Assembly (NCBI GenBank): GCA_030615855.1
Contig: JAUWYL010000002.1
Span: forward strand, 1,526 to 65,525
From: a bacterium
Lineage (GTDB): Bacteria > UBP18 > UBA7526
Direction: 5' to 3'
Length of the DNA: 64,000 nt
In this document: positions 1-64,000 of the stretch, piece by piece
Layout of the letters: each line of letters opens with the position of its first letter
How positions within the stretch are numbered: position 1 is the first letter of the stretch
The notes under the pieces: model-generated
Seen by the model: the letters and a program-made list of their open reading frames with translations, nothing else
The model's database searches: none
What the model was told of the DNA's origin: nothing
Program-made: the position numbers and the translations under genes

Positions 1-812
1 AGGTTTATTCTCCTCGCCCTGACATCTGCCTCTTTCTCTATCCCATAGGTTAAGATGGAACAGGGGATTCTTTTCCTCAGGTAATTGCTCTTGGGATCAT
101 CGATGTTTATGACGGCGAAGGCTCTCTTCGCCAGCCTGGTAAAAAGCTTGGTCTTCGCCTCTAAGTAATTCTCTACTGTCTGGTGGAAGTCGAGATGATC
201 GATGGATAGATTGGTGAAGACCGCTATGGAGAAGTGCACATTTTCAATGCGGGAGAGCTGGAGGGAGTGGCTTGTGACCTCCATCACCGCATATTTGATT
301 TTCTTCTCTACTAGCTGACTGAGTAGGGACTGAAGATCGAGTGACTCCGGGGTAGTGATCTGGGCGGGGACGGTTTTACTGCCTATCTTGTGGGCAATGG
401 TACCCAAGAGGCCACAACCCCTCTTATCTGCGGTCAAAATGGCCTCGATAAGATAGGAGGTGGTGGTCTTCCCATTGGTACCCGTAATCCCGATGAGTCT
501 AATTTTCCCTGAGGGGTGATGATAGAATCTATCTGCCAAAAGGGCCAGGGTCTTCCTGGTATCTGGCACCCGAATCCCGGTTACCCCTTCTCCTAGAGAG
601 ACCCCCTTCTCCATGACTACTGCCCGTGCTCCCTTGAGAAGGGCTTCGTTTATGAAGCGGTGACCATCAGTCCGGAAGCCGGGAATAGCAACAAAGAGTG
701 AATTCCTTTTCACTTTTTTAGAATTATAAGAAATTCCTCTGATCTCTATATCCTGGGGACCGAAGACCTCCTTCTCCTTTAAGGCCTCCAGTAATTCACT
801 TAGTTGAACCAT
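1..812 (-). CDS. murE: UDP-N-acetylmuramoyl-tripeptide synthetase MurE (runs off the window start)
   Basis: Manual translation from ATG at 812: MVQLSELLEALKEKEVFGPQDIEIRGISYNS...GITGTNGKTTT (P-loop)...TTPESLDLQ...MEVTSH...FTNLSIDHLDFH; follows ftsI in the dcw cluster. Not in the ORF track because its stop lies outside the window. Confidence 0.93.
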   Translation of the reverse strand, partial: MVQLSELLEALKEKEVFGPQDIEIRGISYNSKKVKRNSLFVAIPGFRTDGHRFINEALLKGARAVVMEKGVSLGEGVTGIRVPDTRKTLALLADRFYHHPSGKIRLIGITGTNGKTTTSYLIEAILTADKRGCGLLGTIAHKIGSKTVPAQITTPESLDLQSLLSQLVEKKIKYAVMEVTSHSLQLSRIENVHFSIAVFTNLSIDHLDFHQTVENYLEAKTKLFTRLAKRAFAVINIDDPKSNYLRKRIPCSILTYGIEKEADVRARRIN

Positions 813-1040
813 TCCGCCCTCGCTTCGCTCGGAAGTAAACAGTTAACAGTAAAAAAGTATGAAAGTGTAGAAGCAGAAGAGTATCAGATCACCAGAATAT
901 CAGATGGAGAGGGTCAGTTATCAGAAGGTCAGATTGAAAAAAATGAATCTGGTATTCTGAATTCTCATTCTGATGTTTTGATACACTGATGTTCTATGGC
1001 TTCGCTGGTTACTACAAACGTTGCCGTTCAGTGTTTAACC
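813..1040. repeat. Intergenic short-period repeat cassette (ATCAGA arm / TCTGAT arm)
   Basis: atcagatcaccagaatatcagat...atcagaaggtcagatt opposed by tctggtattctgaattctcattctgatgttttgatacactgatg; outer GTAAAC/GTTAAC and GGTTAC units; CCTCGCTTCGCTCGG next to the murE start. Confidence 0.7.
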
Positions 1041-3002
1041 CTACCGGGATGCAAACCAGACGGTACATTCCTTCACCCCCTTTAAGGAAACTCCAGGGGA
1101 AGGTTTCTGCTTTATCACTCGACCGCTACCAATGAAGTTTGGCTTCAGATTATAATTACTCAAGATGCGAAATGTCTCTCTCATACTCTTGCTCTTTAGA
1201 TCGGGCATCTTTCCTCTTCCCTCAATCCCCATTTCTTTTACCTTTGGATCCATATCAGAGAGGCTCACTCTTATAATCTCCCCAGCAGAACCCTTCCCGG
1301 GAGGGACGTTCAGGTAGTGAAGGGTTCTCTGGGCGACCTCCCTAAATACCGGGGCAGCGATCAGGCCTCCATAATGGACCATTCTTCCTTCGTAGGGAAG
1401 ACCCTTCGGCTCATCAACTACTACCAGGATGAGAATCCTGGGATCATCTGCTGGGACCCAACCGAGGAAGGAGGCCACCGTCTTATCCTGGCTATACCTC
1501 CCGGTTCTAGGGTCTACCTTCTGGGCGGTGCCTGTCTTTCCCGCTACCTCATAGCCCGGAACCTGGGCCCTGGTGCCCGTACCCCTAAGTATCACCCCTT
1601 TGAGAATATCAGTGAGCCTATAGGCTGTCTCCTGGGAGATGACCCGACGCATAGGGATGGACTCAAACTCCTTTACTACCCTACCCTCTTTGGAAATAAT
1701 GGCCTTCACTACCCAGGGTCTCATCAAGACCCCCCCATTGGCTATGGCACTGGCGGCAGTAGCCAGCTGGATAGCGGTAACCGATATCTCCTGACCGATG
1801 GGTAAGGCAGCCATGGAGAGGCCTGACCACTGTCTTGGTTTCCTCAAAACCCCCCGCACCTCCCCCGGAAGGTCGATCCCGGTCAGGAAACCGAAGCCGA
1901 AGGAACGCAGGTATTCATAGAGCTTTAAAGGGCCCAGCCTCTGACCGAGCTTAATAGTTCCTATATTGGAGGACTTCTCTATTACCTCAGGAAAGGTGAG
2001 CCACTCATACTTTTTGATGTCGTGGACCACATGGTCTTTAGAGACGCGCAGGGCACCCTTCTCACAGTAGAACCTCTCTTCATATTCTACCACATCTTCT
2101 GCTAAGGCTGCTGCAGCAGTAACGAACTTCAATGCCGAACCGGGCTCGAAGAGGTCGGTTATTGCCCGGTTGCGCCGAATATAGGGGGGGTAATCTTTAA
2201 ATCTATTGAGGTTATAGGAGGGCTGATTGGCCAGGGCCAGTATCTCGCCCGTCTTGGGATCCATGACGATGATGGTGGCACTCCTTGCTCCTTGCTCCTC
2301 ATAGACCTTCTCCAGTTCCCTCTCCGCGATATACTGGATGGACTCGTCTATGGTGAGGATAGTATCATAGCCGCCAGAGGGAGGATAGAAGCGATATTCT
2401 CCGGATAAGACACTCCTTCCCCGAGCGTCCCGGGTGCTCAAGAGCCAACCCGGGGCCCCCTTAATATACTGATTATAGAGAAGCTCTATTCCTTCCAGAC
2501 CTTGGTCATCAAGTCCGGCAAAGCCCAATAGGTGACAGGCAAGAGTTCCCTTAGGGTAGAGGCGCTTGCTCTCTTCTGTTAACCCAATACCATTAGAGAT
2601 GCCGAACCCTTTGATCTCTTCTGCCAAATCCTTTGGTATCTTCCTCTCCAGCCAGACAAAGTTTTTCCCTTTATTGAGTTTCTCTAAAATCTGGGAAGGA
2701 GTCTTCTTCAAAACCGGGGAGAGTCTTCTTGCAATTTCTTCTTTATTCTCCATCTCTCTAGGAAGGGCATAGAGAGAATCCAGGGAAAGACTCACCGCTA
2801 ACTTGCGCATCCTTCTATCATAGATTATCCCTCGCTGGGGCTCAATTTTGATAGTTCTCTTCTGTTGGCTGTGGGCCTTTTCTTGTAGTTCAGGTGATTT
2901 AATTATTTGGAGGTAGGCCAGGCGGATAGTTAAGGTGAGGAGAAAAATGAAGAGGAAGAAGAAGATCAGGCTAGCCCGAATCCTCTGGCCCCTTTCAAAC
3001 AT
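1041..3002 (-). CDS. ftsI: Class B penicillin-binding protein (FtsI/SpoVD family) with C-terminal PASTA-like domain
   Basis: N-terminal TM helix, PBP dimerisation domain (RGIIYDR), transpeptidase motifs SxxK (EPGSALK), SxN (SSN), KTG (GKTGTAQK); dcw position. Confidence 0.9.
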   Translation of the reverse strand: MFERGQRIRASLIFFFLFIFLLTLTIRLAYLQIIKSPELQEKAHSQQKRTIKIEPQRGIIYDRRMRKLAVSLSLDSLYALPREMENKEEIARRLSPVLKKTPSQILEKLNKGKNFVWLERKIPKDLAEEIKGFGISNGIGLTEESKRLYPKGTLACHLLGFAGLDDQGLEGIELLYNQYIKGAPGWLLSTRDARGRSVLSGEYRFYPPSGGYDTILTIDESIQYIAERELEKVYEEQGARSATIIVMDPKTGEILALANQPSYNLNRFKDYPPYIRRNRAITDLFEPGSALKFVTAAAALAEDVVEYEERFYCEKGALRVSKDHVVHDIKKYEWLTFPEVIEKSSNIGTIKLGQRLGPLKLYEYLRSFGFGFLTGIDLPGEVRGVLRKPRQWSGLSMAALPIGQEISVTAIQLATAASAIANGGVLMRPWVVKAIISKEGRVVKEFESIPMRRVISQETAYRLTDILKGVILRGTGTRAQVPGYEVAGKTGTAQKVDPRTGRYSQDKTVASFLGWVPADDPRILILVVVDEPKGLPYEGRMVHYGGLIAAPVFREVAQRTLHYLNVPPGKGSAGEIIRVSLSDMDPKVKEMGIEGRGKMPDLKSKSMRETFRILSNYNLKPNFIGSGRVIKQKPSPGVSLKGVKECTVWFASR

Positions 3003-3371
3003 CTAATCTCCCCCAGAAGGATCTTGGATGGAGGTGATATCCAACAAGATGATCTCCCCCTCCTTTGAAGGCTCAAGACCGAGACGAGACCGGGCGATTT
3101 CCTCTATCCTTTTCAGGGATCTCAAGTGCGAGGTCTTAATCTCCAGCTCTCGATTCCTATCCATTAGGGTCTTTCTCTCTTTCTCTTTCTTCCCCAATTC
3201 ATAACCGAGCTCTCTAATCCGGAGGTGCTGCCAGAGATAGAGGAAGACGAGGGATACCAGGAGTAGTGCGTGGCCAAGATATAGGAGGAACCCGCGAATC
3301 CTAAATCTTGCCCTCTTCTTCTGGGGAAGGCCGGGAATCTCGTAATAGCCCCTCTGTAGTATTCTTCCCAT
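3003..3371 (-). CDS. ftsL: Cell division protein FtsL-like
   Basis: Single TM helix followed by a coiled coil and RIEEIARSRLGL motif; lies between rsmH and ftsI. Confidence 0.75.
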   Translation of the reverse strand: MGRILQRGYYEIPGLPQKKRARFRIRGFLLYLGHALLLVSLVFLYLWQHLRIRELGYELGKKEKERKTLMDRNRELEIKTSHLRSLKRIEEIARSRLGLEPSKEGEIILLDITSIQDPSGGD

Positions 3372-4256
3372 TTAGATCCTTTCTCCAGCCCTGAGTTTTG
3401 CACTTCGCGAACGGGGATTCGTTCTTATTTCCTCTTCCCGGGGAGTAATGGGCTTCTTGGTGAGGATTTTTAGCCTTCCCTGGCAGGCAAATTCCTTGAA
3501 AGAGTTCTTTACTATGCGGTCCTCTAAGGAATGGTAAGAGATAATAGAGATTCTTCCCTTTTTCTTTAAGGAGTCCACTGCCTGGGGCAGGGCCTCCTTT
3601 AGATTCTCCAGCTCCCTATTTACTTTAATGCGTAGGGCCTGAAAGGTCCTGGTGGCGGGATGGATCCTTCCCCGGTAAGGAACGGCCCTTTCAATGATCT
3701 CTGCCAATTGACTAGTAGTAGTAACTGGCCCCTTCTCCCTTTCCCTTACAATTGCTCTTGCGATCCTCTTCGCCCACCTCTTTTCCCCAAACTCATAGAT
3801 TATATTCTGTAAGTCTTCATAAGAGGTTCTATTAACTAAGTCTGAGGCATTAATCTTCTGGGCCTTATCCATGCGCATATCCAATGGGCCCTCTTTCAAA
3901 AAACTGAAACCCCTCTCCTTTCTTGAAAGTTGTGCGCTGGAGACCCCAAGGTCAAATAGAATCCCATCCACCTTCCCTATTCCTTTCTCTCTTAGTATCT
4001 TCTCTAAATTTGTGAAGTTGCCCCAGACCAGGATCACCCTCTTCCCAAAGGAGGCTAGGCGCTTCCTCGCCGCCACAAGAGCATCTTGATCCTGATCGAT
4101 TCCCAAAAGGATACCAGCTGGCCCCAGATTCTCAAGAATTTTTTCTGCATGTCCTCCCTCCCCTATGGTGCAGTCAACAATTATCTTATTCTCTTCTTTG
4201 AGGTTTAAATATTCTATTACCTCATTTAATAGGACCGGTACATGTTCTATATTCAT
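3372..4256 (-). CDS. rsmH: 16S rRNA m4C1402 methyltransferase RsmH (MraW)
   Basis: HVPVLLNE, DCTIGEGGH, DLGVSS, GPLDMRMD, HPATRTFQALRI, SYHSLEDR, NPRSRSAKLR motifs. Confidence 0.97.
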   Translation of the reverse strand: MNIEHVPVLLNEVIEYLNLKEENKIIVDCTIGEGGHAEKILENLGPAGILLGIDQDQDALVAARKRLASFGKRVILVWGNFTNLEKILREKGIGKVDGILFDLGVSSAQLSRKERGFSFLKEGPLDMRMDKAQKINASDLVNRTSYEDLQNIIYEFGEKRWAKRIARAIVREREKGPVTTTSQLAEIIERAVPYRGRIHPATRTFQALRIKVNRELENLKEALPQAVDSLKKKGRISIISYHSLEDRIVKNSFKEFACQGRLKILTKKPITPREEEIRTNPRSRSAKLRAGERI

Positions 4257-4269
4257 TACATAAAATAGG

Positions 4270-4400
4270 CCTCACTCCGTTCGGCAGGACGTAGATTCAA
4301 ACAGATGTGAGCGGATTCATACGGACTCTTTACTGACTATTTTATCCGTTTACATCTGCCATAATCCGTTTGCATCCCTTCTTTATAATCTGTGATTAGA
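4270..4400. repeat. Intergenic repeat cassette (CGGAT/CAGAT arm, ATCCG/ATCTG arm)
   Basis: acagat..gcggatt..acggact opposed by atccgtt..atctgcc..atccgtt..atctgtg; CCTCACTCCGTTCGG near the rsmH start. Confidence 0.6.
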
Positions 4401-4454
4401 CGAGTCAAGCGGGGCGCGTCGTCATAATTTATTCAAATTCTGGAGCTGTAAAAT

Positions 4455-4477
4455 AAAAAAGCCCCCTTATCGGGGGC
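4455..4477 (-). terminator. Intrinsic terminator-like hairpin after mraZ
   Basis: Minus strand GCCCCC-GATAA-GGGGGC followed by TTTTTT, 5 nt after the mraZ stop. Confidence 0.6.
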
Positions 4478-4482
4478 AGAGA

Positions 4483-4914
4483 TCATATTCCCAGATCTAC
4501 TAACTTCTGAGCGATCTCCTCAAAGGATCTCTCGCTTCTCTCTAAGTATTCCTCCCAGCTCCTCTTTGCCCAGATCTCGATCCTATTCAGGGCACCGATA
4601 ATGACTACTTCTTTCTCGATTCGGGCGTATTGGGCGAGGGGTTTGGGAATGAGGAGGCGACCCTGTCTATCCAATCTGGACTCTACTGCTCCTGAAACCA
4701 GAAGACGTAAGAAGCTGCGCGCCTCCCTCTGGGCCATGGGGAGTTCTCTAATCTTCTTCTCTAATCCCTTCCATTCATCCAGAGGATAGAGGAAGAGACA
4801 CCTGTCCAGACCGCGGGTAAGAACAAAGGGGGTAATCTTCTTTCCCCTTAGTTTTGCTGGTAGGACGAGGCGGCCTTTCTGGTCTAGAGAGTATCTATAC
4901 TCCCCTAAATACAT
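4483..4914 (-). CDS. mraZ: Transcriptional regulator MraZ
   Basis: Two SpoVT/AbrB-like repeats (LDQKGRLVLP, LDRQGRLLIP), TRGLDRCLFLYP, NRIEIW; heads the dcw cluster. Confidence 0.97.
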   Translation of the reverse strand: MYLGEYRYSLDQKGRLVLPAKLRGKKITPFVLTRGLDRCLFLYPLDEWKGLEKKIRELPMAQREARSFLRLLVSGAVESRLDRQGRLLIPKPLAQYARIEKEVVIIGALNRIEIWAKRSWEEYLERSERSFEEIAQKLVDLGI

Positions 4915-5084
4915 CTTGCACCCCGAAAAATCCGCCGAAGGCGGACTACGGGGTAGACCCGTGGTCGCAAAGCGACTTTACGGGTCACCCCAAAGGATGG
5001 CCCCTCTCGTAGGGCCCCTCTCAATATATCTTAACCCCCGGAGCCCAATGGGCTCCGGGGGTGCCCAGGACTAATTAATTAAGA

Positions 5085-5110
5085 CCCACTTTCTCCCACT
5101 TTTTCCCACT
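5085..5110 (-). promoter_or_regulatory. MraZ-binding direct repeats
   Basis: Three GTGGG boxes with 10-bp period on the minus strand (AGTGGGAAAAAGTGGGAGAAAGTGGG) just downstream of the promoter, the known MraZ operator layout. Confidence 0.8.
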
Positions 5111-5118
5111 CGCTGAGT

Positions 5119-5147
5119 ATGATATACCACAAAAACCCATTTGTCAA
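5119..5147 (-). promoter_or_regulatory. Sigma70-type promoter of mraZ/dcw
   Basis: TTGACA (5147-5142), 17-bp spacer, TATCAT (5124-5119). Confidence 0.75.
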
Positions 5148-5168
5148 GTCTTTTTTTAAAAAATTTTT

Positions 5169-5200
5169 AAAAAAGAAGGCCCCGAGCAATCGGGGCCTTC
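5169..5200 (-). terminator. Intrinsic terminator of rnpB
   Basis: GAAGGCCCCGA-TTGC-TCGGGGCCTTC then TTTTTT directly after the RNase P RNA 3' end. Confidence 0.88.
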
Positions 5201-5201
5201 T

Positions 5202-5606
5202 GAAGTAGATCTATAAGCCGGGTCCTGTAAACGCTGATTACCGCAGATTTTTAGCGCTGATTACCGCAGATTAAATCCGCGGCCTTCTGCGTATCGATCC
5301 GCGTAAATCCGCGTCTCGATGATCATTTGTCTAGTCCGACCATTACTGGACGGATCAAGCAGCCAACCCGGGAATAATAACGAGACGGGCCGTCTCTCTC
5401 CCTCTATTTGGCCTTGCTCCGCGTAGAGATTGCCTCGTTTCACCCCTCCCCGGCAAAAATCGGGGAGGACTCGTCTCTGTGGCTCTTATCCGTCCGTCCC
5501 TTTTGGGGACGGAGACGGGTGTTACCCGCTACGCTGCCCTGTGGAGCCCGGACTTTCCTTCCGTCCGTCATACTTATGACGGACGGACGATCATCCGATC
5601 TACTTC
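5202..5606 (-). ncRNA. rnpB: RNase P RNA, type A, with an enlarged P19 region
   Basis: P1 pairing GAAGTAGATC/GATCTACTTC, conserved GGAAAGTCCGGGC, GGGTGAAACG, AATCTCTACGCGGAGCAA and 3' ACAGGACCCGGCTTATA; own promoter and terminator. Confidence 0.95.
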
Positions 5607-5612
5607 ATAAAT

Positions 5613-5641
5613 ACTATATCATAAAAAGGAGGATTTGTCAA
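5613..5641 (-). promoter_or_regulatory. Sigma70-type promoter of rnpB
   Basis: TTGACA (5641-5636), 17-bp spacer, TATAGT (5618-5613), 6 nt before the RNA 5' end. Confidence 0.82.
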
Positions 5642-5691
5642 CCCCGCCCCTTTTACTTTGAAGTATTTCTCCGTAGCAGAAAGGGGCGGGG
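5642..5691. repeat. 50-bp inverted-repeat element resembling the ends of the GIY-YIG element
   Basis: CCCCGCCCCTTT...AAAGGGGCGGGG, flanked on both sides by TCAA (5638-5641, 5692-5695). Confidence 0.65.
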
Positions 5692-6315
5692 TCAAATTCC
5701 GAGGTTTATTCCCTTGTTTGCCAATCTATCTGCTCTCTTATTCTTCTCCCGGGCAATATACCTTATATCTACTTTTCTGAAGTTCTTTAAATTCTCTCTC
5801 GCCTTTTGGTAAAAATCTTTTAAAGTCTTATCCTTCACCCGATACTCACCAGCCATTTGCCTTACCAGTAGCTCACAATCGGAATATATGGCCAAGGTTT
5901 CTGCCCCCAGACTCCTTGCTCTCTCCAAGGCGATGAGTAATGCCTGATACTCGGCCACGTTATTCGTCGTCTTCCCGATATACTCACATAGCTCGTCAAC
6001 CAACTTCTTCTTTTCATCATAGATGATGACTCCCACCCCGGCTGGACCAGGGTTTCCCCGCGAGGCCCCGTCGATATAGATGAATAGTCTTCTCTTCAGA
6101 ACAGGCAGAGGAGCAACCTCTCTCTTCATTAAGCCCAGAGCATAGGAGAGGGTGGCCCGAATATCCTCTTCAGTAACTTTGGGGAATTCTTCACATATCT
6201 CCTTGAAAGAAGTGCCACTGGCGAGCAACTCTAAGATGAGTTCACAGGAAATCTTCGTTCCCCTAATATGTGGCTTTTCTCCCAGAACCTTGGGGTCCTT
6301 TATAATTCTACTCAT
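5692..6315 (-). CDS. rnhA: DUF433 domain fused to ribonuclease HI
   Basis: N-terminal MSRIIKDPKVLGEKPHIRGTKISCELILELLASG...EDIRATLSYA (DUF433 pattern); C-terminal IDGASRGNPGPAG, TNNVAEY, YSDCELLV, NKRADRLAN (RNase HI acidic residues). Start moved to ATG 6315, which overlaps the upstream stop (ATGA). Confidence 0.85.
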   Translation of the reverse strand: MSRIIKDPKVLGEKPHIRGTKISCELILELLASGTSFKEICEEFPKVTEEDIRATLSYALGLMKREVAPLPVLKRRLFIYIDGASRGNPGPAGVGVIIYDEKKKLVDELCEYIGKTTNNVAEYQALLIALERARSLGAETLAIYSDCELLVRQMAGEYRVKDKTLKDFYQKARENLKNFRKVDIRYIAREKNKRADRLANKGINLGI

Positions 6316-7019
6316 CCTTTCTTCCAATATAAGATTCTATTGCAGACCTCGCAGGTAACGAACCTGTTGCCTTTCTTTACTTCACTCACTATCTGGGGAG
6401 GAAGGTTCATGTGGCATCCTCCGCAAGAGGAGCCTTCTAAAGGGACGATGGCCAATCCTCCTTTTCCCTGGCGTAGTTTCTCATATCGGGAAAGAGAGCC
6501 AGGACTAACCCCTTTTGCTATCTCTTGGCGGGTAATATTTATCTTGGCAATCTCCTGGTCCAGAACTTTGGTCTCCTGTTTTGCTTTCTCTTCTTCTCTG
6601 GAGAGCTCTTTCTTCTCTTCCTTCAACTCCTCTTCAATCTCTTTAATCTCTTTTATTCTTTCTTCCTCTAACTCCAGGGACTTCAAGATCTCTTCTTCTG
6701 AGGCCTCATTCTTCTCCCTAGTTAGGGCGATCTCCTCTTCCAGAGCAGCATAGGCCTTATTATCCTTAACCTGGTATAACTGTCTCTGATACTTCTTTAG
6801 CTCCATCTCTCGGGCCTCAAGCTCCCTTTCCTCATGCCTTCTTTTCTTTTGTAAATCCCCCAGTTCCCCTTTCGCTTCATGAAGCTTTTGGTTTATCCTT
6901 TCCACCCCTTCTTTAAAGGGAATGAGTCTCTTGGGTAATCCAGCCTTCTTCTCTTCCCTTTCATCGATCTGGCTATCGAGAGTCTGAAGCTGGGCCAAGA
7001 GTTTTAGATCCTCTAACAT
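6312..7019 (-). CDS. Coiled-coil protein with C4 zinc ribbon (DUF164 family)
   Basis: Long coiled coil ending in CGGCHMNLPPQ...CEVCNRILY; usual neighbour of RNase HI and Nif3. Confidence 0.9.
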   Translation of the reverse strand: MLEDLKLLAQLQTLDSQIDEREEKKAGLPKRLIPFKEGVERINQKLHEAKGELGDLQKKRRHEERELEAREMELKKYQRQLYQVKDNKAYAALEEEIALTREKNEASEEEILKSLELEEERIKEIKEIEEELKEEKKELSREEEKAKQETKVLDQEIAKINITRQEIAKGVSPGSLSRYEKLRQGKGGLAIVPLEGSSCGGCHMNLPPQIVSEVKKGNRFVTCEVCNRILYWKKG

Positions 7020-7105
7020 ACCATAACCTCACCTTTTATATCACGGAAAATCGTTTTGCGATCTCGGGACACTTCACCCCGCAAATGAAATTCTGCGGGG
7101 TTTCG

Positions 7106-7182
7106 TGGTGGGCGCAGAAGGATTCGAACCTTCGACCTCTGCCATGTGAGGGCAGCACTCTAACCTACTGAGCTATGCGCCC
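7106..7182 (-). tRNA. tRNA-Val(CAC)
   Basis: GGGCGCA...TGCGCCC-A-CCA acceptor stem, anticodon arm CTGCC-CTCACAT-GGCAG, TTCGAATC T-loop; 77 nt. Confidence 0.95.
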
Positions 7183-7185
7183 GAA

Positions 7186-7344
7186 ACACTGATTACCGCT
7201 GACTTTAACATGGGGGGGTAAGGAGGTAAACCACGCCCCTCGTAGAGGAGCGTGGGTAAACCCTCTCTACCTTTTCTAACCCCTTTCACCCTTCTAGCAT
7301 ATATCTGCGATCATCTGCGTTTTGATCTGTGTCAATCTGCGTCT
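7186..7344. repeat. Repeat cassette in the tRNA spacer
   Basis: ctgattaccgctgac arm opposed by atctgcgatcatctgcgttttgatctgtgtcaatctgcg; internal GGTAAAC units around hairpin CACGCCCCTCGTAGAGGAGCGTG. Confidence 0.6.
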
Positions 7345-7420
7345 TGGTGGGCCCTGAAGGATTTGAACCTTCGACCGACGGATTATGAGTCCGTTGCTCT
7401 AACCACTGAGCTAAGGGCCC
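7345..7420 (-). tRNA. tRNA with CAT anticodon, probably tRNA-Ile2 (lysidine-modified)
   Basis: 76 nt, G1-C72 pair (not initiator), anticodon loop CTCATAA; overall sequence resembles E. coli-type tRNA-Ile2 (GG.CCCTTAGCTCAGTGGTTAGAGCA..GACTCATAAT); elongator Met cannot be excluded. Confidence 0.88.
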
Positions 7421-7423
7421 GTG

Positions 7424-7670
7424 CCTCCTCATCCGTCCCCTTCGGGGTCGGATGAGGAGGAAATCCCAAATCCCAATATCCAAATTTCAAACAATACCCG
7501 ATCACCAATAATCAAACTGTCTGAATATTAGAATTTTGAATTCGGGATTTGTTTAGTGATTGTTTCTTGTATCTTGTATCTTGTCAATTTCGCATTTTGC
7601 ACTGCTAATTTTTCATTGATAATTTTGTCTGCCCGCCACAGTAAACTATCATAGGCAGGCGGGCATTGTT
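7424..7670. repeat. Composite repeat cassette downstream of rpoD
   Basis: Hairpin CCTCCTCATCCG..TTCG..CGGATGAGGAGG; AAATCCC/AATATCC units opposed by GGGATTT/TCTTGTA units; TGCCCGCC..GGCGGGCA hairpin. Confidence 0.6.
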
Positions 7671-7674
7671 ACTT

Positions 7675-9375
7675 TTATTCTATGCCCCAGTCGATGTAGC
7701 TTCTGAGTCTCTTACTCCTTAAGGGATGGCGAAGCTTTCTTAGGGCCTTGGCCTCGATCTGACGTACCCTCTCCCGGGTAACGTTGAAGATGGTCCCCAC
7801 CTCTTCTAAGGTCCGGGGGGAGCCATCGTCTAGGCCAAAGCGAAGCCTCAGCACCCTTGCCTCCCTCTCAGATAGTGTGGATAGAACCTTTCTTATTTCT
7901 TCCTGGAAGAGTGAGAAGGCGGTAACCTTGGCTGGGGAGGCAGCCTTCTCATCCTCGATGAAATCCCCGAATAGACTATTCCCCTCCTCTCCGATAGGGG
8001 TCTCCAGGGAGATGGGGTTCTGGGAGATTCTCAGTATCTTCTGCACTTTGACTAGGGGGAACTTCATGACTTTTGCGATCTCTTCTGGGGTGGGCCCCCT
8101 TCCCATCTCCTGAACCAGATGGCGTGAGGTGCGGATCAGTTTATTGATAGTTTCGATCATGTGGACCGGGATCCTTATGGTCCTCGCTTGATCAGCAATT
8201 GCTCTAGTAATGGCCTGCCTTATCCACCAGGTAGCATAAGTAGAGAACTTATATCCTCGTTTATATTCAAACTTGTCCACCGCCCTCATGAGACCTATAT
8301 TCCCTTCCTGAATGAGGTCTAAGAAGGAGAGTCCGCGATTCACATATCTCTTGGCAATGGAGACCACCAGTCTCAGGTTGGCCTGAACCATGGCCGTCTT
8401 TGCTCTATGTCTCTTCTCCTCCTCAACCTCAATCTTTCTAGCCAGCTCTTTTAGGGTAGCGGCCTTGTGGCCGGTCTTCCTTTCTACCTCCCGGATCTTG
8501 GCCAGAAGTTTTTTGATCTCACCACTTGTCTTCTTAAGTTTTTCATAATCTATTCTCTTTCTTGGTTTTTTCCTTAACTTTTTCAGGCGCTTCTCCATCT
8601 TCTCATAAGAAAGGCCACATCTTCTCTCAATCTTCTTAATCTCTTTTTCCATCTCTTCTATTCTTTGGACATACTTCAGCACCTTCTGAGCGATTCTTTC
8701 TACTTCCCGGGGTTGAAGGTTGAGCTCCTTTAGGCTCTGAGCAATTCTCTTCTTCTCTACTTTTATTCTCTCTTTTAATTCTTCCCCTTTCCTCTTCCCC
8801 ATTCTTTCTTGGAGGAGGCGCTTATTGGCTCGAGCAATAGAGTTCTTTGCCCTTTTAATTCTTCTCGTCAATTGCAAGACCTTCTGGATCATTTTCTCTT
8901 CCTCTTCCTCAATGGTAATAGCCCTCACCAGAAGGTGAGAGAAGTTTTCTATTCTCATTCTTCTCTTTTCCAGGCGAGTCGCAGTGGAGAGGACCTCATT
9001 CGGGGTAAGAGAGATCTTTAGTACAATCTCCTTCAATCTATCCTGGGTCTCTTCTATTCGCGTTGCCAGGGCAAGCTCCTGGGGACGAGTAAGAAGGGGG
9101 GTTCTGCCCATCTGGGTGAGATACATTCTTACCGGGTCCTCAATCCTTCCCTCTGCCGGGGGCAGTTTCTCTAAAGGAATAGGCCTCTCTTTTAGATCCC
9201 TGACCGCTATCCCTTTCTTCTCTAAAGCAATTAGAATATCATCGATTTCGCGGGAGGCGATGACCTTTGGGGGGAGGGCCTCATTCAGTTCATCCCAGGT
9301 GAGATACCCTTTCTTCTTACCTAAGCTAACCAGTTTCTTTAGAATACGGGAAGATATCTTTTTCTTCTTAACCAT
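7675..9375 (-). CDS. rpoD: RNA polymerase primary sigma factor
   Basis: Region 1.1, [63 protein letters not shown]; start set at ATG 9375 after GGAGGG. Confidence 0.97.
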
Positions 9376-9389
9376 TCTCCCTCCTTGTA

Positions 9390-9550
9390 AACGCTGATAC
9401 TTAATGCACTTCGTTTGCCTTAAGATGTTGCCGCTGATATAGTGCGCAGATTGCCGCTGATAATCTGCGGTCATTGCTTAATATTTATGCTCTCTCGGAT
9501 GCCAACGAAGCGCATCCGGCATCTGCGTTTTGATCTGCGGTCATCTGCGT
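9390..9550. repeat. Intergenic repeat cassette (CGCTGAT/CGCAGAT arm, ATCTGCG arm)
   Basis: cgctgata..cgctgata..cgcagat..cgctgata opposed by atctgcgg..atctgcgt..atctgcgg..atctgcgt; internal hairpin CGGATGC..GCATCCG. Confidence 0.7.
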
Positions 9551-9551
9551 A

Positions 9552-11324
9552 TTAGCCGCGAAAGTGCTTTAAAAGTTCCAGATAGCGCATCCTCTTTTCT
9601 TGGCTAATAGCCCCCTTCTTCTCCAGAACCTCTCTAATCTCTTTCTCTAATCTCCGATACTCCAACTTCAGCTTACTATCCTTAATGGCCTTTATTAGAT
9701 CATTGAGTACTCTCTCCTTTCTGGGATACTCTTTCTTCTCCATGAGAAGGGAGGTGACCATCTGGCTCAAATCGGGATCCTTTAACTGGTCCATTATCCT
9801 AGCTGGGGAAAGAGGTTCTTCTCTGGTGCTCAAATCGAAGATTGCCTGGGCAATCCTTTTATACTCCGGATGAACAAAATCATCTGGTCCGAGCTTCTCC
9901 TGGACTAAAGGGATAAGGCTTTCATCCTTCAGAAGAAGTTGTATGAGAGCGGCCTCTGCTTTAAGGAGGAGATTGGAGGGTCTAGAGCCTACCCGCAGGG
10001 CTTCTTTTGAGAAAGGACGGCCGCTTCTTATCTTCTTCAATTCTATCCAGAGGATTTCCTCCTCTAAAGAGAGCTTTTGGGAAAGCCACTTTATCTCCTC
10101 CCTCTGGCGGATGAGGTTCCTCTCTTTGGCTATGGTGGGAAGAAGATCCTCTGCTATAGCAATCTTTCCCTCTACCTTCTTCGGATCAAACCTGTCCTTG
10201 GCCAGCTGAAATCTCCACTCAATTAAAGGGACGGCCTGGAAGAGGAGGGCTTGGGAGAGAAGCTTAGAGAAGGCCTCTTTGCCCTTATCTTGGACGAAGG
10301 TATCTGGATCATAGCCTCTGGGAAGGGAGGTTACCTTTACCCTTACTCCCTGCTCCAGAAAGAGATCCAAGCCCCTTAAGGTTGTTTGAATTCCAGCCAC
10401 ATCGGCATCATAGAGCATGGTGACCTGAGTGGAGAATCTTTTTAAACGATAGACCTGGCCAGGGGTCAAAGAAGTCCCCATAGAGGCAATAAAATTCTGA
10501 AATCCTTCCTGATGGGGCAGGATGACGTCCATATAACCCTCAACGATTACCGCTTCTCCCTTAGAGCGGATAGCCTCTTTCGCCCAGTTTAATCCATAGA
10601 GCGTCCTACCTTTATCATAGATCGGGGTCTGAGGAGAGTTGAGATATTTTGGCTCACCATCACCCAATACCCTCCCTCCAAATCCCACCACCCTATTCTG
10701 AAGATCAAAGATGGGGAAGATGATTCGATTCCAGAAGTAGGGCTTCCCTTGAGATGTTAGGAGTCCCCCTTTTACTAATAATTCCTGGTCAAAGCCTTTC
10801 TCCTTAAGCCAGGATAGGAGCCCATTCCAAAAGGAAGGGGCATAGCCCAAATTGAATTTTTCAACCGATTCCTTCTTTATCCCCCGGCCTCTGAGATATT
10901 CATAAGCCTTTTTCCCTAAAGGATGTTTTAAGAAAAGATTATGAAAGTAATTAGCAACCAATCCGTTCAACTGATAGAGTCTCTCTTTTTCCTTGGCCAG
11001 GATCTCTTCTTTCCCTGTCTTAGTGATCTCTGGGAGGGAAATCCCAGCCTTCTTGGCCAGCCTCCTCACCGCTTCCGGGAATGAGATATTCTCATACTTC
11101 ATCAGGAAGTTGAAGACATTCCCCCCGATTCCACAGCCAAAACAATGAAAGATTTGCTTCTCCGGACTGACTATAAAGGAGGGAGTTTTTTCTGTATGAA
11201 AGGGGCAGAGAGCCTTGAAGTTCCTTCCTGTCTTCTTTAAGACAACATAATCCCCAATAACAGAGACGATGTCGTTTGCTTCCCGGATTCTATCTAAGAG
11301 GGCATCAGAAATACGATCACTCAT
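9552..11324 (-). CDS. dnaG: DNA primase
   Basis: Zinc finger CPFH..EKTPSF..CFGC, TOPRIM VEGYMD and YDADVAG. Confidence 0.97.
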   Translation of the reverse strand: MSDRISDALLDRIREANDIVSVIGDYVVLKKTGRNFKALCPFHTEKTPSFIVSPEKQIFHCFGCGIGGNVFNFLMKYENISFPEAVRRLAKKAGISLPEITKTGKEEILAKEKERLYQLNGLVANYFHNLFLKHPLGKKAYEYLRGRGIKKESVEKFNLGYAPSFWNGLLSWLKEKGFDQELLVKGGLLTSQGKPYFWNRIIFPIFDLQNRVVGFGGRVLGDGEPKYLNSPQTPIYDKGRTLYGLNWAKEAIRSKGEAVIVEGYMDVILPHQEGFQNFIASMGTSLTPGQVYRLKRFSTQVTMLYDADVAGIQTTLRGLDLFLEQGVRVKVTSLPRGYDPDTFVQDKGKEAFSKLLSQALLFQAVPLIEWRFQLAKDRFDPKKVEGKIAIAEDLLPTIAKERNLIRQREEIKWLSQKLSLEEEILWIELKKIRSGRPFSKEALRVGSRPSNLLLKAEAALIQLLLKDESLIPLVQEKLGPDDFVHPEYKRIAQAIFDLSTREEPLSPARIMDQLKDPDLSQMVTSLLMEKKEYPRKERVLNDLIKAIKDSKLKLEYRRLEKEIREVLEKKGAISQEKRMRYLELLKHFRG

Positions 11325-11345
11325 TTGACCTCACTATATATTCTG

Positions 11346-11437
11346 GGTTAACGGTTTACCCGTCCTTCACTTACGTTCAGGACTGTTTACCGTCTACCGT
11401 TTTTTCACCGTAAACCGTACACCGTTAACCGTAAACG
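11346..11437. repeat. GTTTAC/GTAAAC heptamer cassette
   Basis: ggtttacc-[gtcct..aggac hairpin]-gtttaccgtctaccgt...accgtaaaccgtacaccgttaaccgtaaac. Confidence 0.8.
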
Positions 11438-12397
11438 TTACTTTTTGTGTTTATATCTTCCGAATCCCGAGCAGGGAATGATGGTGAGTCTTCCCTTCTT
11501 CTCTATCTCATCTAAAAGAAGATTTATTCCTAGGGTGTCGCTTGCCATATGGCCGGCAACGATGATATTGATGTGATGCTTCTCCGCCTCTTTATAATGT
11601 TTCTCAGAGATATGCATGCCCACAATGGTTCCCACCCCGGCAGTAGATAACTTCTCAAATATCTTCTCCGATCCTTCCGTTCCTCCGGTCATATCGACAA
11701 ATACCTTTCCTGCGCTCCTTTCCTTCCTTCCAATGATCACCTTGGGGCCGGCATTGCTCTTGAAGGATTCTTTATATTCTGGGATTCTCTTTAGGATCTC
11801 CATCACTTCTTCCACAGTATCCGGTTTCTCCCTATCCATGACCTTCTTCAAATAGGTGGCTACCATGTTATCTGCCGGGGTATGGATGCACAGGAAGGGG
11901 ATATCCAAAAGCCTTGCCATATCCACAGCCCTCATATAATTGACAGGAAGGACCTTCCTCTCCACTTCCTTTATCCTGGATTCCAATAAATCCTCTGCCA
12001 CATTTATTGGGATGCCATACTGGGATAGGATCTGGGCCTGCATGCCCATTACCTCATAGAAGGAGGCATAGGCCCGGCCAGCAGGATGGTGGGAGAGAGC
12101 CAGGTCTATTTTCTTTCCTTGAGCACGTAATCTATCTGCCAAAAGGAGCTCTCCTTCCCCGATATCTATCCCCACTAAGAGGGTCTTGATCTCTTTATCT
12201 GAATCCCCATAAAGTATCCTGGTATCACTATAGGGATGAGCGAGTTTCTCTAAATCGAAGTCCCTCTTCTCTTCCTTTGCTAACTTATCATATTCTTTCC
12301 TTCGCCTCTTTAGGACTTTCTCTACCTCTCTCTTTCCCCTGGGGTCATTTGCCATTCCCTTTTCCACTGCCAATCTATGGATTCTCTCCAGTTTCAT
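11438..12397 (-). CDS. Nif3/GTP cyclohydrolase 1 type 2-like dinuclear metal protein
   Basis: GID, SHHP, HTPADN, GHMASD motifs; conserved position upstream of dnaG. Confidence 0.8.
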   Translation of the reverse strand: MKLERIHRLAVEKGMANDPRGKREVEKVLKRRRKEYDKLAKEEKRDFDLEKLAHPYSDTRILYGDSDKEIKTLLVGIDIGEGELLLADRLRAQGKKIDLALSHHPAGRAYASFYEVMGMQAQILSQYGIPINVAEDLLESRIKEVERKVLPVNYMRAVDMARLLDIPFLCIHTPADNMVATYLKKVMDREKPDTVEEVMEILKRIPEYKESFKSNAGPKVIIGRKERSAGKVFVDMTGGTEGSEKIFEKLSTAGVGTIVGMHISEKHYKEAEKHHINIIVAGHMASDTLGINLLLDEIEKKGRLTIIPCSGFGRYKHKK

Positions 12398-12505
12398 CCT
12401 GTTAGACCTCCTTTCTCAATTTTTATCCTGCAAATATCCTATTTTTTATAAAAATTACTTTTCCTCCTGTTACACCTGTGATTTATTTAGGTCTAACGGG
12501 ATTCA

Positions 12506-13309
12506 TTAAGATTTACCTCCTTCTTTGACCAATTCCTTTAAGATTTGATCTATCTCAATCTTTTCTATCTCCGCCTTCAATCTCTTTTTAAGTTCTCCCA
12601 TCTCAATCTCATCAATCGATTTTTTTAAGGCTTCTTTGATCTCCCCCACTTTTTCCTTACTAATTCCTTTTTTTACCAGGGTCTCCATCGTCTCTCTATC
12701 CAGTTTTTCTCTCAACATCTCCTTGATTTTATTGCGCACCATGGCTTCCTGGTTTTTCTTGGGAAGGACCGGGACTTTGGGAAAGAACTTTTGATATTCG
12801 AATTTCTTCCCAGAAGGAATTGCCTTGACTACTAAATTGTAAAAGGCTGGGGCAAGGCCCCTTACGGGTTCTACCAGGAGGGTCTTATTGAATTCGTCTT
12901 TCAATCTTTCTTCCATGCTCGGGAGGGGTGAAGAAAGGAGGAGGGAGGCATTTAGGAGGAGACTTAGGATGAGAGCCAGTTTCAAGACTCCGAATCCTCC
13001 TCCTCCAATCATGTCCAGCCACCTTATGGCCAGGAACCTGGTTGCTCGACGCAAGAAGAGGCCCAAGAGATAGCAGGCTCCGGCAACAATAAAGGAGATT
13101 AAAAGGAACCCAACGCCGTTAGCCACCATGACCGGCCAATTGAAGAGGCTTACCAGGTAATTTCCCAAGGTCTGGAAGTGATGGAAGGCAATGATAACTG
13201 CTAAAACAATTCCCAATAACTGAAAGACCTCTCTAAAGAATCCCTTGAATAATCCTCTGATCAGGCCATAGGCTAAAGCGATAACGATTACTCCATCTAA
13301 CCAGTTCAT
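12506..13309 (-). CDS. CvpA (colicin V production) family membrane protein with charged C-terminal extension
   Basis: MNWLD..GLIRGLFKGFFRE, four TM segments, WLDMIGGGGFG. Confidence 0.85.
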   Translation of the reverse strand: MNWLDGVIVIALAYGLIRGLFKGFFREVFQLLGIVLAVIIAFHHFQTLGNYLVSLFNWPVMVANGVGFLLISFIVAGACYLLGLFLRRATRFLAIRWLDMIGGGGFGVLKLALILSLLLNASLLLSSPLPSMEERLKDEFNKTLLVEPVRGLAPAFYNLVVKAIPSGKKFEYQKFFPKVPVLPKKNQEAMVRNKIKEMLREKLDRETMETLVKKGISKEKVGEIKEALKKSIDEIEMGELKKRLKAEIEKIEIDQILKELVKEGGKS

Positions 13310-13435
13310 CTCCCCTCCTTCGCTTTGCTCAGTCGGGAGTGAACAGTGAACAGTGAACAGTTTACAATTCGCGTTGATTCGCGTTGGTTATTTAGGTTCA
13401 TCTGCTTCTGTTATTCGCGTAGATTCGCGTTTTGT
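13310..13435. repeat. Composite repeat cassette overlapping the yqeY 3' end
   Basis: GTGAACA x3, ATTCGCG x4 (two copies inside the yqeY reading frame), CTTCGCTTTGCTCAG next to the cvpA start. Confidence 0.7.
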
Positions 13436-13879
13436 GAGCCTCTCCCTGACTAGCTGATTAACTACCTTACCATCTGCTCTTCCCTTAGTCTTTCCCATGA
13501 CAGCGCCCATTACCTTCCCCATATCCTTCACGTCTTTCGCGCCTATTTCCTCAATCGTCTCCTCTATTATTCTTCCTAGTTCCTCTGGAGAAAACTCTTT
13601 GGGCAGATATTCTTTGATAATCTCGAGTTCTTTGGTTTCTTTCTCCACCAGGTCTTCTCGCTTACCTTTCTTATATTCCTCAATTGACTCTTTTCTCTTC
13701 TTGGCTTCAGTGCTTAAGGCACCAATGAGATCAGACTCTTTCAGTTCCTTATTCTTCCCCTTAGCGATTTCTAGGTTTTTAATTGCTGCTAAGAGAAGGC
13801 GGATGGTGGAGAGCCTCAAGGTATCCTTCTCCCTCAGGGCCTTTCTCATATCCTCATTCAACTTTTCCTTTAGATTCAT
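13388..13879 (-). CDS. yqeY: GatB/YqeY domain protein
   Basis: [39 protein letters not shown]; last ~15 aa derive from repeat DNA. Confidence 0.92.
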
Positions 13880-14133
13880 CTTCTCCCTCTCCCCCTCTCT
13901 CTTCCTTTTCCTCCTCCTCTTCCTCTTTCTATTCTGCCTCTCCTTGCTCGGGCGAGTCTCTTCCTGCGGCGCTTTTCGGCCTCAATCTTCTTTCTCCTTC
14001 TCTTCTCAGAGGGCTTCTCATAATGCCTTCTCTTCTTTGCTTCTGAAAGGATGCCCGATCTCTGAAGTGCTCTCTTGAATCTTCTCAGGGCCTCTTCGAT
14101 AGACTCATGTTCTCTTACTTCTATCTTTGCCAT
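13876..14133 (-). CDS. rpsU: 30S ribosomal protein bS21 with Arg/Gly-rich tail
   Basis: [21 protein letters not shown]; typical HIT-rpsU-yqeY order. Confidence 0.93.
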
Positions 14134-14152
14134 TCAATAAACACCTCCTTCT

Positions 14153-14263
14153 AAACGCGATTTTCTTGTATTGCTTACTGCTTGGGTCCATAGACCGCGA
14201 ATAGTCGCGAATTCTTTTATTCGCGTAGATTCGCGTGTTTTTAGATTCGCGATGATTTGCGTC
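14153..14263. repeat. CGCGAAT/ATTCGCG cassette with GCTTACTGCTTGGGT core
   Basis: acgcgatt..gcttactgcttgggtc..ccgcgaat..tcgcgaat opposed by attcgcg x3 and atttgcg. Confidence 0.75.
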
Positions 14264-14611
14264 TTAGCCGGGAGGCCAACCGAGTTTCCTTCCCCCCAAT
14301 AGATGGAAGTGGATGTGAAAGACCTCCTGGCCAGAATCCGGACCACAGTTGGTTACAATTCTAAAACCACACTGGGCAGTGGATTTTTCCTTAGCTAATT
14401 TATTGGCCACTAAATAGGTATGACCTATTAGCTCCCTATCCTCCTCGCTCAAATCTAAGAGAGTGGAGATATGCTTCTTGGGAATAATGAGAAGATGAAC
14501 TGGCGCTTGAGGGTTGATATCCTTTATGGCGATCAGTCTGTCGTCCTCATATGCTATTTCGCTTGGAATCTCCTTCTTTATAATCTTACAGAAAAGACAT
14601 TCTTTCATCAT
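14264..14611 (-). CDS. hinT: Histidine triad nucleotide-binding protein
   Basis: CLFCKI, DINPQAPVHLLIIPK, GQEVFHIHFHLLGG (HxHxH); start set at ATG 14611. Confidence 0.93.
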   Translation of the reverse strand: MMKECLFCKIIKKEIPSEIAYEDDRLIAIKDINPQAPVHLLIIPKKHISTLLDLSEEDRELIGHTYLVANKLAKEKSTAQCGFRIVTNCGPDSGQEVFHIHFHLLGGRKLGWPPG

Positions 14612-14612
14612 A

Positions 14613-14684
14613 GCCTCGCTATCGCTCGGAAGTAACAAGTAACAGTGAGCAAGTAGTAATTGTTCATTGTTCAATGTTCATTGT
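14613..14684. repeat. GTAACA / TTGTTCA heptamer cassette
   Basis: agtaaca agtaaca gtgagca opposed by ttgttca ttgttca atgttca ttgttca; CCTCGCTATCGCTCGG next to the HIT start. Confidence 0.7.
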
Positions 14685-15977
14685 TCAATGTAATTTTCCT
14701 ATAACATATCCTTTCTTTATCTCACCAATCTTCACTTTAACTATCTCATTTACCAAGTCTTCTGGGCCATTAAAAATTACTCTGATATAGTTATCAGTGA
14801 AACCTGTCAAATAATTATTCCTTTTTCTTTCCACAAGAACCTCTAAGGTTTCACCCAAAAATGACCGGCTAAATTCTTCTTGCATTTTAAAAGATAACTT
14901 TAATAATCTTTCACTCTTTTTCTTAATCTCTTTCTCTCCAGATTTTTTCATAAGTTTTGCGGCAGGTGTTCCGGGACGAGGAGAAAATCTGAAGATGTGC
15001 ATTTTAGAAAACTTCATCTTCTTGATAAAGTTATAGGTATTCCCAAACTCCTCTTCTCCTTCCCCAGGAAAGCCGACCATAATATCGGTAGTAATCGCCA
15101 CCCCTTTAATCTTCTTCCTGATTTTCTCGATTAAATCCTGGTAATAGGAAGAATGGTAAGGGCGATTCATCCTTCTTAAAACTTCATTATCGCCACTCTG
15201 CAAGGGAATATGGAGATGAGAGCAGACCTTGGGAAGCTGGGCAATTCTATCTATTAAGTCCTCATCCAGGTCCTCTGGTTCTATAGAACTCAATCTAATG
15301 CGCCTAAGACCTTCTATCTCATGGGCCTTCTTTAAGAGCAGCGCAAGAGTGAAGCCATTGTTTAGATCCTCTCTCCAGGAGCCTAAACGAATACCGGTTA
15401 AGACGATCTCCTTGAAGCCGTTTCTTACCAGCCCCTCTATTTCTTCTAACGTATCTTTTAGTGGTCGGCTTTTCTGCTTTCCCCGAACATAGGGGATGAT
15501 ACAGTAGGAACAGTAGTTTTCACAGCCATCCTGTATTTTGACGAAGGCTCTGGAATGAGATCGGTGTTTACTTACTGAAAGTGTATCATATCTTGAGCAA
15601 GAGTCGACATCTTCCACAAAGATTTCTGGTTCTGGGTTCTTTTCTCCTCCATTAAGAAAGGAGGCTATGCCATTCTTCTCCCGATTTCCTAAGATTAAGT
15701 CCACCCCTTGAATCTCAGCGATCCTTTGGGGAAACCTCTGAGCATAGCAGCCAGTAACAGCGATGAAGGCCTTCGGGTTTTTTCTTATTACGTTTCTTAT
15801 CTGTTGGCGAGACTTCTGATCGGCCCTATTGGTCACCGTGCAGGTATTGATGATGTAGATATCTGCTCTCTCTTTATTAGAGACTATTCTGCAATCTTTC
15901 GCCAGGGCTTCTCGCATGGCCTGGGTATCGTATTGATTCACCTTACAGCCCAGGGTATGAAAGGCAACGCTTCTCAT
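14685..15977 (-). CDS. mtaB: tRNA t6A methylthiotransferase MtaB
   Basis: TLGCKVNQYD, INTCTVT, KIQDGCENYCSYC (radical SAM), HLHIPLQSG, C-terminal TRAM-like domain; follows rsmE. Confidence 0.92.
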   Translation of the reverse strand: MRSVAFHTLGCKVNQYDTQAMREALAKDCRIVSNKERADIYIINTCTVTNRADQKSRQQIRNVIRKNPKAFIAVTGCYAQRFPQRIAEIQGVDLILGNREKNGIASFLNGGEKNPEPEIFVEDVDSCSRYDTLSVSKHRSHSRAFVKIQDGCENYCSYCIIPYVRGKQKSRPLKDTLEEIEGLVRNGFKEIVLTGIRLGSWREDLNNGFTLALLLKKAHEIEGLRRIRLSSIEPEDLDEDLIDRIAQLPKVCSHLHIPLQSGDNEVLRRMNRPYHSSYYQDLIEKIRKKIKGVAITTDIMVGFPGEGEEEFGNTYNFIKKMKFSKMHIFRFSPRPGTPAAKLMKKSGEKEIKKKSERLLKLSFKMQEEFSRSFLGETLEVLVERKRNNYLTGFTDNYIRVIFNGPEDLVNEIVKVKIGEIKKGYVIGKLH

Positions 15978-16753
15978 CCCATATCACCCAGTTCATACAG
16001 AATCATGGCTAAGGTTATCAATCCCGCAGTTTCGGTGCGCAAGAGTCTTGGTCCTAGGCTTACCGGAACCGCCCCCTTCTCCTTTGCTGCCTCTACTTCT
16101 TCGGAAGTAAATCCTCCCTCTGGGCCGATAAAGACCGTGATCGGTAATCGCCCGCCAGAGGCGAGGTCTCGCCCCTCTGGGGCGGAGTGATCGGTGATTG
16201 ATTTTAAAACTTCTTTCAGAGAAGTAGTTTCCTCTTCTTCCCAAGGGATGAGGTTCAGATTTTCTTCACTTATATTACTGAGTGATTGGACAAAAGTGGT
16301 TATTGCATCGACTTCTGGAATGATTGCTCTACCAGATTGCTTTGCGGCCTCAAGGGCAATCCTCTGCCAGCGATTTCTTCGCGCTCTTACCTTTTCTTCA
16401 TTCAACTTGACAACCGTTCTCTGGGTGATGACTGGAATTATTCTTTTCACTCCCAGTTCCGTGGCCTTCTGGACGATGAGGTCCATCTTATCAGACTTGG
16501 GTAATCCCTGAACCAAGGTTATTTCAATTGGTGGCTCAGTATCTAATTTGCTCTCCTTCAGAATTTTCCCTATTACTTCTTTTTTGCTGGCTTGAATTAT
16601 CTCCGTTAAGTATTCTTTTCCTTTCCCAGTGAAGACTTTTATTTTATCTCTCTCTTTTAGTCTCAAAACCTGGGCGATATGCCTTGCTTCATCCCCCTTT
16701 ATAGTAACCTGGTTTTCCTTAATATCTTTCTCTTCAACAAAGAAACGCCTCAT
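15974..16753 (-). CDS. rsmE: 16S rRNA m3U1498 methyltransferase RsmE
   Basis: [42 protein letters not shown]; carries a short in-frame insert. Confidence 0.96.
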
Positions 16754-17925
16754 TTAAAGGTATCTCTTAACTTATCAAAAACACTTTTCTCCGGCTTTCC
16801 CAGTTTTTCGCCACCTGCTTTGGCAAATTCTCTCAGGATTTCTTTTTGCTTTTCATTGAGTCTGGCAGGTACCTGAACAATAACCTTTACATACTCATCG
16901 CCCTTACCATGGCCATGGAGGGAAGGAACCCCTTTTCCTCTTAATCGGAAAACCCTATCTGTCTGGGTTCCAGGAGGAATCTTCATGGTTGCCTTTCCCT
17001 CTAAGGTGGGAACTTTGATCTCTCCTCCTAAGGTCGCGGTAACGAAATTAAGGGGTACTTCACAGTAGAGGTCGCTTCCCTCTCGTTCAAATATCTTATG
17101 GGGGGTTAGACGAATGGTGACATAGAGGTCACCCGATGGACCACCAAGCTCTCCGGCTTCTCCTTTACCCCTTACCCTGATCGAAGTTCCGGTATCCACA
17201 CCGGAAGGAACCTTCAGAGATATCTTGGAGGCTTTCTTGATCTTTCCTCTACCATGGCACTGGCCGCAGGTCTCTTTAATCACCTCTCCGGCTCCCCGGC
17301 ATTGGGGACAGGTAGTAACAGTAGCGATCTGACCAAATATAGAGCTGGAAACCTGCCTGACCTGCCCCTGGCCCTGGCATTGAAAGCAAGTCTTCTTTCC
17401 CGTTCTTGGCTTTGCTCCGCTTCCCTTGCAGGTAGAACAGGTAACGGTATGATAGATACTTATCTTCTTTTCACTTCCCCTGACGGCTTCTTCCAGGGTA
17501 ATATCCAAGAGATACTCTAAGTCCGCACCCCGTTGGGGACCCCTTGTTGCCCGGGTACCAAAGAATTCTCCAAAAATATCAGAAAAGGTTCCTCCACCAC
17601 TAAAACCTCTCAGGATATCTTCAAAACCCCGACCGCCAAAGATACTCCCAAAGTCGGCCCCCCGAAAGATATCCTGATAAGTGTACTGGCCATCGATACC
17701 CGCATGGCCAAACTGGTCGTAGGTAGTCTTCTTCTCTGAATCAGAGAGAACAGCATAGGCCTCAGATATCTCCTTAAACTTCTCCTCTGCTTTCTTCTTC
17801 TTATCTGGGGGCACCTTATCTGGATGATTCTGAAGAGCCAGGGTTCTATAGGCTTTCTTTATCTCATCTGAGGAGGCATTCCGATCTATGCCCAGTATCT
17901 CATAATAATCACGCTTTATGGTCAC
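16750..17925 (-). CDS. dnaJ: Chaperone DnaJ
   Basis: J domain with HPD, G/F-rich region, four CxxCxGxG repeats. Confidence 0.98.
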
Positions 17926-17941
17926 TTTGTAAATACCCTAT

Positions 17942-18023
17942 CGTTATACCTGTTATTCCCGTTAGACCCGTTATTTCCGTTCAACGGGCAAAACGGGCTC
18001 AACGGACGGAACGGACTAAACGC
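17942..18023. repeat. CCGTT / AACGG cassette
   Basis: cctgtta..cccgtta..cccgtta..tccgttc opposed by aacggg..aacggg..aacgga..aacgga. Confidence 0.7.
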
Positions 18024-20000
18024 CTATTCTTTCTTCTCTTCTTTCTTTTCCTCTTCCTCTTTGTACTCCGCCTCTACCACATCTTCCCTCTTCTTCTCCT
18101 TGGGTTTCTCTTCTTTGGGTTTTTCTTCTCCCGCTTTAGCGGGGGGCCGCTCTGGCGGTGGCTTCGTCTTCTTTGCTTGTTCAGCGGCTTTCTTCTGTGC
18201 TTCTTTGTAGACCTCCTCTGCCAATTTATGGGAGGCCTTTCCCAGCTCTTCAGAGGCTTTCTTAATTTTTTCTGTATCCTTTCCTTTCAGGGCCTCTTTA
18301 AGGCTATTCAAAGCATCCTCAATCTTCTTTTTTTCAGAAGCGCTTACTTTGTCCCCATAGTCCTTTAAGGACTTCTCTACTGAATAGACTAAGGTGTCTG
18401 CCTGATTCCTTACCTCTGCCTCTTCCTTCCTCTTCTTATCCTCAGCCTCTTTTGACTCGGCTTCCTTGACCGCCTTCTCAATCTCTTCCTCCGTCATCTT
18501 CTGAGAGGTGATCTTTATGGACTGCTCCTTTCCCGTTCCTAAGTCCTTGGCAGAGACATGGACGATGCCATTAGCATCAATGTCAAAGGTAACCTCAATC
18601 TGGGGAATGCCTCTGGGTGCTGGAGGAATGCCCACCAGATCAAACTTCCCTAAGGATTTATTATCTATGGCCATCTGCCTCTCTCCCTGGAGGACATTGA
18701 TAGTTACCGCTGGCTGATTATCTGCTGCGGTAGAGAAGATCTGGGACTTCTTGGTGGGAATGGTGGTATTCCTGGAGATGAGGGGAGTTCTGATTTCTCC
18801 TAAAGTCTCAATGCCCAAGGTAAGAGGGGTGACATCCAAGAGTAATACATCCTTCACTTCTCCAGTCAATACCCCGGCCTGAATGGCGGCTCCCTCTGCT
18901 ACAACCTCATCCGGATTGACTCCCTTATGGGGCTCTCTACTAAACACCTTCTTGACCGTCTCTATTACCAGAGGCATCCTGGTCTGACCACCAACTAAGA
19001 TTACCTCATCAATATCAGAGGGAGATAGTTTGGCATCTGCCAGGGCCTGTTCACAGGGTCCGATAGTCTTCTCAACGATATCTGAGGTCAGTTGCTCCAG
19101 CTTGGCCCGGGAGAGTTTTTTAACCAAATGTTTAGGCCCGGTCTGATCTGCAGTGATGAAGGGAAGGTTAATCTCTGTCTCCAAGGTAGTAGATAACTCG
19201 CATTTCGCCTTCTCCGCGGCCTCCTTCAATCTCTGTAAGGCCATTCTATCCTGTTTTAAATCAATCCCCTGCTCTTTTTTGAACTCCTCACAGAGCCAGT
19301 CAATTACTTCCTGATCAAGATCATCTCCTCCTAAGTGAGTATTCCCATTGGTAGATTTTACCTGTAAGACACCCTCGCCCATATTCTCTAAAATAGAGAT
19401 ATCAAAGGTTCCCCCTCCCAGATCGAAGACCGCAATCTTCTGCTCTTTCTTCTTATCCAATCCATAGGCTAAAGAAGCGGCGGTGGGTTCATTGACAATC
19501 CTCAAGACCTCTAAGCCAGCGATCTTACCAGCATCCTTTGTTGCCTGCCTTTGATCATCTCGGAAATAGGCAGGAACCGTGACCACTGCTTGGGTAACTT
19601 TCTCTCCTAAATATCTCTCTGCCTCAGCCTTCATCTTGGCCAGAATCATACCCGATATCTCGGGAGGAGAATAGACTTTGTCCCTGACTTTTATCCTTAC
19701 ATCGTTATGAGGACCTTCTACCAATTCAAAGGGTAGTATCTTCTTATCTCTATCTACTTCCCCCTCATGGAAGCGACGACCCATCAATCTCTTAATAGAG
19801 AAGACCGTATTCTCTGGATTGGTGACGGCCTGCCTCTTGGCAGGAAGACCCACTAGCTTCTCTCCTGTCTTAGTAAAGGCGACCACAGAAGGAACAGTCC
19901 GCGGGCCTTCAGAAGAAGCGATGACTGTGGGCTTTCCTCCTTCCATAATAGAGACTACAGAGTTTGTGGTTCCTAAATCAATCCCAATTACTTTAGCCAT
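18024..20000 (-). CDS. dnaK: Chaperone DnaK
   Basis: [37 protein letters not shown] motifs. Confidence 0.99.
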
Positions 20001-20105
20001 TCTTTACCTCCTTCGCTTCGCTTACTCGGTAGTTAACCGTTTACCCGCTCGGCTTTTAGCCTCGCTGTTTACCGTACACCGTAAACCGTTAACCGTAAAC
20101 TATGC
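20001..20105. repeat. GTTTAC/GTAAAC heptamer cassette
   Basis: gttaaccgtttacc-[hairpin]-gtttaccgtacaccgtaaaccgttaaccgtaaac; CTTCGCTTCGC motif merged with the dnaK RBS. Confidence 0.8.
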
Positions 20106-20645
20106 CTATTTTTTAGTGAACTTCTTGGCTACCTTCACTTGGGCGGGTCTAATTACTTTGCCGCCCAGGATATATCCTTTGCGCAGCTCCTCAATGATAA
20201 GTCCTTCAGGATGTTTATCGGTCTCCTCATGCATTATTGCCTCATGGATATGGGGATCAAACTTCTTTCCTTTGGTCTCAATAACTTGTAAACCTTCCTT
20301 CTTCAGAATATTGTGGAACTGCCTCTCCACCAGTTCTATTCCTTCTATTATCTTCTTGGGCTCTGCGGTATTCTTCACATGATGGAGGGCCATCCCGAAA
20401 TTATCCAGGATAGGCAGAAGTTCGTAGATCAAATCCTCTTTTGAAAATTTGACAAAGTCTTCCCTTTCTTTCTCCCCTCTCTTCCTATAGTTCTCAAAGT
20501 CTGCCGCTAGCCTCTGGAGATGCCTTTTATATTCAGCGGCCAATCTGCGTTCTCTCTCCAATTCGTGCTGAATCTGATCCAATTCGCTCTTGAGCTTTAG
20601 CCACTTTCTTCTTGGCTTCTTCTTCCCTTTTCGCTTATCTGACAT
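20106..20645 (-). CDS. grpE: Nucleotide exchange factor GrpE
   Basis: [43 protein letters not shown]. Confidence 0.96.
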
Positions 20646-20691
20646 CTCTTCCTACCTTGCTTCGCTCCTTCTCTTCTACTCTCCTATTCTA

Positions 20692-21720
20692 CTAAACCTT
20701 CGTGGTATGACTTAAATTTGTTAGAACCTTGCTTACCATCTTGGCCATGAAATCGACGAGAGAAACGACCTTGGAATATTCCATCCTTCTGGGGCCAATT
20801 ATTCCCAGGACCCCTACCGGTCTACCATTTATTCTGTAGGTAGAGGTTACTAGGCTTAAGTCTCTAATCTTTCTACATCTGGTCTCTTTTCCGATTAAGA
20901 CCCTTACTCCCTCGCTGGAGGCAGTTTTACTCAAGACCTCGGCCAATAATCTCTTCTCCTCTAAGGCCTGGAAAATGGACTTTGACCGGGCTAAGTCTTT
21001 AAACTCTGGATGCTCAAGGATATTAATTCTTCCCCCAAGATAGAGTTCCTCTACCCCATCCCAGGTGAAGATCTGATTCATCAATTCCCAAATCTTTCTC
21101 GCTGAGGTCTCAATTTTCAATTGGTCAGAGATGAATTCTTTAATTCTTTTTAAAGGCAGGTTAGAGAGTCGATCATTAATGAGATTCAGAATCTCTCCCA
21201 GTCTTTCCTTGGGAAGAATTTTTTCTGTTTCTATTATCTTATTTTTTACCAATCCCGAGCCAGTGATCAGGATACTCAAGATTCTTCCATTTTCCAGGGA
21301 GACGAGTTCTAGATGATGGAAGATAGACTTCTCTAAGTTGGGGGCCAGGACGAGGCCGGTATAATGGGAAAGGAGGGAGAGAACCTGGGAGGTCTCCTCC
21401 ATTATCTGATCGATCCTATTTATTCTATGGGAGTATTCTTTCTTAATCCTTATCTTTTCTTCTAAGGAGAGGTCCGCTCTCTCCATTAAACTATTCACAT
21501 AGAAGCGGTATCCCTTATCTGTAGGGATTCTTCCTGCCGAGGTATGGGGATGGGTAAGATAGCCTGACTCTTCCAAATCCGCCATACAATTCCTTATGGT
21601 AGCTGGAGAGAGGTGGAGTCTGTATTTCTTGGCAACGGTTCTCGAGCCCACAGGTATAGCAGTGGTGATGTAGTTGTAAACTACGGCTCTCAATATCTTC
21701 TTTTTCCTCTCGTTAAGCAT
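20692..21720 (-). CDS. hrcA: Heat-inducible transcription repressor HrcA
   Basis: PVGSRTV, SPATIRNCMADLE, PHTSAGRIPTDKGYR, IIGPRRMEY; start set at ATG 21720 (the ORF-track GTG lies inside CIRCE). Confidence 0.96.
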   Translation of the reverse strand: MLNERKKKILRAVVYNYITTAIPVGSRTVAKKYRLHLSPATIRNCMADLEESGYLTHPHTSAGRIPTDKGYRFYVNSLMERADLSLEEKIRIKKEYSHRINRIDQIMEETSQVLSLLSHYTGLVLAPNLEKSIFHHLELVSLENGRILSILITGSGLVKNKIIETEKILPKERLGEILNLINDRLSNLPLKRIKEFISDQLKIETSARKIWELMNQIFTWDGVEELYLGGRINILEHPEFKDLARSKSIFQALEEKRLLAEVLSKTASSEGVRVLIGKETRCRKIRDLSLVTSTYRINGRPVGVLGIIGPRRMEYSKVVSLVDFMAKMVSKVLTNLSHTTKV

Positions 21721-21731
21721 TCCTAGCTCCC

Positions 21732-21758
21732 TTAGCACTCATTGAATGAAAGTGCTAA
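21732..21758 (-). promoter_or_regulatory. CIRCE operator
   Basis: TTAGCACTC-N9-AAGTGCTAA, one mismatch to TTAGCACTC-N9-GAGTGCTAA, between the promoter and hrcA. Confidence 0.95.
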
Positions 21759-21762
21759 CAAT

Positions 21763-21791
21763 AATTTAGCACAAAAAAAATTGCTTGTCAA
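21763..21791 (-). promoter_or_regulatory. Sigma70-type promoter of the hrcA-grpE-dnaK-dnaJ operon
   Basis: TTGACA (21791-21786), 17 bp, TG-n-TAAATT (21768-21763). Confidence 0.8.
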
Positions 21792-21796
21792 GTTTT

Positions 21797-21875
21797 GACA
21801 CGGATTTTTTTATTCTGCCTACTGCTTGGGTCTATGGAACGCGGATTATCACGGATAAATCCGTGCCTATCCGTG
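21797..21875. repeat. CACGGAT/ATCCGTG cassette with GCCTACTGCTTGGGT core
   Basis: acacggatt..gcctactgcttgggtc..cgcggatt..cacggat opposed by atccgtg x2. Confidence 0.75.
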
Positions 21876-23651
21876 TCACTCTACTTTTAGGATGCTTAAG
21901 AAGGCTTCCTGGGGAAGAGAGACCTTTCCAATTCTCTTCATTCTCTTCTTACCCCTCTTCTGCTTCTCCAAAAGCTTCTTCTTCCGGGTGATATCTCCTC
22001 CGTATAAGGGAGCGGTGACATCCTTTCTCAAAGCTTTTACTGTCTCCCGGGCGATGGTTTTCTTCCCTATCGCCCCCTGTATGGCAACCGGAAAGAGGTG
22101 CTGAGGAATGACCTCCTTTAATCTTGCTACCAACTCTCTTGCCCTATGATAGGCCTTTTCCTTATGGGTAATGAAGGATAATCCTTCCACCTTCTCATTA
22201 TTTAAGAGGACATCGACCTTTACCGAATCCGTCTTTCGATAACTGATATGCTCATAGTCAAAGGAGGCATAACCTCGGGAGACAGACTTTAACCTATCGT
22301 AGAAGTCGAGTATCACCTCAGATAGGGGGAGTTCATAGGTCAAAGAGGCGGTATTTTGGTCCAGATACTTAGTATCTTTATATACTCCTCTTCTTCCCTG
22401 AACTAACTGCATAATGGGTCCTAAGTATTCGGCGGGAGTAATGATGATCGCCTTAATATGGGGCTCCTGAATCTCTTTAATCTCATTGGGGGAGGGAAGT
22501 TTAGAAGGGTTCTCTACCCTTTTGGTCTCGCCTTCTCTGGTGATCACCCTATAGACTACGCTGGGTGCCGTAGTTATCAGATCCAGGTCATACTCCCTCT
22601 CCAATCTCTCCTGGACGATCTCCATATGTAAGAGGCCTAAGAATCCGCATCTGAAACCAGGGCCCAAGGCTGGGGAGCTTTCCTCTATATAACTAAAGGA
22701 AGCGTCATTCAGTTTCAGTTTCTCCAGAGCCTCCTTCAGTGATCCAAAATCCTCGCTTCTTACAGGATAGAGGCTGGCGAAGACAAAGGGCTTCACCTCC
22801 TTATATCCGGGAAAGGACTTCTGGGCAGGATTTAAAGTGCTGGTAATAGTATCCCCCACCTTGGCATCTTGAAGGTTCTTTATATTCGCCATTAGGTAGC
22901 CCACTCCACCTGTGGAAAGCCCGTCTACCTTTCTCATCTCTGGAGAAAAGATCCCCACTTCATTCACTTCAAAATCCCTTCCGGTTCCCATAAGCCTAAT
23001 CCTATCTCTTGGTTTAATGGAGCCCTGAATGACCCGGATATAGACCACTACCCCCTGATAGGGATTATAGATAGAGTCGAAGATCAAGGCCTGAAGGGGC
23101 TTATTGGTCTCCCCTTTTGGTGGAGGGATCCTCTCAACTATTGCTTCCAGGACATCCTCTGTTCCCATTCCCTTCTTTGCACTGGTAAAGATGGGGTCCT
23201 TTAATCCCAGGACATCTTTTATCTGTTTCTCTGTCTCCTCTGGCCGGGCATTGGGAAGGTCTATCTTATTTATAATGGGGATGATGGCGAGGTTGGCTTC
23301 CCTTGCTAAGTAGGCATTGGCTAAGGTCTGGGCCTGAACCCCCTGGCTGGCATCGATGATCAATAAAACTCCTTCACAGGCAGCAAGAGACCTTGAGACC
23401 TCATAGGAGAAGTCCACATGGCCCGGGGTATCTATGAGATTTAAGATATAGTCCTTGTACTTCAGTCTCACTGCTTTGGCCTTTATGGTAATCCCTCTCT
23501 CCCTTTCAAGTTCCATCTCATCCAATACCTGCTCCCTCATCTTTCTGGGAGGAAGGGTCTTGGTATATTCTAACAGTCTATCCGCCAAGGTGCTCTTCCC
23601 ATGGTCGATATGAGCAATAATGGAAAAATTCCTAATGCGTTCTGTGGACAT
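21876..23651 (-). CDS. lepA: Elongation factor 4 (LepA)
   Basis: [46 protein letters not shown]. Confidence 0.98.
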
Positions 23652-23663
23652 CTTTTACTCCAA

Positions 23664-23840
23664 TAGTTTACTGTTGAGCGGTGCGTTTCACTTGCCCCGC
23701 TGGTGAATAATTATTATTCAATTTGCCCGCCCTTCGGACTGTTTACCGTTTACAGTAAAAAAACCGCCTTTCGTTTTCACTCAAGACTGGGTGATCCTGA
23801 ATGAAATGAAGGACCGTAAACCGTACACCGTCAACCGTAA
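23664..23840. repeat. GTTTAC/GTAAAC heptamer cassette with inserted segments
   Basis: gtttac..cccttcggactgtttaccgtttacagt...accgtaaaccgtacaccgtcaaccgtaaacc. Confidence 0.75.
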
Positions 23841-23853
23841 ACCCCTTCTCTTA

Positions 23854-25074
23854 TTACTTGGTGAGAAGCGGTTCTATCCTCTGAGTGAAGATGGATTCCC
23901 AGGTATAGTTCCTCAATACCTTCTTGAACATAGGGATAGTGGGCTGTCTTTGATAATACTTAATTATCCCTGAGGCAAGTTCCTTAGGGCTCTTCTTTAA
24001 GTCAAGATAGTGAACATCTCTCTCCCCCACTTCTTTCAAGGGAGGAATATTAGCACAGGCCACAGGAAGGTTAACTAATCCAGATTCCAATAGGGGGATA
24101 CCAAAGCCTTCCTGAGCACTGGGGAATAATAACATATCACATGATAGATAGAGGCTTTTTAGCATAGAATATCCTACTTTTATTCCCTCCTCATAGAGAA
24201 AGATGACCTTCCTTTTCATCCGGGATCTATTTCTTAGGTCTTTTAGAGATCGATAATACCTCATAGAGTCGATGTTGTGGGGATCAGGAGGCCCGGTAAT
24301 AATTAAAGCGGTCTTGAGTTTTTTATTCAATTCCTTGGTAATCTTTATCGCCAGTTCCAGATTCTTTCTCTTCACCATCCTGGTGGGAAGAAGCATAACC
24401 AGATCTTGTTTAAAGAGATTAAACCTCTTGAAAATTTTCAGAACATCTTCATTTAAATCTAAGAAGCTTCTATGATCGACTCCATCAGGAACTACAGTTA
24501 TCTTTTTGGGATTAATCTTGAGGAGATGAGAGAGCTGCTTTTGGCGCTCTTTAGAGATAACAATATATCTTACTTCTGGAATGGGCTTGGAGATCATATT
24601 CCAGGGGTATTTATTCTTGGCCTTCTTCTTATAGACCGGGTCCTTGAAGGTGGCGTCGTGGCACCAAGCGATGAACCTCTTCTTCTTATGTTCCCTGATA
24701 TATTTCTCTAAGGCGGCGGTAAGGGGAAGGTTGAAGTGCATGGTCAGGACATTATGGATGATGACAAGATCGACATTTTTAAACTCACGAGTTAGTTTCC
24801 CGTAGATTCTCTCAGTTGCTCGATGGAATTTGGCACTCACTATATCCTTCTCAAGTTCCGCATTTATTCTCTTATTCATTTTTGAGAGCGAATCCGCCTC
24901 GGGAATAATGATTACCGGGATTTTCTTATGGAATCTCTCTCCCCTTCCGGCAACAACCTTCACCTTATAGCCATGCTTGAGCATCTCTCTGGCATGAGCC
25001 TCCAAGATGAACTCCACCCCTCCGATTACTGGAGGAGAGGAATAATGAACGATAGCAATTCTTGGTTTAGACAT
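23854..25074 (-). CDS. GT4-family glycosyltransferase, possibly mannosylglucosylglycerate-synthase-like
   Basis: IAIVHY..GGVE N-terminus, HNVLTM, HD, RKNLE, EGFGIPLLE; context of glucosylglycerate genes. Confidence 0.75.
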   Translation of the reverse strand: MSKPRIAIVHYSSPPVIGGVEFILEAHAREMLKHGYKVKVVAGRGERFHKKIPVIIIPEADSLSKMNKRINAELEKDIVSAKFHRATERIYGKLTREFKNVDLVIIHNVLTMHFNLPLTAALEKYIREHKKKRFIAWCHDATFKDPVYKKKAKNKYPWNMISKPIPEVRYIVISKERQKQLSHLLKINPKKITVVPDGVDHRSFLDLNEDVLKIFKRFNLFKQDLVMLLPTRMVKRKNLELAIKITKELNKKLKTALIITGPPDPHNIDSMRYYRSLKDLRNRSRMKRKVIFLYEEGIKVGYSMLKSLYLSCDMLLFPSAQEGFGIPLLESGLVNLPVACANIPPLKEVGERDVHYLDLKKSPKELASGIIKYYQRQPTIPMFKKVLRNYTWESIFTQRIEPLLTK

Positions 25075-25114
25075 GATAAACTCCTTTACCTATAGAGTAA
25101 AGCAAGAAGTATAA

Positions 25115-25185
25115 CGGTTACTACGCTTCGCTGTTACTAACGGTTACTACGTCCCGATAAGGTCGGGACTGTTACTAGCGGTTAC
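25115..25185. repeat. GGTTACTA array 3' of the four-helix-bundle gene
   Basis: ggttacta..gttactaacggttacta..gttactagcggttac with embedded CTACGCTTCGCTG and GTCCCGATAAGGTCGGGAC hairpin. Confidence 0.8.
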
Positions 25186-25574
25186 TTTTTGAAGCGGGTC
25201 TTCCATTTCCCTTCTTTGACTAGTTTGGATAATGAATCCAAATAATGATCAATTTGATACTTCGTTTTTCTAAATAAGTCCTTGAGAAGGTTATATTCCT
25301 CTTTGGTGATTAGTTAATCCTCAAAACAATCATCTACATCACCTTCGAGTTCATCTAAAGAGCCTCGACTAATCTTTATTGAATGAGCAAACTCTCCTAC
25401 AGTATCTTTCCTGTATCCTTCTCTGATGTTCTGTTTGGCACTTCTGGCTGCATCCCTCATCTGGCCCACTAACCTCATATGGCTCTTAGGAAATCTTTCT
25501 GTTATGCGGTAGATTAACCGGCGAATCTTACAGATATTCTGATAAAACCTCAGTTTCTCATAGGCTGCTACCAT
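25182..25574 (-). pseudogene. Four-helix-bundle protein (23S rRNA IVS-protein-like family) with an internal TAA
   Basis: YEKLRFYQ..IYRITERFPK..LVGQMRDAARSAKQNIREG..EFAHSIKISRGSLDE; the frame continues after TAA (25314-25316) as LITKEEYNLLKDLFRKTKYQIDHYLDSLSKLVKEGKWKTRFKK*. Confidence 0.82.
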
Positions 25575-25584
25575 TTATTTCCTC

Positions 25585-25650
25585 GTAACCGTTAGTAACC
25601 GTTTAGTAACCCTGCCTGCCGGCAGGCAGGCTTAGTAACCTCTAGTAACC
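25585..25650. repeat. TAGTAACC array 5' of the four-helix-bundle gene
   Basis: GTAACC x5 (four as TAGTAACC), the exact inverse of the downstream array, with perfect palindrome CCTGCCTGCCGGCAGGCAGG (25611-25630). Confidence 0.8.
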
Positions 25651-26213
25651 TATCTTAGGGGTATTTCCATTTCTTCCCAGCTTGCCTCCCTGGGCAGTAG
25701 TTTCCAGACGTTAGAGAGATTTATTCCTAACAGATAACATTTTATTACCGTATTTATTACCTTATGTCCCACGACGATTACCCTCCCTTTGGGATATTTC
25801 TTGGTAATTTCTCTTAAAACGTGAAGTGCTCTTTCGTAAAGGTCCAGGATGCTCTCCCCTCCAGGGGGCCTGACGCTTAAGGGTTCCTCTTCCCATCTTC
25901 GGTAAAGATTCTTATACTTCCTTCTGGCCTCTTTTACCAGAAGCCCTTGCCACTTTCCCTGGTTAAGCTCATTGAGATTAATATCCTTCTTTACTTTCAA
26001 TCTGTGCGCTCGGGCAATGATTCTCGCTGTCTCGTATGAACGGGAGAGTTCACTGGAGTAGATGGCGTCTATCTTCTTTCTTTTCAATTCTTTTGCTATT
26101 CTTTTTGCCTGTCTTAGCCCCTGCTCATTCAATTTTATATCCAGCCAGCCTTGAATCTTATTTATTGGAGTCCAGGCCGTCTGGCCATGGCGTACCAGAA
26201 TAACTTTAGTCAT
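25650..26213 (-). CDS. Histidine phosphatase (PGM superfamily), candidate glucosyl-3-phosphoglycerate phosphatase
   Basis: LVRHGQT, SSELSRSYETA, LNELNQGKWQG, PGGES, VVGH; adjacent to gpgS. Confidence 0.85.
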   Translation of the reverse strand: MTKVILVRHGQTAWTPINKIQGWLDIKLNEQGLRQAKRIAKELKRKKIDAIYSSELSRSYETARIIARAHRLKVKKDINLNELNQGKWQGLLVKEARRKYKNLYRRWEEEPLSVRPPGGESILDLYERALHVLREITKKYPKGRVIVVGHKVINTVIKCYLLGINLSNVWKLLPREASWEEMEIPLR

Positions 26214-26403
26214 CTTATTTTCCTTTCCCTCTTATTACGTCCTACCTAAAGATTAGCCTACAAAGTAACAAGGTTCCTCCGATGGAATCGGAGGGCTACC
26301 TTATTCTACCAACAAATTCAACAAAAATCAAAAGAGGTTTCTGAAAAAAGTTTCAGAGCCCTCTTGGAGATTTCTGACTTTTTCAGAAATCTCCAAAAAA
26401 GGC

Positions 26404-26433
26404 TTGACAAATGGAGATTTAGTGTGCTATTAT
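26404..26433 (+). promoter_or_regulatory. Sigma70-type promoter for the small basic protein gene
   Basis: TTGACA (26404-26409), 18 bp, extended -10 TG-C-TATTAT (26428-26433), then AGGAGAGGAGG RBS. Confidence 0.7.
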
Positions 26434-26463
26434 TAAACTAAATTTAAGGAGAGGAGGGAAAAA

Positions 26464-26574
26464 GTGGCGAAAAGAAAGAAGAGGGCGAAGAGGAAAAAGA
26501 AGGTTGTGAAAAGAAAGAAGGTTGTGAGGAGAAAGAAGAAAAAGGCAAGGAAGAGAAAGAAGAAAAAAAGATAA
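26464..26574 (+). CDS. 36-aa Lys/Arg-rich histone/protamine-like protein
   Basis: GTG start after a strong RBS: MAKRKKRAKRKKKVVKRKKVVRRKKKKARKRKKKR*; has its own promoter and a downstream hairpin; below the ORF-track cutoff. Confidence 0.75.
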   Translation: MAKRKKRAKRKKKVVKRKKVVRRKKKKARKRKKKKR

Positions 26575-26590
26575 TCAAGACTTAGATAGA

Positions 26591-26665
26591 GAAAGCCCCG
26601 CACTTTTTTAATATTCATTTCTTTAGGTTGCTACTTTGAATAGATAAAAGGTGCGGGGTTCTTTT
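26591..26665. terminator. Hairpin between convergent genes; arms match the GIY-YIG element ends
   Basis: CCCCGCACTTTTT (26596-26608) ... AAAAGGTGCGGGG (26646-26658), A-rich on the left and T-rich on the right; could act as a bidirectional terminator. Confidence 0.6.
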
Positions 26666-26668
26666 TTA

Positions 26669-27658
26669 TTAGGATCTCTTTTGCTTCTTCCTTTTCTCCC
26701 GATAGGCTTTCACAGTAATCATAGGGGGGCGCTCCACGATCTTTTTCTCAAAGGTCTCAAAAGAATACCTTTTCCCCTTCCTTTTAATAAGCCTCATGCT
26801 GGGATTTAATTCTTCTAACATCTTTAGTTTCCACAGATCCCCAGCACGGTTCAGAGCCACCTGCAGGATGGAGAAGGCCATCTTAGACAGGGTAGGGAGG
26901 GTATGATTCCTGTGGATGCGCTGATCCAGATCTACCTGGGCAATGGAGTTTAAGCCAAACTTCTTATAGATGTCAATTAATAGTCCCGTCTCTACTCCGT
27001 AACCGATGAAGAAGGGAACTTTTTCTAATATTTCTCTCCTCCCGGCATACTCCCCGCTCAAGGGTTGGATGAATCCCGAGAGATCAGGAAAGAAAAGATT
27101 AAAGACAGGACGAAGCATGAGCGCTGTTACTCTCCCTCCTCCAGAAGGCCTTAGTGTCTTCTCTGTCTCTAACTTTATTGGCCTCTCATAGAAAGCCTTT
27201 ACATAGCCTATCCTGCTATTGGTTAGAAGTGGACCGAGTAATCCATAGACGAACTTGGGATGGATGTTCTTGATATCGGCATCGAGCCACAAGATGATAT
27301 CTCCTTTTAGGAGATAGAGGCTCTTCCAAAGATTCTCTCCTTTGCCAGAATAGATTCCTTCCTCTTTTAAATAATCGTCTGTCAAATAGACATCTGCTCC
27401 ATACTTTGCTGCAATCTCTCTGGTCTTATCCGTTGAGCCAGAATCCACGATGGCTAATTCATCTATTAAGTGGTGCTTATCCATGAGTTCACTCTTGATC
27501 ACGATGAGCTCGGTGGCAATGGTCTCTGCCTCATTCAGGGTGGGAAGGCCTACGCTTATGGTTAGGTTCTTCTTCTTCTTTAACCTCACCAGTTCCTTAA
27601 TATCCGAGAACTGGGAGTGATGGAAGGTTCTATTTTTAAACCATTTTTCTACTTTCAT
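26669..27658 (-). CDS. gpgS: Glucosyl-3-phosphoglycerate synthase
   Basis: LPTLNEAETI, DSGSTD, GKGENLWKSL, DADI, GGGRVT, QPLSGEYAGRR, YGVETGLLID motifs of GT81 GpgS. Confidence 0.88.
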   Translation of the reverse strand: MKVEKWFKNRTFHHSQFSDIKELVRLKKKKNLTISVGLPTLNEAETIATELIVIKSELMDKHHLIDELAIVDSGSTDKTREIAAKYGADVYLTDDYLKEEGIYSGKGENLWKSLYLLKGDIILWLDADIKNIHPKFVYGLLGPLLTNSRIGYVKAFYERPIKLETEKTLRPSGGGRVTALMLRPVFNLFFPDLSGFIQPLSGEYAGRREILEKVPFFIGYGVETGLLIDIYKKFGLNSIAQVDLDQRIHRNHTLPTLSKMAFSILQVALNRAGDLWKLKMLEELNPSMRLIKRKGKRYSFETFEKKIVERPPMITVKAYREKRKKQKRS

Positions 27659-27689
27659 AAATACACCTTACTATATTCAACCAAATAGA

Positions 27690-28000
27690 AATTTGAAACA
27701 AACGCATTAAATTTCTAATGTCTAATATCCAATTTCCAACAAGTTAAAAAGCATACCAGGATAGACGCCAGACAAGCTGGCTAAATTCTTCGCGATGCTC
27801 TGAATGCAGCAAATCAGTAGGCAGAATATCAGGATATCAGAACATCAGAAAATTTTTCTTTAGAGCCTAATACTCTGGTCTTCTGATACCCTTTCTACTG
27901 ATACCCTGATTCTCTGATCCGCTTATTTCCTTTTGGGGTATTAGGCATTGAGAATTTTATTGGAAATTAGGAATTGGAAATTAAGTCCAGTAGGATTTAG
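27690..28000. repeat. Nested repeat cassette (outer AATTTCCAA/TTGGAAATT, inner ATCAG/CTGAT)
   Basis: aatttctaatgtctaatatccaatttccaa ... atcaggatatcagaacatcaga ... tctgatac..ctgatac..ctgat..ctgat ... ttggaaattaggaattggaaatt. Confidence 0.75.
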
Positions 28001-28003
28001 TAA

Positions 28004-29245
28004 TTAAACCTCTTCCCACCTTTCGATTAAGTAGGACTTCTCCTTCTCAAAGGCCTTGGCTTGGGCCTCAACCACCCTCTCCGCCTCCTTACTGCTCATC
28101 CTCAAGGTCTCCTGAGCAAAGGAGCCGGTCTTGGCAAAGTAGAGAGGAGCAAAAAGGCCCAAAACATCCTCTGGGGAGATCTCTTTCTGATGATAAGCAA
28201 CGGCAAAGTCATAGACAATCCTCGCCCAGAGATCGAGAGGGAACTTAAAGTTTATTATCTCTTTGGTATGGGCCAGCTCCCGTACCGCCCGGAAGTTATC
28301 CTCAGGCATGATCTCTCTCCAGATGTCATGACAGTCGGAGTAGTGATGAGCAAGCTGGCCGATCATCCCCTCCACATCTACTAAAAGCGCCTCGGGTTCC
28401 ACAATCTGGCGATGATCGTAGATCCTCACTGGTTTAGAGCCCTTTACTTGCATCCAGTTATATTCATACTTCTCCATCAGTTTGAATAATGTTCCTACCA
28501 CTTCCCGAAACATAGGACCCAACTTTAGAGAAGGCTCTTTGGGATTGTGAATCTTTGTTCCTAATGCTACCTGGCATATCCTATATCCCTTATTTATGGC
28601 CTCAGTGGTCATCCAGCTATCGATGCCGAAGCGAGCCACATCCCCCATCCAGACATCCTCTATCAGGTAGGCCTTGGCTAAGTCGCCAGAGAGGGCGAAG
28701 TCCCCACCCATGGGCTGTCTGATCCTCAGGCCATATAAGGCCCTGGTTAAGGGATAGGTGATGTTATTGGATATCGTTCCGTCGTATTTATGGCGAAGAT
28801 AGTAAGGAGTAACATAGTCATACTTCCCGCTTAAAACGGGATGGACCATGAGCTTTATCCAGAGGGGGGTGATGCTTCTTAAATCAGAATCCAAGGTTAG
28901 AACGACCTTTGCTCCTAATATCTTGCTTGCTTCGAAGACAGATCTGAAGGCGGTCCCCTTTCCTGGAAGGCCCCTATAGATGAAGACCATCTTATCCACT
29001 CCCTTGGGAACTGGGGCAGCGATGATGATCTCCCGGGTATCGTCTAAGGAGCCACCGTCAGAGACCAGGATGACCTTCTTATACTTAGGGAAATACTTGG
29101 CCAATCCTTCTGCTGCCTGCTGGATGACATAGCCGATGGTATCCTCATCATAGTAACAGGGAATACCGACCACGATGTCTGCTCTCTTTATCTTGGTGCG
29201 CAGCCTATGCCTGGTCTCATTGCGTAGAGCCACTTTATATCGCAC
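28004..29245 (-). CDS. Single-step glucosylglycerate/mannosylglycerate synthase-like glycosyltransferase
   Basis: ADIVVGIP, SDGGSLDDT, PGKGTAFR, DSDLRSITP, RHKYDGTI, RQPMGGDFALS, RFGIDSW, GTKIH. Confidence 0.78.
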   Translation of the reverse strand: MRYKVALRNETRHRLRTKIKRADIVVGIPCYYDEDTIGYVIQQAAEGLAKYFPKYKKVILVSDGGSLDDTREIIIAAPVPKGVDKMVFIYRGLPGKGTAFRSVFEASKILGAKVVLTLDSDLRSITPLWIKLMVHPVLSGKYDYVTPYYLRHKYDGTISNNITYPLTRALYGLRIRQPMGGDFALSGDLAKAYLIEDVWMGDVARFGIDSWMTTEAINKGYRICQVALGTKIHNPKEPSLKLGPMFREVVGTLFKLMEKYEYNWMQVKGSKPVRIYDHRQIVEPEALLVDVEGMIGQLAHHYSDCHDIWREIMPEDNFRAVRELAHTKEIINFKFPLDLWARIVYDFAVAYHQKEISPEDVLGLFAPLYFAKTGSFAQETLRMSSKEAERVVEAQAKAFEKEKSYLIERWEEV

Positions 29246-29265
29246 GCTTCCCTCCTTTACAGAAA

Positions 29266-29387
29266 TGTTTACCGTTTACCAGTCCCGACAGCTGTCGGGA
29301 CTGTTTACCGTTTACGGTAAAAGATCGTACACCGTAAACCGTTTCAGCCAAAGGCTGATCCGCCTATGGCGGAAACCGTAAACCTTT
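29266..29387. repeat. GTTTAC/GTAAAC heptamer cassette with hairpins
   Basis: gtttaccgtttacc-GTCCCGACAGCTGTCGGGAC-gtttaccgtttacggt...accgtaaaccg-TCAGCCAAAGGCTGA-TCCGCCTATGGCGGA-accgtaaacc. Confidence 0.8.
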
Positions 29388-30800
29388 TTAGATGCTGAAA
29401 GCCAACTCCTTTCCCGCTTCCATAATCTTTTCTAACTTTCCTTCTTCGTCTGATTCAGCATAGATTCTAATGATGGGTTCTGTCCCCGAGGTGCGAAACA
29501 AGAGCCAGCTGTTATCCTTTAAAATAAACTTTATTCCGTCTAAAGCGTCTATCTGCCTTACTTCAATATCTGCCAATTCTTTTGGTGGATTTTTCTTTAA
29601 GGTAGAAATCAAGATGTCTCTTTTATCCAGAGGATACTCGCTATCGATCCTTTTATAGAGATAGGTGCCGAACTCTTTTGCCATCTCCTCTTGAATCTGA
29701 GCCAATGGTTTCTTCTTTAAGGCTAACATCTCGAGAAGTAACAGGCCAGATAAGAGGCCATCTCTATCCGGGACATGATTCTTAACCCCGATTCCTCCCG
29801 ACTCCTCTCCTCCGATCAGGATATCCTCTTCCAGCATTAATTCACAGATATATTTAAATCCTACCGGGGTCTTATAGATTTCTCTCTTATGTTTTTCGGC
29901 TATCTTATTTAGCAGAGAGGTAGTGGATATGGTCTTCACTATCCCTCCCGACCATCCCCTGCTCTCAATCAAATGAAGAGTAAGTAGAGAAAGAACCTGA
30001 TGGGGATTGACAAAGTTGCCTTCACTATCCATGACTCCTAACCGATCCCCATCCCCATCTGTGGCCAGTCCTAAATCTGCCTTCTCTTCCTTTATCTTAT
30101 CTATTAAGGCGCCTAAGTTCTGAGCAATGGGCTCGGGGTTCACTCCCCTGAAAGAGGGGTTCTCCTCGCCCCGAATAGTGATGACCTGACACTTCCCTTC
30201 TTTTAAGACCTGGGCAGTATAATCCTTTCCTGCACCATACATGGAATCAACAATCACTTTAAGCGACGCTTCTTTTATTAATTCCAAATTGACGAAGGAT
30301 TTCAGAAACTGGAGATAGGGCGGAGTAAAATCTATGGTCTGGATAAGTCCTTTCTTCTCTCCTTCCTCAAAATCCATCTCTTGCGGTTTATTCTTATACA
30401 AGAAACTCTCGATCTTCTTAGTTGTTGTATCATCTGCGCTTCCCGCATACTCTCCTTTGAACTTTATTCCATTATATTGAAAGGGGTTATGGCTGGCAGT
30501 AATCATTATCCCCCCAGCAGCCTTCCTTTCCTTTATGGCGAAGCAGACACAGGGAACGGGCTGAATCCTATCGCTTAAGATAACCCTTATTCCATTCCCG
30601 GCTAGGACAGAGGCTACAAGATGGGCATACTCCTTAGAGAGAAAACGAGCATCATATCCTATGACGATCTCCCTTTCTCCGATCTTCTCTCCTTTAAGAT
30701 AATCTGCCATGGCCTGAGAAACGATCTTAACATTCTCAAAGGTGAAATCCTCTGAGATCACCCCCCTCCAGCCATCAGTACCAAACTTTATTTTTCCCAT
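29388..30800 (-). CDS. Phosphoglucomutase/phosphomannomutase
   Basis: FGTDGWRG, TASHNP (active Ser), DGDGDR, GEESGG, RTSGTEP. Confidence 0.95.
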   Translation of the reverse strand: MGKIKFGTDGWRGVISEDFTFENVKIVSQAMADYLKGEKIGEREIVIGYDARFLSKEYAHLVASVLAGNGIRVILSDRIQPVPCVCFAIKERKAAGGIMITASHNPFQYNGIKFKGEYAGSADDTTTKKIESFLYKNKPQEMDFEEGEKKGLIQTIDFTPPYLQFLKSFVNLELIKEASLKVIVDSMYGAGKDYTAQVLKEGKCQVITIRGEENPSFRGVNPEPIAQNLGALIDKIKEEKADLGLATDGDGDRLGVMDSEGNFVNPHQVLSLLTLHLIESRGWSGGIVKTISTTSLLNKIAEKHKREIYKTPVGFKYICELMLEEDILIGGEESGGIGVKNHVPDRDGLLSGLLLLEMLALKKKPLAQIQEEMAKEFGTYLYKRIDSEYPLDKRDILISTLKKNPPKELADIEVRQIDALDGIKFILKDNSWLLFRTSGTEPIIRIYAESDEEGKLEKIMEAGKELAFSI

Positions 30801-30894
30801 CGTTTACCGTTTACCTGCTCCCCTGATTCATCGGGGTCGCTGTTTACCGTTTACGGTAAAAATACCGTACACCGTAAACCGTTAACCGTAAATC
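30801..30894. repeat. GTTTAC/GTAAAC heptamer cassette
   Basis: gtttaccgtttacc-[cccctgattcatcgggg]-gtttaccgtttacggt...accgtacaccgtaaaccgttaaccgtaaa. Confidence 0.8.
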
Positions 30895-31974
30895 TTATTC
30901 TGTGTATTTCTTTAGTTTTGGATTCTTGCCGAGTTTATGGACCAGTTCCTTTACTTCCTGGGCCCTATCTTTAGGGCAGATTAAGGTAGCATCTTCTGTT
31001 GAGATGATGATTAAATCTTTTATACCGATTGTTCCCACCATTCCTTTGCCACAGAGAATAATGGAATCTCTGGTATCTAAAGAAGAAACTTCTCCCTTGG
31101 TAATATTCCCTTCCTTATCTTTAGGCAGGATCCTTTCCAGGGCCTGCCAGTTCCCCACATCGTCCCAGAGATAATCTGCCTTCACCACCAGAGTATTCTT
31201 CGCCTTTTCCATTATACCATAATCTATGGATACTTTGTCCAATTTCTTATAGACTCTCTCAATTACTTTCTTCTCTTTTGAGGTGCCCAAGGCTTTTTGA
31301 ATTTCTAAAAGGCCTCTGTATAGTTTGGGCATATATTTCCTCATCGCTTCCAAAATGACAGAGGTTCTCCAGATAAACATCCCGCTATTCCAGAGGTACT
31401 TGCCACTCTTCATAAACTTCAATGCTTTTTTCCTATCTGGCTTTTCCGTAAACCTCCTCACTCTATGTACTAACCGTAAACCGTAAACCGTGAACCGTAA
31501 ACCCATCTCTATATACCCATATCCCGTCTCTGGCCTAGTGGGCATGATTCCCATGGTTACTAAACTATCTGTATCCTGGGCAGTCTTAATAGCCACTTTT
31601 AAGATCTTCAAAAACTTCCTCGGTTCACCAATGACATGATCTGCGGGTAAGACAACCATAACGCTATCTGGGTTTTCATTCTCTACTAATATCGCCCCCA
31701 GGCCAACCGCTGCTGCCGTATCTCGACCAAAGGGTTCAAAAACAATGTTCTTAGTTGGAATTTTGGGAATTTCGTTCTCGATTCTTGGCCCTAATCCCTT
31801 TCGAGCAATAATCAGAATATTCCTTGATTTAACCAAAGGACTTATTCTTTTTACCGTTTCATAGATCATGCTCCTCTTAGAAGCGATGGGCAAAAGCTGC
31901 TTCGGTGTTTTAATCCTTGACTTGGGCCAGAACCTTTCTCCCCTCCCCCCAGCAATAATGACTGCTTTAACCAT
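30895..31974 (-). CDS. manC: Mannose-1-phosphate guanylyltransferase
   Basis: AGGRGERFWPKSR, PKQLL, EPFGRDTA, PADH, ETGYGYIE, FTEKP, WNSGMF, SIDYGIME, WDDVG; in-frame repeat insert. Confidence 0.94.
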   Translation of the reverse strand: MVKAVIIAGGRGERFWPKSRIKTPKQLLPIASKRSMIYETVKRISPLVKSRNILIIARKGLGPRIENEIPKIPTKNIVFEPFGRDTAAAVGLGAILVENENPDSVMVVLPADHVIGEPRKFLKILKVAIKTAQDTDSLVTMGIMPTRPETGYGYIEMGLRFTVYGLRLVHRVRRFTEKPDRKKALKFMKSGKYLWNSGMFIWRTSVILEAMRKYMPKLYRGLLEIQKALGTSKEKKVIERVYKKLDKVSIDYGIMEKAKNTLVVKADYLWDDVGNWQALERILPKDKEGNITKGEVSSLDTRDSIILCGKGMVGTIGIKDLIIISTEDATLICPKDRAQEVKELVHKLGKNPKLKKYTE

Positions 31975-31976
31975 GC

Positions 31977-32090
31977 CACCCTCACTTCGTTCGGAAGTTT
32001 ACAGTTTACCCGCCCTTCGGGCTGTTTACCGTTAACCGTAAACCTTCTTTTACCACCGTAAACCGTACACCGTTAACCGTAAACCCCCTG
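31977..32090. repeat. GTTTAC/GTAAAC heptamer cassette
   Basis: CTCACTTCGTTCGG-gtttacagtttacc-[gcccttcgggc]-gtttaccgttaaccgtaaacc...accgtaaaccgtacaccgttaaccgtaaacc. Confidence 0.8.
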
Positions 32091-32095
32091 TTACA

Positions 32096-32470
32096 TTAGC
32101 TGCGCGAAATCAGGTATACCCCAAAACAAATCACCAAAGCCCCTATCCATCTGATGGGACTAACTAGCTCTCGGGTAACGATTATTCCCCAGCGGGAAGC
32201 TAAAAGGACCAGGATATAGCCTGCGGCCACCATGGGATAGACCTTGCTTATGTCCAATCTTGATAAGACCGCCAACCATAGAAAGGCACTTAAAACGAAG
32301 GAGGCAAATCCAAAGATAACATACCAGTTACCGAAGACCTTAAGGAAGGTAGACCAGAGATGGGAGAAATGAAAATAGACAATCCCTACCGTCCACATCC
32401 CCTTCTTCAGTAATAACTGCCCCACCACCGCTAAGAATATTGAAATGAAAAGTAAAAGAAAAGCACTCAT
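32096..32470 (-). CDS. Small EamA/SMR-type membrane protein (ArnE/F-like flippase subunit)
   Basis: 124 aa, four TM helices, VGQLLLKKG, WLAVLSRLDISKVYP, RWIGALVICFGV. Confidence 0.78.
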   Translation of the reverse strand: MSAFLLLFISIFLAVVGQLLLKKGMWTVGIVYFHFSHLWSTFLKVFGNWYVIFGFASFVLSAFLWLAVLSRLDISKVYPMVAAGYILVLLASRWGIIVTRELVSPIRWIGALVICFGVYLISRS

Positions 32471-32483
32471 GATATTCTCCTTT

Positions 32484-33296
32484 CTAAGGTTTAATTTCGG
32501 ATAAGTAGGCTTTTACTGGGCCAATGGACGTTCTGGCCTTTATCAGAAGCGGAATCTTTCTTTTATCAGCAGTAAACCAAACAATTGCTCCTTCTTTCTT
32601 AGGACTTCCATTCTGTATAATAGTCGGCTGAACTTTCCAGGCAAGGAATTTCCCGGCCTGGGTTTTAATCTTTTCTTTTCCTGAAATTTTCACTTTTATC
32701 TGATAGTTGTCTTTATGGTTATTAACATCGATGTCAATAACCTCTCCTTCCTTAAACTCTTGTGCTCTAAGATAGTAAAGGGCAGAGAGGGCATCCTGAA
32801 CATCGGCAGGAATCTTCACCTTGTAGGTTCTATTCTTTGTTTTGACGGTATACTCTGCAATATGTTTCTTCTGATCGTAAATAGTTTCTTTCTCCATAAG
32901 ATGTCGCCCTTCCCTTAAATGCTCCACAAAACGAAGGCTGTGGAGTCTACGGGCATCAAAATAGGATTCTATACAATCCTCCACTTTATAGAAGAAGGAA
33001 AGGAAGGGTAAAGATTTTATTTCCACCGTAACGTAGTAAGCCTCTCGCCCTAGATAGGACCACTCCCTCACTTGCGAAGTAGCAGTTGCTAAGGGAATGA
33101 TCCCTAAATACTTAAGAGTAAAGGTGAGTTCCTCTTCGTCTTGAAATGCCTTAGTAATCGGTTGCCGGATTTTTACCTGAGTCCCAATGGGCTTTACCTC
33201 AATGGGAGGAAGGGGTTCCTTTTTAGCACATCCTCCCATCATCAATCCCATCACCAATCCCAGAAAAACCACCGTTACTTTTTTGTTCATAATCAT
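32484..33296 (-). CDS. Lipoprotein, DUF3108-like
   Basis: Lipobox MGGC; EELTFTLKYLG, QDALSALYYLR, VWFTADKRKIPL pattern. Confidence 0.7.
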   Translation of the reverse strand: MIMNKKVTVVFLGLVMGLMMGGCAKKEPLPPIEVKPIGTQVKIRQPITKAFQDEEELTFTLKYLGIIPLATATSQVREWSYLGREAYYVTVEIKSLPFLSFFYKVEDCIESYFDARRLHSLRFVEHLREGRHLMEKETIYDQKKHIAEYTVKTKNRTYKVKIPADVQDALSALYYLRAQEFKEGEVIDIDVNNHKDNYQIKVKISGKEKIKTQAGKFLAWKVQPTIIQNGSPKKEGAIVWFTADKRKIPLLIKARTSIGPVKAYLSEIKP

Positions 33297-33304
33297 ACCT
33301 CCTC

Positions 33305-33600
33305 AACACGGATTTTTTTGCTTTGCTTACTGCTTGAGTTTAAAAATACGGATTATTACTGATTAATTTGAATTTAAAAATCAAATATCAAAAATCAAGA
33401 TTACATACCATAGTCATATCAAAGATTAAATATAAAATATAAAAAGGACATACCAAAATTCAAAAATTTTAATTTTTGCATTGTCATTTTGATTTTTGAA
33501 CTTTCATTCATTTTACTATGTCATTTTGCATTTTGATTTTTGCATTTTGCATTCAGTCATTCGTGCCCATCCGTGTTGTTATCCGTGTCTATCCGTGTAG
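33305..33600. repeat. Nested repeat cassette (outer CACGGAT/ATCCGTG, inner TCAAAA/TTTTGA)
   Basis: acacggatt..gcttactgcttgagtt..acggatt, aaaatcaaatatcaaaaatcaa opposed by gtcattttgatttttga..gtcattttgcattttgatttttgcattttgca, then atccgtg x3. Confidence 0.78.
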
Positions 33601-34437
33601 TCAAAGTTTAACATCTATTAGATAAAGTGTGGCGGAGCCTACGTTAGTCCTGACCATCATCTTAACCGGTAACTTTTTTTCATCCGCGGTGAAGTAAATA
33701 ATGCCTTCTCCCTTTCTTTGCAGCTCATCTCTTTTATAGATACTAATCGGTTCTACTCTCCAGGCAAGGAAAGAGCCGGCCGGGGTTTTTATTCTCTCTT
33801 TTTCTAAGACCTTAAGTTTTACCTGGTAATTATTTCTTCGCTCATTGACATTTAAACTTAAGATTTTTCCCTCCCTAAACTCCAGGGTGCGAATGTAATA
33901 GAGACTGGATAATATATCCTGGGTATTGGGGAGGGTTCGCACCTTCTTTATTTCAGTCTTAACTAATCGGCCTTCTTTGTCATAGTTAGGTAGGGTAAAC
34001 TGAGCTAATCTATTCTTCTGATTATAATTTGTATGGCGGTCATAGATATGGCGGCCCATTACAGAATGTTCCTCAAAGCGATGGGTATATAGCCTTGGGG
34101 CGTCAAGATAGGATTTAACCACTCCTTCTGCCGGACAGAAGAAGGAGAAGAGCTTATTTGCTTTAAACTTAACCAACGGGGCGTACACCTCATAACCTTG
34201 ATAAACCATCTCTCTTAGCTCGATACTTATAGTGCCTATTGGGATAATCCGTAAGGCCTTAACGGCGAAAGTAAGTTTCTCCCCCCCTTTGAAAGCAGTA
34301 ATCTTCGGTTTGCTAATTGCCCTCTCTATTCCCACCTCAGGCGCTTTGGGAATAGGGATGGGCTCTCTTTTAGCGCACCCCCCGATTAGAACACCCACCA
34401 TCAATATTAAGGTAGAAAATAGTCTTTTTTTATTCAT
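33601..34437 (-). CDS. Lipoprotein, DUF3108-like (paralog of 32484..33296)
   Basis: Lipobox IGGC; GEKLTFAVK, QDILSSLYYIR, IYFTADEKKLPV. Confidence 0.7.
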   Translation of the reverse strand: MNKKRLFSTLILMVGVLIGGCAKREPIPIPKAPEVGIERAISKPKITAFKGGEKLTFAVKALRIIPIGTISIELREMVYQGYEVYAPLVKFKANKLFSFFCPAEGVVKSYLDAPRLYTHRFEEHSVMGRHIYDRHTNYNQKNRLAQFTLPNYDKEGRLVKTEIKKVRTLPNTQDILSSLYYIRTLEFREGKILSLNVNERRNNYQVKLKVLEKERIKTPAGSFLAWRVEPISIYKRDELQRKGEGIIYFTADEKKLPVKMMVRTNVGSATLYLIDVKL

Positions 34438-34479
34438 GCTTTCTCTCTTTAGTTAGTTTAACATAATCCAAACAGAAGG

Positions 34480-36444
34480 TCAATCTTCAATGGTAGGCTT
34501 AGTAGGCTCTGCTACTATTTTATAAACCCGGGTTTCCCTGCCCGCCATCGCCTGCGGCTCAGGCCGTTGGCGGGCAGGTTCAAAGGTCTTAATAAGTCTT
34601 AACCCCTTTTGCTTGCTAACATCTGGTACTTCACCAATCACTGGGACATCCTCACTCTTCAGATACTTATCAGGATGAAGAATGACATACTTTGCCCCTA
34701 AATACTTCAGGATGCCTGGGGTCTCTGGCTTTAAGATATCAACGATCTCCTTTCCCACTTTATCCGCATAAGTACCAGAAAGGGTACCGTTGACTAATCT
34801 CTTCTGATGGATCCTCTGCCAGAATAGATACTCATAATCGGTCTCTATGGGATATTCAACAATAGTAAAATCGCCTTTCTCTTTAGAGAGCCATTCATAA
34901 ACGGGAGGAGGATGGACTGCATTAACCATTGGTGCGGGTAGAGTAGGAGCGAATTCAATAAAAACGAGTACGAAAACTATAGAAAGAAAAATTCTTCTTT
35001 TCTTCATACTCCTTATCTTCTCTAAAATTGAAGCAAGGCCTATCCCTGCTAAAACACTTACACATAACATAACCACGATACCAAAGCGGGCATAGACCCG
35101 AAACATGGGTAGAACCTTATACATAAAATAAGAAGGAAAGAGAATGCGAAAAGGACCGATATCAGTCCAGGGAGAATGGGAAAATATCAAAGCCACAATC
35201 GCCGCAAAGAGAAAGAAGCTCACCCCCCGCTGGCACCGTGTAACGAGTAACGGGTCTACTTGTTTCCTTGTTAACTTATTAACTTGTTTACTTGTCAACT
35301 TGTTAACTTGTTTACTTGTCAACTTGTTAGCTAACTTTGACTTTCTTCGCCATTCTCGAACAGCAACAATAGAAAGCACAATTCCCACCCACCCAAGATA
35401 AAGAGTATGCTCTGTGGGATGACCACCATACAAAGGATTCTTAATAAATTTTTTAGTGAATTCTCCAAAGAAAGGATTATCCTGAGAAGGCAAGAGATAG
35501 CCTAATAGTCGGGCAGAGTTGCTGAAGAGATCCCGCATAGGACGGACATATCTTTCAGGAGTAGCAAATATATTTCGGAAAGAGTAATAAGCCGGAGGTA
35601 GAATAATGGCTGCTGCCACAACTACTGCCACTAAAATTACTTTAAAAGAATGAAAGCGTGTCCCCTTGTTAACTTGCTTGCCCTGTGATCCCGAAGGGAT
35701 TTTTCGAGGTCTACTTGTCAACTTATTAACTGGATAACTTGTCAACCCCCGTCCCCTGAAACCCTGCCATATCTGCCACGCTATAAATGCAGCAGTCAAT
35801 ACCAGTATAAAATATCCATATTGGTAGTCAGAGAAAGTATTTAAAGCAAAGAGTCCCCCGCAAAGAATAGCCCATTCATAACGCCTCTCTTCATCTAATT
35901 TAGAGAGGGCAAAAATATAGAGGGGCATCCATTGGATATTGGCCAAGGCTATATGCTGAGAGGCATGAACAAGGTGATAGGGACAAAAGGCGTAAACAAT
36001 ACCCGAAAAGAGACTGGCTAATTTATTCTTAGTAAAATAGTGGACTAAAAGATACATAGTTACTGAGGAAAGTAAAAAAGTAAGGAGGATAATAAAATTA
36101 TAGGCAAATATTTCGTTCACTAATATTGATAGCCACTTGCCCATAAAGTTTATTACTACCAACTGTAAAATATGACTATAATCTGCTCCAAAGGGAGAAG
36201 CTATGATAGGAATGAAACGAGGTGAAACATGATGTAAATAGGCATACTTGAGCCACCAAAAACCATGCACAGTACCTAAGGGGTCTCCCCCCGGGCCATA
36301 GAGATAGCTTCGCATTTTAAAAATAAGGGGATAAGTAACTATGAGACTTAAGAAGGTAAAGAAAGCAAAAATAAAGATTTCGGTTCGATGAAATCTAAGT
36401 TTGAGTAGTGGTTTTTTCATACCATTTTTCTCCATCGGAGACAA
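34480..36444 (-). CDS. Multi-pass membrane protein, GT-C/YfhO-like, with three in-frame repeat inserts
   Basis: GDP..W, FAYN, AFCPYH, FRVYARF, YLFWQRIHQKRLVNG, LKYLGAKYVILH pattern; start codon uncertain. Confidence 0.62.
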   Translation of the reverse strand: MSPMEKNGMKKPLLKLRFHRTEIFIFAFFTFLSLIVTYPLIFKMRSYLYGPGGDPLGTVHGFWWLKYAYLHHVSPRFIPIIASPFGADYSHILQLVVINFMGKWLSILVNEIFAYNFIILLTFLLSSVTMYLLVHYFTKNKLASLFSGIVYAFCPYHLVHASQHIALANIQWMPLYIFALSKLDEERRYEWAILCGGLFALNTFSDYQYGYFILVLTAAFIAWQIWQGFRGRGLTSYPVNKLTSRPRKIPSGSQGKQVNKGTRFHSFKVILVAVVVAAAIILPPAYYSFRNIFATPERYVRPMRDLFSNSARLLGYLLPSQDNPFFGEFTKKFIKNPLYGGHPTEHTLYLGWVGIVLSIVAVREWRRKSKLANKLTSKQVNKLTSKQVNKLTRKQVDPLLVTRCQRGVSFFLFAAIVALIFSHSPWTDIGPFRILFPSYFMYKVLPMFRVYARFGIVVMLCVSVLAGIGLASILEKIRSMKKRRIFLSIVFVLVFIEFAPTLPAPMVNAVHPPPVYEWLSKEKGDFTIVEYPIETDYEYLFWQRIHQKRLVNGTLSGTYADKVGKEIVDILKPETPGILKYLGAKYVILHPDKYLKSEDVPVIGEVPDVSKQKGLRLIKTFEPARQRPEPQAMAGRETRVYKIVAEPTKPTIED

Positions 36445-36466
36445 TCTTAGATTAAGGGGATACTAT

Positions 36467-37639
36467 TCACCTGGTCTTATGCTTTTTTATAAAGCCAGGT
36501 AAAATTAGCAGCAATAATGTTACAATTGCCATGGATATAACGATGAGTCTGGGCAGATACGAGGTTTTTTCCCTCTTCTCCGGAGCCACTTCAGGAAGTG
36601 CCTTCTCTCTTTTCGGTGCTTTTCCTGCTTGCGGTGCTTCCTTTGGTTGCAGTGCTTCTTCTTTCCCGAACACTTTCGCCCAAACCGGCTTCAAACCAGC
36701 AATAGTGAAATCTAAGGTAACATAATTACCTTTTGTAGTAGTCTTGCTGGTATAATCAATCTTCTCAGCAATAAACTTTCTCTTTATGGCCTCTCCTAAA
36801 AACCGGGCATCGTCATGGATAGCGGGCAGAGCCTCCTCTTTAGTTGCCCGGAATACTATCTTTCCCTTAGCCCGAGCCTCATCTATCAGGTCGAAGGAGA
36901 GTCCAATGGAAACCATGGATTCCGCAGATAGGAAGAGGGTCATGTGCCAATCCTCTTCCCATTCCCGCAAAGTCTTAACGAAGCGGGCTTCTTTATTATT
37001 AACATAGACAAAGCCGTCCCGGGCTTCAATAGCTTTTGTCCTCATTCTAATGAATTCTTTATCTTCTACTATTGAACCGCTCTTGCCTTCTGCCACATCT
37101 ATTGCTTTCTTCACGACCTCGACTCCCGTACCCAAGATGAGCCTATTGCCCAGCCGGGTATAGGCGCTAATCTCTTCCGGATCTCTTGTCTGGCGATAGT
37201 GACTATAGATGATGTTATGTTTCAGATGGGTTGTCTTCACCATCCTCTCCCCGGGCTTCTTGAGGAGGGTATCCAGAGATTTGAGGAAAGCCTCAATCTT
37301 TTGCGGTTGGTCAGGAGGAAATTCGACAACTACAATGTAGTGGGAAATTCCTTCCGCGCTTAAGGGGAACAGGGCAGCTGCTACTTCAATAATGTCCAGT
37401 TGATACATCTCCCCTACTGCTCTCTTATTGACTTCACTTTCTTCACGCATTAATTTTTCTCTTTCCAATTCCATAAGAAAGGATAGCCCAGGATTGGTCT
37501 TAATCTTACCCAATGAAGAGACGACCATTGCCTCCCGGGGAATAAGGTCCTGGGCCCCTTTGCTCTCCACATCTGCTTTCTGTGATAAGCCAAAGATAGT
37601 AGTCCAGATAATCAAAGTAATGATTAGAATCTTCTTCAC
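36467..37639 (-). CDS. Exported protein with C-terminal TM anchor, unknown function
   Basis: Start placed at GTG 37639 (MKKILIITLIIWTTIFGLSQKA, signal-peptide-like); C-terminal LIVISMAIVTLLLLILPGF; partly similar to 38013..38969. Confidence 0.6.
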   Translation of the reverse strand: MKKILIITLIIWTTIFGLSQKADVESKGAQDLIPREAMVVSSLGKIKTNPGLSFLMELEREKLMREESEVNKRAVGEMYQLDIIEVAAALFPLSAEGISHYIVVVEFPPDQPQKIEAFLKSLDTLLKKPGERMVKTTHLKHNIIYSHYRQTRDPEEISAYTRLGNRLILGTGVEVVKKAIDVAEGKSGSIVEDKEFIRMRTKAIEARDGFVYVNNKEARFVKTLREWEEDWHMTLFLSAESMVSIGLSFDLIDEARAKGKIVFRATKEEALPAIHDDARFLGEAIKRKFIAEKIDYTSKTTTKGNYVTLDFTIAGLKPVWAKVFGKEEALQPKEAPQAGKAPKREKALPEVAPEKREKTSYLPRLIVISMAIVTLLLLILPGFIKKHKTR

Positions 37640-38012
37640 CCCGCACCTTTTAACATATTCACCCCGCACTTTTTATATTCCTCTTTTCCCGTGTTCTTGT
37701 CAAAAGTGCGGAGTTCAAACTGTTGTTTATTCTATGTTTTAGCTGTCCGTAGGCTTTACCAAAGTATTTAAGACTTTTTTCTCTTGCTTTAGCATCCTTT
37801 AACAAAAGGAAACTTTCGTAGTAAACTAAAGCCCAAGGTGCATATTTCTTAGTATACCCAACCAATCCTTCGTTATGTTCTTCCAATCTACGCTTAATAT
37901 CATTCGTGTAACCAACGTAAAGTGAAGAATTTTTCTTACTCTTCAAAAGATAGACATGATACATATGTCCCTCTAAGTAAAAGAACCGGACGAATACCAA
38001 AAAGGTGCGGGG
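37639..38012 (-). mobile_element. Putative mini mobile element carrying a GIY-YIG nuclease
   Basis: 13-bp terminal inverted repeats CCCCGCACCTTTT (37639-37651) / AAAAGGTGCGGGG (38000-38012), a second end copy at 37662-37674, and TCA on both sides (37636-37638, 38013-38015). Confidence 0.65.
37659..37964 (-). CDS. Small GIY-YIG nuclease family protein
   Basis: MYHVYLL, LYVG, KRRLEEHN, YTKKYAPWALVYYE, AKAREKSLK; ATG 37964 after GAGGGA. Confidence 0.9.
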   Translation of the reverse strand: MYHVYLLKSKKNSSLYVGYTNDIKRRLEEHNEGLVGYTKKYAPWALVYYESFLLLKDAKAREKSLKYFGKAYGQLKHRINNSLNSALLTRTREKRNIKSAG

Positions 38013-38969
38013 TCATCGTTTCTTTTCCTTTACTAAGAGGTTATGGATCACTGATTTCAGCCCAGAAAGCTTGAAGTTTAGTTTAAGATGATAATTGTCC
38101 ATTATTATTTCTTCCTCAAAGTTAAGTCCGTTTGCCCGACAGAGGCGTTTCAGGAGTCCGGCTAAGAAGTAAATATCCTCTCTCTCTTTTTTGCTATCTA
38201 CTTTCTCTCTATATTTAAAGAGAAGGCTTCCTCTTAGGCTATCAGCATCAAGGATATCGAAGTAGCCTCCCAGATAGTCCAAGAAGTTTACTGTAGGGAA
38301 TATGGCATAGGCACTCTTTTTTTCTAATCTCTTCACAATTCGGGATAATTCAGAATGGCTATTGTCAATGAAGAACATGGCTTCTCCGGTTCTCTGGAGC
38401 CCCTGAAAATCACTCAAGGCTTCTCCAGAGATAAAGAAAGTCTCTTTCCCGTATTGATCCAGGGAGGCCTTGAGCAGAGAAAGATTATTTGAAATAAGGG
38501 CAATGTCTCTAAAGAGGGTGTAGGAAGAGACTTCATCATCGTTCCCCGAACCCTTCAGGTAAAGGATGGAGCAACCCCTATAATTGATTCTCTCAAAGGG
38601 TTCTCCGTCAATCATTGCATTATCTATTGACTTTCTGAAGAGTCGGGAAATTTTGATGAGCCTACTATTCTTAACCAAGAAGAGATAGTCCGGTTCTTCT
38701 CTGCTAACCGCCAAGGTAGCAAGGGTAGCGATTTCCACCGGGCCCAGAAGACGTGCCCCCCACCTAATCTTCCAGTCGAAGTTATTAATCAATTCAGATG
38801 TCCCGAGATCCTTCAGACCTATCTTTAAAGTGACGAAAGCGAATGTCTCCTGGGGAATGAGCTGGGTTATTTTAATCTCCTTGCCTGGAAAGAAAAGCCA
38901 AAGGAAGAAAGAGGCTGATAATACAATCAAGACAAGTAGGAGACTTAAGAAAATTTTCTTAGACTTCAT
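38013..38969 (-). CDS. Hypothetical protein with N-terminal TM anchor
   Basis: 318-aa ORF in the operon; ATGA overlap with the upstream gene; shares LIP.E and SSYT/SAYT segments with 36467..37639. Confidence 0.65.
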   Translation of the reverse strand: MKSKKIFLSLLLVLIVLSASFFLWLFFPGKEIKITQLIPQETFAFVTLKIGLKDLGTSELINNFDWKIRWGARLLGPVEIATLATLAVSREEPDYLFLVKNSRLIKISRLFRKSIDNAMIDGEPFERINYRGCSILYLKGSGNDDEVSSYTLFRDIALISNNLSLLKASLDQYGKETFFISGEALSDFQGLQRTGEAMFFIDNSHSELSRIVKRLEKKSAYAIFPTVNFLDYLGGYFDILDADSLRGSLLFKYREKVDSKKEREDIYFLAGLLKRLCRANGLNFEEEIIMDNYHLKLNFKLSGLKSVIHNLLVKEKKR

Positions 38970-40429
38970 CTATCTTTTTCCTTCCGATTTTCCCTAAAGA
39001 AAGCCACTGCCTTCATCACCACTCCAATAACTAACAAGAAATAAGCAAGATTAGCTATCTGCTCTGCAAGCCACTCGGCTCTAATCATCAAGAGAAAAGC
39101 ACACAAAACTAAAAGAAGCATAAAATCTAAAATAAAGGCAGAAGAAAGATTTGTTTTGTGATACCGGATGAAAAATTTTCTAAAAGTAATGATTTGCTTT
39201 TTAAGGAAATAGAAGAAAGACAGGCAGGTAGAATAAGCTCTCTTAATCTCTGAACAAGTTTTTTCTATATCGCAAAGAATAAATCTAAAAGTAGTCTTAA
39301 TAATAAAACGGAGGGCTAAATCTTTGTAGGGGAAAAGTTTTAAGACTGCAGTTGGAGCCAGGACTAAAACAAAGAAAGCCTTAAAGGAACAGACGAAATG
39401 ATGAGAGGAGAAGAAGGAAATTAAAGCGAGAAGAGATAAAAGAATAATACTGGGAAGATAACTCCAGAGATCAATTCTAATTGCTCGGGAAAATTTCATC
39501 TTGATGGCAAAGGAGAGAAAGCAGGAATAGAATAGCCAGAAGAAGCAAAGAAGAAAAGCAAAACCAAGAGAATAACCTAAGGTGCGAAAAGTCAAATAGT
39601 TAGTCCGTCCCTGTTCGGGAGAATCGAATAAAAGATAGAGCCCTTTAAAGCGGAAGGTATAGTTTCGAAATTCAAGATAATCAAAAGCAATAGGAGATAG
39701 ATGAGTATCCTGAGTATAGACAAACTTTATGGCATTGGTCTCTTTGACAAAACAATAAGGAATATCTACCGAAAACTTCTGCCATTTAGGACTCTTTCTA
39801 AATTTCAGCCTATCCAATGCAATATCATCAAAGTATACCTCTATCCTTTGATCTCGAACATCAGGTGGACTACAGGAGAAGGCCTTTATTACTATCCGGT
39901 AGATTTTTTCTTCAGGAAGAGAGATTCTAAGAATGGCTTCTCTTTTGAAAATGGCCTCTTTCTCTTTTGGGGATTTCCTCTCTCCTTTTCTTTCCGCCCC
40001 AATCTTAAATTGAATCTTCCCAAGGTATCTTTTTACTCTCTTATATTCTGGATTGAGTGCTGATACTTTCTGAAACTCTTCTCTAGCTTTAAGATACTGA
40101 CGATTTCTATAGTATTCCTTCCCCAACTGATAATAATCTTCTATTCGCTCCAGTTCTAATAGAGGTTTCCTTTCTATTGCTCCCTTGGGAGGCTTTTGAA
40201 TAATGGTTTTACCGACCAGCCAGACCAGACCCTTCTCTTCTTTCCATCCAGATATTAAATGTTCTCTTCCTTCCTTTGTTTTCAAGGCTATCTTTATCCT
40301 AATCGGCTTTTCTAAAATTTGGGCTCTATTTGCCTGAAAACTAAAAGCAAATATCAACCCAAATATAACAACCCCCAGCGAATATTTGAAATTTCGCCTC
40401 TGCTTTAGAAATCCAATGATATCTTTCAT
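38966..40429 (-). CDS. Membrane protein with a TPR-like segment, unknown function
   Basis: YYQLGKEYYRNRQYLKAREEFQKVSALNPEY TPR-like repeat; several TM helices. Confidence 0.65.
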   Translation of the reverse strand: MKDIIGFLKQRRNFKYSLGVVIFGLIFAFSFQANRAQILEKPIRIKIALKTKEGREHLISGWKEEKGLVWLVGKTIIQKPPKGAIERKPLLELERIEDYYQLGKEYYRNRQYLKAREEFQKVSALNPEYKRVKRYLGKIQFKIGAERKGERKSPKEKEAIFKREAILRISLPEEKIYRIVIKAFSCSPPDVRDQRIEVYFDDIALDRLKFRKSPKWQKFSVDIPYCFVKETNAIKFVYTQDTHLSPIAFDYLEFRNYTFRFKGLYLLFDSPEQGRTNYLTFRTLGYSLGFAFLLCFFWLFYSCFLSFAIKMKFSRAIRIDLWSYLPSIILLSLLALISFFSSHHFVCSFKAFFVLVLAPTAVLKLFPYKDLALRFIIKTTFRFILCDIEKTCSEIKRAYSTCLSFFYFLKKQIITFRKFFIRYHKTNLSSAFILDFMLLLVLCAFLLMIRAEWLAEQIANLAYFLLVIGVVMKAVAFFRENRKEKDR

Positions 40430-40449
40430 TTCCTTCTCTTGCAGCTACT

Positions 40450-40570
40450 TGATAGCTTGCCTGTCCCGTTGTCCGATTTATCGGACTTTACGGGGATTGC
40501 TCGATAGTTCTCTTTTGCTCTTTTCTCTCCGTTTCCTGCTCTTTGCTCATCTGCTCACTTTCCCACCTGC
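40450..40570. repeat. GCTCAC/TGCTC tandem repeats with hairpin
   Basis: GTCCGATTTATCGGAC hairpin; tgctc units x6 including ctgctcacctgctc. Confidence 0.55.
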
Positions 40571-43500
40571 TCACCTGCTCTTTGTTTTCCGCTTCCTTCT
40601 CCTCACCCCCGTCCCCACCAAATATCCTATGCACCCCACAAAAGTCGCCCCTGAAATAAACAATCCCAGATAGAATAAACTTTGCGGCCAGAAGTATAGA
40701 ATAATCTCAAATTCCTCAGGTTTGTTTTCTATATCTTTAATTTTTAATTTTTCATTTTTAATTTTAAATTGTTCTATTGGAACCCACCACCCATTCGCAT
40801 ATCCATTCACCAAGTAATGTTCCTTTATATCTGCTTTCCGGAACAAATACCTTATATCACCCGGAGTAAACTTCTGAAGATGCTTTGCCTCTTTCACCCC
40901 TAATCCCGGATACTCAGCAATTATTTCATCAAAATTTTCTTCTTTGATTTTTGATTTTTGATTTTTGATTTTTGATTTTTTAACGTACGCTCTCCACCCC
41001 TCATGATAACTTTCACTAAACACCAACCAAAATGGCTCTGTTGCATTCTTAACCTTCACTCTATACTTAGTAGGATTTATCTTCTGAAAAGATATTTCCG
41101 GCCCGTCTTTGGACTCTGTACCTTTTATTTGCGTTGATTCGCGTCCTCTTTCTATTCGCGACCATTCGCGTCCCCCTATAGCCATAAAATCCAACTTACT
41201 CTCCAACCCCGGAAACAAGGCTTCTAGATTATGATAGCCCTCTTCTAAATAAATAGGAGAAGCAATATACCAATAGCCAGATTTAATCAGTAATACCTTT
41301 TTCTGGTCAACTTTCAGAATAGGAGGGAGAGGACGGGCTTTTTTATACGGGAGGATCTCTTCATTATATATCTGGAGATGCTGGAGAAAAACAGATTCAC
41401 GTCCTTGTTTTTCTTGGCGTCTTTCAGTTTCCTTTTGCGTCTTTGCGGTTGCAATTCGCGTTAATTCGCGTTCCTCAATATCAAGTTCCGAATTCTTGGA
41501 TAATCCAATATCCAGTTTGACGAGATAGTAGTGGTCTCTATTGGGAAACTCGATTTTGGCTAATTGAAGAGCCTCGAGAGGAATATTCTCAGTGGGAATT
41601 CCCTCCTGAGTCACTTTTCCGTCAGATTTCCCATCAGCGTCAAAATCGAGATGGAGAGTCATGCTAACTAAGAGATTGCGGGGATCCTCATTCTGATGAA
41701 TGAGATTGATATAAGGATACTTTTCTAAATCCAAGTTTTCAAAGGAACGAGAAAGGATTATCCTGCTCTTCCTTCTTTTTAGTTTTTTTATTAAACATAT
41801 CCTTTCATTAAAAGCATAATTCCGACTCTTAACACATTTGTCTTCGCTAAAACCATATAATCTAAAATTCTTAAAGCTTGTTTTATACCAGCCTTTATCA
41901 GAAAAAGTGGAACAATCGAGCCCCTCTCTTTTAGAAATTTTCAAATAAATTTTTACCAAATGAAAAGAAGTATTAGCAGAAAGGCTCTGACTCAAAGAAT
42001 TTCTTACCTTCTCATAGAGATTAAAACTATGCCTGCTAAATTGTTTTTTTAAAGTAGCAGGTAATTCCTCAGAGATTCTGGTATCTGTCTTTCCATCATT
42101 GTCAAGGTCGATCCCTAAAATTATTTCAATCTTCTGAACCCCGGAATTTGTAAGACGATAATTTATCTCAAAAGAAGGATACTTTTCTAAATCAATTGGC
42201 TCTATGTTTCTCTTTAACCCTAGAAACTCTCTTTCCCTTGCATCACCATCAAAGTAGGTGCTCACAGTTAGAATATCCTTTCCGGTAGAGGCAAAATATT
42301 TCACGTTCCTAGGGACAAAAGACCACCCCTTTCCTATCCTTTCTTTTAAGCCATAGTCCGGTGCTTTAACATACTGAGGACTGACCTTTGCTCTTAAGGA
42401 GTATTTTCCAGAGGAAGGAAGATAAAAAGATCCTTTAAGTGATCTTTCCTCCCAAGAGTCAATATCACTACTAAGTTCCTTAGAGAAAAGGTGAGTTGGC
42501 GAATCCTCAGCCTTCTTTAAATAATCCCGGATTTCATCTTCACCCTGAATAACTTTTTCCTCTGGGACAATCACCAACTCCTGCGGTGCTTCCTCTACCC
42601 TAATCTTATATTTTCCCCTTTTTAACTCAATTTCTCCAATCTTTCTCCACTGGTTTCCTGAAGCTTGGAACTTGGAGTTTGGAGCTTGGAGTATCCTCTC
42701 TCTGCTCTCGGCTCCCTGCTCTAAGCTTTTTATCTCTATCTTGACTTTTTCGTTCTTAGTATATACTTGATAAACCCCTTCCTCCTTAGCCTCAAAAACA
42801 ACCGGCTTCTTACTATCTTCAATCTTAATTCCATAATCGGGTTCTAAAATTTGGAGAGTCAAATCCAAAGGATTACTGTTAGAAAATGTAAATGCCTTAG
42901 ACTGGAAAAGGAGCTTCTCCAATACTTTCTCTTCTTGCTGTTCACTGAAGAAGAGTACTGGTTTATTATCCAAATATCTGGTGTAGGTAAGTGGTACTAA
43001 GGTTTTTACATCTCCTTTAATAAAGACGGGGGAAGTGGCGGAATAGATACGAGGCAAAAAGTATTCATCATCAAGTTTATAAAGGTTGAGTTTGCCAAAA
43101 TTCCTATCCCGTTTAATTCCCTCCTGAGAATTAAGGAAAGCAGTAAGATTGCCCAGGTTATGTCTAAACCACCAAGGATGATGCTTAATAAGTGCCCAAT
43201 TTATATCTCGATGTAAAAGTATATATTTAACATTCAATAATCCGAAAAGTCGCTTAGCACGGACTTGAGTGGGCTTTTCTTCTATTTGTTTGCTAAGTAA
43301 CAGTGGAATTTCATATCCTCTTCCCGTATTAGTATAGATGACTGGCTTGGCAGAAAAGAACCTTATGATATCGCCTCCGGAATAACCAGTATCTTCCCAG
43401 AGATAAATAGTATTGTAACTTTTTGACAGGGGTAGAGAAAAAATCCTCTCACTATCTTTACCCTGGCCAGTCCATTCTTTAAATCGATAATAATACTCAG

Positions 43501-44863
43501 GAATCTTTATTCTGGCAGAAGGGATTATTCCTCCTCCGGCAAAAATAACATCGCCGGTCCAAAAAGGAAAAACAAGAACCAGAAAAAGTAGCATGAAAAT
43601 ACAGGCGGCAGATAAAAAAGAAAGGCTTCTGCTAAATCTCTTAGATAAAAAGTCAACAGTGGAACTTATTCCTAGTCCTAAAAGTGGCGTCAGGGCCAAG
43701 GTAAGCATTAACCCCCATTTTTGAATATTGGCCTTAAAGGCTGTCCCCAATAAAGGAATATGTTGATAGAACCAGATATTTACATTGGCTAAAGGGGGCT
43801 TGGCTCCTTTAACTAAAAATAATCCTACGATAGCTAAGATACTAAAATAGATACATCCCGTTCTTTTATATTCCGATCTCTTCAATAGGGGTAAGAAACT
43901 GAAAAAGGGAATCAAGAAACTTATCAGAATAAAGGGCCGGGTAAGATAAAATTTAGCCCAACGATAGTAAGGAACACCCTCCCATTCGCCATGTAGAGAC
44001 CAGAGGCCCCCTAATCTTAAGGCACCTAACAATTTTCCACTATTAAGTTTGAAAGTTTCTAAATTCGAAATGAACCCTAAGGAGGGGTCAGAAACCGCTC
44101 TTTGTTCTTCAAAAATGATGCTCCCATAGGGAATAATCCAGAATAGATTCAGAGATAGCCAGAGGATAATTAAAATAGATGTCAAGTAAACGGCCTGTTT
44201 TATAAGCCTGCGCTCTTTATTATTTATCAAGCAATAATAAAGTAAGTAAGAGAAGATAATAAACCAATGGACAATAGCAAGCGCCGGATTAGCATATCCA
44301 TAGGTTCCCATAACAAACCAGACAATTGCTAAAATGAAGATATATTTTAATCCCTTAGCAGAATTTAGGGATTTTATAAATAATCCTAAGATAAGGGGAC
44401 TTATGACATACGCTGGCATTAACATGCCAGAGGCCAAATGCCAGGGGATTTGAAGAACATAGGGATTCATCATATAGAAAAAAGAAGCAGCAAGTTTCGC
44501 TATCCTCTTAAACCCCAGAATAGAACAGAGATAATACATCGCTAAACCAGAAAGGGCAAACCAGAGATAAAACAACGATTTTTCAAAGAAGAGTAACGAT
44601 AATCCAATATGTTCTGTAAGGGCGGCATAGAGGGTATAGGGCATGAGAAAAGCTAATTGGCCTGGAGCAGGATAACCCAGAGAAATAGTATGGTCCCAAA
44701 AATATAAGGTATTATGAAAAAATTGTATTCTTGATAAAGGAAACCCAAAATCCCCTGTAGCAATAATAAAATTACCCCGGAACCAGGTTAGGGATAGAAG
44801 GCCTAAGAATAGTATTAATCCCATATCAAGAGATAGGATTTTGGTCCTGGCATTCACTTTCAT
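40571..44863 (-). CDS. 1430-aa membrane protein, N-terminal GT-C (DUF3367/AftD-like) region and large extracellular region with in-frame repeat inserts
   Basis: GDFGFP, FFYMMNPY, NLFWIIP, KGAKPP, GLLNVKYILLHRD, C-terminal VFSESYHEGW and HYLVNGYANGWW..FWPQ patterns. Confidence 0.65.
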   Translation of the reverse strand: MKVNARTKILSLDMGLILFLGLLSLTWFRGNFIIATGDFGFPLSRIQFFHNTLYFWDHTISLGYPAPGQLAFLMPYTLYAALTEHIGLSLLFFEKSLFYLWFALSGLAMYYLCSILGFKRIAKLAASFFYMMNPYVLQIPWHLASGMLMPAYVISPLILGLFIKSLNSAKGLKYIFILAIVWFVMGTYGYANPALAIVHWFIIFSYLLYYCLINNKERRLIKQAVYLTSILIILWLSLNLFWIIPYGSIIFEEQRAVSDPSLGFISNLETFKLNSGKLLGALRLGGLWSLHGEWEGVPYYRWAKFYLTRPFILISFLIPFFSFLPLLKRSEYKRTGCIYFSILAIVGLFLVKGAKPPLANVNIWFYQHIPLLGTAFKANIQKWGLMLTLALTPLLGLGISSTVDFLSKRFSRSLSFLSAACIFMLLFLVLVFPFWTGDVIFAGGGIIPSARIKIPEYYYRFKEWTGQGKDSERIFSLPLSKSYNTIYLWEDTGYSGGDIIRFFSAKPVIYTNTGRGYEIPLLLSKQIEEKPTQVRAKRLFGLLNVKYILLHRDINWALIKHHPWWFRHNLGNLTAFLNSQEGIKRDRNFGKLNLYKLDDEYFLPRIYSATSPVFIKGDVKTLVPLTYTRYLDNKPVLFFSEQQEEKVLEKLLFQSKAFTFSNSNPLDLTLQILEPDYGIKIEDSKKPVVFEAKEEGVYQVYTKNEKVKIEIKSLEQGAESRERILQAPNSKFQASGNQWRKIGEIELKRGKYKIRVEEAPQELVIVPEEKVIQGEDEIRDYLKKAEDSPTHLFSKELSSDIDSWEERSLKGSFYLPSSGKYSLRAKVSPQYVKAPDYGLKERIGKGWSFVPRNVKYFASTGKDILTVSTYFDGDAREREFLGLKRNIEPIDLEKYPSFEINYRLTNSGVQKIEIILGIDLDNDGKTDTRISEELPATLKKQFSRHSFNLYEKVRNSLSQSLSANTSFHLVKIYLKISKREGLDCSTFSDKGWYKTSFKNFRLYGFSEDKCVKSRNYAFNERICLIKKLKRRKSRIILSRSFENLDLEKYPYINLIHQNEDPRNLLVSMTLHLDFDADGKSDGKVTQEGIPTENIPLEALQLAKIEFPNRDHYYLVKLDIGLSKNSELDIEERELTRIATAKTQKETERRQEKQGRESVFLQHLQIYNEEILPYKKARPLPPILKVDQKKVLLIKSGYWYIASPIYLEEGYHNLEALFPGLESKLDFMAIGGREWSRIERGRESTQIKGTESKDGPEISFQKINPTKYRVKVKNATEPFWLVFSESYHEGWRAYVKKSKIKNQKSKIKEENFDEIIAEYPGLGVKEAKHLQKFTPGDIRYLFRKADIKEHYLVNGYANGWWVPIEQFKIKNEKLKIKDIENKPEEFEIILYFWPQSLFYLGLFISGATFVGCIGYLVGTGVRRRKRKTKSR

Positions 44864-46368
44864 TTTCTCTTATTGCCGCCCTCCCATAATGCAGCGATTC
44901 CTTTCTTCTCTATTGAAGTCGGATTTAAGATAAACCGGGAAAAATTTCTTCCCAGTTTTAAGATATAAGTGAAGTCTTCGAGAGATCTTATTTTATTCAG
45001 ATATCGCCAAGGTCTCTTGAGTCGGCTTCTCAAAAAACGAGAGAAGGCCTCTCCCTGGAGCTTTTTGAGTTCCTTATGGGTGAAATACTTAGTCTTGCAG
45101 CCCCGAACGACATTAAGAGCCCCAGTTTTGGGAAGTAAGCCCTCCTTAAGGTAAATATCATACATTGGAGTTCCGGGAAGAGGGTTAGCAATATAGAAAA
45201 TAGCAAAATCCAAGTAAGAATTAATAGCAAAGTTGATGGTATCCTCGATAGAATCAAGCTTTTCATAGGGAAAACCAATGATAAACGTTCCGATAGTCCA
45301 GAGACCAATATGATGGGCATATTTTATAATTGCCTGCGCATAGTTATAATTGTAATTCTTGCCCAGAAACTTCAGGGTTTTTTTATTACCAGATTCAAGA
45401 CCAAAGGTCAGACGATAGCACCCAGCTTGCTTCATTTTTCTCAGCAGTTCTTTATGGAGTAACCAAACCGCTATACCATTAGGTGTAGTCCATTTGATAT
45501 TAAGCTTTCGCTTAATAATTTCTTCGCATATTCCCATAAGTCGTTCCCTATCTACTGAAATACTATCGTCTAAGAAAGAAATCTCTTCTATATGATAATT
45601 CTTCACTAGTTCTTCGATTTCATCAACTACATTTTGAGGTGAACGGGCCCGCCATCTTCGGCCCCAAACCGTCTTGACGGCGCAAAAGATACAGTTTCCC
45701 GGACAGCCTCGGGAAGTAATTACGGTAGCCTCTCGCTTCCTCATTATATAATTGGTTCGGGTAGCAATTTCATGGAAATAAATATCCATTGGTAAAAGGT
45801 GACGTGCCGGAAAAGGCAGACTATTAAGCTCCTTAATAAAGGGGCGAGGTGGATTCTCAATTATCTTTCCCCTTTTGCGAATAAAGGTTCCCAGAATGTT
45901 ATCTAAGTTTTTTGTTTTTTTAAAGTTCTTAACAATTTCTAAAAAAGTGATTTCACCCTCTCCTTTAACAACAATATCAACATTTTTATCTTTTAAAACC
46001 TCGCAGGGATCTGAAGAAGGGTGGGCACCTCCCATTACCACCAAAATTTTGGGGTCAACCTCTTTGACTATTTTTGCCGTCCCATAGGCATCTCGGGCAT
46101 GAAGAGTAGATTGGCAGGTGATACCCACGATCTGAGGGGAATATTCTTTCAAGCGTTTCTTTATCTCTCTTATTCCCAAACCATAGCGCAATTTTTTTCC
46201 TACTATCCTTACTTCATGCGCCCCTTCAGCAGCAATATCTAAGACAAAAACATTAACTCCATGCTGCTCGAGATAGGCAGCTAAGTAGCCCAATCCCAAA
46301 ACGGGGCTCACTCCCCCCGGATCATCAGGATAAACGGTTAAAAATGGATTAAGAAGTAAAACCTTCAT
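44860..46368 (-). CDS. B12-binding-domain radical SAM protein
   Basis: LGLGYLAAYL, GGAHPS, GEGE, TSRGCPGNCIFC, GLESG; start set at ATG 46368. Confidence 0.9.
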   Translation of the reverse strand: MKVLLLNPFLTVYPDDPGGVSPVLGLGYLAAYLEQHGVNVFVLDIAAEGAHEVRIVGKKLRYGLGIREIKKRLKEYSPQIVGITCQSTLHARDAYGTAKIVKEVDPKILVVMGGAHPSSDPCEVLKDKNVDIVVKGEGEITFLEIVKNFKKTKNLDNILGTFIRKRGKIIENPPRPFIKELNSLPFPARHLLPMDIYFHEIATRTNYIMRKREATVITSRGCPGNCIFCAVKTVWGRRWRARSPQNVVDEIEELVKNYHIEEISFLDDSISVDRERLMGICEEIIKRKLNIKWTTPNGIAVWLLHKELLRKMKQAGCYRLTFGLESGNKKTLKFLGKNYNYNYAQAIIKYAHHIGLWTIGTFIIGFPYEKLDSIEDTINFAINSYLDFAIFYIANPLPGTPMYDIYLKEGLLPKTGALNVVRGCKTKYFTHKELKKLQGEAFSRFLRSRLKRPWRYLNKIRSLEDFTYILKLGRNFSRFILNPTSIEKKGIAALWEGGNKRK

Positions 46369-46369
46369 T

Positions 46370-47314
46370 CTATCTCCAGATATTCTCAACCTTACCGCCC
46401 ACGACGTATCGCAAGCCGTCAAAGCTTCCTTGCAGATGTGGCTTAAGGAATTGCCAACCACCATGGAAACGAATGATTTTATAGATAAAATAAAAGGTGA
46501 AGAGAGGAAAAAAGAAAAGCATAAAGATAATAAAATTTAATTTAGGTGCATGGTGCTTCATAAAAATTACCCTGTTTCTAGCAAAATAATAGGCTCTCAT
46601 GGGAAAATTAAACCCCATACCCCTGATTCCTTTAATACTCTCCTTTGAGCCCATTCGGTGCCAAAGTTTAGCCGTGGGACAAAAGATAACTTTAAAGCCG
46701 GCTTTTCGTGCCCGAAAACCATAATCAGTATCCCCATAGGTCATAAATAAAGCCTCATTATGCCCCTTAAGTTTATTAACTACTTTTCTAGTAGCTAAAT
46801 AGGCGGTAGGGGCAAATTGCGTTTCCCGAACTTGATCCCACTGTCCTTTATCCTCCTCATTAGCTCCGATATTTTTTGTTTGACTGGTTAAAAGATTCAC
46901 ATATGAACCAGCGTACCAAATCACATCTTTACAGTCATAGTAATACATTTTGGGGCAAACGACCCCTACCCGAGAATCATTTTCGGCTATTTTTGTAAGT
47001 TCAGTCAAAAGTTTTTTATCAACAATTGTATCGGAGTCCAGGAACAAGATATATTCCCCTTTAGCATACTTTTGCCCTAAATTTTTGCCACCATTGAGCC
47101 CCAGGTTCTCTTTTGCTACTACTACCTTAACCCTCGGAAATTTTTCTCTTACTGCCTGGGCTGTTCCATCACTTGAGGCATTATCTACCAAAATCACCTC
47201 AAAATTGGGATAATCCATCCTCAGAACCGAATTGAGGCAATCTAAGACAATACTTTTGCGATTTCTGGTGGTAATAATTATTGAAGCTAACTTTACATCC
47301 ATCTTTCTAACCAT
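46370..47314 (-). CDS. GT2-family glycosyltransferase
   Basis: IIITTRN, VDNASSDGT, FLDSD, YGDTDYGFR; start may be ATG 47302. Confidence 0.9.
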   Translation of the reverse strand: MVRKMDVKLASIIITTRNRKSIVLDCLNSVLRMDYPNFEVILVDNASSDGTAQAVREKFPRVKVVVAKENLGLNGGKNLGQKYAKGEYILFLDSDTIVDKKLLTELTKIAENDSRVGVVCPKMYYYDCKDVIWYAGSYVNLLTSQTKNIGANEEDKGQWDQVRETQFAPTAYLATRKVVNKLKGHNEALFMTYGDTDYGFRARKAGFKVIFCPTAKLWHRMGSKESIKGIRGMGFNFPMRAYYFARNRVIFMKHHAPKLNFIIFMLFFFPLFTFYFIYKIIRFHGGWQFLKPHLQGSFDGLRYVVGGKVENIWR

Positions 47315-49104
47315 TGCTCAAAAACTAAAAGGGTCCAAATCTGATGGGGGTTATTTCTATTTAAAGTCCTTTCCACTTTTTCAGGATTTAAAATTCCCTC
47401 TTTCTTGATTTTTTGAAGAGAAAGACTTTCAGATACCAGGGGCTTCAGCTCCTTTTGAAGCCATCTTGCTAAAGGGATACCAAGGCCCATCTTCGGCCTG
47501 AAAACAACCTCTCTTGGCAGAAACTCCCCAGCAATCTCTTTTAAAAGAGACTTGGTCTTAAACCCCTTTAATTTTAACCGAGCAGGAATTTGGGCACAAA
47601 ACTCAACCAATTTTCTATCTAAAAAAGGGCAACGCACCTCTAAGGATGTTGCCATGCTGGCCCGATCGGTTTTAACCAGATATAAATCGGATAAAGTTAA
47701 CTTAATGTCCAGAAAAAATGCCTCATCAAGAGCATCTTTACCATTAAAGGCTTTATGGTATCTTCTGATATCTTCAAACAGTTCCATTTTCTTTCCCGTT
47801 AAATTCTCTACTTCTTGGAGAGAAAATGGACTAATCCAGAGTTGGTTGCGGAGATGCAAAGGATAAGAAGAATAACGCAAGAAAGTCTTTATTTTCCCTG
47901 AGAAAAGATTAGCCAAAAGATATAGGGGGAGTCGATGGATAGAGGTTTTTTTCAAAAACCAGTGAGCCAAATATTTTGGGTAGCCAGCAAAATTTTCGTC
48001 CCCCCCATCACCGGAAAGAGCCACCTTAACGCCCTTTTGGGTAAAAGAAGAAAGCAAAAGAGTGGGCAGAAGTGAGGGGTCAGCCATGGGCTCATCTAAA
48101 AATTGGACTATCTTTAAAACCTGTTCTGAAATTTCTTCTTGGGAAAATATTTTAAGGTGGTGGTCAATCCCAAGGTGTTTAGCCACTAACTTAGCATAAG
48201 GAGATTCGTCAAAACCTTTTTCTTTAAAACCAATGCTGAAAGCTTGAATTTGGGAAGGTGAAATAATCTTGGTCATTAAAGCTACTACTATGCTAGAATC
48301 AACTCCCCCGCTTAAAAAAACACCCAAAGGAACATCAGAGATTAGTCTTTTCTTAATGGCTTCTTGCAAGAGCACAACTACCTTCTTCTTTATTTCCTCT
48401 CTACTCAAATCTTCGATTTTCGAAGAATAGTCAAGCTCCCAGTACTTTTCCTCCTTTATCTTGCTGTTTTTCCCTACTACCATAAAATGACCTGGTAGAA
48501 GTTTTCTTATTCCCTTAAAAATTGTTGCCGGAGCCGGGATAAAGCCATATAAAAGATACTTCGCCAGTGATTTGGAATCCAGCTCCTTTTTAAATCCGGG
48601 ATAGGCCAAAATCCCTTTTATTTCTGAGGCAAAGATGAATTTATTACCAAAGATTGCCCAGCAAAGCGGCTTTTTCCCTAAAGGATCGCGCGCCAAAAAT
48701 AAATATTTCTTTTTCTCATCCCAAATCGCCAAGGCAAACATTCCATCCAATTTTTTAAGGCATTCTTCTTCCTCTTCTTCATATAAATGCAAAACTGTTT
48801 CTGTATCGCTCCGGGTATAAAATTGATGCCCCCTCTTCTCCAATTCCTCCCTTAGCTTCTGAAAGTTGTAGATTTCACCATTCGAGACGATCCATAAACT
48901 TCTGTCTTCATTATGAATCGGTTGATGGCCAGTGGCCAGATCGATGATACTTAAGCGTCGATTTCCCAGGCCTACATTCTCCTTAAGGTAAATACCCCAA
49001 TCATCAGGTCCACGATGAACCAGGGTTTGATTCATTGCTCTTAAGGCGTTTTCCTCAACCGCCTTCTTTGAATTAAACTCTAAAATCCCACAAATACCAC
49101 ACAT
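47293..49104 (-). CDS. asnB: Asparagine synthase (glutamine-hydrolysing) family amidotransferase
   Basis: MCGICG, HRGPD, RRLSIID, NGEIYN, FLSGGVDSS, SGDGGDE, SLEVRCPFLD. Confidence 0.95.
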   Translation of the reverse strand: MCGICGILEFNSKKAVEENALRAMNQTLVHRGPDDWGIYLKENVGLGNRRLSIIDLATGHQPIHNEDRSLWIVSNGEIYNFQKLREELEKRGHQFYTRSDTETVLHLYEEEEEECLKKLDGMFALAIWDEKKKYLFLARDPLGKKPLCWAIFGNKFIFASEIKGILAYPGFKKELDSKSLAKYLLYGFIPAPATIFKGIRKLLPGHFMVVGKNSKIKEEKYWELDYSSKIEDLSREEIKKKVVVLLQEAIKKRLISDVPLGVFLSGGVDSSIVVALMTKIISPSQIQAFSIGFKEKGFDESPYAKLVAKHLGIDHHLKIFSQEEISEQVLKIVQFLDEPMADPSLLPTLLLSSFTQKGVKVALSGDGGDENFAGYPKYLAHWFLKKTSIHRLPLYLLANLFSGKIKTFLRYSSYPLHLRNQLWISPFSLQEVENLTGKKMELFEDIRRYHKAFNGKDALDEAFFLDIKLTLSDLYLVKTDRASMATSLEVRCPFLDRKLVEFCAQIPARLKLKGFKTKSLLKEIAGEFLPREVVFRPKMGLGIPLARWLQKELKPLVSESLSLQKIKKEGILNPEKVERTLNRNNPHQIWTLLVFEQWLERWM

Positions 49105-49224
49105 TACCTTTTCTTTCTAATAAAACGATGGACAGTCTGAAAAAGCCAACCGAATCTTTTGCCCAAAAAACGACTCATCATCAGAGTAACTAATGATCGA
49201 TAATTAAGGTTAATAACCTAAGTC

Positions 49225-50157
49225 TTATTTTATGTTTGTTTCACTATTACTTCCTAACAAGAGATAACTAAAGATAGGTCCTAAAATGAACACAAAAAAT
49301 AAGGTAACTACTCTGATCAATCCAGCAACTAATAAACTTTGAGCGGGAGTTATACTAAATATCTTGGCACCTAATATGATAACTCCTTCTGTGATACCTA
49401 AAGCACCTGGAGTTAGGTTTATTAAAGTTGAGAAGGATAAAAGGGTAGAAATTAGTAAACTTTTTAGCATTGAAATATCAATAGAGAAAGCCTGGAAAGC
49501 GAAATAAATACTATACAATTTTACCATAGAAATTAATAGAATTATCACCAGCAACTTAAAAGCAAGTTTCTGGTTACTTTTAATGCGGTACCAACTATTT
49601 ACAAAGTTACTAATGGTATTTAAACATCGATTGCCAAAATTCGGAATCTGGGGTGAAAAGATAATAATCAATGAAAGTACAAAGAATGCTACGCTAAAAA
49701 AAGAAAACAGGGGCAGATTAAAAATACCATAATGGAGATAGATTAACCCCATACATATTAGACCTATCAGGGAGTTAACAAAAAAAGTTATTAAATATAG
49801 GGCAGCCATGGTGCTTAAAAATGTAGCATAAGTGAAGTTGTGTCTTTTCTTTAAGTAAACGGCCCTTATCCCGGCACCACCACGGAAGGGCATAAGATAG
49901 TTTCCCATAGTAGAAACAACTGATAGGCCAAACCATTCTCTAAAAGTTAGTTTAACTTCAAAAGAATCCAGCAAAACCTTTGTGAAACATCCTAACAGAA
50001 CTAAATTTAAAAAAATCATAAAAACAAGAACCATTAATGGAAAAGGAGAAAGTTGAAAAATTTTTGTAAATTCTGGTAAATGTTGCTTAACATAAATAGC
50101 AATCAAGCCGATAATTATCAGCGAAATTACCCATGATAAACATATTTTTAGCTTCAT
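49225..50157 (-). CDS. Lysylphosphatidylglycerol-synthase TM / flippase-like membrane protein
   Basis: GNYLMPFRGGAGIRAVYLK, TPGALGITEG, 8-9 TM helices. Confidence 0.8.
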   Translation of the reverse strand: MKLKICLSWVISLIIIGLIAIYVKQHLPEFTKIFQLSPFPLMVLVFMIFLNLVLLGCFTKVLLDSFEVKLTFREWFGLSVVSTMGNYLMPFRGGAGIRAVYLKKRHNFTYATFLSTMAALYLITFFVNSLIGLICMGLIYLHYGIFNLPLFSFFSVAFFVLSLIIIFSPQIPNFGNRCLNTISNFVNSWYRIKSNQKLAFKLLVIILLISMVKLYSIYFAFQAFSIDISMLKSLLISTLLSFSTLINLTPGALGITEGVIILGAKIFSITPAQSLLVAGLIRVVTLFFVFILGPIFSYLLLGSNSETNIK

Positions 50158-50182
50158 TGCTAAATCTTTTCTCCTATCAAAA

Positions 50183-50899
50183 CTATCCTTTTATTATTGG
50201 ATTCTGTTGGTCAAACTGCGTGCTTCTAATTTTTTTATTCAAATATAAAAATGAAAATAGATAAAACAAATAACTGTAAAGCGCAATCACTAAAAGGTAA
50301 AGTTTCATAGCATTAACAATGACAAATATTGTTGTTAGAAAATGAATATTTGTTCTACCATAAAGAAATAACCTCACAAACCGGCCTTTCGTTTTTAACT
50401 CCCTTTCCAGCTCAGAACTTCCATCAGGTAATTCCAATTTGGTTATAAAAAAAATAGTATCAACCAGCAGCCTTCCACTAACAGCAAACGCACAAAATAC
50501 CCATATTAAAGGTTCTGGTTTCATCCGATACAATCCAATAGATATTGCAATAAACAACAATGGATCGACAAATCTGTCAACAACAGAATCAAGCCATGCA
50601 CCATACACTGACGTTAAGGATTTCTCCTTGGCTATAAGACCATCGAGAAAATCAAATAATATTGACATATGAATACATACCAATCCGGCAAATAAATATC
50701 TCCACTCTCCTATCCCGAAAAACAACATCGCCAACATAGCAAGGATAAATCCGGCAAGTGTAATCTGATTAGGAGTTACCCTAAATTTTACAATTATACC
50801 TGAGAGCTTCTTCGTCAGCCACCAATAGGGAAGATTTGAATACTGAACTATATATGGATGAGTGTCTATAAATTTCTTGCCTTTACTTGTTACCATCAA
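50183..50899 (-). CDS. CDP-alcohol phosphotransferase family protein
   Basis: VTPNQIT and D-x2-DG-x2-A...G-x3-D-x3-D (FDFLDGLIAK..YGAWLDSVVD). Confidence 0.9.
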   Translation of the reverse strand: MMVTSKGKKFIDTHPYIVQYSNLPYWWLTKKLSGIIVKFRVTPNQITLAGFILAMLAMLFFGIGEWRYLFAGLVCIHMSILFDFLDGLIAKEKSLTSVYGAWLDSVVDRFVDPLLFIAISIGLYRMKPEPLIWVFCAFAVSGRLLVDTIFFITKLELPDGSSELERELKTKGRFVRLFLYGRTNIHFLTTIFVIVNAMKLYLLVIALYSYLFYLFSFLYLNKKIRSTQFDQQNPIIKG

Positions 50900-52062
50900 A
50901 TTTTTCCTTTCAATGACATATCCACAATAGTGGGGATTAAATTATCCCAATCGTATCTACGCACTGTCCTCATTCCATTCTTCTTCAACTTCTTTAACCT
51001 ATCACTGTCTTCGAACATTTTTATAATTGCTTTTGCTAACTCTTTATAATTACCAGAGTTATAAAAGATAATATTCGCTCCCTCATTGGAAACTTCTTCG
51101 ATCCCTTTTAATCTGGACGAGCATACTGCTGTTGCGCTTGCCCAGTATTCAAGGAGTTTTAAAGTCAGTACAAGATGATTCGGTAGAATGGGAATGCGTG
51201 TTATTACCCCTATATCAGCATCGGAAAGATATTTTTTAACATCTTGGTAAGGTAGCCATCCGGTAAAAACAAAATTTCCAGAGATTCCGAGTTCTTCCAC
51301 TCTTTTCCTAATATCATTCAGACAAGAACCCCCTCCTAAAATATAAATCTTTACACCAGTGCATTTCTTTAATATATAAGGCGTCGCTTCCACAAGGTCT
51401 ATCAGCCCGTCCCTTTCATCAATCCCTCCATGATGAATAATCCTTCTTTGCCTTCCCATTCTTACATCCGACATTAAACCTTTTACTTCTGCCCCATCAT
51501 AAACCACATACATCTTATCTTCTTTTATTCCTTTTTTTACCAGATGTTCCTTCATAGCTTGGGTTACTACTATTACGGTATCGCTTAACTTCCCTGTTGT
51601 ATATTCGAGAAACATCAATAACTTAACTGTACACCTTTTTAATCTTCCCTTAGCGTTAGCCAATAAATATTCGGTGCTTAAATCGGTAATATCCAAAATT
51701 ACCTTTTTTCTAAAAATCTTTGCCCAAAAAAGAACAGGTAAGGCAGCGACACTATTATGAACGAAAAATAGGTTAACTTTTGTCAAGCGTGGTATCAGAA
51801 GAAAAAATAATTGAAACACAAATAGAGCAGAATCAATAATAGGGCTTCTTTTGCCAGATAAGCCAAAAAGCCGGATTACTTTTATGCCTGAAAGATAGTT
51901 TTTATCAGAAGGAGCCATAATAATCACATTTTCTCCCCTCTTGGCAAACTCAATAGCAACTTTTCTTGTTCTTAAACCTCCTCCACGAGGTGGAGAAATT
52001 CTATCTTGTGTAGCTACTATGATTCTATTATAAACACCTTTCACGACTCTTCTTCTACCCAT
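50896..52062 (-). CDS. GT4-family glycosyltransferase
   Basis: RGGGLR, HHGGIDERDG, KLLEYWAS; GT-B pattern. Confidence 0.85.
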   Translation of the reverse strand: MGRRRVVKGVYNRIIVATQDRISPPRGGGLRTRKVAIEFAKRGENVIIMAPSDKNYLSGIKVIRLFGLSGKRSPIIDSALFVFQLFFLLIPRLTKVNLFFVHNSVAALPVLFWAKIFRKKVILDITDLSTEYLLANAKGRLKRCTVKLLMFLEYTTGKLSDTVIVVTQAMKEHLVKKGIKEDKMYVVYDGAEVKGLMSDVRMGRQRRIIHHGGIDERDGLIDLVEATPYILKKCTGVKIYILGGGSCLNDIRKRVEELGISGNFVFTGWLPYQDVKKYLSDADIGVITRIPILPNHLVLTLKLLEYWASATAVCSSRLKGIEEVSNEGANIIFYNSGNYKELAKAIIKMFEDSDRLKKLKKNGMRTVRRYDWDNLIPTIVDMSLKGKI

Positions 52063-52142
52063 TCATTTATAACACCTTATGAACATTTTATCTGCTTTTT
52101 GATTAATGCTGTCCCTCTTTGGCAAAGTAGTCTCGGTGCCTT

Positions 52143-52862
52143 TCAGATTCTCTGGCAACTTATCAGCATTTTTTCAGCAGCAGGATTATTGAAAAAATCA
52201 TCCACTATCTCTAATTTTGAATATAAACAAAGTGCAATCTTCACAATAGGATTTATTTTTTGGGGTAAATTCTTTCTGGATGTTTTTGTGTATACTTTCA
52301 TAAATAAATTTATAAGTGGCCATCCAATATACCTTACCTTAATATTTTTGTAACCACATTTAATTAATTTATCTACAATTTCTGTTTTATTATACCGCCG
52401 GATATGTCCTGCCAGTTCGTCGTCAATACTCCAAGCATCAGGATTGTTGGGCACCGTGATAATAATCCAACCGTTGAGTTTCAAAGCTTTTCTCAAATTG
52501 AGCAACGCTTGCGTGTCTTCCCGGATGTGTTCAAGAATTTCTCCGCAGATTATCAAGTCATACTTCTGTGTAAAGGGGAAAGAAACCAAATCTCCCAAGT
52601 AAGTTGGACCATTGGCATATTGCTTCGCGCTCTCGATGCGGTTGGGATCTACGTCAATTCCTTCAACCTCATAGCCCATTTTTTCGACAACATGCATAAA
52701 GTTGCCAGCCCCGCAACCTGCATCAAGAATTCTGATGTTTTTTCTATCTTCAAATATTTTCTTGATGGTTCTGATGATGTTTCTTTTTCTATTCTGAAAC
52801 CTAGGAGAATGAAGCTGAATTCTTTCGCTACTTATTTTTGTTTCGGATTTCATCCAGATCAA
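52143..52862 (-). CDS. Class I SAM-dependent methyltransferase
   Basis: ILDAGCGAG, EILEHI, ITVPN, GHIRRY. Confidence 0.9.
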   Translation of the reverse strand: MIWMKSETKISSERIQLHSPRFQNRKRNIIRTIKKIFEDRKNIRILDAGCGAGNFMHVVEKMGYEVEGIDVDPNRIESAKQYANGPTYLGDLVSFPFTQKYDLIICGEILEHIREDTQALLNLRKALKLNGWIIITVPNNPDAWSIDDELAGHIRRYNKTEIVDKLIKCGYKNIKVRYIGWPLINLFMKVYTKTSRKNLPQKINPIVKIALCLYSKLEIVDDFFNNPAAEKMLISCQRI

Positions 52863-52868
52863 TACCTT

Positions 52869-53666
52869 TTATTTCTTGCGTGCCTTAATGACTATTGTAT
52901 GGCCTTTTGCGAACGGACAGAATATTGAATCTATTTTAGCAATGGCAGTTACTAAAGGGAAAAGATTTTTATATACAGCAAAAAGTCGGGACTTTTCAAT
53001 ATTTTCGATTTCTGCCCCACCCCAACCTTCTCGCTCGATGATTTTTCTACTCAATATTCTTCTGCTAAGATAAGTTATCGATCTAACCAATGTCGGAAAC
53101 AAAAAGTTAACTGTGTACATTTTCTGAACCACAAATTTTGATCCTATTAGCATACGATTGATCTGTTGTTCACTATACCCTTCCCTATCATGTCCAATAT
53201 CCCACTCGGTGATACCTGCAAGTTTTTTAAAGAATTTATAAAACCCAAATGTAGGTTTTAGATTAGGCGTTGTTATCACCAAGATTCCATTTGTTTTTAA
53301 AACTCTGTATGCTTCTTCAATCAGGGCTAAATCATCCTCAATATGTTCAATAACTTCAGAGCAAATAATTTTATTGAAGGATTTTTCCTTAAATGGTAAA
53401 TTAATTGCGCCACCAGTGACGAATGCAGTCGATCTCCAGTGTGCACTCGCTCTTAGATTATTCTGACGATTATAGTCTATTCCTACAGTAAAATCTACAT
53501 CTTTCGCTATACGCCCTATAAAATATCCACTCCCAGAACCTATTTCTAAGACTCTATCCTCTTTTTGGAGATTTGCAAGAGTCAAAATATGAGGCAATCT
53601 CAATCTATGGGTGAGACTATACTCAGATATAGAAGGAACATGAGACTTTTCTCTTTTTGATGCCAT
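52869..53666 (-). CDS. Class I SAM-dependent methyltransferase
   Basis: VLEIGSGSG, SEVIEHI, VLKTNG, ITTPN. Confidence 0.9.
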   Translation of the reverse strand: MASKREKSHVPSISEYSLTHRLRLPHILTLANLQKEDRVLEIGSGSGYFIGRIAKDVDFTVGIDYNRQNNLRASAHWRSTAFVTGGAINLPFKEKSFNKIICSEVIEHIEDDLALIEEAYRVLKTNGILVITTPNLKPTFGFYKFFKKLAGITEWDIGHDREGYSEQQINRMLIGSKFVVQKMYTVNFLFPTLVRSITYLSRRILSRKIIEREGWGGAEIENIEKSRLFAVYKNLFPLVTAIAKIDSIFCPFAKGHTIVIKARKK

Positions 53667-53669
53667 ATA

Positions 53670-55127
53670 TTACTCCGTTTGCTGCAACATACCTCGATAA
53701 TACAAATATCTCCTGAAAAAAGAACCAGTACCTCTAATTAATCTCTTCAAATCCTGGAATGAGCTAGAGTATCTAATCAATGTCTTAAGAATATAGCTGG
53801 GGCGGAGATAGAATTTCTTCCATGCTAAAGCGAAAGCTCTTTCCAAATCCTCTTTGCTCATTTCTGCCGTCACAATTACTGCTTTTGCTGCGCCATCAAA
53901 ATCTCGCCAGTTTTTTGCTTTTAATAAACCTTTTGATTTTAGTTGGCTATAATATTCAGTCCCAGGAAGTGGCGTCACAATTGAAAACTGAACAGCATAG
54001 GGGTCTAATTCTATAGCAAATTCAATTGTTTCATTAACTGTATCCCAATTTTCACCAGACAAACCAAACATAAATGTCCCATAATCTTTTATGCCAACCT
54101 CTTTTGTTATTCTAAAAGCTTCTCTTACTTGATTTAAGGTTATCTGTTTTTTACATCTATCAAGAATTTTTTGAGAACCAGACTCCACACCGTACTTGAT
54201 AAATTCGCACCCGGCTTCCTTCATTGCGCTTAACATCTCTCTGTCTACATCTACTCTTCCAAAACAACTCCAGGAAATCTTGATGCCTCTTTTTATTATC
54301 TCATTGCATATAGATACTACCCTCCTTTTCCCAATGGTAAAAGTATCATCATCAAATTCAATTGCCTTCACTCTGTACTTATCTTTTAAAATTTCTATCT
54401 CATCCACCACATTCTCGGCACTTCTTGTTCTTAATTTATGTCCATACATCACCTGCGGCCAAAGACAGTAAGTGCAACGATAAGGACAACCTCTGCTGGA
54501 TATCATAAGGACAGATGGCGATTTATATAAATGTGGGTCATAATATTTCATGTTAAACAAATGCCATGCTGGGAAAGGTAACTTGTCAAGGTCAGAAATC
54601 AACGGACGATCAGGATTCTCAACTACTTCTCCCTCTTTTCTAAAAGATAACCCCTTAATATTCTCTACTTTTTCACCATCTCTGAGGCACTTACACAAAT
54701 CAAGTATAGTATATTCAAATTCTCCTCTCAAAATATAATCAATATAGCCATAAGAGTCTAACAAGTCTTTTGAAAAATAAGTTGAATGTGCGCCAATCAG
54801 AGCAACTTTGGCTGACGAGTTTTCCTTTATCTTCTGTACCATTGATAAATCATTTTCGATAGAAGGAGTTGACGTTTCGACTATAACTAAACCATAAGAA
54901 TTCTTCTGGACGATTTCTGCCACCTTCTGTTCATCAAAATCCTCGGCTACCGCATCAACGAAGTCAACAGTAAACCCCTCTTTCTCCAACACCACCGCCG
55001 TATAGGCCATATAAATCGGGAATGGCAAAACTTTATCTTTCCGAGTATGGGGCCATCTACTATTACTTCTGACTCCATACCCTGATTCGCTATACCACGG
55101 AGGGTTTAAAAGCAAAATTTTAAACAT
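53670..55127 (-). CDS. B12-binding-domain radical SAM protein
   Basis: NPPW..SRWP N-terminus (HpnJ-like), GAHST, GEFE, SSRGCPYRCTYC, GVESG. Confidence 0.9.
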   Translation of the reverse strand: MFKILLLNPPWYSESGYGVRSNSRWPHTRKDKVLPFPIYMAYTAVVLEKEGFTVDFVDAVAEDFDEQKVAEIVQKNSYGLVIVETSTPSIENDLSMVQKIKENSSAKVALIGAHSTYFSKDLLDSYGYIDYILRGEFEYTILDLCKCLRDGEKVENIKGLSFRKEGEVVENPDRPLISDLDKLPFPAWHLFNMKYYDPHLYKSPSVLMISSRGCPYRCTYCLWPQVMYGHKLRTRSAENVVDEIEILKDKYRVKAIEFDDDTFTIGKRRVVSICNEIIKRGIKISWSCFGRVDVDREMLSAMKEAGCEFIKYGVESGSQKILDRCKKQITLNQVREAFRITKEVGIKDYGTFMFGLSGENWDTVNETIEFAIELDPYAVQFSIVTPLPGTEYYSQLKSKGLLKAKNWRDFDGAAKAVIVTAEMSKEDLERAFALAWKKFYLRPSYILKTLIRYSSSFQDLKRLIRGTGSFFRRYLYYRGMLQQTE

Positions 55128-55151
55128 AACGAAAACCCCACTTATTCTATC

Positions 55152-56015
55152 TTACTCTTCACTCCTCTCCAATCTTAAGTTGGCTATCTGTTCGGCAATA
55201 AGGCCCATCATAAAAATTATCACTGCCGTTGTCATTAAAAATAGTGAAAGTCCGGTATATCTTCCTCCAGGAGTAGAGAAGATTTTGTAAATAGCGTGGG
55301 TCAAGCCCATAACAAAGAACATAAAACTCATAGGTAAAAACACGCGCAAAGGGGTAAACAAGGTGGCAATTCTTAATATTATTAGAATAAATTTTAGACC
55401 ATCGGATACTATATTTATCTTACTTTTTCCACTTCTTCTTTTCCTTGTTTTTATGGGAATATAGCCCACGCTGTATCCCGCCCGGAATAAAGCCAAGGTG
55501 ATGGTTGAAGGGTAGGAAAAATGATTGGGCAAAAGATATATGAACTTCTTTGCTACTTCCGCTTTTATTGCTCTGAAACCGCTGGTTAAATCCTGAACCT
55601 TTTCATTGCTAAGATAAGAAGCAAAACTGTTATATACTTTATTTGCCAATTTCCTATGCCCGGGAGCGGGTGAATCTTTCTGCCTTGCACCAACTACCAT
55701 ATCGTAGCGGGTTATCTGCTCTAAAATCCTGGGGATATCATCAGGGTTATGTTGTCCATCGCCATCCATGGTTATCCATACATCTCCCCTGGCCTTCCTC
55801 ATTCCGGTCTTAACAGACGCGCCATTGCCTTTATTATAAGGATGGCTAATCAGTAAGGCACCAGCCTTTTTCGCCTCCTCCCCGGTATTGTCACAGGAAC
55901 AATCATCTACCACAACAACCTGGTCATTTTCACCTATGACTGACTTCACCTCTCTCACTAAATTACCGATAACCAACTCCTCATTATATGCCGGAATTAT
56001 AACCGTTACCTTCAT
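55152..56015 (-). CDS. GT2 polyprenol-phosphate glycosyltransferase-like protein
   Basis: IIPAYNEE, VDDCSCD, NKGNGA, MDGDGQH, DLTSGFRA, two C-terminal TM helices. Confidence 0.88.
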   Translation of the reverse strand: MKVTVIIPAYNEELVIGNLVREVKSVIGENDQVVVVDDCSCDNTGEEAKKAGALLISHPYNKGNGASVKTGMRKARGDVWITMDGDGQHNPDDIPRILEQITRYDMVVGARQKDSPAPGHRKLANKVYNSFASYLSNEKVQDLTSGFRAIKAEVAKKFIYLLPNHFSYPSTITLALFRAGYSVGYIPIKTRKRRSGKSKINIVSDGLKFILIILRIATLFTPLRVFLPMSFMFFVMGLTHAIYKIFSTPGGRYTGLSLFLMTTAVIIFMMGLIAEQIANLRLERSEE

Positions 56016-58027
56016 TTTGGACTCCCTTCACTAATTTCTATTACTTTGTATAACCTATTAGAATAGAGTATATTTAGAAACTCTTTTTGTTTCACATGAT
56101 CCATTAATATTTCGAAATACTTATTATCAACCAGTAATAGCCAATGGGTAAAATATTTTTTAGTCGAATCTGTAACCTTTCCTCCGGGAAATTTCTCTTC
56201 CAACCATTTTCCCTTATTATCCATTACACACTTGGCTTCTAAATAACGATCTCTATCTGAAATCAGAAAGGTAGCTATGCAAGACTCATGCTTTCCGCTA
56301 GCAAATTTATCACCCAACAGTACCAGACGTTTTTTGATATTGTTTCTTTGAATAAACCGAATAGCTCTAACATAGTATTCGTTCCACATAATACGTACCT
56401 TATATTCTTCATCATAGAAGTATAAATTGTTCACATCATAACACACTTCCTCAAACCAGTGGTCAAGTTCGGTCTTGGTAGAGGTAGTAATTTGATGAAA
56501 ATTGTATAAGTAATATTCAAAACCTATGAGGATCATGATTAAAACTAACCAAATATATCTAAATCGTAAATAAATAAAATGGCATACGAAATAAATCATC
56601 AAGGCTAAAAATAAGGATAAAAAAAGAAATTCAAGAAGATATGTTCGCCCTATACCACCAATAACACTAAGACTAAGCCAATTAATTATATACTTCGTGC
56701 CATAAAAATGTATGCAATAATATAAAATAGCAATAAAACTTATTCCAATGATATACCACGAAAGATGCTTACGAATAAAATTGATAAGAGAAGAATAAAA
56801 TTTCTGAATCAAGAGACACATTGCATATAAAAACAAAAGAACAAAACCAATCAGACAGATAATTTTCATAGGTTCGTAACGGCCACCCGTCGAATTAAGC
56901 TGCATTCCCCAATGATTGATAAATAAAAAAATCATGATAAAAGCTGTATTCAATTTAAATTCTCTACGAGAATCATAACCTGAGAACATAATAGGCAGAC
57001 TTAGCGCAGCGATAAAATAATATAGTGGATTGAAATGATAATAATGGGTTATTAACATAAAATTTACCGAAAGTAAGATTAGCATATAAACCAATTTCTC
57101 TTCCAATGAAAAACTTGTTTGCCCGGAAACATAAATTAAAGAAAAAATTAAAAGAGTAAATAAATAAGTGGCAATCCAGGCTCCCAAAAAATTATAAAAA
57201 TATATAGCCTGTATTACATCAAAACCAAATATACCGGGCAGTCGAAATATTTTGAAGACAACGATAATAACGGTGAGAATGGTTAAAAAGGAGGAGAGGA
57301 AAAAATTCAGATTCGCTTTCGGACGTCGGGTCAACAATAAAAATATCATAACGATATTCAAGATGGAAAGATAGATGAACATTGCTATGACAAAATTTAA
57401 TATCGGGACAAATTGTATTTTACCAAATATTGACAATAAATAAAAAACAGGGGCAAATAGCAAATAATATTTATACAATCCGCCAACATTGCTAAAATCA
57501 AAGCCATAGCCACCTTCACCAAATTTGTCAAAATAGGACCATCTAAACAACATCATTTGAGCATAATTATTTTCGTCCACATTCCCGAAAAAAGTATCTG
57601 GCTTCTCAAGTGGAATCAAAAAACCTGGAGTAAAATATAGAATGGCAAACAACAAGAGCATTATTAGCGCTAAAAAACCAATGGATGAATAAGAAAATGA
57701 TTTAATCCATTTCCAGAATATGTTCTTAACGCTTGAGGTCAATTTTTTAAACGTTGGAAATGCGAGATAGACCAAAAATGCGCTTCCCAAAAAATATAAT
57801 ATGTCACCAGAAATCATACCGATTGGAGAATCCCAGTAATATATATGATGTTCCCAGGGAATAAAAAGAGAGAAAAGAAAGGATAGGCCATACTTCCCTT
57901 GCCGATGAAGAATGGGACCGATAGCGAATATCCTAATCATAATATAGGCAAATAATAACATGAAGTTAATAATAAATGAAGCATAAAAATATGTTGAAAA
58001 AAAACTATTCTCAATCTCTTTTTTCAT
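56012..58027 (-). CDS. Multi-pass membrane protein, unknown function (GT-C-like topology)
   Basis: 671 aa, more than 10 hydrophobic helices, extracytoplasmic VDENNY motif; ATGA-type overlap with the downstream gene. Confidence 0.6.
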   Translation of the reverse strand: MKKEIENSFFSTYFYASFIINFMLLFAYIMIRIFAIGPILHRQGKYGLSFLFSLFIPWEHHIYYWDSPIGMISGDILYFLGSAFLVYLAFPTFKKLTSSVKNIFWKWIKSFSYSSIGFLALIMLLLFAILYFTPGFLIPLEKPDTFFGNVDENNYAQMMLFRWSYFDKFGEGGYGFDFSNVGGLYKYYLLFAPVFYLLSIFGKIQFVPILNFVIAMFIYLSILNIVMIFLLLTRRPKANLNFFLSSFLTILTVIIVVFKIFRLPGIFGFDVIQAIYFYNFLGAWIATYLFTLLIFSLIYVSGQTSFSLEEKLVYMLILLSVNFMLITHYYHFNPLYYFIAALSLPIMFSGYDSRREFKLNTAFIMIFLFINHWGMQLNSTGGRYEPMKIICLIGFVLLFLYAMCLLIQKFYSSLINFIRKHLSWYIIGISFIAILYYCIHFYGTKYIINWLSLSVIGGIGRTYLLEFLFLSLFLALMIYFVCHFIYLRFRYIWLVLIMILIGFEYYLYNFHQITTSTKTELDHWFEEVCYDVNNLYFYDEEYKVRIMWNEYYVRAIRFIQRNNIKKRLVLLGDKFASGKHESCIATFLISDRDRYLEAKCVMDNKGKWLEEKFPGGKVTDSTKKYFTHWLLLVDNKYFEILMDHVKQKEFLNILYSNRLYKVIEISEGSPK

Positions 58028-58151
58028 GGTTTATCTCTAAACATCTTTCTGCCTTTCTTTGGCCTGTAGTTCCACAAGAAGGCCACCAAAACACCAGCAA
58101 TAAGTGCTCCAGATACCCATAGATAGAAAGGCTTTCAATTTATGATATTTA

Positions 58152-59024
58152 CTACTTTCCAATGTTTTCTAAAATTCTCACCATACTTTTTTTGTCTATT
58201 CTTCTAGGGCCATCGTTAATCTTATTGTATCCCATAATCTTGTCTGCAATCATTTCAACGTTAAAATTCTTTATCTTTGGTGGAATAAAGGATCTCTTCA
58301 ATAATGTAACTAATTCTTCCGTTGAACCAAGATTAAACAATTCTGGTAATCCTTCAAAATCCATATATTCGACAAAATGAGGAAGTAACATTCCACAGGC
58401 AGTTCCATGGCTGACACCATATTTGATTGTGATAGGATAGGATGCAGCATGCACAACATTTGTTTTAGCTATTGCTATCGCTTGCCCAGCCAGATTTCCA
58501 GTAGTTATTAACTTGTTAATATCATTTTTGCTTAAGTGGTGACTGAGCTTATTTAAATATTTGTTAATCAAATAGATGGCTTTTTTTGAGTAGTTTTTGC
58601 TTTGCAAAGTAGCATTTTTGGACCAAAGAGATTCTATAGCATGAGACAAAGCGTCAAAAGTAGTTGACTGCCTAACACTAAAGGAGAGAGCTTTAGGCAT
58701 CCTGTAATCCATTTTTAGTACTGGCTTTTTTGTAGGGATGGATATTTTTTCTCTTCCCCAGACAGTAGCATAAGGGGTCATAGATGCTCCGGCAGCAGTT
58801 GTGGGAATTGCTATACATCTTTTATCTTTAGAAATAATTTTCGCCGCATCTATAACACTTCCTCCACCAACGCCTATAACTACATCTTTACTATTTTTTA
58901 TCTCTAATACTTCTTCAGTTGGTGGTTTTGTAATCTTTAAAAAACTTACATCTCTATATTTTTTTGAAATCAGTTTTGCATAATCCTTCGTATGCTTGCT
59001 ATGAATTATCAGAGCAGATTGCAT
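58152..59024 (-). CDS. Iron-containing alcohol dehydrogenase, candidate phosphonoacetaldehyde reductase
   Basis: GGGSVIDAAK, PTTAAGAS, DALSHAIES, HAASYP..HG; start set at ATG 59024; adjacent to ppd/pepM. Confidence 0.85.
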   Translation of the reverse strand: MQSALIIHSKHTKDYAKLISKKYRDVSFLKITKPPTEEVLEIKNSKDVVIGVGGGSVIDAAKIISKDKRCIAIPTTAAGASMTPYATVWGREKISIPTKKPVLKMDYRMPKALSFSVRQSTTFDALSHAIESLWSKNATLQSKNYSKKAIYLINKYLNKLSHHLSKNDINKLITTGNLAGQAIAIAKTNVVHAASYPITIKYGVSHGTACGMLLPHFVEYMDFEGLPELFNLGSTEELVTLLKRSFIPPKIKNFNVEMIADKIMGYNKINDGPRRIDKKSMVRILENIGK

Positions 59025-59475
59025 TTCTAAATCGCCTCTTGATTTGTTTTGGTGACAAAGGTATTCTTGGTGCATCGCCTTTTTCTTTGCTAACCTTCAG
59101 GACCACTGTATTTGGTGCAATTTTTGCAAAATTAATAACATCAGAGCAAGTTGGCTGTGCGCCAGTCGAACTATGGCAACCGTTATCTAAAATGTAATGC
59201 TTTAGATTTTTTGGATTTAACTTTTTATGCAACGCTAATGTTCCCAGAGACATAAGTGTCTCTGCATCTCCCGATATGACAATAACCTTATGCTTTGAAT
59301 TAATAGCAATTCCCAGTCCGATTCCTAAAGTGCATCCCATGCTACCTTGCACATAGAAATTTCTCGGCCTGTCTTTTACAGCATAAAGCTCCCTAGAAAT
59401 CATTCCTGTAGAAGATATGATTATCTCATCTTTTACATTCTTTACTATTTTTCTAATGGCATCAATTCGTTTCAT
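58999..59475 (-). CDS. Phosphonopyruvate decarboxylase, TPP-binding (beta/ComE-like) subunit
   Basis: TGMISRELY, FYVQGSMG, GDA..MSLG, LDNG.HSSTG.QPT. Confidence 0.88.
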   Translation of the reverse strand: MKRIDAIRKIVKNVKDEIIISSTGMISRELYAVKDRPRNFYVQGSMGCTLGIGLGIAINSKHKVIVISGDAETLMSLGTLALHKKLNPKNLKHYILDNGCHSSTGAQPTCSDVINFAKIAPNTVVLKVSKEKGDAPRIPLSPKQIKRRFRNAICSDNS

Positions 59476-59810
59476 TGTATCAGGAGTTTACAATTTTTGT
59501 ATTCTAATAGTTTTAACAACCTCTTGGTGATTTTCCCCATAAAAGCGTGATGTTTAGGTTTATTTCTAACACTGATCAATAAATCTATTTTTATATCATA
59601 CGGTTTTAATAATGAGGTTATTATATCAACCATATTTCCTAGTCCACTGTTCTGGAGAAATACAAGGGGCTTCTTCCCTACCAAATAGGCACCCACAGCT
59701 AAAGCCATAGCCTCGTCTTCCCTTGTGCAGGGAATATAGTTCTCTATTTTGTCTGTGAAATCCTTTAATCTTGAACCGGGCACTCCCACGATAAAATTAT
59801 ATTTTTTCAT
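59472..59810 (-). CDS. Phosphonopyruvate decarboxylase, alpha (ComD-like) subunit
   Basis: GVPGS.LK, REDEAMALAVGAYL, LQNSGLGN. Confidence 0.88.
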   Translation of the reverse strand: MKKYNFIVGVPGSRLKDFTDKIENYIPCTREDEAMALAVGAYLVGKKPLVFLQNSGLGNMVDIITSLLKPYDIKIDLLISVRNKPKHHAFMGKITKRLLKLLEYKNCKLLIQ

Positions 59811-61087
59811 CTTGTTCCATACCTCCGGTCAATCTCTTCCACTTCTCTAATTGGCGTTAAGTCTCTCATATCATCCAAAGTAGCAGATAATTCTTTCTCT
59901 ACAGGGTAGACAGAATCGTGTTTTTTTATAATTTTCAAGCTTTCTCTTATTGCTTTGATTTTAACCCTTTCTGTCTGGTTAGCCAGAACTATCACCGAGA
60001 ATCCCGCATTAAATAATTGTTTATTTGTAAGTTGGGGAAATTTAGTGGGAACTATAACTAATGGAATCTTTGATTTCCAATACTTGGGTATTTCCAAAGC
60101 CTCTTTACCAGTCGATTCCCTACTATGGGTTAACACCATATCTGCCCCGGACTTAACATAATGCTCTGCTCTTTTAATAGCCTCAGCCATTCCATAACCT
60201 CTTATCAACGCTTCTGTTCTTGCTACTATTACAAAGTCCTTCGTTTTTTGGGCATCTTTTCCAACTCTAATTTTTGCCCCATGTTCTTCCATAGACAACA
60301 ATGGTATTTTCCCGCCCCACAGTGAATTTATTTTGGGAAAAATATTATCTTCCACACAAATCCCCGAGCATCCTATTTTTTCAAATTCTTTTACGGTTCT
60401 TATGAAATTATGAAGCCCTCCATATCCATTGTCCACGTCTACCAAAACCGGAAGGCTGGTAGCGTCAACAATTGTCTTGGCTGCGTTTAACATTTCAGTC
60501 ATAGTGATACATCCATTATCCGCCAAGCCCAATCTTGCCGATGCTTCAAATCCGGAAACCCAGATTCCATCAAATTCTGCTTCTTCTATCAACTTAGCAG
60601 TTATCGCATCACCGGCCGAAACTATCACCAGCTTTTTCTTCTTTTCTAATAAGTAGTTAAGTCTTTTTGTTCTTCTTATTTCCTGTAGCAGTTTTGTAGT
60701 TGTAATATATGGATAACATTCAACCTGTACAACTCTACATAATTTCTGTTCTTCTGCTTTTTTATATAAAGGTGGAAGCCAGTCATCTCCATGAACAGCT
60801 ATTGATACTTTATATTTCTTCAGATTATCAAACATTGTTGGCTCTCTTAAATCCATGCAGTCTTCCACGACTTTATCAACTTCCCTTATAGACTCTATTA
60901 TCTTTTTTCTGTCTTCAAAAGGTATGAGTGGTTCTCTTTTGTATCTTTTGATGACATCATCTGGATGTAAACCAATAATCAAGAAATCCCCTAATTTCTT
61001 CGCCTTTTTTATAAGTTCTAAGTGGCCGCGATGAAATAAATCACCGCCCATAGTTGCATATACCACTTTTTTATTTTTCATTTTCAT
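59807..61087 (-). CDS. pepM: Cytidylyltransferase-phosphoenolpyruvate mutase fusion
   Basis: N-terminal DLFHRGH (HxGH) cytidylyltransferase; C-terminal DGIWVSG, DVDNGYG, EDNIFPKINSL, ARTEAL, HSR, VPTK. Confidence 0.9.
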   Translation of the reverse strand: MKMKNKKVVYATMGGDLFHRGHLELIKKAKKLGDFLIIGLHPDDVIKRYKREPLIPFEDRKKIIESIREVDKVVEDCMDLREPTMFDNLKKYKVSIAVHGDDWLPPLYKKAEEQKLCRVVQVECYPYITTTKLLQEIRRTKRLNYLLEKKKKLVIVSAGDAITAKLIEEAEFDGIWVSGFEASARLGLADNGCITMTEMLNAAKTIVDATSLPVLVDVDNGYGGLHNFIRTVKEFEKIGCSGICVEDNIFPKINSLWGGKIPLLSMEEHGAKIRVGKDAQKTKDFVIVARTEALIRGYGMAEAIKRAEHYVKSGADMVLTHSRESTGKEALEIPKYWKSKIPLVIVPTKFPQLTNKQLFNAGFSVIVLANQTERVKIKAIRESLKIIKKHDSVYPVEKELSATLDDMRDLTPIREVEEIDRRYGTR

Positions 61088-61095
61088 TTCCTCCT

Positions 61096-62220
61096 TTAGT
61101 TGACTTCTTCATTAGTTCTACCTCCAAAATCCTGAATTAGCAAAGCAGCAATATCTTTATTCTCACTTATTTGCGAAGCATTAAATCTACTCCCATAAGC
61201 AATGAGGGGAATCTTTTGTTCGTGGATTGAACCGTGGGATCTAATATTTACCTCTTCAAAATCCTTCCTTAATCTTCCAAAGACTGTATTCTTATCAGCT
61301 AAAACAAAAATATCTCCTATTCTTTGAGGAAACAAATTATATCTTTGGCTGGCCTCCTGTCGGGAAATCACTTCCTCTACGCCCTCAAGATGCAATAGGA
61401 TGGCTATGGCTTGATCAAAATCGGACTTCTTCTCAAGATAGATATAAGCAGCACCCCCCATATTCTGATGATGGATAATATAGCGGTCCTTAATAATAGG
61501 AATTACTTCACATTGAATTTCCTGATCTGCCAAAATTCTACCAAGATCCAATGCTTTCGTCTTATTAGACATTCCGTGATCTGCGGTAATAATAGTTTCT
61601 ATATTAGAATCAATATTTACTATTTTGCCTATTAACCTATCGATTTCTTGTAGATAATACTCAGATTGTGCATCCCCGGGTTTAAACTTATGCATAACAT
61701 AATCCGTAGTACTAAGATACATCAAATCAATGAATTTTTTAGATAGAAGCTCACAGGCGGCCTTCAAGAGCCATAGATCTGCTTCTATTGAATAGATCGA
61801 AGGAGGAGGTCCAATTTTATCAATAATCCACTTTAAAGGTCTTTCTACTGACATAGAGATACTTGTTCCTCTATTTAAAAGTATTCTTAATTTATCTTTT
61901 GAGGTCAGGAGAGCAGAACTTCTCCCCACCGCTTTCCCTTTTTCAAAAATAGTCTCAGTCAGAATATAGTCCGCTGATTCCATATAAGTCCCTTTACCAG
62001 TTTTGGGATTCAAAAAATAATTTGCCGTAATACCGTGGATTTTGGGATAGGTACCGGTCACCAATGAGACATTATTTATATTGGTCACCGTAGGCACCAT
62101 AGCCCGAATTTCTTTATAAAATCCTTCTTTTGCCAGGCGGTCCAGATTAGGAGTAGGGCTCTTCTCAATATACTCTGGACTACATCCATCCAGGCAGATA
62201 AAAAGTAACTTCTTATTCAC
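61096..62220 (-). CDS. Phosphonoacetate hydrolase-like alkaline-phosphatase-superfamily enzyme
   Basis: LDGC, PTVTNINNVSLVTG, YLSTTDYVMH, TADHGM, RSHG match the PhnA pattern. Confidence 0.78.
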   Translation of the reverse strand: MNKKLLFICLDGCSPEYIEKSPTPNLDRLAKEGFYKEIRAMVPTVTNINNVSLVTGTYPKIHGITANYFLNPKTGKGTYMESADYILTETIFEKGKAVGRSSALLTSKDKLRILLNRGTSISMSVERPLKWIIDKIGPPPSIYSIEADLWLLKAACELLSKKFIDLMYLSTTDYVMHKFKPGDAQSEYYLQEIDRLIGKIVNIDSNIETIITADHGMSNKTKALDLGRILADQEIQCEVIPIIKDRYIIHHQNMGGAAYIYLEKKSDFDQAIAILLHLEGVEEVISRQEASQRYNLFPQRIGDIFVLADKNTVFGRLRKDFEEVNIRSHGSIHEQKIPLIAYGSRFNASQISENKDIAALLIQDFGGRTNEEVN

Positions 62221-62309
62221 TCTCTCCAGTTTCTCCTAAAATTAGTTATGCCATCCGCTATGGGATGCATACGTAGCGCCCTTCCCGCAGCAACAATTAT
62301 TGCCTTCAT
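62217..62309 (-). pseudogene. N-terminal fragment of an NTP-transferase
   Basis: After GAGGAGG: MKAIIVAAGRALRMHPIADGITNFRRNWRE*; the first 16 aa match the MKAIILAAG.G.R..P nucleotidyltransferase start. Confidence 0.72.
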
Positions 62310-62417
62310 CTATCCTCCTCTTTGTGGTAATTTGGCAGACAAAGCATTATGGGCGCCAACAAGAATAATTGGTTCTCTTCTTTTAAGTAATCTGCGGAAT
62401 GCAGCTGCCTTAGTCAT
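62310..62417 (-). pseudogene. N-terminal fragment of a second PEP mutase/isocitrate-lyase-family gene
   Basis: After GGGAG: MTKAAAFRRLLKRREPIILVGAHNALSAKLPQRGG*; FRRLL..GAHNALSAKL is the PepM-family N-terminus. Confidence 0.75.
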
Positions 62418-62446
62418 TTCATTCTCCCTCATTCTTTAAGGTTTGC

Positions 62447-63382
62447 TTACTTCTGAGCGGCTACTAAAATCATGGGGTTAAAAAGCTCGTATCTAGCAAT
62501 TTCTCTTGCTAACTTTTTTAAAATTGGCAACCTGAGATGCACAAATGGTAGGTAACATCTAAAACTCTCCACCTCTGTCTTGTTAAAACCCGCCTCTTTG
62601 AATAAATTCCTGATCCGCCGTTTAGTAAAAGAAAGCTCGTAACCAAATTTCATGTGCCTACCTCTTAGTAGCTTAATGTGGACAAACTCGGCAATCTGCC
62701 TTAAAACTGGAAATTCCGGAATATTTCCCCAAATTTGTCTATAGGTCAAGGCACCCAAATTTAGTTGGGGGACGGTATTAAAACAAATTCCTTCTCTTAT
62801 TAACACTCGGTACATCTCATTTATTGACCTTTTAGTATTTCTAAAATGCTCTATAACTCCTCCCCCGTAGATTAAATCTATGCTATTTGCTTTAAGTGGT
62901 ATTTCGTTCATATCTCCCAAAATTAGGAGGTAATTCTTAATCCCTTCCTCTTCAAACATTTTTTTGGCAATCCTTAAAGCAGATAAAGAAAAATCTATTC
63001 CTATAACATTCAACCCTCTTTTTGCCAGCTCTTGACCTAAAAACATTGGGCCGCATCCGATCTCTAAATAGACATCTCCCTGCTGAAAGTGATAGTATCT
63101 AAATATTTGATCAAGAGTATCTCTTAGTTCTTTTCTATCGTGCTCCTTTTTCTCCTCCTCATAAGTTTTACTTCTCAGGCTCTCTCTATATAACTTTTTC
63201 CACTTCTCAAGAGATAACTTTATGTCTTCAGGCAGAACATCTGGTAACATACCTATTATGTTCTTCTCTATCACCGAATAGCTTCTACGACAACTTCTGC
63301 AATAAAAGTCATTCTCTCTAAGAAGTAAACTACCTTTGCATTCTGGGCAACGGATATGATCTAACAAATTTTTATCTTTCAT
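62447..63382 (-). CDS. Class I SAM-dependent methyltransferase with N-terminal Trm112-like zinc finger
   Basis: CPECKG..CRSC, YLEIGCG, GVIEHF. Confidence 0.88.
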   Translation of the reverse strand: MKDKNLLDHIRCPECKGSLLLRENDFYCRSCRRSYSVIEKNIIGMLPDVLPEDIKLSLEKWKKLYRESLRSKTYEEEKKEHDRKELRDTLDQIFRYYHFQQGDVYLEIGCGPMFLGQELAKRGLNVIGIDFSLSALRIAKKMFEEEGIKNYLLILGDMNEIPLKANSIDLIYGGGVIEHFRNTKRSINEMYRVLIREGICFNTVPQLNLGALTYRQIWGNIPEFPVLRQIAEFVHIKLLRGRHMKFGYELSFTKRRIRNLFKEAGFNKTEVESFRCYLPFVHLRLPILKKLAREIARYELFNPMILVAAQK

Positions 63383-63384
63383 TT

Positions 63385-64000
63385 TTAATCTTCACAAAGC
63401 TTAAACTCTTCTAATGTCTTTCTTAGGGCTTTAGTAAAGACCTTTTCCCAGGTATGATTTGAAGCCAGTTTAATGGCATTCGTTCTCATCTCCTGATGGA
63501 GTCGATCATTGGTCAATAATTTAACAATTGCTTCGCTGACCTCCCTCTTATTATAATTCACTAATAAACCTGCCCTTTCTTTCTTAATTTCATAAGCAAT
63601 CCGTGGCACGGGCGTAATTATTACCGGCAGACCACAGGCCATATAAGCTTTGGGTTTGTTGACATCAGAGTAAAAACTCCAGCTTTCAGGGTCTGGAACA
63701 TAGGGAGCTACAGCCACTGCACATCTGGCCATCATTTTCTCCAGCTTAGAGTAATCTTCTATATAACCGGTAAAAGAGACTTTATCAGAAATTTTCAATT
63801 CGACAACTCTTTGTTTCAAAAGATTTTCTAACGGCCCGCTGCCTATGATAACTAATCTGGCTTTCTGAACTTTTCGACAAACCTCAGGAAAAGCCTTAAT
63901 TAACATCATTACCCCTTGTTTTTTTCGTAAATGACCGACAAAAACTATATCATAACGGTTAATTTTCTCAATGGGAAGCCTTTCAATGCGGTCAAAGTTG
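63385..64000 (-). CDS. GT4-family glycosyltransferase (start lies beyond the window end)
   Basis: Frame stays open past the ORF-track start to the window end (..YDIVFVGHLRKKQGVMML..); IGSGP, KPKAYMACGLPV. Confidence 0.88.
   Translation of the reverse strand, partial: NFDRIERLPIEKINRYDIVFVGHLRKKQGVMMLIKAFPEVCRKVQKARLVIIGSGPLENLLKQRVVELKISDKVSFTGYIEDYSKLEKMMARCAVAVAPYVPDPESWSFYSDVNKPKAYMACGLPVIITPVPRIAYEIKKERAGLLVNYNKREVSEAIVKLLTNDRLHQEMRTNAIKLASNHTWEKVFTKALRKTLEEFKLCED

Follow-up and report, generated by a model that had tools for sequence, protein, structure and literature searches.

A short-form PhnA-like enzyme that recurs in phosphonate biosynthetic operons, probably in an auxiliary role

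The window analyzed here, a stretch of 64,000 nt of bacterial DNA, encodes on its reverse strand a PhnA-like protein whose gene directly precedes a four-gene HEP cassette (Table 1). The PhnA-like gene starts with GTG, has GGAG ahead of this codon, and ends with TAA at 61098-61096. The first-pass annotation had placed it, co-oriented, at 8 nt from pepM; this distance holds when counted to the first downstream ATG (61087), across an interval that contains AGGAGG. The second ATG, 61081, is probably the real start of the PEP mutase (PepM) fusion, since homologues of this fusion have 424 aa, and the gap then becomes 14 nt. The fusion joins a PF01467 cytidylyltransferase domain to a PEP mutase domain (PF13714, 181.7 bits; TIGR02320, 252.5 bits, below the cut-off of 319.55), with the motif EDN....NS in place of EDK....NS. 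The two subunits of phosphonopyruvate decarboxylase (Ppd) and an Fe-dependent alcohol dehydrogenase (Fe-ADH) complete the module; the true start of the Fe-ADH probably lies a few codons past that of the longest ORF, as its relatives are called with 290-299 aa.

Table 1. Features of the locus, with positions in the window
Feature	Position	Strand	Remarks
Relic ORF, N-terminal part of an older PepM (PepM-NTP_transf_3 fusion type)	62310..62417	-	35 aa
Relic ORF (MKAIIVAAG...), resembles the start of a nucleotidyltransferase domain	62217..62309	-	30 aa
Short-form PhnA-like enzyme, alkaline phosphatase superfamily	61096..62220	-	374 aa, predicted cytoplasmic
Fom1-like cytidylyltransferase-PEP mutase fusion	59807..61087	-	cassette gene 1; probable start 61081, 424 aa
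Phosphonopyruvate decarboxylase alpha subunit, short form	59472..59810	-	112 aa; length kept in cassette relatives
Phosphonopyruvate decarboxylase beta subunit, short form	58999..59475	-	158 aa
Fe-dependent alcohol dehydrogenase (PhpC/FomC type, phosphonoacetaldehyde to HEP)	58152..59075	-	longest ORF
CDP-alcohol phosphatidyltransferase	50183..50899	-	candidate for phosphonate transfer from CMP-HEP onto an acceptor

The four cassette genes recur with the same unusual lengths in different glycan clusters, with PepM proteins 85-92% identical, and the module is therefore a conserved mobile HEP cassette. Homologues of the PepM fusion are many (75-93% identity), some of them named Omnitrophota or Elusimicrobia. 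Around the cassette we found GT2 and GT4 glycosyltransferases, the CDP-alcohol phosphatidyltransferase, an LPG-synthase-type membrane protein, two B12-radical-SAM enzymes, and several methyltransferases, so that the wider region looks like a surface-glycan or lipid island devoted to envelope decoration and not like an antibiotic pathway. Members of the CDP-alcohol phosphatidyltransferase family also follow the cassette or operon at two other loci (L189 and L195); with such an enzyme present, the transfer step would need no PhnA-like protein. The genome (1.375 Mb, 93.6% complete) encodes an acylating aldehyde dehydrogenase of the EutE/PduP type; neither PhnY nor a dedicated source of phosphonoacetate was found in it, and no phosphonate uptake system was recognized. 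Its sole PhnD-like protein was rejected as part of a phosphonate ABC importer, being encoded in a type II secretion cluster whose neighboring genes include no ABC permease or ATPase. A search of five genomes of the same family (53-85% complete) did not find the HEP island. In a promoter and terminator scan of positions 58000-63500, sites were no commoner than in shuffled sequence, so that the scan says nothing on transcription.

Two short relic ORFs lie between the upstream methyltransferase gene and the PhnA-like gene. In the longer one, 15/15 residues (PIILVGAHNALSAKL) are identical to the N-terminus of the PepM-nucleotidyltransferase fusion of locus L194, and a weak Pfam match to PEP_mutase covers profile positions 1-26 (E 0.036). 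The shorter one, which ends in a TGA that overlaps the start codon (GTG) of the PhnA-like gene, gave a weak local match (score 31) to "KAIVLAAG" of the same fusion and no Pfam hit, and may represent a remnant of the nucleotidyltransferase domain. These traces suggest that the mobile cassette replaced an older operon of PepM-nucleotidyltransferase, Ppd, PhnA-like, and ADH genes: the previous PepM, nucleotidyltransferase, and Ppd genes would have decayed after the cassette arrived, and the PhnA-like gene would have persisted. The closest PhnA-like match listed among 5.8 billion proteins, P0002 (87% identity; the next listed reach at most 54%), is likewise encoded directly upstream of the same cassette, at locus L001, where the remaining neighbors differ from those of the window. 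Between the window and L001, dN/dS was 0.17 at a dS of 0.37 for the PhnA-like gene and 0.07 at a dS of 0.44 for PepM, values that fit co-inheritance of the two genes under purifying selection.

The assignment of the protein as PhnA-like in the first-pass annotation was confirmed by sequence searches, fold comparison, and catalytic residues. In a PDB sequence search, the PhnAs 1EI6 and 3SZY/3T02 came top with E values of about 1e-53 over residues 6-341 at 30-34% identity, whereas chains of nucleotide pyrophosphatases/phosphodiesterases (NPPs) matched at about 1e-10 or worse and mostly over the N-terminal ~70-220 residues only. An AF2 model (pLDDT 92.9) was submitted to Foldseek, and the six best matches were all PhnA chains (TM 0.87-0.90; top match 1EI6, TM 0.89), followed by NPPs at TM 0.68-0.75. 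The Pfam match was to PF01663 (129 bits), the family that also holds the NPPs (Xanthomonas NPP, ENPP1-7), with which the protein has in common a bimetal site and a Thr nucleophile. The NPPs are mostly secreted or ecto-enzymes. In the window protein, by contrast, neither a signal peptide nor a membrane anchor was seen by inspection, the first beta-strand bearing the predicted metal ligand D11. [quoted passage not shown] We also discarded a phospho-transferase of the sulfatase type (EptA, LtaS; PF00884), as the protein has neither a PF00884 match in the Pfam scan nor a hydrophobic N-terminus.

The predicted active site agrees with that of PhnA from Pseudomonas fluorescens 23F (1EI6) and Sinorhizobium meliloti (3SZY/3T02), EC 3.11.1.2, with seven metal ligands in common. 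More specifically, the predicted metal ligands D11, D173, H177, D214, H215, and H329 align to ligand positions of the two-zinc site of PhnA, the predicted nucleophile T46 aligns to Thr64 of 1EI6, and K108 and K110 (in "TSKDKL") align to "TAKDKL" in 1EI6 and 3SZY, as equivalents of Lys126 and Lys128. This Lys pair is held to stabilize the carbanion-like (aci-carboxylate) leaving group in C-P cleavage, according to a review. All nine residues are invariant in the family alignment A1 and in PhnAs from catabolic contexts. For the roles of the PhnA residues, work by Kim et al. in 2011 reportedly offers a second basis beside the review. Of 74 alignment columns without variation among catabolic-context or bona fide PhnAs, the window protein retains 66, and the eight columns in which it differs are positions that vary across its own family.

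The best NCBIfam model for the protein was TIGR02335 (PhnA), with 243.6 bits against a cut-off of 407.55. Its relatives, a short-form family of about 361 aa, score 202-251 with this model, including 202-229 for members in AEP-catabolic operons, and one proteobacterial PhnA scores 707; judged by these scores, falling under the cut-off is a trait of the whole short-form family. Compared with PhnA, the window protein is ~30-40 residues shorter (four internal deletions and a shorter C-terminus), it belongs to a separate and mostly non-proteobacterial family whose activity is only predicted, and its gene adjoins PepM, Ppd, Fe-ADH, and glycan genes instead of phnW, phnY, and a LysR gene. The phylogeny against PhnA proposed in the first-pass annotation was computed as a maximum likelihood (ML) tree of 90 sequences rooted on proteobacterial PhnAs, and it keeps the short-form family separate from them. 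Catabolic-context sequences form one clade (100/100) nested in a group of 40 sequences (88/96). The same group contains, in an order that the tree does not resolve, clades B (uncharacterized), C, D, and E2 and the clade of the window protein. In a FastTree analysis, the proteins of L193, L194, and L195 were nearest to the window clade, with weak support.

The nested catabolic clade comes from Desulfobacterota (L003, L004, L007, L008, L010, and L091) and is the nearest large clade to the window protein, 50-52% identical to it and alike in length class and catalytic residues. Its neighbors differ from the PepM, Ppd, and Fe-ADH genes of the window: these operons encode PhnW (TIGR03301, 429.8 bits), PbfA (712.8 bits), a LysR regulator, a nucleotidase-like HAD protein, a NudE-like NUDIX protein, and an acylating aldehyde dehydrogenase. 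PhnA is known from the literature as a catabolic enzyme found with PhnW and PhnY or alone, and the first-pass annotation gave phnW/phnY as its usual companions. For the nearest catabolic relatives this is right for PhnW and wrong for PhnY, since the dehydrogenase there has SauS, an enzyme specific for sulfoacetaldehyde, as its nearest relative (498.6 bits). A PDB sequence search ruled out the HAD neighbor as a hidden PhnX. On the annotation of these operons, the PhnA-like protein is the sole candidate C-P hydrolase in them.

Two blind scans yielded 160 loci with relatives of the gene. Most of these loci (Dehalococcoidia, Acidobacteriota, Poribacteria) have housekeeping neighbors and no phosphonate genes near, and true pepM was present in only ~7/50 genomes of these members; a genome-wide link between family and pepM was dropped as weak. 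Adjacency is another matter: 3 of the 160 loci, from 2 lineages, adjoin pepM or ppd, against a rough chance expectation of ~0.04, which backs the operon link between the PhnA-like gene and pepM proposed in the first-pass annotation. With further lineages from targeted look-ups outside the blind scans, the number of separate lineages in which a short-form PhnA-like gene adjoins ppd or pepM rises to at least five, so that the arrangement is not unique to this contig.

The usual order in these biosynthetic contexts is PepM-Ppd-PhnA-like-Fe-ADH. PepM-Ppd adjoin the PhnA-like gene in the window, L001, L031, and L047, and Ppd adjoins it in L193, L194, L195, L197, and L114. In L193, L194, and L195, the PhnA-like gene sits between ppd and the Fe-ADH gene within PepM operons, with touching or overlapping stop and start codons. 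The Dehalococcoidia operons L031 and L047 encode two methyltransferases, the PhnA-like protein, a PepM over the cut-off, Ppd alpha and beta, and an AEP transaminase, with no nucleotidyltransferase among the ORFs scanned. L197 (clade C) has the series PpdA, PpdB, PhnA-like, NeuB, and L114 has PpdB followed by the PhnA-like gene; no phosphonate genes are found near members of the L196 clade. In the ML tree, L114 branches deep and L031/L047 fall inside a Dehalococcoidia clade, so the association with Ppd/PepM is phylogenetically widespread and, judging from the tree, possibly preceded recruitment to catabolism. An upstream methyltransferase was considered as a conserved partner and discarded, because only generic similarity of 25-30% across the SAM-binding region was found.

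Every phosphonate-gene context of the family has phosphonoacetaldehyde (PnAA) as a common metabolite, made via Ppd, PhnW, or PbfA. The protein is a PhnA-family enzyme with a recurrent biosynthetic context and a probably auxiliary role. We tentatively favor, with slightly less than even confidence, a function as C-P hydrolase that clears off-pathway oxidized products of PnAA and returns their phosphate. The main pathway would run from PEP through phosphonopyruvate, PnAA, HEP, and CMP-HEP to an envelope glycan or lipid, and the PhnA-like enzyme would not be one of its steps. PnAA, the reactive product of Ppd, could give rise to phosphonoacetate or, via acylating aldehyde dehydrogenases, to phosphonoacetyl-CoA. 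The PhnA-like protein would work in the cytoplasm, with two metals and a Thr nucleophile, and cleave the C-P bond of a small beta-carbonyl phosphonate; co-expressed with the pathway, it would destroy these derivatives, and possibly surplus aldehyde too, yielding phosphate and acetate or acetyl-CoA.

Both the substrate and the clean-up role are what we infer from several observations. The protein is nearest to PhnA with its catalytic set and Lys pair intact, the steady neighbors of the family (Ppd, PepM-Ppd, PhnW/PbfA) all make PnAA, and the genome has the EutE/PduP-type dehydrogenase and lacks PhnY. The gene is under purifying selection and appears to have been kept while the older operon decayed. 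That the enzyme would be accessory is suggested by three close cassette relatives (PepM 85-92% identical) with no PhnA-like gene directly upstream, by the separate candidate enzyme for the transfer step, and by the listing of a single close PhnA-like homologue against dozens of PepM clusters at 75% identity or more. Among the roles offered in the first-pass annotation, namely recycling of a shunt product, editing of the pathway, and phosphonate transfer, clearing of a shunt product therefore fits the sequence data best, given the intact set for C-P cleavage, the cassette relatives, the CDP-alcohol phosphatidyltransferase, and the lack of a nucleotidyltransferase among the scanned ORFs of the Dehalococcoidia operons; the transferase idea is weakened.

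Several points count against the clean-up role. With no dedicated phosphonoacetate source in the genome, the substrate has to be a side product; the TIGR02335 scores of the short forms are far under the cut-off; a C-P hydrolase encoded next to Ppd could drain the pathway; phosphonate genes are missing from the neighborhood of most family members; and the E2 operon order (Ppd, PhnA-like, ADH) could equally fit an on-pathway step. A broader proposal, which we hold to be doubtful, is that the short-form PhnA-like proteins are a separate enzyme class whose substrate is phosphonoacetyl-CoA or PnAA itself and not free phosphonoacetate. They would then act as a built-in repair or relief valve in biosynthesis, possibly as the ancestral role, and in anaerobes as the C-P-cleaving step of an undescribed CoA-dependent AEP catabolism that yields acetyl-CoA, with PhnW or PbfA followed by the SauS-like acylating dehydrogenase and the PhnA-like enzyme. 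In the searchable literature, phosphonoacetyl-CoA appears only as a predicted in-vitro product.

An unlikely alternative to clean-up is that the protein acts in the manner of an NPP on an activated or esterified phosphonate, by hydrolysis of CMP-HEP (as an analogue of FomD), by ester hydrolysis, or by phosphonyl transfer via a phosphonyl-Thr. Fold and metal site are common to the NPPs, the NudE-like NUDIX and nucleotidase-like HAD proteins flank the gene in the catabolic clade, and fosfomycin biosynthesis gives a precedent for transient cytidylylation followed by hydrolysis: in Streptomyces, FomD (DUF402) is the CMP-(S)-HPP hydrolase that works with Fom1, Fom2, and FomC (Rice et al. 2019, PMC6697681). 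The neighbors in the window are Fom1/Fom2/FomC-like, and a hydrolase acting after cytidylylation would have an analogous role; FomD and the window protein differ in that the latter shows no DUF402 match in the Pfam scan and no homology. A nucleotidyltransferase is joined to the PepM partner in the window, L001, L193, L194, and L195, but ~60% of all Ppm are such fusions, which makes the co-occurrence little informative (Rice et al. 2019, PMC6697681). The protein is, moreover, much nearer to PhnA than to NPPs and keeps the PhnA-specific Lys pair, production and use of CMP-HEP seem to proceed in cassette relatives that have no PhnA-like gene, and the CDP-alcohol phosphatidyltransferase is at hand for transfer. 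The scanned ORFs of L031/L047, with no nucleotidyltransferase, imply that a CMP-phosphonate substrate cannot be general.

It is quite improbable that the enzyme hydrolyzes PnAA or phosphonopyruvate directly, whether as a relief valve that keeps the toxic aldehyde low or to supply acetaldehyde for reduction by the Fe-ADH. The position of the gene between ppd and adh in L193-L195 and the occurrence of PnAA in all contexts would agree with this, an aldehyde enolate should be a better leaving group than an aci-carboxylate, and the operons of the catabolic clade would encode a complete pathway if a PnAA hydrolase acted ahead of an acylating acetaldehyde dehydrogenase. PhnX, of the HAD superfamily, hydrolyzes PnAA with an unrelated fold and a Schiff-base mechanism, and would be a functional analogue at most. 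Against direct hydrolysis, such an activity would waste PEP in a bacterium with a genome of 1.4 Mb, the catabolic dehydrogenase is nearer to SauS than to acetaldehyde dehydrogenases, which suggests that PnAA is oxidized before C-P cleavage, and PhnA of P. fluorescens degrades only phosphonoacetate and, less well, 2-phosphonopropionate, according to a review.

Very unlikely, finally, is a stand-alone phosphonoacetate hydrolase for phosphorus scavenging, left beside the cassette by recombination: an accessory island not found in the five related genomes searched, relic ORFs that speak for recent rearrangement, the many family members alone among housekeeping genes, and the independence of P. fluorescens phnA from phnW/phnY would suit it, but against it stand the operon-tight adjacency to ppd/pepM across lineages, the retention of gene and cassette as a unit in two different surroundings (window and L001), and a genome in which no phosphonate uptake system was recognized.

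Our literature search did not find PhnA-like genes described in pepM operons, and neither PhnA nor PF01663 appears in inventories of Ppm neighborhoods (Li and Horsman 2022; Rice et al. 2019, PMC6697681). Surveys take phnA as a marker of phosphonate consumers, and a study of marine genomes saw hardly any overlap between phosphonate production and catabolism within a genome (Acker et al., bioRxiv 2020.11.04.368217). The producer operons described here, from several phyla, contain a PhnA-type gene as an integral part under selection, so that counting such genes as consumers could mislabel producers. If removal of toxic PnAA by-products is indeed the function, it would be a metabolite-repair step of a kind that we did not find described in phosphonate biosynthesis, and the gene would be a useful helper for heterologous phosphonate production. 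For anaerobes, the sister catabolic operons suggest C-P cleavage by a CoA-dependent route.

Within the family, eleven positions split five sequences from biosynthetic operons (the window protein and those designated L001, P0005, P0033, and P0061) from the catabolic ones, and none of the eleven is a known catalytic residue. Gly77, which replaces Glu in all biosynthetic-context proteins, was considered as a specificity signature and rejected, Gly being common at this position family-wide (42/165). A complex prediction of PpdA, PpdB, and the PhnA-like protein gave a score of 0.00, a result that speaks neither for nor against such a complex. Among the longer proteins searched, no PhnA-like fusion to PepM or Ppd was seen; the fusions found were PhnW-PhnA (P0124) only, along with two proteins of 690-700 aa whose C-terminal half is unannotated.

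Operons for the catabolism of 2-aminoethylphosphonate (AEP) in Desulfobacterota, of which six were examined, also contain a short-form PhnA-like gene, and alongside PhnW and PbfA they encode a SauS-like acylating aldehyde dehydrogenase in place of PhnY. They also encode two proteins similar to citrate synthase, a NUDIX protein resembling NudE and a HAD protein unlike PhnX. This gene set suggests an undescribed CoA-dependent route, in which phosphonoacetyl-CoA would be converted to acetyl-CoA and phosphate. In the searchable literature, phosphonoacetyl-CoA appears solely as a predicted in-vitro product.

Coordinates of the features discussed
Feature	Location	Strand	Remarks
AEP-catabolic operon, Desulfobacterota	L003:4252-14178		same type at L004, L007, L008, L010, L091
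HEP cassette	window 58152-61087	-	relatives L189, L190, L191
Two chained mini-ORFs	window 62217-62417	-	putative remnants of older PepM-nucleotidyltransferase gene
Dehalococcoidia mini-cluster	L031:7762-18089
Haloarchaeal short-form PhnA-like gene	L088:5989-7065		Halomarina sp. BND7 plasmid
PhnD-like "phosphonate-binding" protein	G000:C6, L192:8199-9176	-	PF12974, 264 bits

In the window, the Ppd subunits of the HEP cassette are unusually short (112 and 158 aa vs about 161-167 and 187-188 aa in other operons), as is its Fe-ADH (290-307 aa), and these short forms are kept in all three cassette relatives. The PepM motif of the cassette is EDN....NS, with EDN and not EDK, and the enzyme would therefore be missed by motif-based surveys that require EDK. 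Upstream of the PhnA-like gene, the stop of the first mini-ORF abuts the start of the second, whose own stop overlaps the GTG with which the PhnA-like gene starts. Their sequence suggests the remains of an older PepM-nucleotidyltransferase gene, and they may still provide translational coupling. The sole PhnD-like protein of the host genome is encoded within a cluster for type II secretion or pili, between GspF-like and GspG-like genes; its neighbours include neither ABC permease nor ATPase.

The Dehalococcoidia mini-cluster comprises two methyltransferases, a PhnA-like protein, PepM, Ppd and an AEP transaminase. DUF4011 and a replication-relaxation/MarR protein come next, suggesting carriage on a mobile element. 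The haloarchaeal gene, by its neighbours (MmgE/PrpD, acyl-CoA dehydrogenase, MaoC dehydratase, TcuA and an isocitrate lyase/PEP mutase family gene), sits in what looks more like organic-acid catabolism than known phosphonate metabolism. Among longer PhnA family proteins, P0122 and P0123 (690-700 aa) are PhnA-like proteins whose C-terminal half, of about 320 aa, carries no annotation, and P0124 (789 aa) is a natural PhnW-PhnA fusion, each half exceeding its own NCBIfam cut-off.
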